In this document: positions 1 through 64,000 of the stretch, one piece after another
Layout: each line of letters begins with the position of its first letter
Numbering within the stretch: position 1 is the first letter of the stretch
Source of the DNA: an uncultured Wenzhouxiangella sp.
Lineage (GTDB): Bacteria > Pseudomonadota > Gammaproteobacteria > Xanthomonadales > Wenzhouxiangellaceae
Length of the DNA stretch: 64,000 bases
Assembly: GCA_913057255.1 (NCBI GenBank)
Contig: CAJXNU010000001.1
Coordinates: 5,974 to 69,973, forward strand
Direction of reading: 5' to 3'
Notes under the pieces: generated by a model
The model's input: only the letters and a program-made list of their open reading frames with translations
Told to the model about the DNA's origin: nothing
The model's database searches: none
Translations under genes and position numbers: made by a program

Positions 1-758
1 AGCTCTTATCTGAGCAATGGCAAGTGCATCAAGCGGCTGATGGATTGGAGGCGCTGAAAGTTTTGCAAGCCGAGGATATTGACGTGGTCTTGGCCGACAT
101 CATGATGCCAAATATGGATGGCTTGACGCTCTTAGGGCATATCAGGGAATCAATCGACACCAGCCACGTACCATTTTTGCTTTTATCTGCACGTCATGAC
201 ACAGAGACTCGGTTGATGGGCCTGACCTTGGCGGCTGATGACTTTTTAACGAAACCATTCTCACCCGAAGAGCTCAAATTAAAGCTCCGCAATGTGGTGG
301 TGGCACGCGAGCTGTTGCGCTCTGCCATATTAAGAGGTCTTGAACGCGGTACGGAGACGGATGATCAGCCTGCTGATGTCGACGAGGCGATGTCCAACTC
401 AGCTGGGCACTTGAGTCCCAGAGACCATCAGTTCTTAAAAAGACTGGATGACTGGCTTGGCACGCATTGCACCGACCCAGATTGGTCGGTGGCGAGCATG
501 GCGGAGCAGTTGGCTGTCAATGAGCGTACGCTGCAAAGAAAAATTCGGGCACTGACGGGACTCACCCCTGTCCATTTTGTGAACCAGCATCGTTTATCAA
601 GAGCGAAGATTGCTTTGCAAGATCCTGAGCGCACCATTCAAGAAATTGCTTTTGATCTGGGCTTTGGGTCTCAGCAGAGTTTCTCTCGGGCCTTTAAACA
701 GGCATTTTCTCTGACGCCCAGCCAGTGGCGCGAGCAAAAAGCAAAGCCCGAGCGATAA
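1..758 (+). CDS. C-terminal part of a hybrid regulator: receiver domain plus AraC-type HTH (5' end lies outside the window)
   Basis: Frame is open from position 3 (LLSEQWQVHQ...). Receiver motifs DVVLADIMMPNMDG and FLTKPF; AraC HTH SERTLQRK...TIQEIAFDLGF..FSRAFK. Confidence 0.85.
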   Translation, partial: LLSEQWQVHQAADGLEALKVLQAEDIDVVLADIMMPNMDGLTLLGHIRESIDTSHVPFLLLSARHDTETRLMGLTLAADDFLTKPFSPEELKLKLRNVVVARELLRSAILRGLERGTETDDQPADVDEAMSNSAGHLSPRDHQFLKRLDDWLGTHCTDPDWSVASMAEQLAVNERTLQRKIRALTGLTPVHFVNQHRLSRAKIALQDPERTIQEIAFDLGFGSQQSFSRAFKQAFSLTPSQWREQKAKPER

Positions 759-837
759 ATTCTCAGCCCAAGAGGTCTTCATCGCGTTGACCTAAAGTCG
801 GGTAACATGAGCCTTTGGCCCATTCCCAGCAAGAGGT

Positions 838-2268
838 ATGTCACTGATGTTTTGGTTTGTTTCTGTGCGTGATTGCTTTCCACTCTCTCATCGTCGATTA
901 GGCCAGCTATCGGGGATGTGCGCTATGTTCGCGAGTGTACTTTTCGCCTCTCCTGTCTTGGCTGATTTTGAGCAAGGTCGACAAGTGGGCTCAGCCGATC
1001 AATTCGCTGTACTAGCACCCAGAGACAGGATCGCACCGGAAAACCAAATGACTCAAGAGCGCATCGAAACACTGCTGCCTGTTTTGATGCAGGAGGCGGA
1101 TTTGGATGCCTGGGTCGTGATCAATCGCGAGTATGCCGAAGACCCGGTTTATTTTACGTTGGTGCCGCAACCGAGCTTTGCGGCCAGACGGACCACCATG
1201 CTGGTGTTTCATCGAGTGGACAATGAGGCAGGTGAGCCTGAGGTGCGTGCTTTGTCTGTGAATCGTTATCCTCTCGGTGAGCCCTATGAAATTGCCTGGT
1301 CAGGTGGAGATTTGGAGGCGCAATGGGCCGCCTTGGCGGAGCTATTGGTCTCGCTGGATGCTCAGCGAATTGGTATTAACGTCTCCACTCATTGGCCGGT
1401 GGCCGATGGCTTGACCCATGGCTTATATGAGCGTTTGTTGGAGGTATTGTCGGAGTCTGAGCATGGCCGCTTGGTGCCTGCCCAAGATTTGGTCGTGCGC
1501 TGGTTAGAAACTCGAACCGAATCCGAGCTGGAGGTCTATCCCCAAATCGTGGGCATGGCCCGCGGTGTGATCGCTGAAGCTTTTAGTTCGCGTGTCATCA
1601 CGCCTGGAGTGACAACCACCGATGATGTCGCCTGGTATCTCCGCGAGCGCTTTGAGTCCTTGGGTTTGCCCATTTGGTTCATGCCCTATGTCAATGTGCA
1701 GCGCCCCGGCGAGCCGTGCGCCGAAGACCAAGCGTTTTGCGGTGTCTCGGGCACCATCCATCGAGGCGATGTCATTCATACCGATGTGGGTATTTGCTAC
1801 CTCAAGTTGTGTACGGACACTCAAGAGATGGGCTATGTGTTGCGTTTGGGCGAAACCGAAGTGCCTGAGGGCCTAGTCGAAGCGATGGCCGTGGGTAACC
1901 AATGGCAGGACCACCTAACCGGTTCTTTTGAGACGGGTCGAACCGGCAATCAAATTTTGGCCAGAACCATCGAGCGTTCTGAAGCCGATGGCATTGTCTC
2001 ATCAACCTACACGCACCCATTGGGCTTTGTTGGCCACGCGCCGGGGCCGACCATTGGCATGTGGGACAACCAAGGCAATACCCCCGTGCAAGGCGATTGG
2101 CCTCTCTATCCCAATACAGGCTACGCCATTGAGGGCAATATTAAATACCCGGTGCCTGAGTGGGATGATCAGTGGGTCCAAATCAAGCTCGAGCAGGTGG
2201 CGTGGTTTGATGGTGAAGAGGTGATCTACACAGCCGGCCGGCAAACTCAGTGGCACGTGATTGAATGA
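838..2268 (+). CDS. M24 family (Xaa-Pro aminopeptidase-like) metallopeptidase, probably exported; true start may be ATG 916
   Basis: Pita-bread fold metal ligands DVIHTDVG..TDTQ, HPLG..GH, EGN; N-terminal hydrophobic stretch ending VLA-DF. Confidence 0.75.
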   Translation: MSLMFWFVSVRDCFPLSHRRLGQLSGMCAMFASVLFASPVLADFEQGRQVGSADQFAVLAPRDRIAPENQMTQERIETLLPVLMQEADLDAWVVINREYAEDPVYFTLVPQPSFAARRTTMLVFHRVDNEAGEPEVRALSVNRYPLGEPYEIAWSGGDLEAQWAALAELLVSLDAQRIGINVSTHWPVADGLTHGLYERLLEVLSESEHGRLVPAQDLVVRWLETRTESELEVYPQIVGMARGVIAEAFSSRVITPGVTTTDDVAWYLRERFESLGLPIWFMPYVNVQRPGEPCAEDQAFCGVSGTIHRGDVIHTDVGICYLKLCTDTQEMGYVLRLGETEVPEGLVEAMAVGNQWQDHLTGSFETGRTGNQILARTIERSEADGIVSSTYTHPLGFVGHAPGPTIGMWDNQGNTPVQGDWPLYPNTGYAIEGNIKYPVPEWDDQWVQIKLEQVAWFDGEEVIYTAGRQTQWHVIE

Positions 2269-2678
2269 GGTCGACTGAGATGACGCTGATCACACCGACC
2301 TATGCCGCTTTATTGACCATTCTATTTATTGGGCTCAGTGTTCGAACCATTAAGCAAAGGTTCCGCCATCACGTGTCCATTGGCGATGGTGGAAAGCCTG
2401 AACTCGCTCGCGCCATCCGCGCCCATGCAAACTTTGCCGAGTACGTGCCTCTGGCATTGCTGTTAATTTGGATGACTGAGACCCTCGCTTATCCGAGCTG
2501 GGTAATTCATCTACTGGGTGCGACACTGCTGGTGGGTCGATTTTCTCACGCCTATGGCATCATGCAGGTCAAAGAGGATTTGCGGTTTAGACAGTTCGGC
2601 ATGTCGATGACTTTTCTTGTGTTGCTCAGCGCTGCGGTCTTATTGTTGGTCTCTCCGGCGTTGCCTGTGGCTGGTTGA
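2265..2678 (+). CDS. MAPEG family membrane protein
   Basis: R..H.VSIGDGG..L..AIRAHANFAEYVP motif, GR..HAYG, four hydrophobic helices. Confidence 0.85.
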   Translation: MRSTEMTLITPTYAALLTILFIGLSVRTIKQRFRHHVSIGDGGKPELARAIRAHANFAEYVPLALLLIWMTETLAYPSWVIHLLGATLLVGRFSHAYGIMQVKEDLRFRQFGMSMTFLVLLSAAVLLLVSPALPVAG

Positions 2679-3535
2679 TCGTTAACTCGGCTCAGTCGAT
2701 GAAGCAATACATGGTCAATGCCTTTGCCGATCGGTGGACGGGTGGCAACCCGGCGGCTGTGTGTGTATTGAACCAATGGGTGCGAAGTGACGTCATGCAG
2801 GCCATAGCCGCTCAGAACAACCTCTCTGAGACAGCTTTTTTTCTCAGGCCTCAACCCTCTGACCGGCTCGATACGCCGATTCGCCTTCGCTGGTTTACGC
2901 CATCCCATGAGGTCGATTTGTGTGGGCATGCCACCTTGGCCAGCGCCCATGTTTTATTTGAGCATCTCCATTGGCCCGAAGACCAAACCATCGTTTTTGA
3001 GACTCGAAGTGGCCTGTTGTCTGCCACGAAAGACCAGCCATGGATCGCGATCGATTTGCCAGCCAGTGACCCTCAGCGGGTGGTTTCACCAACGACGCTT
3101 CATGATGTGAGTGAGGCTTTGGGGGCAGAGGCCATTGAACTATTCGAGGCAGAGGATTATTTGGCGGTTGTCTCGAGCATTGATCATTTGCAATCACTTG
3201 CGCCCAATTTTTCTCAGCTGGCTTTGTTGGACCGGCGTGGAGTGATTGCGACCGCGCGAACCGATGACCAGGCGAGCGATGATTTTTATAGCCGTTTTTT
3301 TGTGCCAAAGCTCGGTGTGAACGAAGACCCAGTGACCGGTTCCGCGCACTGTCAATTGATTCCTTATTGGACGCGAGTGTTGGGCAAAGACACGCTCAGT
3401 GCTTGGCAGTGCTCCAATCGCGGTGGGCGCGTGTTGGGGGAGTGGATGGGGTCTCACGTTCGTCTTAAAGGACAAGCGATGACGTTTAGTGAAGGTAAGA
3501 TCGTGGCCGATCTGGCACTGGGCGGTCGAGAGTGA
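2675..3535 (+). CDS. PhzF family epimerase/isomerase
   Basis: NAF...GGNPAAV, NLSETAF, EVDLCGHATLA, EDPVTGSAH motifs. Confidence 0.9.
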   Translation: MIVNSAQSMKQYMVNAFADRWTGGNPAAVCVLNQWVRSDVMQAIAAQNNLSETAFFLRPQPSDRLDTPIRLRWFTPSHEVDLCGHATLASAHVLFEHLHWPEDQTIVFETRSGLLSATKDQPWIAIDLPASDPQRVVSPTTLHDVSEALGAEAIELFEAEDYLAVVSSIDHLQSLAPNFSQLALLDRRGVIATARTDDQASDDFYSRFFVPKLGVNEDPVTGSAHCQLIPYWTRVLGKDTLSAWQCSNRGGRVLGEWMGSHVRLKGQAMTFSEGKIVADLALGGRE

Positions 3536-4938
3536 GTGGTTTTCAGGCATGGGTGGTATTGGGCTATTTGGCCCTAGTGTTTGCCGTCGGTGTGTGGGCC
3601 ACTCGGTTTGTGAAAAGCAGCGAAGATTATTTATTGGCGGGGCGTCGCTTAGGCTGGGTCTTGGCCACCGCTGCACTGGCGGCCACGCATTTTGGTGGGG
3701 GCTTTGTGGTTGGCACGGGGGCTTGGGCGTATCAGTATGGCTTAAGTGGCATTGCCTATGCCCTGGGTGTGGGCTTGTCACTGTTGGTGTTGGCTGTTGT
3801 CGCTGCTGGTCGCATGCGACGTCTGGGCTTGGTCACCGTGCCGGATTATCTTGAGCATCGGTACCAATCTAAGGCGGTGAGAGTGCTCGGTGCGGCCTTA
3901 TCTTTATTCGCGATCATTGGCATTTTGGGTGCGCAAGTTTGGGCATCGCAAGGTGCTTTGTCTTTACTGGGTGTTGATCCCACCAAGGCCGCAGTCATCG
4001 CCTCTCTGGCTTTTATTATCTATACCGCCGCTTCGGGTTTGTGGGGCGCCACGCTGACCGATGTTGTCCAGTTGGCGGTAATTTTCATTGGGATTCCGCT
4101 GGTGGCTTTGGGTGGCTTGCAAGCGGCTGGAGGATGGGCTGGCATGGAGGCCACCTTATTGTCCAACGAGCCAGCACTGATTGAAGCGGGCTATTTCAGC
4201 TGGGTGGGAGATCGTGGTGTGCTCTTGGTCGCAGCAATCATACCAACCGTAATGTATACCTTGATTGGACAGGATTTTTATCAGCGCCTGTTTGCCGCCA
4301 AGACCGATCGCATTGCGGTGATTGCAGCAACCATGGCGGGCCTTTTATTGATGGTCTATGCCGCTTTCCCGGCGATCACCGGTCTCTCTGCCAGGGCCTT
4401 ATTTGGTCCTGAGATTGACCCATCGCAGGCCATTGCGACGGTGGTCACCGAAGTCTTGGGTGTGTGGACCGCAGCCGTTGTCTTGGGCGCGATTATCGCC
4501 GCCATTTTATCAACGGCCGATTCTTTGCTGATTGCAGGGACCGCGCATCTCACCCATGACATTGCCAAGAAAGGGCTGGGATGGTCACCGACGGACAAGC
4601 AAATGCTGCTCGCTTCTCGCTTCGCCACGGTGTTGATTGGCTTGAGTGCTTTGGTGATGGCTTTGGGTGTGCAAGCCATTATTGAGTTGTTGCTATTGAG
4701 CTATACCATGTATGCCGCTGGGGTGTTCATACCGGTGGTGTTGGGGCTCTATTGGTCTCGCGGGACAAGCCAGGGCGCGATGGCTGGCATCCTCTTGGGT
4801 GCGGTGGTGAGCGTGTTGGCTGCGATGGATGTATTTGTGGTCGGTCAATGGCCACCGATTGTGGTTGGGGCAGGGGCCTCATTGCTTGCCTATCTGTCGG
4901 TCAGTTTGCTTTGGCCCAATCGGAGGCAGCCGGTATGA
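3532..4938 (+). CDS. Sodium:solute symporter (SSS) family transporter
   Basis: SSEDYLLAGR, QDFYQRLFAAK, AAILSTADS motifs; about 13 hydrophobic segments. Confidence 0.9.
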   Translation: MSGFQAWVVLGYLALVFAVGVWATRFVKSSEDYLLAGRRLGWVLATAALAATHFGGGFVVGTGAWAYQYGLSGIAYALGVGLSLLVLAVVAAGRMRRLGLVTVPDYLEHRYQSKAVRVLGAALSLFAIIGILGAQVWASQGALSLLGVDPTKAAVIASLAFIIYTAASGLWGATLTDVVQLAVIFIGIPLVALGGLQAAGGWAGMEATLLSNEPALIEAGYFSWVGDRGVLLVAAIIPTVMYTLIGQDFYQRLFAAKTDRIAVIAATMAGLLLMVYAAFPAITGLSARALFGPEIDPSQAIATVVTEVLGVWTAAVVLGAIIAAILSTADSLLIAGTAHLTHDIAKKGLGWSPTDKQMLLASRFATVLIGLSALVMALGVQAIIELLLLSYTMYAAGVFIPVVLGLYWSRGTSQGAMAGILLGAVVSVLAAMDVFVVGQWPPIVVGAGASLLAYLSVSLLWPNRRQPV

Positions 4939-5393
4939 GTGATTCGATGCACGAGCAGTGGATGGGTGAGGCCCTGGCTTTGGCCCGAGAGGCCCTCAAA
5001 TATGAAGAGGTGCCGGTGGGCGCGGTGGTGGTGAAAGATGGGGTGGTGATCGGCCGAGGCTTTAATACGGTGATCATGGACCAAGACCCCACCGCACATG
5101 CTGAAATCAAGGCCTTGAGAGCCGCAGCAAGACATGTGGGCAACTATCGCCTGCTGGGGTGTGATCTCTATGTCACCCTCGAGCCTTGCCCCATGTGCGC
5201 TGGTGCGCTCGTGAATGCGCGCCTCAAAACCGTTGTTTTCGGGGCCAGAGACCCCAAAGCCGGTGCGGGAGGCTCGCTGTTCCAAGTGCTAAAAAACCCG
5301 CTTTTGAACCATCAGTGTGATATTTTGGAGGGGATTGGTGCTGAAGAAAGCGTCGACATGCTGAGAAAATTTTTTAAAGCCCGACGCCAATGA
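4935..5393 (+). CDS. tadA: tRNA adenosine(34) deaminase; start reassigned to ATG 4935, overlapping the SSS stop
   Basis: EVPVGAV, DPTAHAE, NYRL, TLEPCPMCAGA, GARDPKAGA, FFKARR. Confidence 0.93.
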   Translation: MSDSMHEQWMGEALALAREALKYEEVPVGAVVVKDGVVIGRGFNTVIMDQDPTAHAEIKALRAAARHVGNYRLLGCDLYVTLEPCPMCAGALVNARLKTVVFGARDPKAGAGGSLFQVLKNPLLNHQCDILEGIGAEESVDMLRKFFKARRQ

Positions 5394-5485
5394 TCGGCTT
5401 TAGTCAGTATGAACTGTCGCCGTTGATGCACCGAGATGGCTTGAACCAAGACCAAAAAGTAGACAACTCAACAGGATGAATCATC

Positions 5486-7624
5486 ATGAGAACCTTTCTT
5501 GTACTTTTGGCAGTGGCTTTTGTGGCAGCGTGTAACGCGCCCCAGCAAGCGCAAGAGAATGTGTCGGAGACCAGCAATCCCTTGCTGGTGGACAGCACCT
5601 TGCCCTACGGCCTTCCGCCATTCGATCAAATCGAAAACGAACACTTTGGGCCAGCGTTCGACGCGGCCATGGCTGAGCATCAGGCAGAAATTGATGCCAT
5701 TGTGAACAATCCAGAGCCGCCAAGCTTTGACAATGTCTATGTGGCATTGGAGCAGGCCGGTCAGCGTCTGTCCTATGTGGCTCGGGTGTTTTATAACTTA
5801 AACGGCACGCACACCAATCCGGACATGCAGGCCACGCAAAGAGAGTATGCGCCCAAGCTCTCAGCCCACAGTGATGCGATTTTACTTAACCCTGATCTTT
5901 TCGCTCGGGTCAAAGCGGTCTATGACGAGCGCGACTCACTCGACATTGATGCAGAATCCAAGCGTTTGATCGAAGAGACCTATAAAGACTTCGTTCGCGC
6001 GGGTGCTCAACTCAGTGATGAGGAAAAAGCGCGACTGAAAGAAATCAATGGCGAATTGGCTCAGCTGGGGACTCAGTTTGGCCAGAAAGTGTTGGCTGAG
6101 GTGAATGATTCAGCGGTGGTGTTTGATGATGTCAGCCAGCTGGCCGGCTTGAGTGAGGCACGCATTGAAGCAGCAGCCGCTGAGGCTAAGGCCAGAGGCT
6201 TGGAAGAGGGTCACTATGTACTGACGCTTCTCAACACCAGTGGCCAGCCCCCGTTGGCTTCTATGACCAATCGAGAGGCGCGCGAGCGTCTGCATCAAGC
6301 TTCCTTGATTCGCGGCAGCCGTGGCAATGAGCATGACACCCGCGAGACCGTCAGTCAGATTGTCAAATTGCGGGCTGAGAGGGCAAACATGCTTGGCTAT
6401 GACACCCATGCCGATTATGTTCTTGAGGTTCAAACCGCAGGCTCTGTGGATCGCATCAACGACCTGCATGCTCAAGTCGGCCCGATTGCTGTGGCCAATG
6501 CCAAGAAAGAAGGTGAAGTGCTGCAGGCCATGATCGATGCCAATGAAGAAGACTTTGATTTGGCTTCGTGGGATTGGGCGTACTACACCGAACAGGTCAG
6601 ACAAGACCGTTTTGACTTTGATGATGCCGAAGTCCGTCCTTACTTTGAAATGAACAATGTCTTGGTCAATGGCGTGTTCTATTCAGCCGAGAAGCTGTTT
6701 GGTATCACGTTCAAAGAGCGCACGGATCTACCGAAGTATCACCCCGATACCCAAATCTGGGAAGTCTTTGATGCCGATGGCTCGCCCATCGGGCTCTTTA
6801 TTACCGACTTCTATGCCCGCTCATCAAAGCGCGGCGGGGCGTGGATGAACTCTTATCAAATCTACTCTGGCATGCTCGGTGGCGCGCCGGTGGTGGGTAA
6901 CCACTTAAACGTCACCAAGCCGCCTGAGGGTGAGCCCACTTTGCTGACTTGGGATGAGGTGGTCACCATGTTCCACGAGTTTGGTCACGCAGTCCATGGT
7001 TTGCTGACCGACGTGTACTACCCAAGCTTCTCTGGCACTTCAGTGCCAAGAGACTTTGTGGAATACCCATCACAAGTCTATGAGATGTGGGCAGATTGGC
7101 CAGAAGTCTTACAAAACTATGCGATTCACTATGAGACCGGTGAGCCCATTCCGCCTGAGCTTCTAGACCGTGTGATGGAAGCGGCTCTGTTCAATGAAGG
7201 GTTTAGAACCAGTGAATATCTGGCCGCCTCAATACTGGATTTTGAGCTCCACCAGCTTCCAGCTGATGAAGTTCCAGGGCCTGAAGAGCTTGCGGACTTT
7301 GAGGCAGAGACTTTGGCCAAATATGGCATGGACTATGCGCCGGTGCCACCTCGCTATCGCCCAACCTACTTTTCGCACAGCATGGGCGGATATTCAGCAG
7401 GCTACTACTCATACTTCTGGGCTGAGGTCTTAGATGCCGACAGTGTCTTGTGGATCAAAGAAAACGGTGGCCTAGACCGTGAAACTGGTGATCACCTGCG
7501 CGCAACCATTTTGTCGACCGGTGGCAGTGAAGACGCGATGGTGCTCTATGAGCGTTTTGCTGGACGCATCCCTGGGATCGAGCCGCTTCTAGAGCGTCGC
7601 GGTCTGGTCGAGGGTGGCGAGTAA
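5486..7624 (+). CDS. dcp: M3A family metallopeptidase (peptidyl-dipeptidase Dcp-like), lipoprotein
   Basis: Lipobox VAAC; KRGGAWM, FHEFGHAVH (HExxH), RDFVEYPSQ, GYSAGYYSYFWAEVLDAD. Confidence 0.88.
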   Translation: MRTFLVLLAVAFVAACNAPQQAQENVSETSNPLLVDSTLPYGLPPFDQIENEHFGPAFDAAMAEHQAEIDAIVNNPEPPSFDNVYVALEQAGQRLSYVARVFYNLNGTHTNPDMQATQREYAPKLSAHSDAILLNPDLFARVKAVYDERDSLDIDAESKRLIEETYKDFVRAGAQLSDEEKARLKEINGELAQLGTQFGQKVLAEVNDSAVVFDDVSQLAGLSEARIEAAAAEAKARGLEEGHYVLTLLNTSGQPPLASMTNREARERLHQASLIRGSRGNEHDTRETVSQIVKLRAERANMLGYDTHADYVLEVQTAGSVDRINDLHAQVGPIAVANAKKEGEVLQAMIDANEEDFDLASWDWAYYTEQVRQDRFDFDDAEVRPYFEMNNVLVNGVFYSAEKLFGITFKERTDLPKYHPDTQIWEVFDADGSPIGLFITDFYARSSKRGGAWMNSYQIYSGMLGGAPVVGNHLNVTKPPEGEPTLLTWDEVVTMFHEFGHAVHGLLTDVYYPSFSGTSVPRDFVEYPSQVYEMWADWPEVLQNYAIHYETGEPIPPELLDRVMEAALFNEGFRTSEYLAASILDFELHQLPADEVPGPEELADFEAETLAKYGMDYAPVPPRYRPTYFSHSMGGYSAGYYSYFWAEVLDADSVLWIKENGGLDRETGDHLRATILSTGGSEDAMVLYERFAGRIPGIEPLLERRGLVEGGE

Positions 7625-7647
7625 GCGTATAATTCGAAGTTGATTGT

Positions 7648-7733
7648 GCCGAGGTGGCGGAATTGGTAGACGCGCTAGGTTTAGGTCCTGGTGTCCATGC
7701 GGCGTGGAGGTTCGAGTCCTCTCCTCGGTACCA
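7648..7733 (+). tRNA. tRNA-Leu (anticodon TAG)
   Basis: Acceptor GCCGAGG/CCTCGGT, D-arm GGAATTGGTAGAC, anticodon arm CTAGG-ttTAGgt-CCTGG, long variable arm, GGTTCGAGTCC, encoded CCA; TATAAT at 7628-7633 upstream. Confidence 0.96.
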
Positions 7734-7766
7734 CATCAATCTCTAACGAACGATTGTTAAATGCTC

Positions 7767-7795
7767 AAGGCCCGCTTTCTACGCGGGCCTTTTTT
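7767..7795 (+). terminator. Rho-independent terminator after tRNA-Leu(TAG)
   Basis: AAGGCCCGC-tttctac-GCGGGCCTT followed by a T run. Confidence 0.85.
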
Positions 7796-7903
7796 ATGCG
7801 CCGGTCTGCCTATTACTTGCGCTGGGAATGGCATACAATATGGCTCCTGCCAAGAATCCATGAGAGTCTCGGCAGGCCTTTCCTAATCTAATTCGAGGTT
7901 GTC

Positions 7904-8611
7904 ATGTTTAAAACAAAGACCGGTTCGACGCTTCTGGCTTCATCGCTGCTGTTATCTGGCTTAGCGGTGGCAGACACGCAAGACTTTCAAGGCTTTTATG
8001 CGCAACTTGGTGCTGGCTATGAGTCCATCAAGCCAGTGCACGCAGAAAGCACGCTGACCATCAACGGCGCGGATATTCCGGTATCCACCACCTCAAAGAG
8101 CGCCGATGGTGCCATCAGCGTCATTTCTGCGGGTTGGTTTCAGGCCCTGAATAACCGCTATCTGTTGGGGGTTGGTATTGATTTTGCGCCTTTCCATGGC
8201 CCAAGTGGCACCATGGCTGTTTCTACCCAAGGCGCGCTGCCCAATCAAAATAATCTGGTCAACGATTACGGGTATAAGAAAAAGAGCAGCTACAACATCT
8301 ATGTTGCTCCGGCCATTGTGGTGGGTGATGCTGGCTTGGCATACGCCAAACTGGGATACGCCAGCACGAAAGTCACCAAATATGATTCCGTCGATTACAA
8401 CTTTGGTGATCTGTCAGTGGGTTTGGGTTATCGCCAAAACTTCGACGGTGGCTGGTATGGGTTTGCAGAAATCAACTATGCAGACCATGGCAATCAAACA
8501 GAAACAGAAACCTCGTTGAACCCAGCGGCTCAGGGACGAACCTTGACGGCCACTGCAACCAATGCGTTAGAGACATTTAACTTGGTCGCTGGCATTGGCG
8601 TGAAGTTCTAA
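7904..8611 (+). CDS. Outer-membrane beta-barrel protein (small, OmpA-TM/porin-like)
   Basis: Sec signal peptide, FQGFYAQLGAGYE first strand, alternating aromatic/Gly strands, C-terminal Phe (GIGVKF). Confidence 0.8.
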   Translation: MFKTKTGSTLLASSLLLSGLAVADTQDFQGFYAQLGAGYESIKPVHAESTLTINGADIPVSTTSKSADGAISVISAGWFQALNNRYLLGVGIDFAPFHGPSGTMAVSTQGALPNQNNLVNDYGYKKKSSYNIYVAPAIVVGDAGLAYAKLGYASTKVTKYDSVDYNFGDLSVGLGYRQNFDGGWYGFAEINYADHGNQTETETSLNPAAQGRTLTATATNALETFNLVAGIGVKF

Positions 8612-8636
8612 GTCATCTGAATTGATGCGCTGTTTT

Positions 8637-8665
8637 AAAAGCCCAGCCAAGTGCTGGGCTTTTTT
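8637..8665. terminator. Bidirectional terminator between the beta-barrel gene and tRNA-Leu(CAG)
   Basis: AAAA-GCCCAGC-caagt-GCTGGGC-TTTTTT. Confidence 0.85.
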
Positions 8666-8737
8666 ATGGTGGTCTCCCAACAATTCAAGTCACATCATGC
8701 AGCTGGGGATGCATCATTGAGGAAGGGAGAGAAGAGA

Positions 8738-8824
8738 TGGTGCCGAGAAGAGGACTCGAACCTCCACGTCCATACGGACACTAGCACCTGAAGCTAGCGC
8801 GTCTACCAATTCCGCCACCTCGGC
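8738..8824 (-). tRNA. tRNA-Leu (anticodon CAG)
   Basis: Reverse complement GCCGAGGTGGCGGAATTGGTAGACGCGCTAGCTTCAGGTGCTAGTGTCCGTATGGACGTGGAGGTTCGAGTCCTCTTCTCGGCACCA; anticodon arm CTAGC-ttCAGgt-GCTAG. Confidence 0.96.
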
Positions 8825-8836
8825 AGGTGGGCGCTT

Positions 8837-8865
8837 ATTATATCGCCCCCATTAGCCAATGTCAT
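8837..8865 (-). promoter_or_regulatory. sigma70 promoter of tRNA-Leu(CAG)
   Basis: ATGACA-17 bp-TATAAT on the minus strand, just upstream of the tRNA. Confidence 0.8.
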
Positions 8866-8891
8866 CAGGCAATGGTGTGCTTGGTCGGCAT

Positions 8892-8926
8892 AAAAAAAGC
8901 CCGAGAGGGCATTCTCTCGGGCTTTT
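8892..8926 (-). terminator. Rho-independent terminator ending the putative sRNA
   Basis: Minus strand GCCCGAGAG-aatgcc-CTCTCGGGC followed by 7 T. Confidence 0.85.
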
Positions 8927-9000
8927 GGAAGAGGTGCGGCCGAGGCAAGGGGGGAGCCTCGGCCGCGATCCGGGCAAGGAGGGGGAGCCTTACGCCGGAA
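8892..9000 (-). ncRNA. Putative trans-acting sRNA with two C-rich (anti-SD) hairpin loops
   Basis: Own promoter and terminator, no ATG-initiated ORF on that strand; 11-bp perfect stem GCGGCCGAGGC/GCCTCGGCCGC with loop UCCCCCCUU and a second stem with loop UCCCCCUCCUU. Confidence 0.7.
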
Positions 9001-9005
9001 ACCCT

Positions 9006-9033
9006 ATTGTAAACGACTGACCGTTCAAGTCAA
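9006..9033 (-). promoter_or_regulatory. sigma70 promoter of the putative sRNA
   Basis: TTGACT-16 bp-TACAAT on the minus strand; the same TACAATAGGG string precedes trpS (56955-56964). Confidence 0.7.
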
Positions 9034-9193
9034 CAAAAGTCAACTAATTTTTATCAATCTAATTTGAAGCGGTCGGCCAGCGTCATCAGCGGGCGTCCAT
9101 TGACCCCGTGAACGGCCCAAAATTTGCGCAGAAAAGGCCGCAGGGCGCTATACTTTGAGCAATCATTCAATTTAAGTCAAAACGGGTCTCAAT

Positions 9194-10357
9194 ATGGATT
9201 TTCAGCTCACTGAAGAACAACAGATGATTCAGGCAGCGGCAAAGGATTTCGCCGAGCAACAAATCGCCCCAGTGGCGGCCGATTTTGATGCTTCTGGGGA
9301 GTTTCCACTGTCTAACATTCAAGCCATGGGGGAGTTGGGCTTGATGGGGATTGAGGTCCCGGAAAATTACGGCGGTGCTGGGTTAGACACGATCGGCTAT
9401 GTATTGGCCATGATCGAAGTCTCTGCAGCCGATGCGGCCCACGGCACCATCATGTCGGTGAACAACTCTTTGTTCTGCAATGGAATTTTGAAGTATGGCA
9501 CCGAGGAGCAGAAACAAAAGTATGTTCGCGCGATCGCCTCAGGGGCTGAAATTGGAGCCTATGCCTTGAGTGAACCCCAATCGGGTTCCGATGCATCCAC
9601 CATGAAGTCACGCGCGGTGCTGAGTGATGACGGCACGCACTACACCATCAACGCTCGGAAGTCTTGGATCACCTCGGGGCCTTATGCCCGCTACTTGGTG
9701 TTATTTGCCTCCACCAACCCTGAAGCAGGCGCCAAGGGCATTACGGCGTTTTTGATTGATACAGAAAAAGAGGGCTTTTCTCGAGGTAAAACTGAGCCGA
9801 AACTGGGCATTCGTGCCTCGGCCACCTGTGAGGTGGAGTTGAGTGATTATCAGTGCGCCATCGAAGACCGTTTGGGTGAGGAAGGCGAGGGTTTTAAAAT
9901 TGCCATGAGCGTTTTGGATGCCGGCCGGATTGGTATCGCTGCTCAGGCCGTGGGGATTGCACAAGCCGCCTATCAGGCGAGTTTGACCTATGCCAGGGAT
10001 CGCAAAGCCTTTGGGCAAGAAATTGGCTCTTTCCAAATGATCCAGCAGAAATTGGCGGACATGAAGACCAAGCTAGAGGCCGCCCGTTTGCTGACACTCA
10101 GGGCAGCATGGGCCAAGATGGAGTCTGAAAAAACGGGAGCGCGGATCACTTTGGATGGCTCAATGGCCAAATTGTTTGCATCAGAGGCCGCCATGTGGAT
10201 TGCGCATCAAGCCGTGCAGTTGCATGGTGGCATGGGTTACAGCAAAGAGATGCCGATCGAGCGTTATTTTCGGGATGCGAAGATCACTGAAATCTATGAG
10301 GGCACCAGCGAAATTCAGCGGATGGTCATCGCACGAACGGAAACGGGTTTGCGATAA
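9194..10357 (+). CDS. Acyl-CoA dehydrogenase (short/branched-chain type)
   Basis: YALSEPQSGSDA, KSWITSG, KLGIRAS, GRIGIAAQAVG, HGGMGY, YEGTSEIQR. Confidence 0.93.
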   Translation: MDFQLTEEQQMIQAAAKDFAEQQIAPVAADFDASGEFPLSNIQAMGELGLMGIEVPENYGGAGLDTIGYVLAMIEVSAADAAHGTIMSVNNSLFCNGILKYGTEEQKQKYVRAIASGAEIGAYALSEPQSGSDASTMKSRAVLSDDGTHYTINARKSWITSGPYARYLVLFASTNPEAGAKGITAFLIDTEKEGFSRGKTEPKLGIRASATCEVELSDYQCAIEDRLGEEGEGFKIAMSVLDAGRIGIAAQAVGIAQAAYQASLTYARDRKAFGQEIGSFQMIQQKLADMKTKLEAARLLTLRAAWAKMESEKTGARITLDGSMAKLFASEAAMWIAHQAVQLHGGMGYSKEMPIERYFRDAKITEIYEGTSEIQRMVIARTETGLR

Positions 10358-10393
10358 TCGCAGCCACGAGTCAGTGAGAGCCTGGATTCTCCT

Positions 10394-13300
10394 ATGAGTG
10401 CAGCAGAAGAACAGCGTAAGGCCGACTACATCCACTCTGTCGAACAAGTCTTGCTGGATGCGGACGCCTCTCAGCCCCTCATTGAGTTTTCTCGGCTTTT
10501 GTATGCGCGGGTACCCACAGCAGAGCTCGTCGATGTCTCGCATGAGACCCGGGCCAAAATGGCGCAAAGCTTTTTTGCCTTCGCTGAAGAAAAACCATCA
10601 ACTGAGCCCAAACTGAGAGTCTTCAATCCCAGTGAAGACAGTCACGGTTGGTCGAGTCGCCACACCATCATAGAAATCGTCAATAGTGACGGACCATTTT
10701 TGGTGGACTCTGTGGTCTTGGCATTGAGCGCATCGGGTGTGAGCGCACAGCTCATCATCCACCCAGTGATGTTTGTTGAGAGAGATCGTCAGGGGCGTGT
10801 CATTGCGGTGATGCGTGAAGCCAGCGAAAAGGCCAAGCCTGAGTCACTGATGCACATTGCAGTAGATTATCAGCGGCAAAGCTCGCAACTCGATCGCATT
10901 GAAAGAGCCATTCGGGCCGGTTTGGATGAGTTGCACTATGCGGTGCGTGATTGGAAGCCGATGCTGGCCGCCGCGAGAAAAATCGCCTCAGAGCTCCAAC
11001 AAACGCACGCCGACATGTCGCCAGATCAAGTCGATGAGCTCTCTGCTTTTTTAAATTGGCTGGCCGATGATCATTTCACATTTCTGGGCTATCGAGAGTA
11101 TGTGGTTGAAGACCAGGGCAAAGACCGTGTCTTAAAAGCCATCGGCGAGAGTGGCTTGGGCATCATGCATGCCGAGCGAAGAGAGGTGCCTGTTCGTCCG
11201 CTCAAAGATCTGGCGAGGGGTGCAGATCAGAGAAACCGGTCTGAGCCGGTGATCATCACCAAGACCAATGCCTTATCGAGAGTGCACCGCCAAGGTTACA
11301 TGGACTATATCTCGGTCCTATTTTTTGGGGAAGACGGCAGGGTATGCAAAGAAAAGCGCATCATTGGCTTGTTTACCTCAGGCGCCTACATTCGGCGCTG
11401 CCAAGATACGCCACTCGTGCGTCGCAAGGTCGACCATGTCATGGCCCAATCGGGACTGAGACCGAACAGTCACGCATCCAAGGCGCTGTTGCATATACTA
11501 GAGACGCTGCCTCGCGAGGAGCTTTTTCAGGCCACCACGGTTGAGCTATTGGATCTTGGGATTGGCATCCTCGATCTCCAAGAGCGGAGTCAAACACGCT
11601 TGTTCATCAGGCGCGAGCGCTTTGGCCGGTTTTTCTCTTGTTTGGTCTTTATTCCAAGAGAGCGGTTTAATACGGAGAACCGCTTAAAGATTCAAAACAT
11701 ATTAAAACGCGCCCTGAAAGGCCAAACCATCGATTTTGCTGTGCAAGTGGGTGAATCGAATTTGGCTCGCGTGCATGTGGTGGTCCGACCCAAAGAGTAC
11801 TCGGCCACCGATGTTGATATTGAAAAAATTGAGCAAAAAATCAAACTGGCCATTCGCCGCTGGGACGATGAACTCGAAGAGGTCTTGGTCAAGACCCATG
11901 GACCCGAGAAGGGAGGTGCTTGGGCTAAGCGGTTTGCGGGCGCTTTCCCGGCGGCTTATGTTGAAGATGTGGCGCCGAGCGTGGCGCAGTTCGATGTGGC
12001 CAACATGGCCCGCGTTTTGGATGACTGCGACCTCGCGCTGAGTCTCTATCGGCCCAAAACACGGGACACCAGCATCTTAAGATTTAAGATCTTCAAGCAA
12101 ACCGACCCCATTCCGTTGAGTGATGTGTTGCCGATGTTAGAAAACTTGGGCACGCGGATCGTCTCTGAGAGACCTTATGAGCTCAAACTATCCGATGGTG
12201 AAGTCGTTTGGATCCAAGATTTCGACATGCGCCCTCCAGAAGGATTTGATTACAAACTGGAGCATGTGCGGGATCAGTTTCAATCGGCCTTTGAGCAGGT
12301 TTGGCGGAAGCGCGCCGAAAATGATGGATTCAACCGGTTGGTGCTGCTGGCACGCCTGAACTGGCGGCAGATCGCTTTGCTTAGAGGCATTGCAAAGTAC
12401 CTGTTGCAATCGGATATGCCGTACTCGCAGCAGTACATGGAACAGACGCTGAATGCGTCGCCTTTGATTGCTCGGCTTCTGGTGGAGTATTTTGAGGCGC
12501 GCTTTGATCCAAACCGTGCCTCAGAAAACAAGCGACACAAACAAATGGCTCACAAAGCGCTACATGAGCAATGCGTGAGTTTGGCGCAGCGCATTGATGA
12601 TCCCGTGTTGAGCGAATATCTAGAAGAGGTTTGTGAGGCGAGAGAACACAAAGACACCAGCGATTCCGCCCAGCTTGCACGCCGTGCCATCGGGCGAGCT
12701 TTGGAGTCGGTGCAGTCAGCTGATCAAGACCGCATTCTCAGAGGATTTTGTCAGTTCATTGATGCCACTCTCCGCACCAGTCTCTATCAGCACAGTCACA
12801 CCGGTGAGCTGAAATCCTATACCAGCTTTAAATTGGACTCGGCTCTGGTCCAAGAGCTACCCAAGCCCAAGCCTTACCGTGAGATTTGGGTCTATTCACC
12901 GAGAGTGGAGGGCATCCATCTAAGAGGTGGCTCGGTCGCGCGCGGGGGGCTTCGATGGTCTGACCGCCGCGAAGATTTCAGAACCGAGGTGCTTGGCTTG
13001 ATGCGGGCGCAGATGGTGAAAAACACCATGATTGTGCCGGTCGGTGCCAAAGGGGGCTTTGTCGCCAAACAGCTTCCAGAGCCGGACGATAGATCAGCTT
13101 ACATGGAAGAGGGTATTGCCGCGTATAAGACATTCATCAGCGGGCTGTTAGACATCACTGATAATCTGGATGGCGACACCGTCATTCCACCCAAGCAGGT
13201 GGTGTGTCACGATGACCCCGATCCTTATCTGGTGGTCGCGGCAGATAAAGGCACGGCCAGTTTCTCCGACATCGCCAATGCCATTTCAGTCGATCGAGGC

Positions 13301-15343
13301 TTCTGGTTGGGTGATGCGTTTGCCTCTGGCGGCTCCAATGGCTATGACCATAAGAAAATGGGCATCACGGCCAAGGGGGCTTGGGAATCGGTGAAGCGCC
13401 ATTTCCGAGAGTTGGGCGTGGACACCCAAAAAGAGCCGTTTAGCGTGGTCGGCATTGGTGATATGGCCGGCGACGTATTTGGCAATGGCATGCTGCTGTC
13501 ACCTCACATCGAGCTTAAAGCAGCATTCAATCATCGCCACATCTTCCTAGACCCTCAACCCAACTGCGCCAAAAGTTTTAAAGAGCGTCAGCGGTTGTTT
13601 GATTTGCCCGGTTCGAGTTGGTCGGACTACAACGAGAAACTGATCTCGAAGGGCGGGGGTATTTATTCGCGGCAATCCAAGACCATTGAAATCTCTGAAG
13701 AGATCCAACAATGGCTTGGGCTAGAAGACACCACGCTCACTCCGCAGGCCCTTATCCAAGCGCTGCTGCGTGCTCCAGTGGACTTGCTTTGGAATGGGGG
13801 CATTGGCACCTATGTCAAAGCCAGCCATGAAACGCACGCCGAGGTGGGTGATTTGGCGAACAACCAAGTCCGCATCAACGGATCAGAGCTCCGCGCGCGC
13901 GTGGTAGGCGAGGGCGGTAATTTGGGCCTCACTCAGCGAGGTCGCATTGAGTATGCCTTGCAAGGTGGCATGATCAATACCGATTTCATCGACAACTCAG
14001 CCGGCGTCGATTGCTCTGACCATGAGGTCAATATAAAAATTTTGCTGAACCATGCAGTGGAAGCTGGGCGCTTGTCTGTTGAGCAAAGGAATGCTTTGTT
14101 GGAGCAAATGACCGATGAAGTCTCGGCGCTGGTGCTCCGATCCAATACCCTCCAAACTCAAGCCATCAGCTTGATGTCATCCATGACCGGCGATCGCTTG
14201 GGCTCAGAGGCGCACTTTATTGCGATGTTGGAGGGTCAAGGTGTGATCGATCGGGACCTTGAGAATTTGCCGGATGAAGAAGACCTCAAAGATCGTGTGG
14301 CCCATGGTCTGGGGCTCACACGACCGGAGCTCTCGCTGCTGTTGTCATTTTCCAAGATCACGCTGTATCAAGACCTATTGAGTTCGGATGTCCCAGAAGA
14401 TCCGTATTTGTCCAGAGAACTCGAGGCTTATTTTCCCAAGCCTTTGCAACAAGAGTTCAAGGACCTCATGCCCGAGCATCGCTTGCGTCGTGAGATCGTC
14501 GCCACTCGGGTGACCAACAGCATTGTTAATCGCATGGGTGCGCACTTTGCCACCCGCATCAAAGAAGACACGGGAGCGAATTCTGCCACCATGGCCAAGG
14601 CCTTCACTGTGGCCAGAGAAATCCTGTCTGCCAGACCGTTCTGGGAGGCCATCGAGGGGTTGGATAATGTGGTGCCAGCGGCTTGCCAGACCACTGCCTT
14701 GCTTGAAATGTGGAAGCTGTTGCGGCATGTGACCCGCCGTCTGATTGCGCTGCCCAAGGGCTATCAGATTGATATCTCATCGCAAGTGGAGCGTTTTGGG
14801 CCGGGCGTATCGGAATATGCCAATTGCTTGATCCATATTTTGCCTCCTGAGCAGCGAGCAGAGTTAGAAGCTCATCAGGCCGAGCTGGTGGACGAGGGCA
14901 TGCCCGATGAGCTGGCCTTCCAAGTAGCGAGACTGCCTTTCATGCATTCTGCGCTTGATATCGTCGATGAGAGCTTGGCCCAAGGTGGACAAGTGGAACA
15001 GGTCGCTGCCGTCTACTTTGAGTTGCTCGGGCACCTTCATCTCAATTGGCTTCGTGCCAGCGTGGAGAAGCTGCCGGTTGAGCAGCCGTGGCATGCGCAT
15101 GCCCGAGGACATCTCCGTGAGCAGTTATTCCAACACCATCGTCAGCTGACCATGCGCGTGTTGAAAGAGCAGGGTCAGTCACCCGATGCGATTCAGGCTT
15201 GGTTTTCAATTCACGCGGCCGAGGTCTCTCGCGTGTGTGTGATGCTTGACGAAATGGTTGAGAGCAACGCCGTGGATTATCCATCGCTGCAAGTGGCGAT
15301 CGCTGGGGTCGAGCAGCTCCTAAACGCCACCGCCCAGACATGA
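10394..15343 (+). CDS. gdhB: Large NAD-specific glutamate dehydrogenase
   Basis: 1649 aa; GIHLRGGSVARGGLRWSDRREDFRTE, VPVGAKGGF, DPYLVVAADKGTA, GYDHK, NTDFIDNSAGV. Confidence 0.95.
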   Translation: MSAAEEQRKADYIHSVEQVLLDADASQPLIEFSRLLYARVPTAELVDVSHETRAKMAQSFFAFAEEKPSTEPKLRVFNPSEDSHGWSSRHTIIEIVNSDGPFLVDSVVLALSASGVSAQLIIHPVMFVERDRQGRVIAVMREASEKAKPESLMHIAVDYQRQSSQLDRIERAIRAGLDELHYAVRDWKPMLAAARKIASELQQTHADMSPDQVDELSAFLNWLADDHFTFLGYREYVVEDQGKDRVLKAIGESGLGIMHAERREVPVRPLKDLARGADQRNRSEPVIITKTNALSRVHRQGYMDYISVLFFGEDGRVCKEKRIIGLFTSGAYIRRCQDTPLVRRKVDHVMAQSGLRPNSHASKALLHILETLPREELFQATTVELLDLGIGILDLQERSQTRLFIRRERFGRFFSCLVFIPRERFNTENRLKIQNILKRALKGQTIDFAVQVGESNLARVHVVVRPKEYSATDVDIEKIEQKIKLAIRRWDDELEEVLVKTHGPEKGGAWAKRFAGAFPAAYVEDVAPSVAQFDVANMARVLDDCDLALSLYRPKTRDTSILRFKIFKQTDPIPLSDVLPMLENLGTRIVSERPYELKLSDGEVVWIQDFDMRPPEGFDYKLEHVRDQFQSAFEQVWRKRAENDGFNRLVLLARLNWRQIALLRGIAKYLLQSDMPYSQQYMEQTLNASPLIARLLVEYFEARFDPNRASENKRHKQMAHKALHEQCVSLAQRIDDPVLSEYLEEVCEAREHKDTSDSAQLARRAIGRALESVQSADQDRILRGFCQFIDATLRTSLYQHSHTGELKSYTSFKLDSALVQELPKPKPYREIWVYSPRVEGIHLRGGSVARGGLRWSDRREDFRTEVLGLMRAQMVKNTMIVPVGAKGGFVAKQLPEPDDRSAYMEEGIAAYKTFISGLLDITDNLDGDTVIPPKQVVCHDDPDPYLVVAADKGTASFSDIANAISVDRGFWLGDAFASGGSNGYDHKKMGITAKGAWESVKRHFRELGVDTQKEPFSVVGIGDMAGDVFGNGMLLSPHIELKAAFNHRHIFLDPQPNCAKSFKERQRLFDLPGSSWSDYNEKLISKGGGIYSRQSKTIEISEEIQQWLGLEDTTLTPQALIQALLRAPVDLLWNGGIGTYVKASHETHAEVGDLANNQVRINGSELRARVVGEGGNLGLTQRGRIEYALQGGMINTDFIDNSAGVDCSDHEVNIKILLNHAVEAGRLSVEQRNALLEQMTDEVSALVLRSNTLQTQAISLMSSMTGDRLGSEAHFIAMLEGQGVIDRDLENLPDEEDLKDRVAHGLGLTRPELSLLLSFSKITLYQDLLSSDVPEDPYLSRELEAYFPKPLQQEFKDLMPEHRLRREIVATRVTNSIVNRMGAHFATRIKEDTGANSATMAKAFTVAREILSARPFWEAIEGLDNVVPAACQTTALLEMWKLLRHVTRRLIALPKGYQIDISSQVERFGPGVSEYANCLIHILPPEQRAELEAHQAELVDEGMPDELAFQVARLPFMHSALDIVDESLAQGGQVEQVAAVYFELLGHLHLNWLRASVEKLPVEQPWHAHARGHLREQLFQHHRQLTMRVLKEQGQSPDAIQAWFSIHAAEVSRVCVMLDEMVESNAVDYPSLQVAIAGVEQLLNATAQT

Positions 15344-16176
15344 TGACACCAGGTTCTGAGCCACTCAAGCTTGCATTCTTAGCCAGTCAGCACGCCGGCT
15401 CCCAGGAAGCCTTGGCCGAGCTTGAGGCGATGTATCCGAGGCATGCACCAGAGACTGCCGATGTCTTGGTGGTGTTAGGCGGCGATGGATTTATGCTGCA
15501 CACCTTGCATGAACATGTGGAGTTTAATAAGCCGGTCTTTGGTATGCGACTCGGTGATGTGGGCTTTTTGATGAATCGCTACCTCGCCGCTGGTTTGATG
15601 GACAGAATCCACCACGCCCGAGAAGTGGCCCTCAATCCGTTGGTGATGCAGGCCGAGTCGGTCGGAGGTGACCGACACACCGCGCTGGCCATCAATGAAG
15701 TGGCTATGTTGCGCCAAACCAACCAGGCAGCGCATATTCGAGTGTGTGTTAATGGACAAGAAAGGCTCTCTAAGCTGGTGGCCGATGGCGTGCTGGTGGC
15801 CACAGCGGCTGGCTCAACGGCGTACAACCTATCGGCGCATGGGCCCATCTTGCCATTGGGTACGGAAGCGATTGTTCTCACGCCCATTAGTCCCTTTAGG
15901 CCCAGACGATGGCAGGGGGCCATTTTGCCTGCTCAGACCGTAATTGAATTTGAAGTCATGCAGCCGGATCGGCGTCCGGTGAGTGTCACGGCGGACTATG
16001 ATGAGTTTAGGGACATTAAAAAAGTCGTGGTGCAACAAGACACCACGACTTCACATCGGCTGCTGTTTGATCCTGAGCACTCATTGGAAGAGCGCATCAT
16101 CAACGAGCAGTTTTTAGGGGCTCACGATGGGCCGCCATCCACTCAGGTTGATTTGGGCCCATCTGAGAGATCTTAG
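15340..16176 (+). CDS. nadK: NAD(+) kinase
   Basis: GGDGFML, AINEV, DGVLVATAAGSTAYNLSAHGP. Confidence 0.9.
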   Translation: MMTPGSEPLKLAFLASQHAGSQEALAELEAMYPRHAPETADVLVVLGGDGFMLHTLHEHVEFNKPVFGMRLGDVGFLMNRYLAAGLMDRIHHAREVALNPLVMQAESVGGDRHTALAINEVAMLRQTNQAAHIRVCVNGQERLSKLVADGVLVATAAGSTAYNLSAHGPILPLGTEAIVLTPISPFRPRRWQGAILPAQTVIEFEVMQPDRRPVSVTADYDEFRDIKKVVVQQDTTTSHRLLFDPEHSLEERIINEQFLGAHDGPPSTQVDLGPSERS

Positions 16177-16655
16177 CGCGCTCGTTCCGCACGAAGTCGC
16201 TGGGCTCTCTCGATGATTTCTTCGCCTGTCATGCCGTTGAGACGCTCATAAAAACCAGGCAAGCCAGACCAGCCATCGGATGAGTAGACCTGCAGATAGC
16301 GAATGGCAGAGTCGAGTTGACGGTACTGGTCGGGGTTAGAGTCACTGGCAATCAATTCCAAGCTCTCAGCAAAGGCTTCAGGGCTAGAGCCATCCACCAT
16401 CAAGGTCAAACCATAGCCTTCATAATCCGCTTGTCCGGTGACCTTTGGTATGCGCTTGGCTGGGTCTTCATCTCGGCGCGATGGGGGCAGCTCAGGCGAT
16501 GGTTCGCTGCGCCGAATGGTTCGCTCACGTTGCGGTGCGGTGTTTTGTGTGGTGGTTTCGGTCGCTGGTTCAGCTGGCTCATCGCCACCGCAACCGGTCA
16601 AAGCCATCATCGAAACTGCCAAAGATGAAATCAGTAAAATATTGATTTTATTCAT
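16173..16655 (-). CDS. Hypothetical lipoprotein
   Basis: Lipobox LTGC, Pro/Thr/Glu-rich linker, then an ~80-aa helical domain (DGSSPEAF...LNGMTGEEII). Confidence 0.75.
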   Translation of the reverse strand: MNKINILLISSLAVSMMALTGCGGDEPAEPATETTTQNTAPQRERTIRRSEPSPELPPSRRDEDPAKRIPKVTGQADYEGYGLTLMVDGSSPEAFAESLELIASDSNPDQYRQLDSAIRYLQVYSSDGWSGLPGFYERLNGMTGEEIIERAQRLRAERAR

Positions 16656-16783
16656 TATCTACAACTCACATATTCCAGAAAAGCACGCCCACAGTATAGG
16701 CGATTTGGTTGATTCGTACGCTTGGATTGCATTCTCTTGCCTGAGTTCCCCACAGCGCTTAAATCGCGGTGATCGACACGGGA

Positions 16784-17557
16784 TCACTCACTGGCAAGGG
16801 TTTTATTGACAATGGCGGTCAAGCGGTCGATCCCTTCAATCAGGCGAGGACCCGGCCGGCCCAGCCAAGCTTCACTCAAAGGATGGATCTGATCATTCTT
16901 GATGGCTGGAACATCCATCCAATCGGCTCGCCTTTTCACAATGTGGGGTCGATATTTGGACTCATCCACACCACACCAGCTCATGACGACAGCGGCAAGC
17001 TTGGCTTCCGCGGCTTCTTTGCCGGTGATCTCCACACTCTCTTTCTTATGTTGGGCGAAAGGATTGAAGCCACCGGCCAGCTCGAGCATTTCATTGACCC
17101 AGGATTTGCCACCGGGAACGATCACGGGTTTTGGCCACCACTCAATCCCAATGGGGACGGGTGCGTGATTGGGTTTTGTCTGATTCATGCGCTTTTCAAA
17201 AGCCAAAGCCAATTCTTGAGCACGTTTCTTTCGCCCCAACAGTTCACCGAGTGTCTGAATATCGGTCGTCACATCGGCAAGCGTTGTCGGTTGGGTCACA
17301 TAGTGATTGAGTCCAGCGTCCTTGATTTGAGCAAGGCAACGCTCGTGCCCGGGGACGGTCAATGATGTGATCACCCAATCGGGTTTGAGTGCGATCACCC
17401 GATCGATATCAATGCCCAGATCAGGGCCAATTCGTGTTTTGGTTGCAACGACCTCCGGTGGAAAATCGGAATGATCGTCCACACCGACAATATGATCAGC
17501 TAAACCCAGAGCGCAAACAATCTCAGTGTTTGAGCAGGTGTGGGTCACAATCCTCAT
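16784..17557 (-). CDS. BtuF-like (helical-backbone) metal/cobalamin-binding protein without a signal peptide; start ATG 17557
   Basis: MRIVT..SNTEIV.ALG...IVGVD.HSDFP, RVIALKPD, V..NQI, RPGPRL; ATGA overlap with the upstream MFS stop. Confidence 0.75.
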   Translation of the reverse strand: MRIVTHTCSNTEIVCALGLADHIVGVDDHSDFPPEVVATKTRIGPDLGIDIDRVIALKPDWVITSLTVPGHERCLAQIKDAGLNHYVTQPTTLADVTTDIQTLGELLGRKKRAQELALAFEKRMNQTKPNHAPVPIGIEWWPKPVIVPGGKSWVNEMLELAGGFNPFAQHKKESVEITGKEAAEAKLAAVVMSWCGVDESKYRPHIVKRRADWMDVPAIKNDQIHPLSEAWLGRPGPRLIEGIDRLTAIVNKTLASE

Positions 17558-18957
17558 GCCGGTGCCCGCCATCGGCTGGCCGATGAGATGCCACGGTCGA
17601 CATTGACTCCGAGCCCAATGCCAATGCTTAGTACCATCAGGCCCAAACAAAACACAATGGCATTTTGCAATCCAAAGACGCTTTGTAAGAAGCCCAGACC
17701 CAGAATTCCCAGGATGGCTGCGGCCTTTGAGACCGTGCCCCAGTAACCAAAAAACTCAGCCGCTTTGGAGCGCGGTGTCATCGCGCCGACCAGGGCGCGC
17801 CCCGCCGACTGAGACGCGCCTAAGCTAAGGCCTGCCAGCAGGCCAGCAAATAAAAACACATACTGCGCCTCGATGGTGAGTCCAAAGAGGGCATTGAGCA
17901 GGTCAGTGAGGGCAGGGGTCTGCCAAATGGCGGCGATGGCCAATAGCCACAAGATGAGCGTGATGAGATAGGTCCGTTTAGCGCCCCACGGCCCATGGGC
18001 CCAGCCTAAGAAGAAGGCGCCCAAGGTGGCAGAGAGTTGGACAGTGACAAACATGATCACACGAACCGACTCATCCCATCCGATGACTTGTGCCCCATAA
18101 ATAAACGCAAAACTGATCACAATGTAGAGCCCGGCCATCATAAAAAAGATCGAACCCATGAGGCGTTTTAGGTCATCAAAATCCCGAAGCGCTTGATGGG
18201 TTTGTCGTATTCTCTGCCAGCCCAGCTGAAGATAGCTCTGGCCGCTGGCTTTGGGACGAATGCGGCTTCTGTCTTTGACATACAAAAAGGTAGGGAGTGC
18301 CGCAAGCAAGAAAAAAGCAGCCGCGAAGGGCCCAACCCAGCGAATGCGTTCAAAGTTGGCTTCGCTGACCTCGCCTAGAAACAGGAGGGCAAAAATGGTG
18401 GCCACCAAACCACCCACATACCCCAACCCCCAACCAAACCCCGAAATCCAACCCAAGTCCTCTCGCGGGCCAAGCCCGGGAAGGAAGCTTGCGACAAACG
18501 ACTCACCCATGGCATAAAAATAGTTTGAGGCAATGATCAAGACCATCCCCCAAACAATCCAGCCAGGTTCAATCAACCACAGGCAGGCAGTGGTCACCAC
18601 GCATGCGATATAGCTTGCGAACAAAAAGGTTTTTCTCAAGCGGGTGGTGTCCATCACGGCGCCTGCCATCGGGTTGGTGAGAACAACGAGGGCATAACTG
18701 GCGGCCAGTGCAATCGACCACAATAAATTCCCATGGCGATATTGATCGATTTGGCCGACGTCGGGCCCAACAATCAGGCGGGTGAATACATCGCCAAAGA
18801 TTACCGTGATAATCAGTAGCGTGTAGGCTTGGTTGGCGAAGTCAAACATCGCCCAACTGAAGATCTCTTTTGTTGGTGCGCGTTTGCGGGTGACCAATGG
18901 GCTATCCAGTATCAAGGGGCTAGGCAGAGCATAGCCTCCAGTCCGGAGAAAAGACAA
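17554..18957 (-). CDS. MFS transporter (UMF1/Atg22-like); true start probably TTG 18897
   Basis: SWAMFDFANQAY, ISGFGWGLGYVGG, GASQSAGRALV, AEFFGY; about 12 TM segments. Confidence 0.85.
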   Translation of the reverse strand: MSFLRTGGYALPSPLILDSPLVTRKRAPTKEIFSWAMFDFANQAYTLLIITVIFGDVFTRLIVGPDVGQIDQYRHGNLLWSIALAASYALVVLTNPMAGAVMDTTRLRKTFLFASYIACVVTTACLWLIEPGWIVWGMVLIIASNYFYAMGESFVASFLPGLGPREDLGWISGFGWGLGYVGGLVATIFALLFLGEVSEANFERIRWVGPFAAAFFLLAALPTFLYVKDRSRIRPKASGQSYLQLGWQRIRQTHQALRDFDDLKRLMGSIFFMMAGLYIVISFAFIYGAQVIGWDESVRVIMFVTVQLSATLGAFFLGWAHGPWGAKRTYLITLILWLLAIAAIWQTPALTDLLNALFGLTIEAQYVFLFAGLLAGLSLGASQSAGRALVGAMTPRSKAAEFFGYWGTVSKAAAILGILGLGFLQSVFGLQNAIVFCLGLMVLSIGIGLGVNVDRGISSASRWRAPA

Positions 18958-19302
18958 GTGACGGCATTAGATTTAGATCAATTCAAAGAACGCATCCAGT
19001 TGATATTGAGGGAGTTAGAGAGCCTCGCAGTCAGTAGCCAGGAGGCCGCGCGACCGGTGGAGCTTGATCAAACACGGCAGGGCCGTCTGAGTCGGATGGA
19101 TGCGATGCAAAGCCAAGCCATGGCCAAGGTCGGTGAAGCGCGGCGACAGGTCCAAGTCAACGAGCTAAAAAAAGCGCTGACTCGCATCGAGCAAGGTGAT
19201 TTTGGTACTTGCGGCACCTGCGGAGAGGACATTTCCGTGGCTCGGCTGACTGCCGACCCCGCGGTGCTGACCTGCATTGATTGCGCGCAGGCACTGGAAT
19301 GA
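18958..19302 (+). CDS. TraR/DksA family C4 zinc-finger protein; start probably GTG 18958
   Basis: Coiled coil followed by AL.RI..GDFGTCGTCGEDI...RL.ADP....CIDC. Confidence 0.85.
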   Translation: MTALDLDQFKERIQLILRELESLAVSSQEAARPVELDQTRQGRLSRMDAMQSQAMAKVGEARRQVQVNELKKALTRIEQGDFGTCGTCGEDISVARLTADPAVLTCIDCAQALE

Positions 19303-19422
19303 GGTCAGTCGATCGCCACGATCGCCAAAATCCACAATCCACAATCGCCGCTGAGTGAGCCAATTGGGTGTCATTCATGGCACACTGTGCACTATCTATC
19401 CAATCGATAAGGAGAGCATCCA

Positions 19423-20265
19423 ATGTCATCGTCTGACATTCGAGCCAATCAAGTGGTCATGATCACCGGTGCTGGGGCTGGGTTGGGTGAGGCAATGGCG
19501 CGTCGCTTTCATCGAGCCGGTGCTGAGATCATCGCCTGCGATGTGGCCGAAGACCGGATTCAAGCCTTGGCAGACTCGCTTGGTTCACGGGTGATGCCGC
19601 TGGTGATGGATGTGACCTCTGAGGCCGATTGGGCCGGGGCCATCCAACAATCCATGGAGCGCTTAGGTCGAGTGGATGTCTTGATCAACAACGCCGGCGT
19701 CGCAGCGGCTGGTCGCCTAGAGGATACCTCATTGGAGGATTGGCGCTGGGTGATGGAGATCGACTTATTCGGGGTGATGTTGGGTTGCCAGGCCATACTG
19801 CCCACTTTCCGCCAGCAAGGCAGTGGACACATCATCAACGTGGCCTCGATGGCAGGCTTGGCAGGGGCACCCGAGATCAATGCCTATGGCACGGCCAAAG
19901 CGGGCGTGATTGCCATGTCTGAGATGCTTCGGGCTGAGGTCACCTCGGCTGGAATTGAAGTCTCAGCACTTTGTCCTGCATTTGTTAAAACGCGTCTAAC
20001 CGAGACGATGCGCGCCAATCACGATGGATATGAAAAACGCGTCAAGCGGTGGATGGAAACATCTGGCGTGAGCGCCGATGATGTGGCCGAAGTGGTTTAT
20101 CAAGCGGTGCTCAAGCCAAAGTTTCTATTGCTCACACATCCGCAAACGAAATGGTTGTGGCGATTGAAACGCTGGGCGCCTGAGCTCTACTTCAAGTTTT
20201 TGATGCGTGGCATTAAAAAAGCTCAGCGCCGAGTCAAAGAGGCAGCCAGCAGTCAAGTCAATTGA
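19423..20265 (+). CDS. Short-chain dehydrogenase/reductase
   Basis: TGAGAGLG, NNAG, S..YGTAK catalytic motif. Confidence 0.9.
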   Translation: MSSSDIRANQVVMITGAGAGLGEAMARRFHRAGAEIIACDVAEDRIQALADSLGSRVMPLVMDVTSEADWAGAIQQSMERLGRVDVLINNAGVAAAGRLEDTSLEDWRWVMEIDLFGVMLGCQAILPTFRQQGSGHIINVASMAGLAGAPEINAYGTAKAGVIAMSEMLRAEVTSAGIEVSALCPAFVKTRLTETMRANHDGYEKRVKRWMETSGVSADDVAEVVYQAVLKPKFLLLTHPQTKWLWRLKRWAPELYFKFLMRGIKKAQRRVKEAASSQVN

Positions 20266-20324
20266 GATCGATCGGCATGTTAGAAAAAGGAAATGCCAGT
20301 CAATGAATGCGAGAGAGGGTAGCA

Positions 20325-21194
20325 ATGTCTAGTGCATTAAAAGAGGTCATTGATCTGTTAGAGCTGGATCTCATCGATGACCTGCTGTTCCAAGGACCCA
20401 GCCACGACATTGGCTCGACCCGCGTCTTTGGTGGGCAGATTGTGGGACAGGCCTTGGCGGCGGCACAAAAAACGGTCTCTGAAGATCACCTAGCGCATTC
20501 GCTGCACGCTTACTTTTTAAGAGCGGGTGATGTGGACCGACCCGTGGTCTACCAAGTAGAAAGGGCTCGGGATGGACAAAGTTATGCCAATCGACGCATC
20601 GTGGCACTGCAGCGGGGTCGCCCCATATTGAACATGGCCGCCTCTTTCCACCTGCACGAAGAGGGTCAATCCCATCAGGTGAGCGCACCCGAGGTTCCAG
20701 GCCCAGAGGGTCTCACCGATACCTTTGATCTGCACCAGTCAGTGGCCGATAAGGTGCCAGAGAAGATGCAGCGCTTACTGGCGCATCGAAGACCCTTTGA
20801 ATTTCGGCCGGTGGAGAGACCTAAGTTCATGGATCCATCGGCGCGTGAGCCGGTCAAACATATCTGGATGCGTGCGTGGGAATCGCTCCCCGATGATCCC
20901 AAGCTCCACCAAAGTTTGTTGGCCTATGTCTCAGACTATGAGCTCTTAGGAACAGCGACTCTGCCTCATGAGCTGGATTTCATTCAGCGGACAGTGCAAT
21001 TGGCGAGTCTAGATCACGCCATTTGGTTTCACCGCCCCTTTCGCGTCGATGAATGGTTGCTGTATGCCTGTGATAGCCCCACCAGTGCGGGTGGACGCGG
21101 GTTTGTTCGAGGTCAAATCTTTGATCAGCAAGGCGTGTTGGTGGCATCGGTGGCACAAGAAGGCGTGATGCGTCCCTGGCGCGGCCAAAAATAA
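20325..21194 (+). CDS. tesB: Acyl-CoA thioesterase II; start probably ATG 20325
   Basis: RVFGGQIVGQAL, HSLHAYFLRAGD, ASLDHAIWFHRPF, SVAQEG. Confidence 0.93.
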   Translation: MSSALKEVIDLLELDLIDDLLFQGPSHDIGSTRVFGGQIVGQALAAAQKTVSEDHLAHSLHAYFLRAGDVDRPVVYQVERARDGQSYANRRIVALQRGRPILNMAASFHLHEEGQSHQVSAPEVPGPEGLTDTFDLHQSVADKVPEKMQRLLAHRRPFEFRPVERPKFMDPSAREPVKHIWMRAWESLPDDPKLHQSLLAYVSDYELLGTATLPHELDFIQRTVQLASLDHAIWFHRPFRVDEWLLYACDSPTSAGGRGFVRGQIFDQQGVLVASVAQEGVMRPWRGQK

Positions 21195-21219
21195 AAACCA
21201 TCCATCACAGTCCGCTCGC

Positions 21220-24200
21220 TCAGTGGCTTTGTCTAAGCAGCATGGCCAACCGCTGGTCTTCAGAGGCAATCGATTGAGCAATGATGTGGATGCTCCCATC
21301 TCTGTGTTGTAACTGCCCGCGGACTCTCAAGATTTGGCTTTGCAATAAAGCCTCTCGGTCACGTAGGGCAATCTTTGGCCAGACAATGACATTGATCAAG
21401 CCTGTTTCATCTTCTAAGGAGACAAAGATCACGCCTGAGGCGGTGCCTGGCCGTTGTCGATGGGTCACCAAGCCCATGACTTCAATGGTTTGATGAGGCG
21501 AGTTGGGCAAAGAGGACAATTGATCGGCACTTTTGAGATGGCGTGTACCAAAGGGTCGGAGATATTCAATGGGGTGTTGTGAGAGGCTATAGCCCAAAGT
21601 GGCATAGTCTTCTAGCAACAACTGGCTGGCTGGGGTTTTTTTGAGCTGAGCTTTAGATTCTTTAATGGGTGCATGAGCCAGCAGGTCACCCTGAACGTGA
21701 CTGGCTAGGGCTTGCCAATGGGCTTCTCGGCGGTCTGGGGTCAATCCGGACAAAGCGCCCGACTGCGTTAGGCATTTCAGCTCATGGCGTGGTAATGCCA
21801 CGCGCTGGGTGAGATCGTCTATCGACATAAATCGCTGCTGCTCGCGAGCAGCCAAACAGCGGATGATGGTTTTTTGGGACAAGCCTTTGACTTGATTAAA
21901 GCCTAGGCGAATGTGTGGCGTGTTGTGTCCTCCAATAAACCACTGGGTATCCCAAAGGCTTTCATGTATATCCACTGGCAAAATCACCACCCCATGGCGC
22001 TTGGCATCTTGAATCAGTTGAGCGGGCGCATAAAAACCCATGGGCTGTGAGTTCAATAGGGCAGTCGTGAAGGCAGCGGGATGATGACATTTAAGCCAAG
22101 CTGAGAAGTAGGTCAGTATGGCAAAACTCGCCGCATGTGACTCTGGGAATCCATAATCCCCGAATCCTTCAATCTGCCCATAAATTTTCTCAGCAAAGGC
22201 TTTTGAATATCCATTATTGAGCATGCCCGTGATCAACGACTCGCGAAAAGGGGCCAAGCCCCCTCGACGTTTCCAAGCGGCCATCGCACGACGCAGCTGA
22301 TCGGCCTGGCCGGGTGTGAAATCCGCAGCCACCATGGCAATTTGCATCACCTGCTCTTGGAAGATGGGCACGCCGAGCGTTCGTTTTAATACATTGGCAA
22401 GCTTCGGGTCGGTGTCATTGATCTGCGTTGGGTCTTGCCGCCTTTTTAAATAAGGATGAACCATGTCACCTTGAATTGGGCCAGGTCTAACCAAAGCGAT
22501 CTCAACCACCAGATCATAAAAACACCGCGGTTTGAGGCGCGGCAACATCGCCATCTGCGCCCGTGATTCGACTTGAAAGACCCCCACGGCATCGGCTTTG
22601 CACAACATGTCATAAGTGGCCGGGTCTTCTTTGGGGATATCCGCTAAGCACATTGATGGATCAAGGCTATGGAGGGCTTTGCGAAGGACCGTTAGCATGC
22701 CCAAAGCCAGGCAATCCACTTTTAATAACCCCAATGTTTCTAGATCATCCTTGTCCCATTGAATGATGGTGCGGTCTTTCATGGCTGCATTTTCAACCGG
22801 CACCAGTTCATATAGGGGTTGGTCTGAAATGACCATGCCGCCGACATGCTGCGATAAATGCCTCGGCAGTCCGATGAGTTGTTTGGTTAACTCAAGCAAC
22901 CATTGTGCTCTTGAGTCATTGGGATCGATGCCAGCAGCTAGGAGTCGCTCAGACCACTGCTCGGGCGTGTCCCACCAAGCCAGCGAACGAGTCAGTGCAT
23001 GGCAGGTCTCTGCTTCAAACCCCAACGCACGGCCAACATCTTTGAGTGCGCTTTTGGGTCGATAGCTGATGACGGTGGCGGCCAAAGCGGCGCGTTCGCG
23101 GCCGTATTTCTGATAGATGTATTGCAGCACCTCTTCACGGCGTTCGTGTTCAAAGTCCACATCAATGTCCGGTGGCTCGTTGCGCTCTTTGGATAAGAAC
23201 CGCTCAAACAAAAGCGATTGTTTGGCTGGATCAACTTCGGTGATCTGTAGGCAATAACACACCGCTGAATTGGCGGCAGACCCTCGGCCTTGACACAAAA
23301 TACCCCGAGCTTTGGCAAACGAAACCAAGTCATGGACAGTCAAGAAAAAGGCCTCCACTTGCATTTGTTCAATCAATGCCAGCTCATGAGCCACCAATCG
23401 CCTGACCGATTCAGGAATGTCGGTGCCATAGCGCTGGATCAATCCACGCTCAGTCAGCGCTTTTAAATGTTCACTGGCGCTGCGGTGTGCGGGCACCAAT
23501 TCTTTGGGGTAGCGATAGGAAAGCTGGCGCATCGAGAACCGACACTGATTGGCGATCTGGATGGTTTCATCTAGCCAGGCACGAGGGTAGAGTTTTTCTA
23601 AGGTGGTCAGGGGGCGTAAATGCTTTTCTGCATTGGCCTCTAACATCAGTCCACATTCATCGATGGTGCAGTGGTGTTTAAGCGCGCACATCACATCCAA
23701 TAAGGGCTTTTGATCACGCGAGACCATGCGCACATCGCCACAGGCCACGATGGGTAAGCCCTGTCTCTGGCCAAGCCAATCGAGAGTAGCAAACCAACCG
23801 GCGTCGGTTGGTTGCAATAGCCGTGTGGCACCCAGCCACAGTCGGTCTTGGAAATGTACTTGTAACCAGTCAGCCAGGATGACTAAGTGGTCTTTGGGTA
23901 GGTCATAAGATGGCTTCCAGATCACCAGCAGAGCAGATAAGTCACCTGCTAAGTCGGCCAGTGTCACTCGGTAATCACCTTTGTCTGCTCGTCGTCTGGC
24001 CTGTGTGATGAGCTGGCACAGTTGGGCATAGGCTGCTTGGTTGGGGGCCAAAAACACCAAATCCAATGGGGCCGGCAGTGCCTCATCTTGACAATGGCAG
24101 GTGCTGCCAATGATTAAATGCAGCCCAACCTCCTCGGCCGCTTCATGGGCCCTGACCACGCCAGCCAGACTCATCTCATCGGTGATGGCCAAGGCTTGAT

Positions 24201-24306
24201 AGCCCAGCGCATGGGCCTGATGGACCAAGGCTTGAGGCTCGGCCACTGAGTCTCGGAAGCTAAAAGCGCTTCGTGCTTGGAGTTCTGCGTAGGCGGGTAA
24301 AGGCAT
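21220..24306 (-). CDS. dnaE2: Error-prone DNA polymerase III alpha homolog (DnaE2/ImuC)
   Basis: YAEL..SAFSF PHP start, QGRGSAANSAVCY, PPDIDVDFEHERREEV, LGLLKVDCLALGML, GFPESHAASFA, RQRPGTASGV OB fold. Confidence 0.93.
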   Translation of the reverse strand: MPLPAYAELQARSAFSFRDSVAEPQALVHQAHALGYQALAITDEMSLAGVVRAHEAAEEVGLHLIIGSTCHCQDEALPAPLDLVFLAPNQAAYAQLCQLITQARRRADKGDYRVTLADLAGDLSALLVIWKPSYDLPKDHLVILADWLQVHFQDRLWLGATRLLQPTDAGWFATLDWLGQRQGLPIVACGDVRMVSRDQKPLLDVMCALKHHCTIDECGLMLEANAEKHLRPLTTLEKLYPRAWLDETIQIANQCRFSMRQLSYRYPKELVPAHRSASEHLKALTERGLIQRYGTDIPESVRRLVAHELALIEQMQVEAFFLTVHDLVSFAKARGILCQGRGSAANSAVCYCLQITEVDPAKQSLLFERFLSKERNEPPDIDVDFEHERREEVLQYIYQKYGRERAALAATVISYRPKSALKDVGRALGFEAETCHALTRSLAWWDTPEQWSERLLAAGIDPNDSRAQWLLELTKQLIGLPRHLSQHVGGMVISDQPLYELVPVENAAMKDRTIIQWDKDDLETLGLLKVDCLALGMLTVLRKALHSLDPSMCLADIPKEDPATYDMLCKADAVGVFQVESRAQMAMLPRLKPRCFYDLVVEIALVRPGPIQGDMVHPYLKRRQDPTQINDTDPKLANVLKRTLGVPIFQEQVMQIAMVAADFTPGQADQLRRAMAAWKRRGGLAPFRESLITGMLNNGYSKAFAEKIYGQIEGFGDYGFPESHAASFAILTYFSAWLKCHHPAAFTTALLNSQPMGFYAPAQLIQDAKRHGVVILPVDIHESLWDTQWFIGGHNTPHIRLGFNQVKGLSQKTIIRCLAAREQQRFMSIDDLTQRVALPRHELKCLTQSGALSGLTPDRREAHWQALASHVQGDLLAHAPIKESKAQLKKTPASQLLLEDYATLGYSLSQHPIEYLRPFGTRHLKSADQLSSLPNSPHQTIEVMGLVTHRQRPGTASGVIFVSLEDETGLINVIVWPKIALRDREALLQSQILRVRGQLQHRDGSIHIIAQSIASEDQRLAMLLRQSH

Positions 24307-24341
24307 ACTATAATTTTATATAGTCTTAGGCGCATCGGCAA
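24307..24341 (-). promoter_or_regulatory. Predicted leaderless sigma70 promoter of dnaE2, overlapped by a palindrome
   Basis: Minus strand TTGCCG-17-TAAAAT-6-ATG; palindrome A-CTAT-N8-ATAG-T at 24307-24324. Confidence 0.6.
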
Positions 24342-24384
24342 TGGCCGATCCGTACCGGTCTGATCTAAGGAATTGATCAAAACC

Positions 24385-24413
24385 CTTGAGATTGACCGTC
24401 ATCAGCCTCATAT
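24385..24413 (+). promoter_or_regulatory. sigma32-like promoter upstream of the DnaJ/CbpA gene
   Basis: CTTGAGA-14-CCTCATAT versus consensus CTTGAA-N13-15-CCCCATnT. Confidence 0.6.
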
Positions 24414-24440
24414 TGGTGAATCTTGAAGGAGGCTTTGGGC

Positions 24441-25361
24441 GTGACAGAATTCAAGGATTACTACAGCATCTTGGGTGTGGCAGAAGACGCCAGTCAAGAT
24501 GACATCAAAAAAGCCTACCGCCGTTTGGCGCGCAAATATCATCCAGATGTCAGCGAAGAGAGCGATGCCGAAGCACACTTTAAAGAGATCGGTGAGGCCT
24601 ATGAGGCCCTGAAAGACCCAGCCAAACGCCGCCAATACGATGAGCTTCGCCGGTCTGGCTGGCGGCCAGGTGATCAGTTCCAACCCCCGCCGGGCTGGTC
24701 GGGCGACATGGGCGGTGGCTTTGATGGTGCCGGCGTCTCTGGCTTTGGGGATTTTTTTGACATGTTATTTGGTGGGCTTGGCGGGCAGCGTGGCCATCAA
24801 GCCCGAGGCGCTTATCAACAAGGTGCGCCGTTTGCTCAAGCTGGGCGGGATTTACAAGCCAAAGTGACCGTGGACTTGGAGACGGTCTTTCGAGGGGGAA
24901 GCGAGCGCATTGCCGTTGGTGGCAAAACCTTAAACGTCAAAATTCCAGCTGGTGTGGGTGATGGCCAACGCATTCGTTTGTCGGGGCAGGGCGAGCCTGG
25001 CACGGGCGGTGGGCCCGCTGGCCATTTGTATTTGGATATCTCCATAAAGCCCCATCCGCGTTTTAAACTCGATGGGCGCAATGTCTTAATCGAGTGTCCC
25101 ATCACGCCTTCTGAAGCCGCTTTGGGGGCAGAGCTTGAAGTGCCCACCCCCAAAGGCAATGTCTCGATCAAGATCCCGCCGAGTTCCTCGAGTCATCAGC
25201 GCCTGCGACTCAAAGGCCGTGGCTTGCCGGCCCATGGCCAACATCCCCTCGGTGATGCCTTTGTTGTTTTGCGCATTAAGCTGCCACCCAATTTGAGTGC
25301 TGAGGAAAAAAGTCACTACGAGGCGCTGGCTACTCTGTCCGATTTCAATCCGCGCGCCTGA
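24441..25361 (+). CDS. cbpA: Class II J-domain protein (CbpA-like); start GTG 24441 after AAGGAGG
   Basis: J domain KDYYSILG...YHPD, G/F-rich linker, no zinc finger, DnaJ C-terminal domain. Confidence 0.8.
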
Positions 25362-25409
25362 GGCCCCCTCAAGCCCCCAAAACCCTGCATAATAGGTGCT
25401 AGATTCTGA

Positions 25410-27482
<2,073 letters not shown>

Positions 27483-27497
27483 AAAAGATTGCTGCCT

Positions 27498-28892
27498 ATG
27501 AATGCCACAATGCCGATAGAACCCAGCCAATATCCAAATTTGATTGCCGAGTTGCGTGCCACTTTTGACTCGGGTCTCACACGAGATTTGGCTTGGCGCG
27601 ATCAGCAGCTGGCCAGACTCAATGCCCTGCTGGAAGACCATGAAGACCAAATCGCTGAGGCCTTGGGTCATGATTTGGCCAAGCCCAAACAAGAAGTGTT
27701 TCTGGGCGAGTTGGCGCTCCTCTACAGTGAGATCAAATACGCTCGCAAGAACTTAAAGAAATGGGCCAAGCCCCGGCGGGTGAGAACGCCGCTGGCCGGT
27801 CAGCCAGGCAAAAGCTTTGTCGTCCCAGAACCGGCTGGCGTGGTGTTGATCATCGGTGCATGGAACTATCCCATCCAGTTGATTCTAGGTCCGCTGATTC
27901 CGGCCATTGCAGCCGGTAACTGCGCGGTATTAAAGCCCTCTGAGGTGGCAACAAAAACCGCGCATTTGGTGGCGAGCCTCGTGCCTGCTTATCTCGATGA
28001 GCGCGCCTACCGAGTGGTCGAAGGTGCGGTTGAAGAAACCACCGCGCTGTTGGCAGAAAAGTTCGATCATATTTTCTACACCGGTGGTTCAGCAGTCGGA
28101 CGCGTGGTCATGCGGGCTGCCTCTGAGCATTTGACGCCAGTGACTCTGGAGCTGGGTGGTAAAAGCCCCTGTGTGGTCGATGACTCAGCCGATCTGAAAT
28201 CGGCCGCCAGGCGGATCATATGGGGCAAGTGTCTCAACGCTGGCCAGACCTGCATTGCACCCGATTATGTGTTGGTGACACCGAAACAAAAAGCGCCCTT
28301 GATCGAGGCGCTCAAGTCCGAGCTTGATCGCATGTATGGGACAGACCGATTGGCCAGTGCCGATTATTGCAAGATCATCAATGAACGCCACTTCGATCGA
28401 TTGTTGGCTTATGTCGATGAGGGGCAGGTGGCGATTGGTGGGGCGAGCGATCGGTCGATATTGAAGATTGAGCCCACCGTCTTAACTGATCTCAAATCCG
28501 ATGCTGAGTGCATGCGAGAAGAGATCTTTGGTCCGATCTTACCGATGATCGAAGTGGCCAACATCGAGGCCGCGGTTGATCACATCAAAGCCGGAGACAA
28601 ACCCTTGGCTGCCTACTTATTTACCGGCAATGCCAGTCATGAAAAACACTTTTTGGATCACATCTCCACGGGCAATGTGTGCATCAATGATGTCTTGATG
28701 TTTATGTTGGTGCCCGATCTCCCCTTTGGTGGTGTTGGAAACAGTGGGATGGGTCAATACCATGGCCAAGCCGGGTTTGATCAATTGAGCCACCTAAAAG
28801 CCGTGATGCATCGAGGTCGCTTCCCAGAAATCTGGATTCGCTTTGCGCCGTACAGCGACTTTAAAACCCGCTTGTTAAAAATCTTTGGATAA
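27498..28892 (+). CDS. Aldehyde dehydrogenase, family 3 (fatty/aromatic aldehyde type)
   Basis: GAWNYP, LKPSE, FYTGG, LELGGKSP, GQTCIAPDY, EEIFGPILP, PFGGVGNSGMGQYHG. Confidence 0.92.
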   Translation: MNATMPIEPSQYPNLIAELRATFDSGLTRDLAWRDQQLARLNALLEDHEDQIAEALGHDLAKPKQEVFLGELALLYSEIKYARKNLKKWAKPRRVRTPLAGQPGKSFVVPEPAGVVLIIGAWNYPIQLILGPLIPAIAAGNCAVLKPSEVATKTAHLVASLVPAYLDERAYRVVEGAVEETTALLAEKFDHIFYTGGSAVGRVVMRAASEHLTPVTLELGGKSPCVVDDSADLKSAARRIIWGKCLNAGQTCIAPDYVLVTPKQKAPLIEALKSELDRMYGTDRLASADYCKIINERHFDRLLAYVDEGQVAIGGASDRSILKIEPTVLTDLKSDAECMREEIFGPILPMIEVANIEAAVDHIKAGDKPLAAYLFTGNASHEKHFLDHISTGNVCINDVLMFMLVPDLPFGGVGNSGMGQYHGQAGFDQLSHLKAVMHRGRFPEIWIRFAPYSDFKTRLLKIFG

Positions 28893-29362
28893 TGCCAATG
28901 ACACAGTCTGCCTCGATACCGACCACACCGTTCCCGCGGTTTCATTTGGCGCTGCCGGTCACCGATTTAGATGAGACCTTTGCATTCTATCGGGATGTGA
29001 TGGAATGCCCAGTGGGGCGGAGCGACACGCGCTGGGTTGACTTAGACTTTTTTGGGCATCAGTTGGTGCTGCATATGGTCGAACCTGAAGACCATCCAAC
29101 CATGGCGACCAATGAAGTCGACGCGCATGCAGTCCCCGCCGGCCACTTTGGCCCCATCTTAGAGTGGGATGCGTTTCATGCCATGGCCGAGCGGTTTAAA
29201 GCCCATGGCGTTGAGTTTGTGATCGAGCCCTACATTCGTTTCGAGGGCAAACGCGGCGAGCAAGCCACGATGTTTGTGAAAGACCCAAGCAACAACCATT
29301 TGGAGTTCAAGGCATTTAGAGACATCAACATGCTCTTTGCCACTGACCTAGATGCCGACTAA
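28892..29362 (+). CDS. VOC/glyoxalase family protein
   Basis: FHLALPV.DL, FFGHQLV.H, HFG, GEQATMF..DPS.N.LEFKAF. Confidence 0.88.
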   Translation: MPMTQSASIPTTPFPRFHLALPVTDLDETFAFYRDVMECPVGRSDTRWVDLDFFGHQLVLHMVEPEDHPTMATNEVDAHAVPAGHFGPILEWDAFHAMAERFKAHGVEFVIEPYIRFEGKRGEQATMFVKDPSNNHLEFKAFRDINMLFATDLDAD

Positions 29363-29374
29363 GTGCTTTGGTGC

Positions 29375-30325
29375 TCAGTCCATTGCTTGATCAATCACTG
29401 AGGCACCGGGCACATCCACTGGGCTGATGAAGTGACGGGTCGTTAGACCGTATTGTTCAAATGCTCGAACCACGTCAGGGGCGGCTCGACGGGCTTTAGT
29501 GGCATCATCAAACCAAGCAAATACACTGGGGCCTGCACCTGAGATCGACCCACCCAGTGCGCCAGCGCCTTTGGCTGCCTCCATGGCCTCATCGAAGCCT
29601 TGAATAAAATGCTTGCGTCTGGGTTCAATCAAGCAGTCCGTTAAGCCCTCAGCCAAGAGATCGGTTTGATTCTCATACAAGCCAATCAAGAGTTGAGCCA
29701 AGCCCGCTTGTTGTTGGGTGATGGATGAAAGCGCAAACGGCGCTTCTAGATCAGAGCGAGTGGCTTGGGTCAGAATGGTTTGGTTGGAATGGACCACCAA
29801 AGCGGTGAGTCCGTTGGGTACTGGCAGAGGGATCAGACGTGTTGATGTGGCCAAGACCAAACCACCCATGAGTTGAGGCCCAACGTTATCGCCCACGTTG
29901 GCCCCACTGGCAATGGCCTCGCCCCTCATCGCGTAGGGATAAAGGTCGGTATGTGCAAGGGGTTGATTAAGTAGCGCGTTGGCCGCCACCACGGCAGCGG
30001 TCGCGCTGGCGGCCGACCCACCCAGGCCAGAGCCCAGCGGGATGCCTTTGTCAATGCTCAAATGCACATCAAAATCGGGGCGGGCCGCATCGAGTAAGCC
30101 TTGCACCGCTCTGGATGCGGTGTTGGCATCCGTGGCAGTCGGCAGATCGGTGACGACGCCTGATATGGCGACCACTTTTGCACGCGGTGATGTCGACTGG
30201 CGAGGTCTGGCTTGGGCGGTAACTCGATCACCGATGCCTGCGATGCAATGCCCGATGAGATCAAAGCCCACCGCGACATTGCCAACGGTCGCCGGCGAAA
30301 AAGCCGAGGCGCTTATGACAGCCAT
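29375..30325 (-). CDS. thrB: Homoserine kinase (GHMP family)
   Basis: PATVGNVAVGFD, KGIPLGSGLGGSAAS, DNVGPQL.GG, ISGAGPSVF. Confidence 0.85.
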   Translation of the reverse strand: MAVISASAFSPATVGNVAVGFDLIGHCIAGIGDRVTAQARPRQSTSPRAKVVAISGVVTDLPTATDANTASRAVQGLLDAARPDFDVHLSIDKGIPLGSGLGGSAASATAAVVAANALLNQPLAHTDLYPYAMRGEAIASGANVGDNVGPQLMGGLVLATSTRLIPLPVPNGLTALVVHSNQTILTQATRSDLEAPFALSSITQQQAGLAQLLIGLYENQTDLLAEGLTDCLIEPRRKHFIQGFDEAMEAAKGAGALGGSISGAGPSVFAWFDDATKARRAAPDVVRAFEQYGLTTRHFISPVDVPGASVIDQAMD

Positions 30326-31398
30326 AGCAAGGCTAGAGCCAGCATGGCCAATGTGGCCACGGCCGCCACAATAAATCCTCGAGGGCCCAATGATTTGACT
30401 TCACTGGGCGAGACGCTCATGGCCAAAGCCGACATGGCCATGGCAAAGCCTAGGAGGCTCATTTGATAAGCCAGCGCGATGATTGATGTCCATGCGGCAT
30501 TTAACCAATCGGTGTTGAGTGTGGAGACCAAACCATCGCCGAGGGTCCTGACAAGCGATAGCGCCAAAAAGGCCACGATAAACCAGGGAAATGGGACAGA
30601 GCTCGCCATTTCGGGATGATCGCGTCGTTGCGCTCGGTTGTAGAAAAAGACCAGCGCGGGGATCACCACCAGCATGGTGGAGTTTCGCATCAGTTTGGCC
30701 ACGGTCGCGCTGTCGAGGGTTTGATTATTGGGCCAAAGCTGCTGATGATAGACGGCCGCCGCGGTGACTTGAGCCGTATCATGGATGACCGTGCCTAAAG
30801 CCAAGCCAATAAGATTGGGGTCGAGCAAAGTGTGTTGCAAGATCAATGGATAGAGCAAAATGGCGATCAACCCCAACACGCCAATGCAGGCGATCGCATA
30901 ACAGGTCTCTTCATGATGCGCTTTCAGAGCAGGCGAGGCGGCAGCGATTGCAGAGGCGCCACAGATCGAGGTACCAGCGGCCAACAAAATGGTCAAACGA
31001 GGAGCCACACCGAAGAGTCGTCCCAAGACCAACACCAACCCCAGTCCAGTGAAGATCATCAAAATCACTAAGGGTAGGGCTTGACCCCCGGTGTTGATCA
31101 GCTCAGTGAGGCTTAGCCGAACCCCGACCAAAGCCACGGCGGTTTTTAATATGGGGCCTTTGGCGAGCGCTAAGCCCGCCTCTAGGGGTGCAGTGGCGCG
31201 AGCATACCGGCCCAGAAAAAGCCCCGCAATAATCGCGACCAACATGGCACTGACTGGGATCGGCCCGATGGGTGCTGGCAGTGATTCAAACAGCGCGGCC
31301 ACGCCCGTGGCAGCCAGCGCCAGGATTAAAGCGAACATCAGCCCAGGCCAACGGGCTGGACCAGGGGGCTGGATTTGGCGTTTAGCTGTGCTCATCAA
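30313..31398 (-). CDS. YeiH / putative sulfate exporter family membrane protein
   Basis: AGTSICGASAIAA, GT.IHDTAQV.AA, KLMRN, PWFIVAF. Confidence 0.88.
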   Translation of the reverse strand: MMSTAKRQIQPPGPARWPGLMFALILALAATGVAALFESLPAPIGPIPVSAMLVAIIAGLFLGRYARATAPLEAGLALAKGPILKTAVALVGVRLSLTELINTGGQALPLVILMIFTGLGLVLVLGRLFGVAPRLTILLAAGTSICGASAIAAASPALKAHHEETCYAIACIGVLGLIAILLYPLILQHTLLDPNLIGLALGTVIHDTAQVTAAAVYHQQLWPNNQTLDSATVAKLMRNSTMLVVIPALVFFYNRAQRRDHPEMASSVPFPWFIVAFLALSLVRTLGDGLVSTLNTDWLNAAWTSIIALAYQMSLLGFAMAMSALAMSVSPSEVKSLGPRGFIVAAVATLAMLALALLWLS

Positions 31399-31520
31399 TC
31401 ATCTGTGAGGGCTTTGGTCTATCTATGGATAAAAAGGTGGTAGCATCATAGCGTTTTTAGACAGACATTGCCGGCTTCGAGCCGTGCGTGGGTTCACCAG
31501 AGACAAGAGGATCTAGATGA

Positions 31521-33629
31521 ATGAACAAGCGATTGATGGGTTTGGGGCTCGCCGCGCTGCTGACGCCTTTGGCGTCCATGGCGGTTGAGGAGTCTCAAAT
31601 GACAGCACAAGACCCGTATTTGTGGCTTGAGGTGGTGGAAGGAGAGGAGGCTTTGGCGTGGGCCAGAGAGCAAAACGAACGCTCTGAGGGCTATATCAAA
31701 GCGCATCCTTTGTTTGAGACATTTCGAGACAGAAACCTAGAGATCTTAACCTCAGATGATCGGATCGCTTATCCCGCACTTCGGGGGGGCGAAGTCTATA
31801 ACTTCTGGCGCGATGCCGAACACGTCCGTGGCATTTGGCGAAAAACCAGTCTGCCCAATTACCGCGCATCGGATCCCGATTGGGATGTGCTCCTAGATGT
31901 CGATGCCTTGGCCAATGCGGAAGATGAAAACTGGGTCTGGGCTGGCTCGAGCTGCCGTTATCCTGACTATGATCGCTGTATTGTTGGGCTCTCCATTGGT
32001 GGGGCCGATGCAGCCGTGCGTCGCGAATTTGATCTCGAGCGTCGCGAGTTTGTCGAAGACGGTTTTGTGGTGCCCGAGTCAAAGTCTCGCCTAGGCTGGC
32101 GGGATTTGGATTCGGTCTTTTTGGGGCCTGCGTTTACCGATGCACAGATGACCGATTCGGGTTATCCCCGCTTGGTCCAGATCTGGGAGCGGGGCACACC
32201 CATTGAAGAGGCCAAAACCATTTTCGAGGGCGAGCAGGCCGACGTGGCCGTCTCAGGTATTCGTATCTGGGATGGTGATGCGCATCATGATCTGATCGTT
32301 CGGTCACCGAGCTTTTTTACGCGGCTCTACTATGTCTACCGAGACGACCAAACTGAGCAGTTGAACATCCCAGAAGATGCCAGCCTGGTGGGTTTGCTCA
32401 ATGGTCAACTGTTGGTTGAATTGAAATCGGATTGGGCACAAGCCGGCCAAACTTACCCACAAGGGGCTTTGATCGCGGCACCGATGGAAGACTTTTTAAC
32501 CACCGAGGTGACTCCTCAAGTGGTCTTCCAGCCCACCGCGAGAAGCTCGATCTCACAAGTGGTCACCACCGATCAAACGGTGATTGTCAATGTGCTCGAT
32601 AACGTGGTCTCGCGTCTGGTGCGCTTTGAGTTTGTGGATGGCCAGTGGCAAAGCAGCCCGCTCAAGGCCCCCGAGATGGGTGCGCTGAGCATCGTGACGG
32701 CCGATGATCGTAGCGATCAATTCTTCTTTAACTACACCGGCTTTTTGACCCCCTCGTCGCTGTATGAGGCCGATGCCAAGACCAATACGCAGACCTTGGT
32801 GCGCTCTGAACCGGCCCGCTTTGAGGCCGATGGCATGAGCGTGAGTCAATTTGAGGCGGTGTCTGCCGATGGTGAGAAGATTCCGTATTTTGTGGTCAAG
32901 CCGGCAGGCTTCCAAGACGGGACAACCTATCCGACGTTGTTATCTGCCTATGGTGGGTTTGAGATTTCGAGAACGCCATTTTATTCCGGCATCATTGGCT
33001 CGAGTTGGACATCTCGCGGTGGCGTGTTTGTGCTGGCCAATATTCGGGGTGGGGGTGAGTTTGGCCCGCGTTGGCACCAGGCAGCGTTGCAAGAAAACCG
33101 TCAGCGCGCGTTTGATGATTTGATTGCGGTGTCTGAGGATTTGATCCAGCGGGGCATTACTGAGCCATCGAAGCTTGGCATCCAAGGCGGCTCAAACGGT
33201 GGCTTGTTGGTGGGTGCGGTGATGGTGCAGCGTCCCGATCTATTCAATGCGGTGGTTTGCCAGGTCCCATTGTTGGATATGAAGCGTTTCCACAAACTGT
33301 TGGCTGGGGCCAGCTGGATGGCCGAATACGGTAATCCAGATGATCCAGCCGATTGGGCCTACATCAGTGAGTATTCGCCCTACCAAAATGTCTCCGCTGA
33401 GGCCGAATATCCCAAAGCCTTTTTCACCACCTCGACTCGGGATGATCGGGTGCACCCGGCGCATGCCCGAAAAATGGTGGCTCGCATGGTCGAGCAGGGC
33501 CATGATGTGCTCTATTACGAAAACATTGAAGGCGGACACGGCGGTGCGGCCAATTTGGAGCAGAGTGCGTATTTAAATGCCTTGATTCATGCTTATTTGC
33601 ACGATCGCCTGTTTGGGCAGGAACCTTGA
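31521..33629 (+). CDS. Prolyl oligopeptidase (S9A), exported
   Basis: Signal peptide; DPYLWLE, RGGGEFGPRWH, GGSNGGLL (catalytic Ser), RDDRVHP, EGGHG. Confidence 0.93.
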   Translation: MNKRLMGLGLAALLTPLASMAVEESQMTAQDPYLWLEVVEGEEALAWAREQNERSEGYIKAHPLFETFRDRNLEILTSDDRIAYPALRGGEVYNFWRDAEHVRGIWRKTSLPNYRASDPDWDVLLDVDALANAEDENWVWAGSSCRYPDYDRCIVGLSIGGADAAVRREFDLERREFVEDGFVVPESKSRLGWRDLDSVFLGPAFTDAQMTDSGYPRLVQIWERGTPIEEAKTIFEGEQADVAVSGIRIWDGDAHHDLIVRSPSFFTRLYYVYRDDQTEQLNIPEDASLVGLLNGQLLVELKSDWAQAGQTYPQGALIAAPMEDFLTTEVTPQVVFQPTARSSISQVVTTDQTVIVNVLDNVVSRLVRFEFVDGQWQSSPLKAPEMGALSIVTADDRSDQFFFNYTGFLTPSSLYEADAKTNTQTLVRSEPARFEADGMSVSQFEAVSADGEKIPYFVVKPAGFQDGTTYPTLLSAYGGFEISRTPFYSGIIGSSWTSRGGVFVLANIRGGGEFGPRWHQAALQENRQRAFDDLIAVSEDLIQRGITEPSKLGIQGGSNGGLLVGAVMVQRPDLFNAVVCQVPLLDMKRFHKLLAGASWMAEYGNPDDPADWAYISEYSPYQNVSAEAEYPKAFFTTSTRDDRVHPAHARKMVARMVEQGHDVLYYENIEGGHGGAANLEQSAYLNALIHAYLHDRLFGQEP

Positions 33630-33750
33630 CGCCAAATTGAGGTCTGATTGTGTAAGTTGTTGTAGACAGGGCCCCAGGCGGGGGCCAGCGTGGGCTCCCA
33701 TGCGCTGGCCTCCGGTTGGGTAAGAACTGTGGCTACGGAAGCCACAGGCC

Positions 33751-33779
33751 CTTGAAATGGGGCGCAACAGGCCCCAAAC
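33751..33779 (+). promoter_or_regulatory. sigma32-like promoter upstream of rpoH
   Basis: CTTGAAA-14-CCCCAAAC. Confidence 0.5.
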
Positions 33780-33794
33780 CTTGAATTTGGGGCA

Positions 33795-33823
33795 TTGGAA
33801 TTGTCCCTTAGGGGTGGTAAAAT
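33795..33823 (+). promoter_or_regulatory. sigma70 promoter of rpoH
   Basis: TTGGAA-17-TAAAAT with extended -10 TG. Confidence 0.6.
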
Positions 33824-33886
33824 TAGAGGGTTCAGATGGTCTGTCAACCACAGACGGTTTGTCCTTAATTTACAAGGAGGCATTTG

Positions 33887-34744
33887 ATGGGCACAAATCT
33901 GGTTCCGAGTCATTTGTTGGCACCCGCCGGCACTGGGTCGCTGGATGCCTATATTCAGGAAGTCAATCGAATTCCTGTCTTGAGCCTTGAAGAAGAACAG
34001 GCGTTGGCTCGCCGATTCCATGAAGAAGATGATCTGGATGCCGCTCGGTTAATGGTCATGTCGCACCTGCGCTTCGTGGTCCACGTGGCGCGTGGCTATT
34101 CAGGTTACGGCCTGGCGCTGGGTGATCTGATCCAAGAAGGCAACATTGGTTTGATGAAGGCGGTCAAACGCTTTGATCCAGACCAAGGTGTCCGTTTGGT
34201 GTCGTTCGCCGTGCACTGGATCCGCGCCGAAATACACGAATTTATTCTGAAAAACTGGCGGATTGTCAAAGTCGCCACGACAAAAGCACAGCGCAAACTG
34301 TTTTTTAACTTGCGTCGTCAGAAGAAGCGTTTGGGTTGGTTGAATCAAGACGAAGTCAACCGCGTGGCCGAGGACTTAGGTGTTAAGCCTGAGGTGGTCA
34401 CTGAGATGGAGTCTCGACTGGCCGGCCAAGATGTTGGATTTGATCTGACTTCGGATGATGATGAGTCAAGTTATGTAGCGCCTGCTGCCTATCTTGAGGC
34501 CATCACGGTGTCTCCAGCTGAGGCCATTGAAGCCCAAGATTGGGAAGACCATCACCATCAGCTGTTGTTTGATGGTCTGGACCAATTGGACGATCGGGCT
34601 CGCGACATCATTCAAAGTCGCTGGCTGTTGGAACCAAAGGCCACGTTGCAAGAGTTGGCCGACAAGTACGATGTCTCTGCTGAGCGCATTCGCCAGCTCG
34701 AAGCCAATGCCATGAAAAAGCTTCAGGCTGAGTTGGCTGCCTAA
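33887..34744 (+). CDS. rpoH: Heat-shock sigma factor sigma32
   Basis: [19 protein letters not shown], RpoH box [24 protein letters not shown]; SD AAGGAGG. Confidence 0.96.
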
Positions 34745-34779
34745 TCAAACCGCTGTCAGCCGACAATCAATCTTCAAGG

Positions 34780-34810
34780 AATGGGCCCACTTTTGCTGGG
34801 CCCATTTTTT
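34780..34810. terminator. Terminator between convergent rpoH and murB
   Basis: AATGGGCCCA-cttttgc-TGGGCCCATT-TTTT. Confidence 0.8.
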
Positions 34811-35897
34811 ATGCAGGGGCTTTGATCAGCTGAGGCTCCGGCACCAAGCTCACCCCAAAGGCATTCGATACGGACTCAGTGATCTCGCTGATCAAGGCTT
34901 CCAGATCATCAGCGCTCGCATGCCCCTGATTGATCAAGACCAGCGCATGGTGAGTATAAACAGCCGCATCGCCAATTTGTTTGCCTTTAAAGCCCAAATG
35001 CTCAATCATCCATGCGGCACTGAGTTTCACACCTTGGCCCCGACTGGGATCGCTCACCGGCCACTGGGGCAGTTGTGGGAAGGTGGCGGCCAGTGTTTTG
35101 GCTTGCTCGAACGTGACGATGGGGTTTTTAAAAAAACTACCCACATTGGCGATTCGATTGGGATCGGGCAGGCGATGCCTTCTCAAGCGCATGATGGTGG
35201 CCGCCAACACTCGAGCAGAGGCCGTGGCCTCAAGATCATCAGCAGTCACATCGCCAGCAGTCACTTGCCGACTGCTTTGTTGGGCGAGCGCTTGTTTGAG
35301 GCTCGGATAGTTCGCTTGCGGTGTAAACGTTTTACTGAGGCGAAGGTCTACCTGCGTGATCAGGTATCGATGATCAGGCATGTGTTTGAAAACAGAATCT
35401 CGATAAGCAAATTGACAGGCTTCAGGGCTAAATGGTTTGAGCGCTCGTGTCACGCGATCCCAGCAGATGACCTGCTCAATCACAGATGAGATCTCCACGC
35501 CATACGCCCCAATATTTTGAATGGGCGCACCGCCAACTGATCCTGGAATCAGGATCAGGTTTTCAATGCCATACCAACCCTGATCAAGACAATGCCGAAC
35601 CAAGCCATGCCATGACTCACCGGCACCGACCGAGATGACCACCTCATCGCCTTCATCGCGAACGCTCAATCCTTTGAGCTGGTTGATGACAACAAGCCCT
35701 GGCCAGTCGGATAAAAAGACGGTGTTGGACCCACCACCGAGAATCACCAAATTGGGGTCAAGTAGGGCGCTGTGCTCTAGATCTTCAAGGCTCGACAGGC
35801 TCAACAATTGATCTGCCCGAGCAGGCAGTCTGAAGGTGCTAAGCGCCGATAGATCGGCGTTGTGAATCAGCGGGTCTCGGGCCATGCGGTAACGCAT
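34809..35897 (-). CDS. murB: UDP-N-acetylmuramate dehydrogenase (start may be ATG 35885)
   Basis: LGGGSN, IPGSVGGAPIQNIGAYG, YRDS.FK, NVGSFFKNP, HALVLIN, EPQ. Confidence 0.93.
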   Translation of the reverse strand: MRYRMARDPLIHNADLSALSTFRLPARADQLLSLSSLEDLEHSALLDPNLVILGGGSNTVFLSDWPGLVVINQLKGLSVRDEGDEVVISVGAGESWHGLVRHCLDQGWYGIENLILIPGSVGGAPIQNIGAYGVEISSVIEQVICWDRVTRALKPFSPEACQFAYRDSVFKHMPDHRYLITQVDLRLSKTFTPQANYPSLKQALAQQSSRQVTAGDVTADDLEATASARVLAATIMRLRRHRLPDPNRIANVGSFFKNPIVTFEQAKTLAATFPQLPQWPVSDPSRGQGVKLSAAWMIEHLGFKGKQIGDAAVYTHHALVLINQGHASADDLEALISEITESVSNAFGVSLVPEPQLIKAPA

Positions 35898-36889
35898 TCT
35901 TTGATCAGTTTTGGGCCTTCATAAATCAGGCCAGTGTAGATCTGGACCAAGTCAGCACCCAGTTGATGTTTTTTGGCCGCATCAGCGCCTGAGGCAATGC
36001 CCCCCACACCCACCAAAGGAAACTCAGGCCCCAGAATCTGACGGGCCATGGCCAAGACATGGTTTGAGGCTTGAGTGACCGGTCGTCCACTCAGTCCGCC
36101 AGTCTCGTGGGCCAGCGGGTGGTCTTTGACGGCTTGTCGGTCCAGCGTGGTGTTGGTCGCGATCAAACCGTCTATGCCTGAAGCGCCAATGGTTTCTAGT
36201 GCTTGGATCAGTGCCGCTTCTTCCCAATCTGGAGCGATCTTAATGAGCATGGGTCTTTGGGTTTGGTGCTTTTCGGCCAAGCTGTTTCGCACGCCCACCA
36301 GTTCAGATAGCAGTTCGGCCAAATGCCCTTGGTCTTGCAGTGCTCTCAAATTTTTAGTGTTGGGCGAGGAGATGTTGATGGTGATGTAGTCACAATGATC
36401 AAAGACTTTTTCAATGCAAATGGCATAGTCTGAAGCCGCCTGATCAATGGGTGTGTCTTTTTGTTTGCCCACATTGGTGCCCACAATGCCCGTATAGCGT
36501 CGTTTTTTTAGATTCTCGACCAAGTGATCCACGCCTTGGTTATTAAACCCCATGCGATTGATCAAGGCGCCATGAGACGCCAGCCGGAACATTCTGGGTC
36601 GATCATTGCCTGGCTGGGGTTTGGGCGTGACGGTGCCCACCTCAATGAAGCCAAACCCAAGGGATCCCAAGGCATCGATGTGGTCACCATCTTTATCCAA
36701 ACCCGCAGCCAAGCCCACGGGGTTTTTAAAGCGCAAGCCCATGCAGTCGACTGGGCAGTCTTGGGGTGGCGGGTAGAGCGTTTTTAAGAGATTGAAGCGA
36801 GCGCCAACATCAAGGCTCGCCATGGCCAAGTCATGTGCTTTTTCTGGCTCAAGACGGAACAGACCATGGCGCAGCCAGTGATACATCAA
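35867..36889 (-). CDS. pyrD: Quinone-dependent dihydroorotate dehydrogenase
   Basis: [44 protein letters not shown]. Confidence 0.95.
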
Positions 36890-38430
36890 AACTCGAACTT
36901 AATGCCTTGCGCTAACGGCAATTCACGCGAGTAGTTGATGGTGTTGGTTTGCCGACGCATATAGGCTTGCCAGGCATCCGATCCTGACTCGCGCCCACCG
37001 CCGGTTTCTTTCTCCCCACCAAAGGCTCCACCAATTTCAGCACCTGAGGTGCCGATGTTGACATTGGCGATGCCACAGTCCGATCCAAGATGCGATAGGA
37101 AATACTCTGCGTTGCGGATGTCGGTGGTGAAAATGGCTGACGACAAGCCTTGTTTGACGTTGTTGTGCATCTCCATGGCTTGAGGCAGGGTCTCATACGG
37201 CATCACATACAAGATGGGTGCAAAGGTCTCTTCCTGGACGATGTCCCAATCGTTATTGGCCTTGATGATCGTCGGCTTGACATAAAAGCCCGGTCCATCG
37301 ATCACCTCGCCGCCGCATAGCACCTCACCACCCAACGCCTTGGCGCGCTCGACGGCGTTGAGGTAGCGATCTTGCGCGGCTTGATCGGTCAACGGGCCCA
37401 TCAGTGTTTCGGGGTTTAAGGGATCGCCAATGCGAACTTGGGCGTAGGCAGATACCAGCTTCTCACACACCGTGTCCATGAGTGAGGCATGAACAAATAA
37501 ACGGCGTGTGGTTGTGCAACGTTGGCCGGCCGTGCCAACGGCGCCAAACACCACCGCAGGGATGGCCAGTTCGAGATCGGCTGTGGGATCAATGATGATG
37601 GCATTGTTGCCGCCGAGCTCCAACAGGCTCTTGCCCATGCGCTTGGCCACGCGTTGGCTCACCGCTCGTCCAATGGCTGTCGAGCCTGTAAATGAGATCA
37701 ACGCCACGCGCTCATCGTCTACAAAGCGCTCAGCCAGCGTGTGCTCTGATTCCATAAAGGAGGTAAAAATGGGGGGCAGATCCGCGTCTTTGAGTGCGTC
37801 ATTAACGATATTTTGTACGGCCAAACAGCACAAAGCACCTTTGGGACTGGGTTTCCAAACCGTGGCATTGCCACAGATCGCCGAGAGCAAAGCATTCCAA
37901 GCCCAGACCGCCACCGGGAAGTTGAATGCGGTGATCACGCCCACCACGCCCAGTGGATGCCATTGCTCATACATGCGATGGCCAGGTCTTTCCGAATGCA
38001 TGGTTTTACCAAACAGCATCCGCGATTGGCCCAGAGCCAAATCACCGATGTCGATCATCTCCTGGACCTCACCATCTCCCTCGGCTTTGATTTTCCCCAT
38101 TTCCAGCGCCACCAACGACCCCAGCGCATCCTTATTTGCCCGCAAGGCATCGGTGACCAAGCGGATGGCATGGCCACGCTCAGGCGCGGTGACTTGGCGC
38201 CAGGCCAATGCGGCATCTTGTGCGGTCTCGATGACCCGCTCATAATCGGCCTCGGTGGCCGAGCTGATCTGAGCGATCACCTCACCGGTGGCAGGGCAAA
38301 TGGAGTCAAACAGTCGATCTTGTTGGATCTCCGACCACTGTCCGGGCCCAAAGCAGGCCCCTGGGTTGGTGGCTTTGAGTCCCAGCGCTTGCAGAAGACC
38401 GGCGGTGTTTTGACTGGATGGTTGAGTCAT
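36886..38430 (-). CDS. Aldehyde dehydrogenase family 7 (piperideine-6-carboxylate/antiquitin-like)
   Basis: [68 protein letters not shown]. Confidence 0.9.
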
Positions 38431-38614
38431 GGCTTAAATCCTATCGAAATCATTCATCAGCCCATATTATCGCATGCTCAGCGGGCGATTCTGGGCTGGC
38501 ATGCTATCCTTTGGCGATGGCATCGACAAGACCAATGGTGGTCAGCTAGAGCGCGTGGATGTAGGCAATTGGCCTGATTTGGCGCACTTTAAGGACCAGA
38601 TTGTCTAGGATCTT

Positions 38615-38641
38615 GAAACTAATTGGGCGCAATGCGGTCTA
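38615..38641 (+). promoter_or_regulatory. sigmaE-type autoregulatory promoter of rpoE
   Basis: GAAACT-16-GTCTA versus consensus GAACTT-N16-GTCnnA. Confidence 0.55.
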
Positions 38642-38674
38642 GAGCTGTAGCCGAGCGTCGATCACGGAGCAAGG

Positions 38675-39271
38675 ATGGCCCTGATGGGCGAGCGGGAAAC
38701 TGATCAACTGTTGGTAGAGCGAGTGCAAAAAGGCGATAAAACCGCCTTCGATGTGCTTGTAAAAAAATATCAGCACAAGATCATCAGCTTGATCATGCGC
38801 TATGTACCTGATCATGCAGAGGCAATGGATGTGGCACAGGAAGCTTTTATCAAAGCCTACAATGCCCTGGCTCGATTTCGTGGTGAGAGTGCTTTTTATA
38901 CTTGGATGTATCGGATTGCGATCAACACGGCAAAAAATCACCTGGTGGCCCAGGGCCGCCGGCCGCCGCTATCGGATGTGGATGCCAGCGATGCCGAGCA
39001 GTACAGTGTCGATTCCAGACTTAAAGAAACAGCTTCACCCGAGCACGAATTATTGACAGCTGAGATTGAACAAACGGTGCATGATGCAATCGAAGCATTG
39101 CCAGAAGATTTGAAAACGGCCATTGTTCTGCGAGAAATGGAAGGCATGAGTTATGAAGACATCGCTCAAGCAATGGAATGTCCCATCGGGACGGTTCGAT
39201 CTCGTATATTCCGGGCAAGAGAAGCCATCGATGATAGGCTGCGCCCACTCTTAGATGAGACCCAAGCATGA
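38675..39271 (+). CDS. rpoE: ECF sigma factor sigmaE
   Basis: DVAQEAFIKAY, FYTWMYRIAINTAKN, CPIGTVRSRIFRARE. Confidence 0.96.
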   Translation: MALMGERETDQLLVERVQKGDKTAFDVLVKKYQHKIISLIMRYVPDHAEAMDVAQEAFIKAYNALARFRGESAFYTWMYRIAINTAKNHLVAQGRRPPLSDVDASDAEQYSVDSRLKETASPEHELLTAEIEQTVHDAIEALPEDLKTAIVLREMEGMSYEDIAQAMECPIGTVRSRIFRAREAIDDRLRPLLDETQA

Positions 39272-39894
39272 CCACTCAAAACCCCCAACCCAAAGATTCC
39301 AACCCAGAACTCGATGAGGAGCTATCGGCTTTTGTCGATGGCGAAATCGAGCGCTCACGACAGCGCTTTGTGATTAAGCGTTTGACTGAACACGCTAGCG
39401 TTGCCAACCGCTGGTCCAGATACCACTTGACCAGACAAGTCATGCGCAAAGAGGCCTTTGTGGCAGATGATCTCTCCGTGCGGGTGTCTCGTGCTTTGGA
39501 GACTTCGCCACCGCTTGAGGAGATGCCTACTCAAAACCGATTTCTTAAACCCGTTGCGGGTGGCTTGATTGCAGCCAGCGTTGCGGTGGTGGCCTTGTTG
39601 GGCATGAACCGTTCGCTATTAGACAACTCAGGCCCCAGCGTCGGTGAACTGGAACAGGGCTTTGTCAGTCAGACCACGCCGATGGATCGGGTGTTTACAC
39701 AGCCTGCCACCCCTGTGGGTTTGGGTGGAAGAACCTCTGCTGATCAGGAGCGTCTGCAGCGTTTGATGCTCCAGCATCAGCAAGCCGCCAGAGGGGCGGG
39801 TGTGGGGACCTACTGGCCGGTGGTGAGCTTAGCACCGAGCAAAGAGGATCGCCCTGTCCAAAGTGATGATCGCCCCGTTGACCAACGGCAGTAG
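39268..39894 (+). CDS. rseA: Anti-sigmaE factor RseA/MucA
   Basis: EELSAFVDGE...WSRYHL, one TM segment (LIAASVAVVALLG), position after rpoE. Confidence 0.85.
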   Translation: MTTQNPQPKDSNPELDEELSAFVDGEIERSRQRFVIKRLTEHASVANRWSRYHLTRQVMRKEAFVADDLSVRVSRALETSPPLEEMPTQNRFLKPVAGGLIAASVAVVALLGMNRSLLDNSGPSVGELEQGFVSQTTPMDRVFTQPATPVGLGGRTSADQERLQRLMLQHQQAARGAGVGTYWPVVSLAPSKEDRPVQSDDRPVDQRQ

Positions 39895-39903
39895 AGAAAC
39901 GAC

Positions 39904-40917
39904 ATGCAGGCAAGAACTTTTCGATTCTGTTTGACGGCATGGCTGCTGGCGATGCCGGCCGCTTGGGCCAACGAATCGGAGTTGACTGTGAACCAGTGGC
40001 TTGACCGGATGAACCTCGCGGTTGAGAGTCTGGATTATCGGGGGACGTTGATACAGATCCGCGACGGTCGCATGGGATCTTTCGAAGTGATTCGTCGGGT
40101 AGACGATGACGGCATTCGAGAGCGTGTGTACGCGCTCGATGGTCCCCCACAAGAAATGATCCGTGAGGGCAATCAATTTCGATCCACCATTCAGGGCAAC
40201 CGCTCGAATTGGTTTTATTCAGATTTACAACAGCGCCTGATTCCTCATCAACCCATCAACCAAATGGCAGGTCTCAATGCCGCCTATGAGCTGAGATTGG
40301 GCGGGGTTGAGCGAATCGCGGGTTATCAGGCCCAGCGAATCGATATTTGGCCACGAGACGGTTTTCGTTATGGTCAACAGCTTTGGTTGGAACAACAAAC
40401 AGGCATGTTACTGCGATCAAGAATGCTCAATTCAAAAGGGCAGGTGTTGGCTGAGCAAGTATTTGTCACCATCGATCTGGGTGCCTCAATCAGTGACCGT
40501 GATCTTGAGCCGCAAACGGCCAGCGTATTTGATGCTCCAGCACAACAGCAGTGGTCGCAGAGTCAATCAGAAGAGAATCCAGAGGCCATTCGCATGAGTG
40601 GCTTGTTGCGTCCTTTGTGGGGCCCAAGGCAAGTTCCAGCGCACTTTCAATTGATTAATGCCGACCATGGCCGCAGTGATTTGGATTCTGCCTTTGACCA
40701 TTTGCTGTTCAGCGACGGGCTGACGAGTTTCTCAGTCTACATTGACCACGCGCCTGAGCAGGCTGTTGAAGCCCGGCTCAATGCGATGGGCACCGTGCAC
40801 GTGTTCACCGGCATGATGGGTCAGCGACAGTTCACCATCATGGGGCAGGTGCCTGCTCAAACCGTTGAGTTTGTTGGGCGGCAGTTTATGGCAGCGCCGA
40901 ACAGTCGTGGACGCTGA
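39904..40917 (+). CDS. rseB: sigmaE regulator RseB/MucB
   Basis: Signal peptide; DYRGT, LDGPPQE, ERIAG, P.DGFRYG, SDGL.SFSVYI. Confidence 0.88.
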   Translation: MQARTFRFCLTAWLLAMPAAWANESELTVNQWLDRMNLAVESLDYRGTLIQIRDGRMGSFEVIRRVDDDGIRERVYALDGPPQEMIREGNQFRSTIQGNRSNWFYSDLQQRLIPHQPINQMAGLNAAYELRLGGVERIAGYQAQRIDIWPRDGFRYGQQLWLEQQTGMLLRSRMLNSKGQVLAEQVFVTIDLGASISDRDLEPQTASVFDAPAQQQWSQSQSEENPEAIRMSGLLRPLWGPRQVPAHFQLINADHGRSDLDSAFDHLLFSDGLTSFSVYIDHAPEQAVEARLNAMGTVHVFTGMMGQRQFTIMGQVPAQTVEFVGRQFMAAPNSRGR

Positions 40918-40932
40918 GACTGTTGCAACTGG

Positions 40933-41451
40933 GTGGTCAAAGCCATGCACGAACACCAGCCTGATTTAGATAACACCGCAACTCACACCGCAGGCACTTA
41001 TCTTTGGCAATTGGGCCGCGTTCATGCGGTCGGGCAAGGACAGGCTCAAATTAAGTTTGATGCCACCACAAGCTGCGCGCAGTGTTTGGCTGGCAAGGGT
41101 TGTGGGGCGGGTGTTTTTGCAAAATTGTTCAACAACAAAGGTGCGGTGTTGACGGTGTCTGATGCGCCCGAATTGCAGGTGGGTCAGCCGGTCCGTGTCG
41201 GTGTTTTGCCGCGCGATTTATTGAAAGGCTCTTTGTGGCTGTACGCTTGGCCATTGTCTGTATTCTTGATCACCCTGCTCTTAGGCGGGTTCCTGTTCGG
41301 CGCAAGTTTTGCTGGATCGGGTGAGTGGCTGTTGTTGGGATTGGCTTTGGTCTTGAGTGCATTGGCGGTGAAGCTTGGAGAGACCTTGAGAACTCAGAAA
41401 ATGAACCCCATCGTTGTTCCGTGGTCTTGTAATCAGGAACATCTAGAATAA
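40933..41451 (+). CDS. rseC: RseC/MucC family membrane protein
   Basis: SCAQC....GCG, GQ.V.VG, LY.WPL, two TM segments; operon position. Confidence 0.8.
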   Translation: MVKAMHEHQPDLDNTATHTAGTYLWQLGRVHAVGQGQAQIKFDATTSCAQCLAGKGCGAGVFAKLFNNKGAVLTVSDAPELQVGQPVRVGVLPRDLLKGSLWLYAWPLSVFLITLLLGGFLFGASFAGSGEWLLLGLALVLSALAVKLGETLRTQKMNPIVVPWSCNQEHLE

Positions 41452-41471
41452 ATCCTCAATTTGGAGAGACT

Positions 41472-42908
41472 ATGAACGTGCAAATGAAGACATGGGTTGC
41501 TGCTTTTATTCTCACCTTGGGTGGTTTGCTCACGATTGCCTCAGAGGCGGCCACGCCGGTTGACTTCACTGATTTGGTCGAAGATTCCATACCGGCAGTC
41601 GTCAATATCGAAACACTTCGATTTGGCGAGCGTCCGCAAGAGACCAATCGCCAAGGCAATATGCCCGAAGGCATGCCTGAGGACATGCCGGAGTTTTTCC
41701 GTCGTTTTTTTGATTCTCCATTTGGGGGCGGTCGTCAGGGAGAGCCGGATCGTCGTGGGGGTGGATCTGGTTTCATCATCGAATCCGATGGCTTGATCGT
41801 GACCAATCACCACGTGATTGATGAGGCCGATGAAATTATCGTCCGCTTAGCCGATCGACGTGAGTTTGAGGCAACACTGGTTGGTTCTGACCCTCAGACT
41901 GATATTGCCATTTTGCAAATTGATGCCGATGACTTGCCCACGCTGGAGTTCGGGGATTCTGATGAGCTTCGCCAAGGTGAATGGGTGATAGCGATCGGAT
42001 CACCCTTCCAATTTGAGCAGTCGGTCACCGCGGGCATTGTGAGTGCCAAAGGCCGGTCGCAGGGTCAACAACAATACGTGCCCTTTATCCAATCGGATGT
42101 TGCCATCAATCGGGGCAACTCGGGTGGTCCACTGATTCGCACCGATGGCACCGTGGTGGGCATCAACTCTTGGATTTTGAGCTCCAGTGGGGGCAACATC
42201 GGCCTATCTTTTTCTATACCCACCGAGGTGGCGAAAAACTCCATTGAGCAATTGCTTGAGTCCGGTCGTGTCTCTCGGGGTTATTTGGGTGTGGGCATCG
42301 AAGTGGTCACCCGTGAGAAGGCCGATGCGCTCGGGCTGGAACGTCCAGCCGGCGCCCTAGTCAATCGCGTGGAGGCCGATAGCGCAGCTGCTGAGGCAGG
42401 CATTGAGGTGGGTGATGTGATCTTATCGTTCAACGGCCGCCCAGTCGATGTGTTTTCTGAGTTACCGCCCTTGGTGGGTTTGGTGCCACCGGGTGAGCGC
42501 GCTGAGGTTGAAATCTTTAGATGGGGCGATCGTCAGACACTTGAGGTGGTGGTTCGCCAACTCGATGAGGCCGAGCTCTTAGCCGCTGAGGATGATGATG
42601 TGGACATCGAGCCCACCAATGCACTGGGTTTGGTGGTTGAGCCCATCACTGATGATGCCACTCGGCGTCAATTGGGCGATCCAGAAGGTGGCGTGGTCAT
42701 TACCCGGGTGGAGAGCGATTCAGCGTATCGCCAGGGCATTCGTGCAGGTCTTGTTATCTTGATGATCAATAACCAGTCGGTCGCCGATCTGGATGCTTTC
42801 AACGCCATTGTTGAGGACATTGAGCCTGGTCGCCCTGTGGCCTTATTGCTACAGCGCCCCAACGGCGCGACCACCTTTGTTGCTTATACCCCTGAGGTGG
42901 AAGAGTAG
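41472..42908 (+). CDS. degP: DegP/DegQ (MucD-like) periplasmic serine endoprotease
   Basis: GSGFII, TNHHV, TDIA, INRGNSGGPL, two PDZ domains. Confidence 0.92.
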   Translation: MNVQMKTWVAAFILTLGGLLTIASEAATPVDFTDLVEDSIPAVVNIETLRFGERPQETNRQGNMPEGMPEDMPEFFRRFFDSPFGGGRQGEPDRRGGGSGFIIESDGLIVTNHHVIDEADEIIVRLADRREFEATLVGSDPQTDIAILQIDADDLPTLEFGDSDELRQGEWVIAIGSPFQFEQSVTAGIVSAKGRSQGQQQYVPFIQSDVAINRGNSGGPLIRTDGTVVGINSWILSSSGGNIGLSFSIPTEVAKNSIEQLLESGRVSRGYLGVGIEVVTREKADALGLERPAGALVNRVEADSAAAEAGIEVGDVILSFNGRPVDVFSELPPLVGLVPPGERAEVEIFRWGDRQTLEVVVRQLDEAELLAAEDDDVDIEPTNALGLVVEPITDDATRRQLGDPEGGVVITRVESDSAYRQGIRAGLVILMINNQSVADLDAFNAIVEDIEPGRPVALLLQRPNGATTFVAYTPEVEE

Positions 42909-42943
42909 CTCACACAAAGGGCCTATAATATTGGCTAACACTG

Positions 42944-42976
42944 AGCCACCCGACCCGTGGGTTGGGTGGCTTTTTT
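42944..42976 (+). terminator. Terminator after the rpoE-degP operon
   Basis: AGCCACCCGACC-cgtg-GGTTGGGTGGCT (one G.U pair) followed by a T run. Confidence 0.75.
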
Positions 42977-43014
42977 GAATAGAACACTGCCACTTTAGAT
43001 GGGCCCAACACTGC

Positions 43015-44820
43015 ATGAGTCAGACACAAAAGATCCGCAACTTCTCCATCATTGCGCACGTAGATCATGGCAAGTCCACCTTGGCGGATCGATTCATTCA
43101 ACTCTGCGGGGGCTTGACCGAACGTGAGATGGCCGAGCAGGTGCTCGACTCGATGGATATCGAGCGTGAGCGAGGCATCACCATCAAAGCACAAAGCGTC
43201 ACGCTCAACTACACCGCCAGTGATGGCGAGACCTACCAACTCAATTTCATCGACACGCCAGGGCATGTGGATTTTTCATATGAAGTCTCTCGGTCGTTGG
43301 CTGCATGCGAAGGTGCTTTGTTGATCGTGGATGCAGCCCAAGGGGTAGAAGCCCAAAGCGTGGCCAACTGCTACACCGCCGTTGAGCAAGGTCTTGAAGT
43401 GATACCTGTGATTAACAAGATCGATTTGCCAGCGGCCGAACCTGAGCGCGTGCAACATCAGATTGAAGACATCATCGGGATTGATGCCAGCGATGCTTTG
43501 ATGGTCAGTGCAAAAACGGGCTTGGGTGTGGAGGCGGTGCTTGAAGCGATTGTGCAACGCATTCCACCCCCCAAAGAGGCTTCCAATGAGCCTCTGCAGG
43601 CACTCATCATCGATTCTTGGTTCGACAACTACCTAGGCGTCAATTCATTGGTGCGCATCAAAAGCGGAACGCTGAAAAAAGGTGAGAAAATCCGCATCAT
43701 GTCCACGGGTGAGGAGCATCCAGCCGATCAGATCGGGATTTTTACGCCCAAGCGGACACCGAGCCAAGCGCTGGGCTGTGGTCAGGTTGGATTTGTCGCT
43801 GCGGGCATCAAGGAAGTCAACGGTGCGCCAGTGGGCGATACGATCACTTCCACTGCGCATCCTGCCTCATCACCTTTGCCTGGTTTCAAAAAGCTCCAGC
43901 CAAGAGTGTTTGCAGGCATCTTCCCTGTGGACTCATCCGACTATCCCGATCTTAGAGAAGCGCTCGATAAACTCCAGCTCAATGACTCAGCGCTCAATTA
44001 TGAACCCGAGACATCGGTCGCGCTGGGTTTTGGGTTCCGCTGCGGGTTTTTGGGCATGCTCCACATGGAGATTGTGCAAGAACGCCTAGAGCGCGAATAC
44101 GATCTTGATTTGATCACAACAGCACCCACTGTGATCTATGAACTTGAGCTCACCGATGGGGAGATCACCTACTTAGATAACCCAGCGAGCTTACCGCCGG
44201 TCAATAAAATCAAAGAAATTCGGGAGCCCATCATTCGAGCCAACATCTTGGTTCCACAAGACTATGTGGGGGCTGTGATTGGCTTGTGCGAGGAGAAACG
44301 CGGCCACCAAGCTGATATGCGTTTTTTGGGCGGTCAGGTGCAGCTGAGCTATGAGTTGCCCATGGCTGAGGTGGTGATGGACTTTTTTGATCGCCTTAAA
44401 TCCTGCAGTCGAGGCTTTGCCTCATTCGAGTATGATTTTGTTCGCCATCAAGCAGGTCCCTTTGTCCGTCTTGATCTCTTAATCAATGGCGAGAAGGTCG
44501 ATGCCCTAAGCTCGATTGTGCATCGGGATTTGGCCGACCGTCGAGGCAGGGAACTGGCTGAGCGGATGCGCGAGCTGATCCCACGGCAGATGTTTGATAT
44601 CGCCATCCAAGCAGCCATTGGTTCGCATGTGATTGCGCGCTCCACAGTCAAGGCCTATCGTAAAAATGTGACAGCCAAATGCTATGGCGGTGATGTGACC
44701 AGAAAGCGTAAGCTTTTAGAGAAACAAAAAGCAGGTAAGCGACGCATGAAGCAGGTGGGGCGCATTGAGATTCCACAGGAAGCCTTTTTGGCGGTGTTGC
44801 GAACAGACAATGACAAATAA
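43015..44820 (+). CDS. lepA: Elongation factor 4
   Basis: [49 protein letters not shown]. Confidence 0.97.
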
Positions 44821-44845
44821 AAAATCAAAAAAACGGGTGATTTAG

Positions 44846-45622
44846 ATGAACTATTCACTGATACTCACCGGCCTGATGTTGGCCAGCGGTTTAATGTGGC
44901 TGGCTTACTTTGTCTGGCTAAAGCTCGACCAGACGGCCGAGAACAAATCACTGGTCCGTTGGCTGGGCACCCTGGGCTCACTGTTTCCGGTGTTGTTCAT
45001 TGTGGTCACTGTGCGCTCGTTTGTCTTTGAGCCTTTTAAGATTCCCTCGGGTTCGATGATGCCTACGCTGCTGATTGGCGATTTCATCGTCGTCAATAAA
45101 TATAGCTATGGGCTGCGTCTGCCGGTGGGCAACGCCAAAATTCTTGAGGTGGGTGACCCTGAGCGAGGGGATGTGGTGGTGTTCCGATACCCTGAGGATC
45201 CTGACGTCAATTACATCAAACGTGTGGTGGGTTTGCCGGGCGATGAGGTGACCTACCGGAACAAAGTGGTCTTCATTAATGGTGAGCCAATGCCCCAAGA
45301 ACAGGTGGGGATGTGGATCGGTGAGGGACGCAATAGAAACCCACCCGGGCGCCGGCCACAACTATTCGAGGAGAGTTTGGGCGATGTGGATCACCAGATC
45401 GTGATCTATCCAGACTCTCCTGGGCGACCCACGCAAACGTGGACGGTGCCTGAGGGCCATTATTTTGTCTTAGGTGACAATCGTGACCAGTCATTGGATT
45501 CTAGGGCGTGGGACTTTGTGCCAGAGGAAAATCTGGTGGGCAAAGCCACTCGAATCTGGATGCACTGGGATTGTTCTATTGGTTGTGTGGGCTGGGATCG
45601 CATTGGCAAAGCCATTGAATAG
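44846..45622 (+). CDS. lepB: Signal peptidase I
   Basis: IPSGSMMPTL, NYIKRVVGLPGD, GDNRDQS.DSR. Confidence 0.95.
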   Translation: MNYSLILTGLMLASGLMWLAYFVWLKLDQTAENKSLVRWLGTLGSLFPVLFIVVTVRSFVFEPFKIPSGSMMPTLLIGDFIVVNKYSYGLRLPVGNAKILEVGDPERGDVVVFRYPEDPDVNYIKRVVGLPGDEVTYRNKVVFINGEPMPQEQVGMWIGEGRNRNPPGRRPQLFEESLGDVDHQIVIYPDSPGRPTQTWTVPEGHYFVLGDNRDQSLDSRAWDFVPEENLVGKATRIWMHWDCSIGCVGWDRIGKAIE

Positions 45623-46286
45623 AATCGACGGCATTGATCATGTGTTTGGCAATGAGCGCTTGTTGCATCAGGCGCTCACCCATCGAAGTTTTGGTGCTCC
45701 TCACTATGAGCGGCTGGAGTTTTTGGGGGATAGCTTGTTGAACTTGGTCGCCGCTGACCTGCTGTGGAAAGCCCATCCGCATGCCACGGAAGGTGACTTG
45801 AGTCGACTTCGCTCTCGGCTGGTACGAGATGCCACATTGGCAGAAATTGCCAAGGAGCTGGAGTTGAGCCAGTCACTCAAGCTCGGCATTGGGGAGAAAA
45901 AAAGCGGCGGGTTCTGTCGTGAGTCCATATTGGCCGACGTCGTTGAGGCACTCATTGGTGCGGTGTATCTCGATGCTGGATTTGACCGCGCCTACGCGGT
46001 GGTGTCTGATTTATTGGCCACGCGCTTGGCCAAGTTGCCACCGGCAGACACCCTAAAAGATCCAAAGACCAAGTTACAGGAGCATTTGCAAGGCCAAGGC
46101 GTCTCATTGCCCGAATATCAAGTGCTTGAAGAACACGGTGCCGACCATGCCAAAGAGTTTGTGGTGTCTTGTTCTGTCGAGGGTCCTTGGTCACCCACAA
46201 AAGCGCGCGCGTCCAATCGGCGAAAAGCCGAGCAGATCGCCGCGGATTTGATGTTGAAGCAGATTTTATCTGGCAATAAGACATGA
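45615..46286 (+). CDS. rnc: Ribonuclease III; start probably TTG 45615
   Basis: ALTHRS, ERLEFLGDS, ADVVEALIGAVYLD, dsRBD DPKTKLQE. Confidence 0.93.
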   Translation: MNRIDGIDHVFGNERLLHQALTHRSFGAPHYERLEFLGDSLLNLVAADLLWKAHPHATEGDLSRLRSRLVRDATLAEIAKELELSQSLKLGIGEKKSGGFCRESILADVVEALIGAVYLDAGFDRAYAVVSDLLATRLAKLPPADTLKDPKTKLQEHLQGQGVSLPEYQVLEEHGADHAKEFVVSCSVEGPWSPTKARASNRRKAEQIAADLMLKQILSGNKT

Positions 46287-47188
46287 CCGAGTCCATGACA
46301 GAGCAACACTTCGGCTATGTCGCACTCATTGGTCGCCCCAATGTGGGCAAGTCCACGCTGATCAATGCGCTCATCGGCGAAGATGTTGCCATTGTGACCC
46401 ATAAACCCCAAACCACTCGCCACTCCATTCGGGGCTGGATCACAGAAGACAGAGGTCAGGCCGTGTTTGTTGACACGCCTGGCCTGCACTCGGAAAAAAG
46501 TCACGCCTTGAATCAGCGATTGAATCGCGTGGCCACAGCGAGTCTTTCCGATGTCGATGTCATCGTCATGGTGGTGGATGCCAACCGGTGGACGCCAGAT
46601 GATGAGCGCGTGTTGGCCAAGCTGTCGCGTTTTACCAATGCAAAGAAGATCCTAGCTTTTAACAAAATTGATCAGCTGGGCGATCGATCGGTCTTGCTCG
46701 AAAAAACCAAAGAATTGATGGGTCAGTGCGCGTTTGATGCGGTGGTCTATTTCAGCGCCAAAACAAAGCGTGGCATTAACACCTTGCTTGATGAGGTCTT
46801 CGCTGTCTTGCCGGTGGGCGCGCCAGTTTATCCAGCCGATCAATTCACCGACCGGTCAGTGCGGTTTTTAGTCGCTGAAATCATTCGTGAGCAATTGATG
46901 TTGCAATTGCATCAAGAAATCCCCTATGGCTTGACGGTGGTGATTGAAGCCTATGATGACTCGCCCAAGCGCGCCGTGATTTCTGCATTGATCGTTGTGG
47001 GTGAGGACCGCCATAAAGGCATGGTGATTGGTCAAAAGGGCTCGGTGCTCAAACGCGTGGGGACGCAGGCCAGATTAAAGATTGAACAATTGGTGGATAA
47101 GCCCGTGCATTTAGATTTGCATGTCAAGACGCGTGCAGGCTGGATGGATGATGAGCGTGAACTCGATCAATTGGGTTATGCCCAGTAG
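46283..47188 (+). CDS. era: GTPase Era
   Basis: GRPNVGKSTL, PQTTR, DTPG, NKID, KH domain VIGQKG. Confidence 0.95.
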   Translation: MTESMTEQHFGYVALIGRPNVGKSTLINALIGEDVAIVTHKPQTTRHSIRGWITEDRGQAVFVDTPGLHSEKSHALNQRLNRVATASLSDVDVIVMVVDANRWTPDDERVLAKLSRFTNAKKILAFNKIDQLGDRSVLLEKTKELMGQCAFDAVVYFSAKTKRGINTLLDEVFAVLPVGAPVYPADQFTDRSVRFLVAEIIREQLMLQLHQEIPYGLTVVIEAYDDSPKRAVISALIVVGEDRHKGMVIGQKGSVLKRVGTQARLKIEQLVDKPVHLDLHVKTRAGWMDDERELDQLGYAQ

Positions 47189-47190
47189 CC

Positions 47191-47928
47191 ATGGCTGCAA
47201 TTGAAACCATCGACGGCTACGTGTTGCATCGAAGACCGTGGCGAGAGTCCAGCCTGTTGATTGACTGTTTCAGCCGGACCCACGGTCGCATTGGGCTGGT
47301 GGCTAGAGGCGGTCGGTCTGACCGATCACCCTGGCGGGGTTTGATCGAGCCATTCATGCCTTTATCGATCCGTTTTGTCCAAAAGGGCGAGATGGGGACC
47401 GTGCGCGATATTGAAGCACTCGGAGATCGCGTGATGCTCAATGGCGAGGCACTGATGTGTGGCCTCTACGCCAACGAGTTGCTGTTGTGCCTAATTGATC
47501 GTCAAGAAGCGGTGTCTGAGTTATTTGGTCACTACGAAGCGTTAATCTCTGGGTTGGCTGCAGTCGACACACGCATGGCAGTCCTCAGGCGCTTTGAGTG
47601 GCAGCTGCTCACCGCATTGGGTGTCGCGCCGAGTCTCACCCATGACGCCCAAGGGGGGCAGGTAATCGAGCAGGGCAAGCGCTATCGTTTGGAACCAGAG
47701 GCCGGATTTGTTGAGGATTTTGTAGAAAACAAAAGGATGGTTGATGGCCAGGCGATCGTTTGGTTGGCTGGCCTCATGCGGTCGTCACCTGAGCATGATT
47801 CAATAGCTGGGGGCATGGCAGGAACCGATACGCTAAAACAAGCGCGATGGATCACGCGCACCTTGATTGATCATCAGTTGGGTGGTCGGACACTGAAAAC
47901 ACGAGAGATGATGAGGGCATTGAGATGA
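47191..47928 (+). CDS. recO: DNA repair protein RecO
   Basis: [30 protein letters not shown]; follows era. Confidence 0.9.
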
Positions 47929-48653
47929 ACAATCTAAAATTGGGTGTCAATATCGATCACGTGGCTACCCTTAGACAAGCACGTGGCACCAGCTATCCAT
48001 CGATCACGGAGGCGGCCCGATTGGCTGAGGCTGGTGGCGCGGATTTGATCACGATCCATCTCAGAGAAGATCGTCGTCATATTCAAGACCACGACGTGGA
48101 GGACTTGTCTCGAAGCTTAACCACGCGCATGAACCTTGAGATGGCCATCACCGACGAGATGATTGAGCTCGCCACACGCATTCGTCCAGCCGATGTGTGT
48201 TTGGTGCCAGAAAAAAGGGCAGAGCTCACCACCGAGGGTGGATTGGATGTTCAGTCGGGATTGGCTCGCGTGAGCTCGGCCTGCGAGCGCTTGAGTCAAG
48301 CAGGCTGTCGTGTCAGTCTTTTTATTGACCCGGATGTGGAACAGATCCAAGCGGCGGCAGCAGCGGGTGCGCCGGTGATTGAACTTCACACCGGCGATTA
48401 TGCCGATGCCAGAGGTGATGAACAAATCGAGGCCTTGCGACGGATCGAAGCGGCCGCTCGACATGCACAAGCACTTGGTCTCCAAGTCAACGCAGGTCAT
48501 GGCCTGACATTAGACAACGTGGCAGCGATCGCAGCCATCCCAGGCATGTGCGAGCTCAACATTGGGCATTCCATTATTGCGCGTGCAGTTTTTGTGGGTC
48601 TAAAAGAAGCGGTGGCAGAAATGCGCCAAGCCATGCTGGCTGCCGTGAGCTAG
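47925..48653 (+). CDS. pdxJ: Pyridoxine 5'-phosphate synthase
   Basis: [46 protein letters not shown]. Confidence 0.96.
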
Positions 48654-49921
48654 TCCTCAATCTCTGTATCGAGCACGCGCAGTTGCACTGTACGGATGCG
48701 ATTGTCTGCCAAATCCGCAATCGTCATGCGATGGGCGCCGATGGTCAGGCAAGTCTCCCCTTCAGGCAGTGACTCTAGGTGCTCCAAGATCAACCCGTTT
48801 AAGGTATTGGCATCGCTGGTGGGGAACTCAAGGTCCAACTGACGATTGAGCATGCGCAAAGAGGCGCTGCCATCAATGAGGTAGCTACCATCTTGAAGTT
48901 TTCTGATTTTCCGTTGGGGCACCAGTCCTTCGGTGGTGTATTCACCCACAATCTCTTCTAAAATGTCATCGAGCGTGACCAGTCCCTGAATGTCACCGTA
49001 CTCATCCACCACCACGCCCAAGCGACGCTCTCGGCTCTGAAACTCCAGAAGCTGCTGAGTCAGCGTGGTCCCTTCAGGAATGAAATAGGGCGAGCGGGTG
49101 GCCTTTAAGAGGCTCTCTTTATCCAACAAGCCCTTAGAGAGCCTCGGGAGCACCGAGCGGACATGCAGCAAGCCCAACATGTTTTCAAGATCGCCTTCCC
49201 AAACCGGGAGTCGGGTATGGACGGTTTGGGACAGGCGCTCAATTGTCTCTTCCCACGGCTCTGCCAGATCAATGCCGACAATGTCTTGTCTTGGGACCAT
49301 GACATCTTCGATCGAGCCATGTTCGAGATCGAGGATGTTGAGCAGCATCTGTTGATGATCTGATGAGATGTGGCGCGCACTCTCTTGCAATACCACGCGA
49401 AGCTCTTCGCGACTCAAAGCCTCGTGTTGAGTGTTCGCCGATTTCACGCCAAACGGCCGTAAAAACACAGAAGCGACCAAGTTGATCAGCCACACCACGG
49501 GATAGAGGAATTTGAGCAGTGGGGCCAGAACCAGACTGGCGGGATAGGCAATGCGCTGCGGGTACATCGCCGCCAGAGTCTTGGGCATCAGCTCTGCAAA
49601 AATCAACACGATCAAAGTTAGCACCAATGTGGAGACCCACACACCGGCCTCACCAAGCAATCGCAGAGCGATCACCGTTGCAATGGAGGCGGCCATGATG
49701 TTGACCAAGTTGTTGCCCAACAAAATCAAGCCAAACATCCGATCGGGTTTGGATAGAAGCGTCTGCGCCAGTTTCGCTCCTCGGTGTCCGGCTTTGACAT
49801 GATGGCGTAGGCGATAGCGGTTCAGCGCCACCAAACCGGTCTCGGAGCTGGAGAAAAAGGCCGATAGGACAATCAATAAAACCAGCAACCCCAGGAGGGT
49901 CGATAAGGGAATCTCAGCCAT
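48650..49921 (-). CDS. HlyC/CorC (CNNM/DUF21-CBS-CorC) family protein; start probably ATG 49921
   Basis: [30 protein letters not shown] pair, [23 protein letters not shown]. Confidence 0.9.
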
Positions 49922-50002
49922 GTTTAGTTCGGCGGGAGTTGCCAAGTTGTGTTCATCGCTTGAGTATAATCAAGATTGACCAACCAAACCAAAGCAAAAA
50001 TC

Positions 50003-51379
50003 ATGTTTGACCAGCTCAGTCAACGGCTATCACAATCTCTAGACCGCCTAAGAAGCGGGGGTCGTCTCACTGAGGCCAACATTCAAGAGACCCTGAGGGA
50101 AGTGCGCATTGCCCTGTTGGAAGCCGATGTGGCGCTTCCCGTGGTCCGTCAATTCATTGAGCAGACCAAAGAGCGAGCCGTTGGGCAAGAGGTTTTGGGG
50201 GCACTGAAGCCTGGACAGGCCATGGTCAAGGTGGTCCACGAAGAGCTTCAGCGCGCGCTCGGGCAGGCACAAGTGCCACTCAATCTGGCCAAGCAAGCGC
50301 CGGTGGTCATCTTATTGGCGGGCTTGCAGGGTGCGGGTAAAACGACCACCGCTGGCAAATTGGCTCAGTGGCTCGGTGAGCGCGAGAAAAAACGCGTGAT
50401 GGTGGCCAGCTGTGATCGCTACCGCCCAGCTGCGATCGATCAACTAGAAACGCTCGCTGGCCAAGTGGGCTGTGGGTTTTACAGGGCGAGCCAAAGCGAC
50501 GATGCGGTGGCGATGGCGCGTGAGGCGCTCGAACACGCCAAAAAGCAGTTCAGTGATGTATTGATTGTGGATACCGCCGGTCGCTTGGCCGTCGATGAGG
50601 CCATGATGGCCGAAATTCAGGCAATCCACCAAGCCATTGACCCGGCTGAGGTCTTGTTTGTGGTCGATGCCATGACCGGACAAGATGCGGCCAATACAGC
50701 CAAAGCATTCAATGACGCGCTGCCCTTGTCTGGGGTGGTGCTGACCAAAACCGATGGCGATGCGCGCGGCGGGGCGGCTTTGTCGGTGGCGACGATTACT
50801 GGCGCGCCCATCAAGTTTCTCGGGATTGGCGAAAAGCTCGACGGCTTAGAGGCTTTCCACCCAGACCGGCTGGCCTCGCGCATCCTCGGCATGGGCGATG
50901 TGTTGAGCCTGGTTGAGGAAGTCGAGAGAAAGGTCGACCAGAAAAAAGCCAAGAAATTGGCGACCAAAACGGGCAAGGGGGCCAAGCGGTTTGGCCTCGA
51001 TGATATGAAAGAGCAGCTTCAACAAATGGAGTCCATGGGGGGCATGGGGGCCATGCTTGATAAATTGCCGGGCATGGGACAGATTCCAGAGGCGGCCAAA
51101 GCCCAGCTCAACGATCGTCAGAACAAGCGCATGATCGCCATCATCAACTCCATGACGCCCAAAGAACGGCGCTACCCAGACATCATCAATGGCTCGAGAA
51201 AGCGTCGGATTGCCAATGGTTCTGGCGCCGATATCCAAACCGTGAATAAGTTGCTCAAGCAGCATCGGCAGATGCAAAAAATGATGAAAAAAGCGGGCAG
51301 CAAAGTGGCGATGGCCAAATTGTTGAAGCGCCTGCCGGGTGGCGGCTTGCCGGGCGGCGGGGGTCCATTCGGCCCATAA
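50003..51379 (+). CDS. ffh: Signal recognition particle protein; start ATG 50003
   Basis: GLQGAGKTTT, DTAGRL, TKTDGDARGGAALS, Met-rich M domain IINSMT.KER. Confidence 0.96.
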   Translation: MFDQLSQRLSQSLDRLRSGGRLTEANIQETLREVRIALLEADVALPVVRQFIEQTKERAVGQEVLGALKPGQAMVKVVHEELQRALGQAQVPLNLAKQAPVVILLAGLQGAGKTTTAGKLAQWLGEREKKRVMVASCDRYRPAAIDQLETLAGQVGCGFYRASQSDDAVAMAREALEHAKKQFSDVLIVDTAGRLAVDEAMMAEIQAIHQAIDPAEVLFVVDAMTGQDAANTAKAFNDALPLSGVVLTKTDGDARGGAALSVATITGAPIKFLGIGEKLDGLEAFHPDRLASRILGMGDVLSLVEEVERKVDQKKAKKLATKTGKGAKRFGLDDMKEQLQQMESMGGMGAMLDKLPGMGQIPEAAKAQLNDRQNKRMIAIINSMTPKERRYPDIINGSRKRRIANGSGADIQTVNKLLKQHRQMQKMMKKAGSKVAMAKLLKRLPGGGLPGGGGPFGP

Positions 51380-51481
51380 CCGCAAAAAAGCTTTATTTAC
51401 TTGAATTTTTTCGGTAAAATGGCGTGTTTCGTGTAGCCAGCCCGTGTGTGACTGGTCTCATTTGAAGATGGAGCAATTTGG

Positions 51482-51742
51482 ATGGTCAAGATTCGTTTAA
51501 GCCGTGGTGGCGCTAAAAAGCACCCGTACTACCACATTGTGGTCACCGATAGCCGGTCGCGTCGTGATGGCCGCAACATCGAGCGCGTGGGTTTCTTCAA
51601 CCCAGTGGCTCGCGGTCAAGAAGAGCGTCTGCGGGTCAATACCGCCCGCGTTGATCACTGGATCAACCAAGGTGCGCAGCTCTCTGAGCGTGTTCAACAC
51701 CTCATCGTTGAGGCGCGTAAGGCCGCTCAAGCGGCAGCCTAA
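51482..51742 (+). CDS. rpsP: 30S ribosomal protein S16
   Basis: [36 protein letters not shown]. Confidence 0.97.
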
Positions 51743-52266
51743 TGAATCCCAGCCCCACTGAGAATTCGGTCACTTTAGGCCGTTTTCTTGGTCCTTGGGG
51801 CATCAAGGGTTGGCTCCAGATCTACTCGTACACCACTCCCCGCGAGGGGATCTTTGATTACGACGAGTGGCGTATCGACGGAGCCCAACAACCCATTCCA
51901 CGTCCTGAATACAAGCTGACTGGAAAGCGCTTGGTGGTCAAACTCCCCGGGGTCGACACGCCGGAGGCGGCCGCCGCTTGGACCGACAAAACCATTGAAG
52001 TCTTGAGAGCACAATTGCCAGCCTTGCCGGAAGGCGAGTATTACTGGCATGATTTGATCGGTCTTTCGGTCATCAATCGCGAGGGCGTGAGTTTAGGGGA
52101 GGTCTCCCAAATGTTGAGCACCGGCGCCCACGATGTCATGGAGATCCAGCCCGAATCCTCAGGGCAAACCATCCTGATTCCGTTTGTTTTGGGTGGGCCC
52201 GTCGATCAAGTGGACCTAGAGGCTGGTGAGATTCGGGTGCAGTGGCCGGTTGAGTGGTTGGACTGA
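51742..52266 (+). CDS. rimM: Ribosome maturation factor RimM
   Basis: WGIKGW, EGEYYWHDLIGL, TGAHDV, LIPF; operon position. Confidence 0.93.
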   Translation: MNPSPTENSVTLGRFLGPWGIKGWLQIYSYTTPREGIFDYDEWRIDGAQQPIPRPEYKLTGKRLVVKLPGVDTPEAAAAWTDKTIEVLRAQLPALPEGEYYWHDLIGLSVINREGVSLGEVSQMLSTGAHDVMEIQPESSGQTILIPFVLGGPVDQVDLEAGEIRVQWPVEWLD

Positions 52267-52272
52267 TCGCTC

Positions 52273-52971
52273 ATGCTCAAGCGCATAGACATCATCACGC
52301 TATTTCCGGATTGGTTTGGCCACTTCACTGAGCTGGGATTGACGGGGCGCGCGGTCGCTGATGGTCAGATCGAGCTGCATTGCTGGAACCCTAGGGATCA
52401 CACCACCGATCCCCACAAAAGCGTGGATGATAGGCCTTATGGGGGCGGTCCTGGCATGGTGATGCGCCCTGAACCGGTGGCCATGGCGATCGAGGCGGCC
52501 AAAGCCGCTGGCGCCGCTTCGGTGGTCAGCTATTTGAGCCCTCAAGGGCAGGTGTTGAGCCAGCCTGGGGTGAGTGAATTGGCCCAGCGAGAGCGGCTAT
52601 TGCTGTTGTGTGGGCGCTACGAGGGCATTGATGAGCGACTTATCGAGCAACTGGTTGATGAAGAGTGGTCAGTGGGTGACTATGTGCTCTCTGGCGGGGA
52701 GCCAGCCGCGCTGGTGATGCTCGATGCCGTCATTCGGCAATTGCCAGGCGTTCTGGGTCATCCAGAGTCTGCTGCCCAAGATTCCTTTGCCACGGGGCTT
52801 TTAGACCACCCACACTACACACGACCTGAGCTTTGGCGAGGTCAGGCGGTGCCATCGGTGTTGCTCAGTGGTGATCACGGGGCCATTGATCGGTGGCGTC
52901 GCGAACAGGCGCTGAAAAGGACTCAAGCCCGCCGCCCGGACTTGATGGATGGGCGAGACCAAAAGGATTGA
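52273..52971 (+). CDS. trmD: tRNA (guanine-37-N1)-methyltransferase
   Basis: [42 protein letters not shown]. Confidence 0.96.
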
Positions 52972-53067
52972 TAAAAACTCGTCTCTAGGCGTAGAAAAAC
53001 CATTCAAAAGCGGGTAAAATGGCGGGCTAACGTCCAAAATGGGCAACCGATTAGTGAGATTGCAGGC

Positions 53068-53433
53068 ATGACCAACATCATCGACGAAATCAATAAAGAG
53101 CAGACCCAAAAGGAAATCCCGTCATTCGCGGCCGGCGATACCATTGTGGTGAATTTGTGGGTGCGCGAGGGCGATCGTCAACGTCTGCAGGCCTTTGAAG
53201 GTGTGGTCATTGCTCGCCGCAACCGTGGTTTGAACTCAGCATTCACCGTTCGCAAGATTTCGCACGGCACAGGGGTCGAGCGGGTGTTCCAAACCTACAG
53301 CCCGTTGATTGAATCAATCAATGTGAAGCGTCGCGGCAAGGTGCGCCGTGCCAAGCTCTTCTACCTGAGAGATCTCGAAGGCAAGGCGGCCAGAATTAAA
53401 GAAAAGCTGACGCGTCGCAAGCAGGCCAGCTAA
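53068..53433 (+). CDS. rplS: 50S ribosomal protein L19
   Basis: [34 protein letters not shown]. Confidence 0.97.
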
Positions 53434-53467
53434 GCCGTTTTGGCTGACAGCCTAGATTGTTGAAAAG

Positions 53468-53492
53468 ACCGCCCAACCGGGCGGTTTTTTTT
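53468..53492 (+). terminator. Terminator after rplS
   Basis: ACCGCCC-aacc-GGGCGGT followed by a T run. Confidence 0.85.
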
Positions 53493-53526
53493 GGCCTTAA
53501 TTTTGACAAATTTCGCCTCCTTCGGC

Positions 53527-53553
53527 CTTGAAAATGACGGCTGTAGCCCCCAC
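53527..53553 (+). promoter_or_regulatory. sigma32-type promoter of htpG
   Basis: CTTGAAA-14-CCCCAC. Confidence 0.7.
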
Positions 53554-53597
53554 GACAGAAGACATCTGTCACAACCTAGGGCGAGAACGGATTGGCC

Positions 53598-55490
53598 ATG
53601 ACTGAAAAAACAACGAAACCCGCAACCCACCGTTTTGATGCAGAAGTCAATCAACTGCTGAAGTTGATGATCAATGCGCTGTATTCCAACCGAGAGATCT
53701 TTCTTCGAGAGCTGATCTCCAACGCCTCAGATGCCTCTGACAAGCTTAGGTTTGAAGCGCTCACAGATGAGAATTTGAAAGGTCTCGACAGTGAGCTCAC
53801 CATTGATGTCTCGTTTGATCCCCAGGCGCATACGCTCACCGTCACTGACCATGGCATCGGGATGAGTGAGGCTGAGGTCATTGAGAACTTGGGCACCATC
53901 GCCAAATCAGGCACACGCCAGTTTCTCGAGTCACTCTCTGGTGATGCCAAGCAAGATGCCAACCTGATCGGCCAGTTTGGCGTGGGTTTTTATTCGGCGT
54001 TTATCGTGGCCGATGAAGTGGTGGTTGAGACCCGGCGGGCGGGATTGAGTCCAGAAGAGGCCATCCGTTGGTCATCAAAAGGTGAGGGCGAATATCTATT
54101 AGAGCCCACAACCAAAGACAAGCCAGGCACGACGATTGTCCTCCATGTCTCAGAGGACCACCGAGATCTCCTAAACCAATGGCAGCTTCAGCGCATCATT
54201 CGTCACTATTCCAATCACATTGCTTTCCCCATCCAGCTGCAGATTCCTGCTGAGGATGAAAAAGATAAAGATGGCGTGAAAACCGAAGTGGTCAACGAGG
54301 CCAAAGCGCTATGGGCACGGCCAAAAAATGAAATTGAGGATGAAGAATATCAATCCTTTTACTCTTCGCTGGCCAATGATCCTCAGGGAGCGCTGAGCTG
54401 GGCGCATCATCAAGTGGAGGGCACCCAGAGTTACAGCCTCTTGTTGTATGTGCCCAAGCAAGCGCCGTTTGATTTGTTGATGAACCGGGATGCGGTTGAG
54501 GGTCTGAAGCTCTACATTCAGCGGGTTTTTATCATGGATGCTGCTGAGCAGCTGCTGCCTCGCTACCTTCGATTTATGCGGGGCGTGGTGGATTCATCTG
54601 ACCTCCCTCTCAATGTCTCCCGAGAGATCCTTCAGGACTCTCCCTTGCTCAAGAAAATCCGCGCGACGGTGATTAAAAGAAGCTTAGATTTAATCGAGAA
54701 AATCACGGAAGACGGGGGCGATGATTGGAAAAAGTTCTACGAGGCCTTCGGCACCATTTTAAAAGAGGGGGTCATCGAAGACTTTGAGCAGCGTGAGCGT
54801 GTGGCCTCTCTGCTTCGGTTTGAGACCACGCATGGTGATGAGATGGCCGGCTTTGATGCCTATCTTGATCGCATGGCCGAAGACCAAGAGACCATTTGGT
54901 ACCTCACGGCTGAAAATGCCCAAGTGGCCAAGAGCAGTCCGCATCTAGAAGCGTTTAAAAAGAAAGGCATCGAGGTGTTGCTACTGACTGACCGTATTGA
55001 TGAGTGGGTGGTGTCGCACTTATCAGAGTACAAAGGCAAGGCGCTAAAAAGCGTCACCACCGGTGGGTTGGATGACAAGGAGGCTAAAAAACCAAGCAAA
55101 GCCGCCAAAAAGCTTGCAGGCCGCATTAAGAAGGCCCTCGGTGATCAGGTCGGTGAGGTCAATGCGACACATCACATGACCGATTCGGCTGCGCGGATTG
55201 TCAATGATGAGCACGGCATGTCTCTGCAAATGCAAAAATTCATGCGCCAAGCCGGCCAGCCGGTACCGGAGACCACGCCAAACTTAGAAATCAATCCAGA
55301 CCATGCCTTGGTCGAAGTGATCGAAAATGAGGCAGATGGCGAACGGTTCGAGTCTTTGGCTCGATTATTGTTTGACCAAGCGCTGTTGGCCGAGGGGGGT
55401 GAGTTGGCCGACCCGGCAGCCTATGTCCGTGATGTGAACGCTCTTTTGGTCAATGCACTGAGAACAACAGACAGCGAGTCGGCTTCTTAA
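53598..55490 (+). CDS. htpG: Hsp90 chaperone
   Basis: LYSNREIFLRELISNASDA, DHGIGM, NLGTIAKSGT, IGQFGVGFYSAF. Confidence 0.96.
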   Translation: MTEKTTKPATHRFDAEVNQLLKLMINALYSNREIFLRELISNASDASDKLRFEALTDENLKGLDSELTIDVSFDPQAHTLTVTDHGIGMSEAEVIENLGTIAKSGTRQFLESLSGDAKQDANLIGQFGVGFYSAFIVADEVVVETRRAGLSPEEAIRWSSKGEGEYLLEPTTKDKPGTTIVLHVSEDHRDLLNQWQLQRIIRHYSNHIAFPIQLQIPAEDEKDKDGVKTEVVNEAKALWARPKNEIEDEEYQSFYSSLANDPQGALSWAHHQVEGTQSYSLLLYVPKQAPFDLLMNRDAVEGLKLYIQRVFIMDAAEQLLPRYLRFMRGVVDSSDLPLNVSREILQDSPLLKKIRATVIKRSLDLIEKITEDGGDDWKKFYEAFGTILKEGVIEDFEQRERVASLLRFETTHGDEMAGFDAYLDRMAEDQETIWYLTAENAQVAKSSPHLEAFKKKGIEVLLLTDRIDEWVVSHLSEYKGKALKSVTTGGLDDKEAKKPSKAAKKLAGRIKKALGDQVGEVNATHHMTDSAARIVNDEHGMSLQMQKFMRQAGQPVPETTPNLEINPDHALVEVIENEADGERFESLARLLFDQALLAEGGELADPAAYVRDVNALLVNALRTTDSESAS

Positions 55491-56317
55491 TGACCGCGCC
55501 ATTGGGTGTGGCAGGTCCAGCCACGTGGCGATCTCGCATCGGGCAATGGGTTGAAGGTCGAGCATTTACTCGCTTTATCATTGGCCTCATTATTCTCAAC
55601 GCGATTGTGTTGGGATTGGAGACATCGCCTGAGGTCATGGCCACCGCTGGGCCTTTTTTGATTTCTCTTAATCGGCTGATTTTAGCGATCTTCGTTATTG
55701 AGATCGCATTGAAACTCGTGGCACATGGTGGCGGTTTTTTTCGTTCTGGGTGGAACTGGTTTGATTTCGTGATTGTTGCCATTGCCTTGGTGCCTGCCAC
55801 TGGCCCATTGGATATTCTTCGCGCGCTGAGAATACTGCGCGTGCTGCGGCTTTTTTCTCAAGTACCCAAATTGCGCGCCATCGTTGAGTCATTGGTTCGA
55901 GCCCTGCCTGGCATGGGCTGGACGGCGCTGCTGCTGTTATTGATTTTTTATATCTTTGCGGTGATGGCGACACTGCTTTTTGCCGAGAGTTTTCCGGAGT
56001 ACTGGGGTTCTCTGGGTAGAAGCTTGTTTTCGCTGTTCCAGATCATGACGTTGGAGTCTTGGTCGAGTGGGATCGCCAGACCCATGCTCGATGCCTATCC
56101 ACTGGTCTGGCTATTTTTTGTGCCGTTTATCTTGGTATCAAGCTTTATGGTGTTGAACTTATTTATCGCCATCATTGTGACGGCCACTCAATCCATTCAT
56201 GCCGATGAGCAAACAGAGCAGGGCGAGCACATCTTAGAAGCGCTAGAGCGCATGGAAAAGCGTTTAGATGAGATGGCGCATAAGCAAAATCTGGGCAATA
56301 AAAAACCGCTTGAGTGA
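55490..56317 (+). CDS. Bacterial voltage-gated sodium channel (BacNav-type)
   Basis: S4 LRALRILRVLRL, selectivity filter TLESWS, S6 FMVLNLFIAIIV, short C-terminal coiled coil. Confidence 0.88.
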   Translation: MTAPLGVAGPATWRSRIGQWVEGRAFTRFIIGLIILNAIVLGLETSPEVMATAGPFLISLNRLILAIFVIEIALKLVAHGGGFFRSGWNWFDFVIVAIALVPATGPLDILRALRILRVLRLFSQVPKLRAIVESLVRALPGMGWTALLLLLIFYIFAVMATLLFAESFPEYWGSLGRSLFSLFQIMTLESWSSGIARPMLDAYPLVWLFFVPFILVSSFMVLNLFIAIIVTATQSIHADEQTEQGEHILEALERMEKRLDEMAHKQNLGNKKPLE

Positions 56318-56392
56318 GGCTCATCCCTGACCAGTGCAGGGGTCATTGTCACAACAAGCGGTCTGTGGTGTTTCGTAGTATAGGCTTATTTA

Positions 56393-56863
56393 TCAGTCGC
56401 CGGTGTTCGGGCTGCCTTGAGCGATCTCTGCCTCAGTCGCTTCTCGAACGGACTTTACATCCACGGCGAAGTTGAGCGTTTGTCCTGCCAGCATGTGGTT
56501 GCCATCGACGGTGACGGTGTCATCTTTGACTTCTTTGACCACCACAGTCATCGGGCCGGCGTTGGACTCTGCTCTAAAGCTCATTCCAGGGGCCAATTCA
56601 TCGACCCCCTCAAAGGCTTCTTTGGGGACGTCTTGCACCAATTCTTCTCGGTAAGCGCCGTAGCCCTCCTCTGGGGCGACGCTGGCGTCGAACTGATCGC
56701 CAACGGCTTTGCCCTCCAGCGCTTTTTCAAGGCCTGGGACGATGTTGCCGTGACCATGTAGGTACTCCAAAGGCTCACGGCCTGTGGACGTGTCGATGAC
56801 TTGCCCGTCGTCACCGGTGAGGGTGTAGTCAAAGCCCACCACAGCATTGGATTGAATTTTCAT
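56393..56863 (-). CDS. slyD: FKBP-type peptidyl-prolyl isomerase (SlyD-like, no His-rich tail)
   Basis: [37 protein letters not shown]. Confidence 0.88.
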
Positions 56864-56994
56864 GTGGCTCCTTCATTTTTCGTTTGAATAATGACTGGGC
56901 TCAGGGTAACACGCACAAATTACACATGCGGTTAAAAACACCCGATTGTCAGGCTACAATAGGGATTGGCCGGATTGACGCTGTGACTGGATCG

Positions 56995-58017
56995 ATGCAG
57001 ACAAAAAGAACCCTGACAGGAATCACCACCACGGGCACACCCCATTTGGGCAATTACGTGGGTGCGATCAAGCCAGCAATCCTAGCCAGCCAAGACCCAA
57101 GTAGTGAGACCTTCTATTTCTTGGCGGATTACCACGCCTTGGTCAAGTGTGAAGATCCCGAGCGGGTGGTGCAATCCACACTTGAAATTGCAGCCACTTG
57201 GCTCGCTTTAGGTCTTGATGTCGAACGCTCTGTGTTCTATCGGCAATCCGATGTCCCTCAAATCCCAGAGTTGACGTGGTTTTTGAGCTGTGTGACCGCC
57301 AAAGGCCTGATGAACCGAGCCCATGCTTACAAAGCAGCAGTCGCTGAGAATGAGGCGGTCAATGAAGACCCGGACTTGGGCATCAACTTAGGCCTGTTCT
57401 CCTATCCGGTGTTGATGGCGGCCGATATTTTGATGTTCAATGCAGCCATCGTCCCCGTCGGTCGCGACCAATTGCAACACCTAGAGATGGCCAGAGACAT
57501 TGCGCAACGTTTCAACCATCGCTATGGCGAATACTTTGTGCTACCCGAAGGCCAGGTCGATGATCACGTGGCCACGCTTCCGGGCACCGATGGTCGCAAG
57601 ATGTCAAAAAGCTACGACAACACCATCCCATTGTGGTTGCCAGAAAAGGCATTGCGAAAAGCGATCATGCGCATCAAGACCAACTCGCTTGAGCCGGGTG
57701 AGCCCAAAGACCCAGACGACTCTGCTTTGTTTTCGATTTATGCGGCTTTTGCCAGTGATGAAGCGCGTCAGAGCATGCGCCAAGCCTACCGAGATGGGAT
57801 TGCCTGGGGCGAGGCCAAGCAGCAGGTGTTTGAGTTGATCAATGCGGAGTTGGCAGAGCCTCGAGCACGCTATGAGGCATTGATCGCCAAGCCCGATGAA
57901 GTCGAGGCCATTTTACAAGCGGGTGCCGAGCGTGCCCGTGGCTTGGCCGAGCCATTCATGGCCTCACTCCGAGAGGCCGTCGGCATTCGCTCTTTATCCT
58001 CGTACATCATCAAGTGA
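56995..58017 (+). CDS. trpS: Tryptophanyl-tRNA synthetase; start ATG 56995
   Basis: [38 protein letters not shown]. Confidence 0.95.
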
Positions 58018-58033
58018 CACGTCTTTCGCTGGA

Positions 58034-58939
58034 CTAGCCTTTCCCGCGAGTCCGGGTGCGGTCTTTGCGCGCATTTTTCTCTAAAAATGCAATGATCAAA
58101 TCCGCCACATTCTTGCCGGTGGCCGCTTCGATGCCTTCGAGTCCGGGCGATGAGTTCACTTCCATGACCAATGGCCCATGATTGGATCGAAGAATATCCA
58201 CACCGGCCACGTTGAGACCCATGATGCGCGCCGCGCGGGTGGCCACAGCGCGCTCTTGCGGAGTGATCTTAATGAGCTCAGCGGTTCCACCCCGGTGCAG
58301 ATTGGACCGGAATTCCCCCGGCAAGGCTTGGCGTTTGATGGCGGCCACCACCTTGTCACCGACAACAAAACAGCGGATATCCGCGCCACCGGCTTCTTTG
58401 ATGTATTCCTGGACCATGATGGAGACGTTCAAGCCCATGAACGCTTCCAAAACACTCTCAGCCGCCTTTCGGGTTTCACATAGGACCACGCCGATGCCTT
58501 GGGTGCCTTCGAGCAGCTTAACCACGAGGGGTGCGCCACCCACCATCTCAATGACATCACCAATGTCATCAGGCGCGCGTGCAAAACCCGTCACCGGCAT
58601 GCCGATGCCTCGGCGTGCCAGAAGTTGCAGCGACCGAAGTTTGTCACGCGAGCGTGTGACCGCGACTGATTCATTGAGGGGAAAAGTGCCCGTCATTTCA
58701 AACTGCCTAAGCACGGCCGTCCCGTAAAAAGTGATCGAGGCGCCAATGCGCGGGATCACTGCATCGAATGGCTCGAGTTGCTCGCCGCGATAGTGGATGG
58801 TGGGTCTGGCCGATGCAATATTCATATAACAGCGAAGCGTATCGACGACACGAACCTCATGCCCACGCGCGTCGGCCGCCTCGACCAAACGGCGCGTCGA
58901 GTAGATGCTCTGGCTGCGAGATAAAATGGCAATGCGCAT
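58034..58939 (-). CDS. rimK: RimK ATP-grasp alpha-L-glutamate ligase
   Basis: [61 protein letters not shown]. Confidence 0.94.
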
Positions 58940-58940
58940 G

Positions 58941-59423
58941 CTATGGGCCTTTCACGATCTCAGGGTCGGGTTTGCCTTGCAAGAAAGTCCTCGCCGGATA
59001 GACAATGGCGTGGTCTTTCATTGCAGCGCGACCCAAGAGCATACGGTAACGCATTCTTTCTCTGTTGGTGAGCGTAATGTCTACATTCCAGCGATGCGTC
59101 CCAATCACAATTGGGGTATGAATGGTGAAGCGCTCCTCAATCTCACCTGAGGTATTTTTGACCCGTCTCAACTCCAATAGCTCAGCCTCACATGACATGG
59201 AGCGATGTCGCTGCTCAAATCCCACATGCACTTGAAAAGACACCCAGTCTTTGCCTGATTTTCTAAAGATCGCTTGGTCGCTGGCGTGCAGCGCGCAGGA
59301 TCTAGCGCCCGTATCGACACGGGCGCGTACCGCTACAATCCCAAGATCGGGTAGGGCCACCCACTCGCAAGCTCCAATCACCAACGGGGGTAGGTCGCCT
59401 GCCAAGAGTTCTTTGGCGTTCAT
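58941..59423 (-). CDS. RimK-associated retropepsin-like (aspartic-type) protease
   Basis: [39 protein letters not shown]. Confidence 0.85.
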
Positions 59424-59431
59424 GCCATCAA

Positions 59432-60658
59432 TCAGTGAGCAAGACTCAAATCTTTGAGCATGGCATGCAAGAATCGCGCCGCTTCGCCACCGGTGCAGGC
59501 TCTGTGATCAAAGGTCAATGACAGGGGCATCATGCGATGGACTTCCACACCACCAAGCACCGGGACGACTTCATGTCTGAGCTTGCCGGCAGCCACAATG
59601 GCGACACACGGCGGTGTGATCACCGGCGTGGCATAGCGACCAGCGAATTTGCCAAAGTTTGACAAAATGATGGTGTAGTCCTTGAGCTCATCGGCTGGAA
59701 TGCTTCGGTTGGTGGCATTGTCTCTCAGCCGGTTGATGTCATTCCTGAGTCCAGCACGGTCTTTTTGATGGACATCACGAAGAGCGGCGACCATCAGCCC
59801 GTCGGGGGTGTCTACCGCCACGCCCACATGCATGGATTTGTGCACCATGCGAACGCCATTGTCTCCGTCAAACCAAGCATTCAATCCCGGCTCTGCCTGC
59901 GCGCCGGCCCACAGGGCTCTGATCAAGCGAGCGGTGATGTCTTCATCATTGGCCCAGGCTTGAATATCGGCATCGTCCATCAATGTGGTGGGTACAACTT
60001 GCTGATGTGACTCACTCATTGCCCGCGCCATGGTCCGTCGGGGGCCTCGCAGAGGCTCCCACTCACCAGTGGCTTGCGTGGTGCTGGCACGCATGGGCGC
60101 TTGTTTTTTCGGGGTCGTAGAACTTGCAGAGGCACTGGGCCCATCGGCCGCCGCTTTTTTGACATCGGCTGCGGTGATCACGCCACCTTTGCCACTGGGG
60201 GTGCAATGGGCGGGATCGACTTTAAGCTTTTTGGCCAACGCTCTGACAGCCGGCGTCATTTTAAAATCGCCAACCTGAGATAAATGTTCTTGCAGTACCT
60301 CGTTGCCTGCCTCAACATTCCCTACCACGGTGCCGCTGTCATCGCGCTGAGCTTTCTTGGGCGCAGAAGCATGGGTCTCGTCACTTTTTTTGTGATCCGA
60401 CTTGTCTGCGCTACCCTCATCCCCGGCGACTTCAAACTCAGCCAGTGGCGCGCCGGTCTTGATGACGTCGCCCGCTTGACCGTGGAATTTCACAATCCGG
60501 CCAGTGAAAGGGCTGGGTACTTCAACAATGGCTTTGGCTGTTTCCATCGAAATCATGGGTTGATCTAAGGTGAGCTCGTCACCTTCTTTGATTAGCCATT
60601 CAACGATTTCGGCATCGGGTAGACCTTCCCCCAAATCAGGCAGGTGGAACGTTTTCAT
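59432..60658 (-). CDS. 2-oxoacid dehydrogenase E2 (dihydrolipoamide acyltransferase)
   Basis: Lipoyl domain LPDLGEGL..ETAKA, E3-binding PAVRALAK..GSGKGG-like motif, LSLTFDHR. Confidence 0.92.
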   Translation of the reverse strand: MKTFHLPDLGEGLPDAEIVEWLIKEGDELTLDQPMISMETAKAIVEVPSPFTGRIVKFHGQAGDVIKTGAPLAEFEVAGDEGSADKSDHKKSDETHASAPKKAQRDDSGTVVGNVEAGNEVLQEHLSQVGDFKMTPAVRALAKKLKVDPAHCTPSGKGGVITAADVKKAAADGPSASASSTTPKKQAPMRASTTQATGEWEPLRGPRRTMARAMSESHQQVVPTTLMDDADIQAWANDEDITARLIRALWAGAQAEPGLNAWFDGDNGVRMVHKSMHVGVAVDTPDGLMVAALRDVHQKDRAGLRNDINRLRDNATNRSIPADELKDYTIILSNFGKFAGRYATPVITPPCVAIVAAGKLRHEVVPVLGGVEVHRMMPLSLTFDHRACTGGEAARFLHAMLKDLSLAH

Positions 60659-61635
60659 GAGACCTCCAACACGGCATCAATGGCATCGAGAATGCGTCGC
60701 ACGCTCGGCATGTACTTCATTTCACTGCGATAGAGTGGCATGACGGTGTCATAGCCACACACCCGCTTGACCGGCGCGAGCAGGCTATACAAGCCTGCAT
60801 CGGCCAGTCCCGCTGCAATTTCACTGGCCACACCGCAGTGCTTGGGCGCTTCTTGAATGATCACGCAGCGACCCGTCCGTCCGACGGACTCGATGATGGT
60901 GTCCATATCCAAAGGCGAAATGGTGGCCACATCAATGACCTCTGCTTGGATGCCCCGACTGGCCAATTCATCAGCCGCCGCTAGGGTCTCTTTGATCATC
61001 GCCCCCCAGCTGACCAAGGTGATGTCCGAGCCATCTCTGAGTGTGTAGCAGACATCCAGTGGCAGCTCTTCACCGTCATCCACCACCTCTTCTTTCTGCC
61101 AGCGATAAATCCGTTTGGGTTCCATGAAGATCACGGGATCTGGATCACGAATTGCCGCGAGCAACAGTCCATAGGCGCGAGCGGGAGAGGAGGGGATGAC
61201 CACGCGAATGCCTGGCATGTGCGCAAACAGCGCCTCCGGGCTTTCCGAGTGGTGCTCTGGGGCATGGATGCCACCACCACTGGGGAATCTTAAAACCATG
61301 GGACAGCTCAAGCGCCCACGCGTCCGATTTCTCATCCTTCCTGCATGGCACATGATGTGGTCGATCATCGGCATACTAAAGCCACAAAATTGGGCCTCGG
61401 CGACAGGCTTCATGCCTTGAGCCGCCATGCCCACGCTCATGCCAGCGATCATGACCTCGGCCAGAGGTGTATCGAGCACTCTCTCATTGCCAAAGCGCTG
61501 TTGCAGGCCAGCCGTGGCTCTGAACACGCCACCATTGACACCCACATCCTCGCCCAAGACGACCACGCTGGAATCTTCTTCCATCGCGCGAGCCAAGGCC
61601 AGGGTCACCCCTTCGATCAGTGTGATCTCAGCCAT
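60655..61635 (-). CDS. 2-oxoacid dehydrogenase E1 beta subunit (pyruvate or branched-chain)
   Basis: GEDVGVNGGVFRAT, DTPLAE, HHSES, DPVIFMEPK. Confidence 0.92.
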   Translation of the reverse strand: MAEITLIEGVTLALARAMEEDSSVVVLGEDVGVNGGVFRATAGLQQRFGNERVLDTPLAEVMIAGMSVGMAAQGMKPVAEAQFCGFSMPMIDHIMCHAGRMRNRTRGRLSCPMVLRFPSGGGIHAPEHHSESPEALFAHMPGIRVVIPSSPARAYGLLLAAIRDPDPVIFMEPKRIYRWQKEEVVDDGEELPLDVCYTLRDGSDITLVSWGAMIKETLAAADELASRGIQAEVIDVATISPLDMDTIIESVGRTGRCVIIQEAPKHCGVASEIAAGLADAGLYSLLAPVKRVCGYDTVMPLYRSEMKYMPSVRRILDAIDAVLEVS

Positions 61636-62735
61636 CAGTGGTGCCCTCCATCTTCCGGATACTGTTCGGCATACGCTCTTTGCTCGATCAGATCATGAGG
61701 TGGTTCTTTAAATAGGTAATCGAACATCGCCGTGACGGGTTGAGGGTGGTTTTCGACTTGATCGAGGTAGTGGTCAACCGCTGCCTGAACCTCTTGAGTG
61801 GCCTCGGCCGTCCATGCATCCTCCTTGGCATCATCCCAAGCACCAGCCTGAGTCAGATAGCGACGCAGGCGGATCAAAGGTTCTCGCTCCCAAGCGGCTT
61901 TGACTTCATCGTCAGGTCTGTAGCGCGTGGCATCATCTGCCGTGGTGTGGTCTGACAAGCGATAGGTGATCATTTCAATGACCACGGCACCTTTGCCAGC
62001 CCGCGCAGCCTCGACCGCTTCCTCCATGGCCCACAAACAGGCGATCAGGTCATTGCCATCGACCTGGATGCTGGTCAATCCTCCGGCAATGCCTTTTTGC
62101 GCCAGAGTGGCTGCATGGTTTTGGCTGGAGCGCGGGACAGAGATGGCCCACTGGTTATTCATGATGATCAGTACCAACGGTAACTCATAGGCGCTGGCTG
62201 CATTAATGGCTTCTAGAAAGTCACCTTTGGAGCTCCCGCCATCTCCAACAACGCTGACGGCAACCCGTGGTTCTTTGCGAAGCTTAAATGCCAAGGCAGC
62301 GCCGGCGGCATGGAGGCACTGGGTCGCAATGGGCACGCACCAGGCAAAATCATGTGGCGCATTTTTAAAATCATTGCCGCGCTCATCGCCACCCCAGTAA
62401 AGGAGTACGTCACTCATCTCAACACCGCGACAAAATTGTGCGCCATACTCTCGGTACATGGGCGCAAAGCAATCTTCTTTTTTCATGGCCGAGCCAATCG
62501 CGACATGCGCAGCCTCATGGCCCAATGATGAGGCGTAGGTACCCAACTTGCCTGTCCGTTGCAAAGCCACGGCTTTCTTATCGAAGACGCGGGTTTTGAC
62601 CATGAGCTTATAAAGCTCTTTCAAGCGGTCTAGATCTTTGGCCAGAGGGGGCACTTTGACCCCTTGAACCAAATTTCCATCCACGCCCAAAAACTGAAAA
62701 TAGTCGACTTTAAAGGTGTTGGAGCGATCGGTCAT
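61635..62735 (-). CDS. 2-oxoacid dehydrogenase E1 alpha subunit (pyruvate or branched-chain)
   Basis: LQRTGKLGTY, TPP motif GDGGSS.GDF.E..N...NNQWAIS, YRLSDHTTADD. Confidence 0.92.
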   Translation of the reverse strand: MTDRSNTFKVDYFQFLGVDGNLVQGVKVPPLAKDLDRLKELYKLMVKTRVFDKKAVALQRTGKLGTYASSLGHEAAHVAIGSAMKKEDCFAPMYREYGAQFCRGVEMSDVLLYWGGDERGNDFKNAPHDFAWCVPIATQCLHAAGAALAFKLRKEPRVAVSVVGDGGSSKGDFLEAINAASAYELPLVLIIMNNQWAISVPRSSQNHAATLAQKGIAGGLTSIQVDGNDLIACLWAMEEAVEAARAGKGAVVIEMITYRLSDHTTADDATRYRPDDEVKAAWEREPLIRLRRYLTQAGAWDDAKEDAWTAEATQEVQAAVDHYLDQVENHPQPVTAMFDYLFKEPPHDLIEQRAYAEQYPEDGGHH

Positions 62736-62862
62736 TGCATGAGCCTACAGACGAATTATCAGCCGATGATTATACGCTCCCAGCAGGTCGCTTTGAAATC
62801 CCTAAAAAGACGCTACACTGCTCCTAAATCATTGAAAATTGCCTTGAGGGAGGCGAATCACT

Positions 62863-63699
62863 ATGGCAAAAAGAGAGCTGGAGCCGGATATTCACACCGA
62901 TTTCTCTGAGCGGTTGGACTATGGCCGGTATCTGGGGCTAGAGCAGATTCTCAGTGCCCAAAGCCCGCTGAGCGAGCCGGCCCATCACGATGAGCTGTTG
63001 TTCATCATTCAGCACCAAACCTCGGAGCTGTGGTTCAAGTTAATCATCCACGAATTACAGGCCGCGATGTCTCATTTGGCCAATGACCAGCCCGACCCCA
63101 GCATGAAGATCTTGGCGCGAGTCAAATTGGTTCAGCAACAGCTGTTTAATCAGTGGGGTGTTTTGGAAACACTCACACCGAGTGAATACATGCAGTTTCG
63201 TGGAGTGTTGGGCCAAGCGTCGGGGTTTCAGTCCTTCCAATATCGCTTGGTTGAATTTTTGCTGGGCAACAAAAATGACCGGATTCCATCGGTCTTCAAA
63301 CATCAGCCCAGCGCTCATGAGGCGCTAACAAAGGCTTTGCATGCACCGAGTTTGTACGATGAGTTTCTAAAATTTTTGGCCCGTCAGGGGCATGCGATCC
63401 CACAGAGCTGCTTGCAACGCGATTGGTCGCAACCCTATGAGCGAAATCCCGATTTGGTGCCAGTCTTCGTTGAAATCTACAAGGCACCCGAAACCCACTG
63501 GGCGGCGTATGCGCTGTGTGAGCGTCTGATTGATGTCGAGGAGTCTTTCCAATTGTGGCGCTTCCGACACATGAAAACCGTTGAGCGGATCATTGGGTTT
63601 AAGCAAGGAACCGGCGGTTCTTCGGGCGTGGGATTTCTGAAAAAGGCCCTGGAGTTGGAATTTTTCCCAGAATTGCTGGATGTCCGGACGGAATTATAG
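62863..63699 (+). CDS. kynA: Tryptophan 2,3-dioxygenase
   Basis: [33 protein letters not shown]...[16 protein letters not shown]. Confidence 0.95.
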
Positions 63700-63820
63700 C
63701 CCCTTGGAATGGGGGCAGGGGTTTGTGTCATAATCGAGACACAAGAAATGCACAAAAAGGTCGCCACACAAGCGACCAGTCCTTATACAAAAACGCAACA
63801 TGCGGGGTAGGAGATCAAAC

Positions 63821-64000
63821 ATGAAGAAAACGCTTCTTTCAGCCATGCTCGTCTTTGGGCTGCCTTTGGCACAGGCTCAAACGACGATTGAATCACCAGC
63901 GCTGACTAATGAGGTCAGCGTCTACACCGATGCCAATGGCATCCCAACCATTGTTGGAGAAACTGAAACGGATGTGAGCTTTGTGCAGGGCTATTTGCAT
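63821..64000 (+). CDS. 5' fragment of a penicillin acylase (S45) family protein; runs off the window end and is absent from the ORF track
   Basis: SD AGGAG, then MKKTLLSAMLVFGLPLAQA-QTTIESPALTNEVSVYTDANGIPTIVGETETDVSFVQGYLH; signal peptide plus the typical D..GIP.I.....D..F.QGY.H start. Confidence 0.72.
   Translation, partial: MKKTLLSAMLVFGLPLAQAQTTIESPALTNEVSVYTDANGIPTIVGETETDVSFVQGYLH

Follow-up and report, generated by a model that had tools for sequence, protein, structure and literature searches.

In the window (the whole stretch of 64,000 nt analysed here), an acyl-CoA dehydrogenase gene on one side and the gene for tRNA-Leu(CAG) on the other flank a minus-strand locus that, judged by comparative sequence analysis, is a genuine, conserved and previously uncatalogued structured small RNA gene. 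The reading that we favour, and regard as fairly probable, is that it encodes a stand-alone sRNA of ~105 nt from an uncatalogued family, whose C-runs would repress mRNAs with G-rich ribosome-binding sites in trans.

Architecture of the locus

Read along the minus strand, the locus comprises a promoter, hairpin 1, hairpin 2, a linker, a terminator with U7, a second promoter and tRNA-Leu(CAG), in that order (Table 1), and transcription of the sRNA is predicted to start near position 9000. A preliminary description of this DNA had named the sRNA promoter, the perfect stem of hairpin 2, the terminator and a separate promoter for the tRNA. All four are found in the minus-strand sequence, the first three at the places it gave, and the promoter scan agrees; A:U pairs lengthen the 9-bp G+C core of the terminator stem to 13 bp. 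Hairpin 1 had likewise been placed correctly and with the right sequence, but it had been drawn as GGC[UCCCCCUCCUU]GCC, whereas the fold and covariation give an outer UCCGG/CCGGA and an inner GUAAGG/CCUUGC stem, a pairing backed by the energy minimum and the pair probabilities as well. The linker begins with a conserved ACCU (CACCT is invariant or nearly so in the congener alignment), and the terminator loop, GAAUGC, lacks the C-motif of the other two loops.

Table 1 Features of the sRNA–tRNA locus in the window (coordinates are window positions).
Feature	Position	Strand	Details
sRNA promoter	9006..9033	-	-35 TTGACT 9033-9028, 16-nt spacer, -10 TACAAT 9011-9006; promoter scan 10/12 matches
Hairpin 1	8969..8999	-	stems UCCGG/CCGGA and GUAAGG/CCUUGC; 8-nt loop CUCCCCCU 8987-8980
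Hairpin 2	8936..8966	-	perfect 11-bp stem 8966-8956/8946-8936; 9-nt loop UCCCCCCUU 8955-8947
Pyrimidine-rich single-stranded linker ACCUCUUCC	8927..8935	-	9 nt; unpaired probability ~1
sRNA intrinsic terminator	8892..8926	-	13-bp stem (hairpin 8926-8895), 6-nt loop, U7 8898-8892
tRNA promoter	8837..8865	-	ATGACA-17-TATAAT; promoter scan 11/12 matches
tRNA-Leu(CAG)	8738..8824	-	ARAGORN and Rfam; sole CAG isoacceptor gene in the assembly

Across 19 homologous loci, the boxes of the sRNA promoter, TTGAC and TAnAAT, show little or no variation, and they also stand upstream of all 58 loci examined. The -35 box has an additional TTGACT 5 nt upstream of it (AGTTGACTTTTGTTGACTT; 9039-9044, minus strand), a duplication common to two close relatives, G008 and G022. 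The tRNA promoter is conserved as TGACA...TATAAT in the sRNA–tRNA spacers of the loci that we call split-type below. Its -10 box is followed in the window by a G+C-rich stretch (GCGCC), and split-type tRNA promoters are generally G+C-rich after TATAAT (GCGCGGC, AAGCGCC; window 8827-8836), resembling stable-RNA promoters under stringent control; at this position the sRNA promoters are A+T-rich. The sRNA and tRNA genes may differ in their response to growth rate.

The preliminary description had also held that the unit contains no ORF. Short ORFs do overlap it (for example one of 41 aa, 8852-8977, minus strand), but the region is non-coding as claimed: its substitutions are distributed as in RNA stems and not as in codons, and we rejected a coding reading. 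Elsewhere in the neighbourhood, an ORF of 235 aa (7904-8611, plus strand) lies between two tRNA-Leu genes. It has no Pfam match; the N-terminus resembles a signal peptide and the C-terminus reads ...GVKF, and the product is possibly a small outer-membrane beta-barrel protein.

Conserved structure and strand

The 111-nt RNA folds at -65 kcal/mol, against an average of -34.8 for shuffled sequences (z = -8.8), and none of 200 shuffles folded as well. RNAalifold, run on a MAFFT alignment, returned three hairpins in which 10 of the 24 pairs had changed on both sides. When 62 sequences were aligned to a covariance model—a procedure that favours structure, although the MAFFT-only result has the same direction—98% of cells were standard pairs and 19/24 pairs showed compensatory changes. 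None of 500 shuffles matched any of the pairing measures observed in this alignment, and pairing fell to 35-57% in a control in which partner columns were slid by 1-3 positions. Changes on both sides affect 4/4 outer and 3/4 inner pairs of hairpin 1; in hairpin 2, every cell is paired across 60 distinct sequences and seven of eleven pairs carry compensatory changes; and a hairpin equivalent to the terminator, with compensatory changes of its own and followed by a U-run, is found at 31 split-type loci, mostly labelled Wenzhouxiangella. Both loops, meanwhile, are almost invariant. The fold, the covariation and the strand evidence that follows bear out the structured, non-coding, minus-strand sRNA of the preliminary description.

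The strand can be read from the RNA itself. In 52/60 sequences, a U.G pair closes the loop of hairpin 2; read from the plus strand, this pair would become a C-A mismatch, which argues for the minus strand, as does the polarity shared by the promoter, the terminator with its U-run and the linkage to the tRNA. A plus-strand transcript acting as a CsrA/RsmA sponge through GGA loops, the alternative that the preliminary description had weighed against its own minus-strand reading, is hardly credible to us: the plus strand does fold well (z = -4.9) and its loops read AAGGGGGGA, but the mismatch and the conserved minus-strand polarity speak against it, and tblastn with E. coli CsrA found no homologue in the 95%-complete assembly.

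We also considered a DNA operator and rejected it, since the stems, which would be the half-sites, vary while the spacer between them is conserved—the reverse of what a protein-binding site would show—and the U.G pair is present.

Distribution

A BLAST search of 40 relatives recovered the region from most genomes of the window's genus, and in homologues aligned from 18 congeners the -35 and -10 boxes and both loops are conserved and the stems vary. A covariance model (R1) built from 18 sequences matches 75 of 93 Wenzhouxiangellaceae genomes (47 of the 53 high-quality ones) in six of eight genera, nearly always with one match per genome, and has a single match in the window's own genome; a repeat element was rejected for this reason. 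An order-wide R1 search gave weaker matches (25-43 bits) in one further family, f7.

Carriers found by a pattern scan of species-representative genomes are labelled Wenzhouxiangella or Wenzhouxiangellaceae, with some labelled Lysobacterales, Lysobacteraceae or just Gammaproteobacteria. NCBI places the genus under Chromatiales; the order searched here is that of GTDB, Xanthomonadales, which includes both Wenzhouxiangellaceae and Xanthomonas. A strict pattern for the fused architecture described below matched none of 401 genomes spread over Gammaproteobacteria. As this pattern recovers all known fused loci and 5/7 f7 loci, while being one that would miss split or diverged forms, the fused arrangement appears confined to the host order.

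Fused and split states of the sRNA–tRNA unit

Wherever the contig was long enough (54/54 loci), tRNA-Leu follows directly downstream on the same strand. In 53 of these loci, ARAGORN calls the tRNA CAG; in the remaining one, L134 from the closest relative (G008), where it begins 117 nt after hairpin 2, the call is UAA, which reflects either a real anticodon difference or an artefact of assembly or calling.

All but one of these loci fall into two types. At the 22 fused ones, mostly labelled Wenzhouxiangellaceae or less precisely and belonging to other GTDB genera (g17-g19), the tRNA starts 8-17 nt after hairpin 2, with neither a terminator nor a second promoter in between. At the 31 split ones, the window among them, a gap of 84-160 nt holds a terminator hairpin and a TGACA-17-TATAAT promoter. 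Split loci are mostly labelled Wenzhouxiangella, with the terminator also present in one genome of a further GTDB genus (g21). Because terminator and second promoter separate the two genes, the split-type RNA can be regarded as an independent gene; the independent ~105-nt unit of the preliminary description therefore stands for the window's genome, where it has its own promoter and terminator, but holds almost only for Wenzhouxiangella. In f7, the fused form consists of a promoter (TTGACA-17-TAnAGT), two hairpins with UUCCCCCUU(U) loops and then the tRNA.

The window's assembly has one copy of the linked tRNA-Leu(CAG) gene. For the complete genomes checked, the gene most similar to the window tRNA (86-94% identical) adjoins the element, with one exception, and other tRNA-Leu genes match less well. 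Since the gene is single-copy and linked to the element, the sole gene for tRNA-Leu(CAG) in fused-type genomes would be transcribed through the double hairpin. Outgroup comparison, made here by inspection without a tree, suggests that the stand-alone gene is probably the derived condition, with fusion ancestral.

Two variants of the arrangement were seen. L111 (element at 3361-3452) has a 201-nt insert between the double hairpin and tRNA-Leu, where close relatives have a gap of 15-17 nt. In four fused-type loci (L080, 1735-2021, and L081-L083), a second tRNA, ~83% identical to the first and probably another Leu isoacceptor, follows tRNA-Leu(CAG) by ~120 nt on the same strand; the fused-type transcript may thus have the form leader–tRNA–tRNA.

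A conserved C-run in both loops

The motif conserved in both loops is U-C5-6-UU. Loop 1 reads UUCCCCCCUU in 40 and loop 2 UCCCCCCUU in 49 of the 62 sequences, the remainder being one-letter variants, and the window's loops carry C5 and C6 runs with an unpaired probability of ~1. C-rich loops are thus displayed as the preliminary description had it. Its key feature, an exact anti-Shine-Dalgarno string CCUCCUU in loop 1, fared less well. This string is confined to the small subgroup of the genus to which the window belongs, and it arises from a compensatory change of the inner stem of hairpin 1, GGGG:CCCC elsewhere and AAGG:CCUU in this subgroup. Moreover, by the energy minimum and the pair probabilities, its CCUU is base-paired with a probability of ~1, which leaves CUCCCCCU as the exposed loop. 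The match to AAGGAGG is therefore subgroup-specific and half buried, and what is conserved is the C-run.

The family-wide motif would pair best with sequences of the AAGGGGGGAA type. A C6 run pairs imperfectly with the canonical AGGAGG, so that 'anti-SD' is a loose term for most members.

Proposed function and candidate targets

In the mechanism that we propose, the exposed C-runs would base-pair with G-rich sequence within or adjacent to the ribosome-binding sites of several mRNAs and thereby prevent translation from starting, as for sX13 and ar14/NfeR1. In the fused state, a single promoter would drive the double hairpin together with the tRNA, and the RNase P cut at the tRNA 5′ end would free the double hairpin as an RNA of ~80 nt. 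In the split state, the insertion of a terminator and a tRNA-type promoter would have made the sRNA an independent gene. Production of the sRNA would be high and run parallel to tRNA-Leu(CAG) synthesis. Repression in trans is the likely function because drifting stems, invariant C-runs, two copies of the motif and a near-consensus promoter match what is seen in known repressors.

Plausible target sites exist in the window's own genome, in that GGGGG is enriched before starts: it occurs within 25 nt upstream of 6.8% of called starts, against 1.2% of genome background windows, a figure biased by crude start calls that were chosen partly by the strength of the SD. RNAduplex energies hardly separate start regions (mean -13.8) from coding windows (-12.6). 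A seed search in the same genome returned 37 genes, including two GT4 transferases, a response regulator, DUF520, greA and cutA, among which no common theme was obvious. The best two-site candidate, cutA, lacks both G-runs in its orthologues.

Two targets in the window had been put forward in the preliminary description, rpoH and cbpA, each through pairing with its SD. The genes are what they had been named, but in both cases the site is an ordinary strong SD. Compared over 30 relatives, the SD of rpoH proves to be a generic (A)GGAG, with no G-run, whose variation shows no correspondence with the sRNA loop; and AAGGAGG, the string on which the cbpA pairing relied, stands near the start codon of 12 genes in the genome. 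Neither pairing is supported. The assembly also encodes Hfq, on contig C3, with 84% identity over 68 residues.

Alternative explanations

Two other readings take the structure as given and differ from ours in what it does. The element might work in cis as a leader of tRNA-Leu(CAG), serving its transcription, folding, protection or processing by RNase P or RNase E, with no targets in trans and with the stand-alone copy as a relic. Its constant position immediately upstream of the tRNA on the same strand, the direct run-in at no fewer than 22 loci (at least 22), the recurrence of the arrangement in f7 and the lack of any CAG isoacceptor gene besides the linked one are all what a leader would lead one to expect. 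But the 31 split loci are uncoupled by a strong terminator and a tRNA promoter, and sRNA promoter, stems and loops are under constraint there all the same; invariant loops on drifting stems, besides, suggest sequence-specific recognition and not a structural spacer. We consider a purely cis-acting leader unlikely. About the same low probability attaches, in our estimate, to the RNA being a decoy or sponge, whose C-rich loops would soak up an RNA-binding protein with a preference for poly(C) loops, or else trap G-rich RNAs. Two near-identical loop motifs on one abundant-looking transcript would suit such a role, as would the presence of Hfq, the outcome of the target search, which found no conserved mRNA target, and the existence in E. 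coli of sponges derived from tRNA spacers, such as 3′ETS-leuZ. However, the analysis turned up neither a candidate binding protein nor a partner RNA, the negative tests of target conservation spanned only two candidate genes, and the closest functional analogues, sX13 and NfeR1, pair directly with their targets (PMC3771888, PMC10746234).

The remaining alternative concerns descent: the RNA could be a diverged true member of sX13 or of the alphaproteobacterial ar14/ar7 cuckoo RNAs, which we judge quite improbable. At gathering thresholds, an Rfam scan found no family reaching its cut-off at the window locus or in 19 related loci, in keeping with the preliminary description, which had recognised no known family. 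In E-value mode, the best Rfam match is ar14 (RF02344), with 43.1 bits against a cut-off of 58.8 (E = 1.1e-6 in a 551-nt search), followed by ar7 (RF02342), with 36.9 bits against 60; both align over their full models, hairpin for hairpin. The Betaproteobacteria toxic sRNA model (RF02278) gives 13.9 bits against a threshold of 50. Besides these full-model alignments, descent from a known family could draw on the position of the host family in the GTDB order of Xanthomonas, and on the cuckoo RNAs that adjoin tRNA-Leu in Rhizobiaceae (PMC4615179). Yet both scores remain below the gathering cut-offs, and low-complexity C-loops on G+C-rich stems easily give scores of this kind. Ar14 has its motif in all three loops; the window RNA has two C-loops, CUCCCCCU and UCCCCCCUU, and none in its terminator. 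The sX13 model (RF02232, cut-off 50 bits) has no match at the window locus at E<=1 and matches the window's own genome only on contigs C83 and C122; a run with stricter filters over 41 genomes missed even the polA match in that genome. Finally, because the same genome has a separate sX13-like RNA at polA, the window RNA appears to be a family distinct from sX13.

Implications

Small RNAs with C-rich, anti-SD-like loops are known from few lineages—Xanthomonas, rhizobia, Rhodobacter, Helicobacter and Staphylococcus—and whether they share ancestry or arose repeatedly is debated. The locus adds a well-supported C-rich-loop family in unstudied halophilic Gammaproteobacteria, and indicates that one genome can hold two such RNAs, here the window RNA and the sX13-like RNA at polA. 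Its two states, as a leader of tRNA-Leu and as a separate gene, offer a concrete example of an sRNA–tRNA unit splitting or fusing, and this duality suggests a possible tie between tRNA supply and translational control.

Taken further, the element might be the first tRNA 5′ leader to act as a conserved riboregulator in trans: RNase P would free a double C-loop RNA from the transcript of the sole tRNA-Leu(CAG), and in one genus the leader would have gained a terminator and the tRNA a promoter. We offer this as a tentative idea, and one more doubtful than the stand-alone repressor itself. If true, mRNAs with G-rich ribosome-binding sites would be repressed in proportion to the supply of the major leucine tRNA, and the locus would document how a stand-alone sRNA gene arises from a tRNA leader. 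Cultured strains exist, for example W. marina and W. sediminis XDB06 (locus L115), both of the split type; Wenzhouxiangella sp. XN79A (L119) is an isolate of the fused type.

Comparison with known RNA families

Full-text literature searches returned no paper linking Wenzhouxiangella with sRNAs and no description of an sRNA upstream of tRNA-Leu in Xanthomonadaceae. Among known RNAs, sX13 of Xanthomonas is a constitutive transcript of ~100-115 nt whose C-rich loops act on G-rich 5′ regions; it represses mRNAs bearing G-rich 5′ motifs independently of Hfq and always lies immediately downstream of polA (PMC3771888). The window RNA shares with it stable hairpins with CCCC/CCCCC loops—4C/5C motifs in single-stranded hairpin loops, one sX13 loop reading UCCCCCU—and a host family in the same order, given GTDB's placement of Wenzhouxiangellaceae in Xanthomonadales. 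It differs in that sX13 has three C-loops, is located at polA, where the window RNA is not, and has no described linkage to a tRNA.

In the window's own genome, the sX13 model gives a 27-bit match (cut-off 50) in the interval between the polA stop codon, which it directly follows, and a glmU-like gene (L157:1501-1622, that is, contig C83:4603-4724, plus strand, outside the window). This RNA has three hairpins with the loops UUCCUCCUCCCU, UUGUCCCCUUG and ACUCCCUC, followed by U7, and a fold z of -5.3. It has the appearance of a diverged RNA of the sX13 type from outside Xanthomonadaceae, the family to which sX13 was said to be exclusive. Further three-hairpin RNAs of ~110 nt were seen in f7 (L084, L085, L088-L091, L093 and L094, at ~2001-2112), with the loops UUCCCCCUUA, UGUUCCCCUUGCA and UUUACCCCUUA and no Rfam match at the gathering threshold. 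At the two loci checked, they lie between methyltransferase and AFG1-like ATPase genes, not at polA, and the middle one of their hairpins is similar to its counterpart in the polA-linked RNA.

The alphaproteobacterial cuckoo RNAs carry CCUCCUCCC in every loop (PMC4615179, PMC10746234); some of them adjoin a tRNA-Leu gene in Rhizobiaceae (PMC4615179), and ar14/NfeR1 acts through redundant anti-SD loops that occlude ribosome-binding sites (PMC10746234). Variable stems under loops with a C-rich motif, identical and ultraconserved in ar14/NfeR1 and ar7, are common to these RNAs and ours. Unlike them, the window RNA has U-C5-6-UU, and in two loops only, whereas CCUCCUCCC extends to their terminator loop; their hosts belong to a different class, and neither ar14 nor ar7 is known as a tRNA leader.

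For the link to tRNA, the nearest parallel is a different kind of molecule. 3′ETS-leuZ of E. coli, the 3′ trailer of a leucine tRNA operon, is a tRNA spacer-derived sponge of other sRNAs (reviewed in PMC7154689). Like it, the fused form would be a small RNA cut from a tRNA primary transcript, its synthesis coupled to tRNA transcription; unlike 3′ETS-leuZ, which has no C-rich loops, it is a 5′ leader, and in most genomes labelled Wenzhouxiangella the RNA has become a separate gene. The window RNA, as far as sequence comparison can tell, resembles sX13 and NfeR1 in design but forms a distinct family. That design, with C-rich, anti-SD-like loops, is of a known kind; the genomic logic, tRNA-Leu leader in some genomes and independent gene in others, is new.
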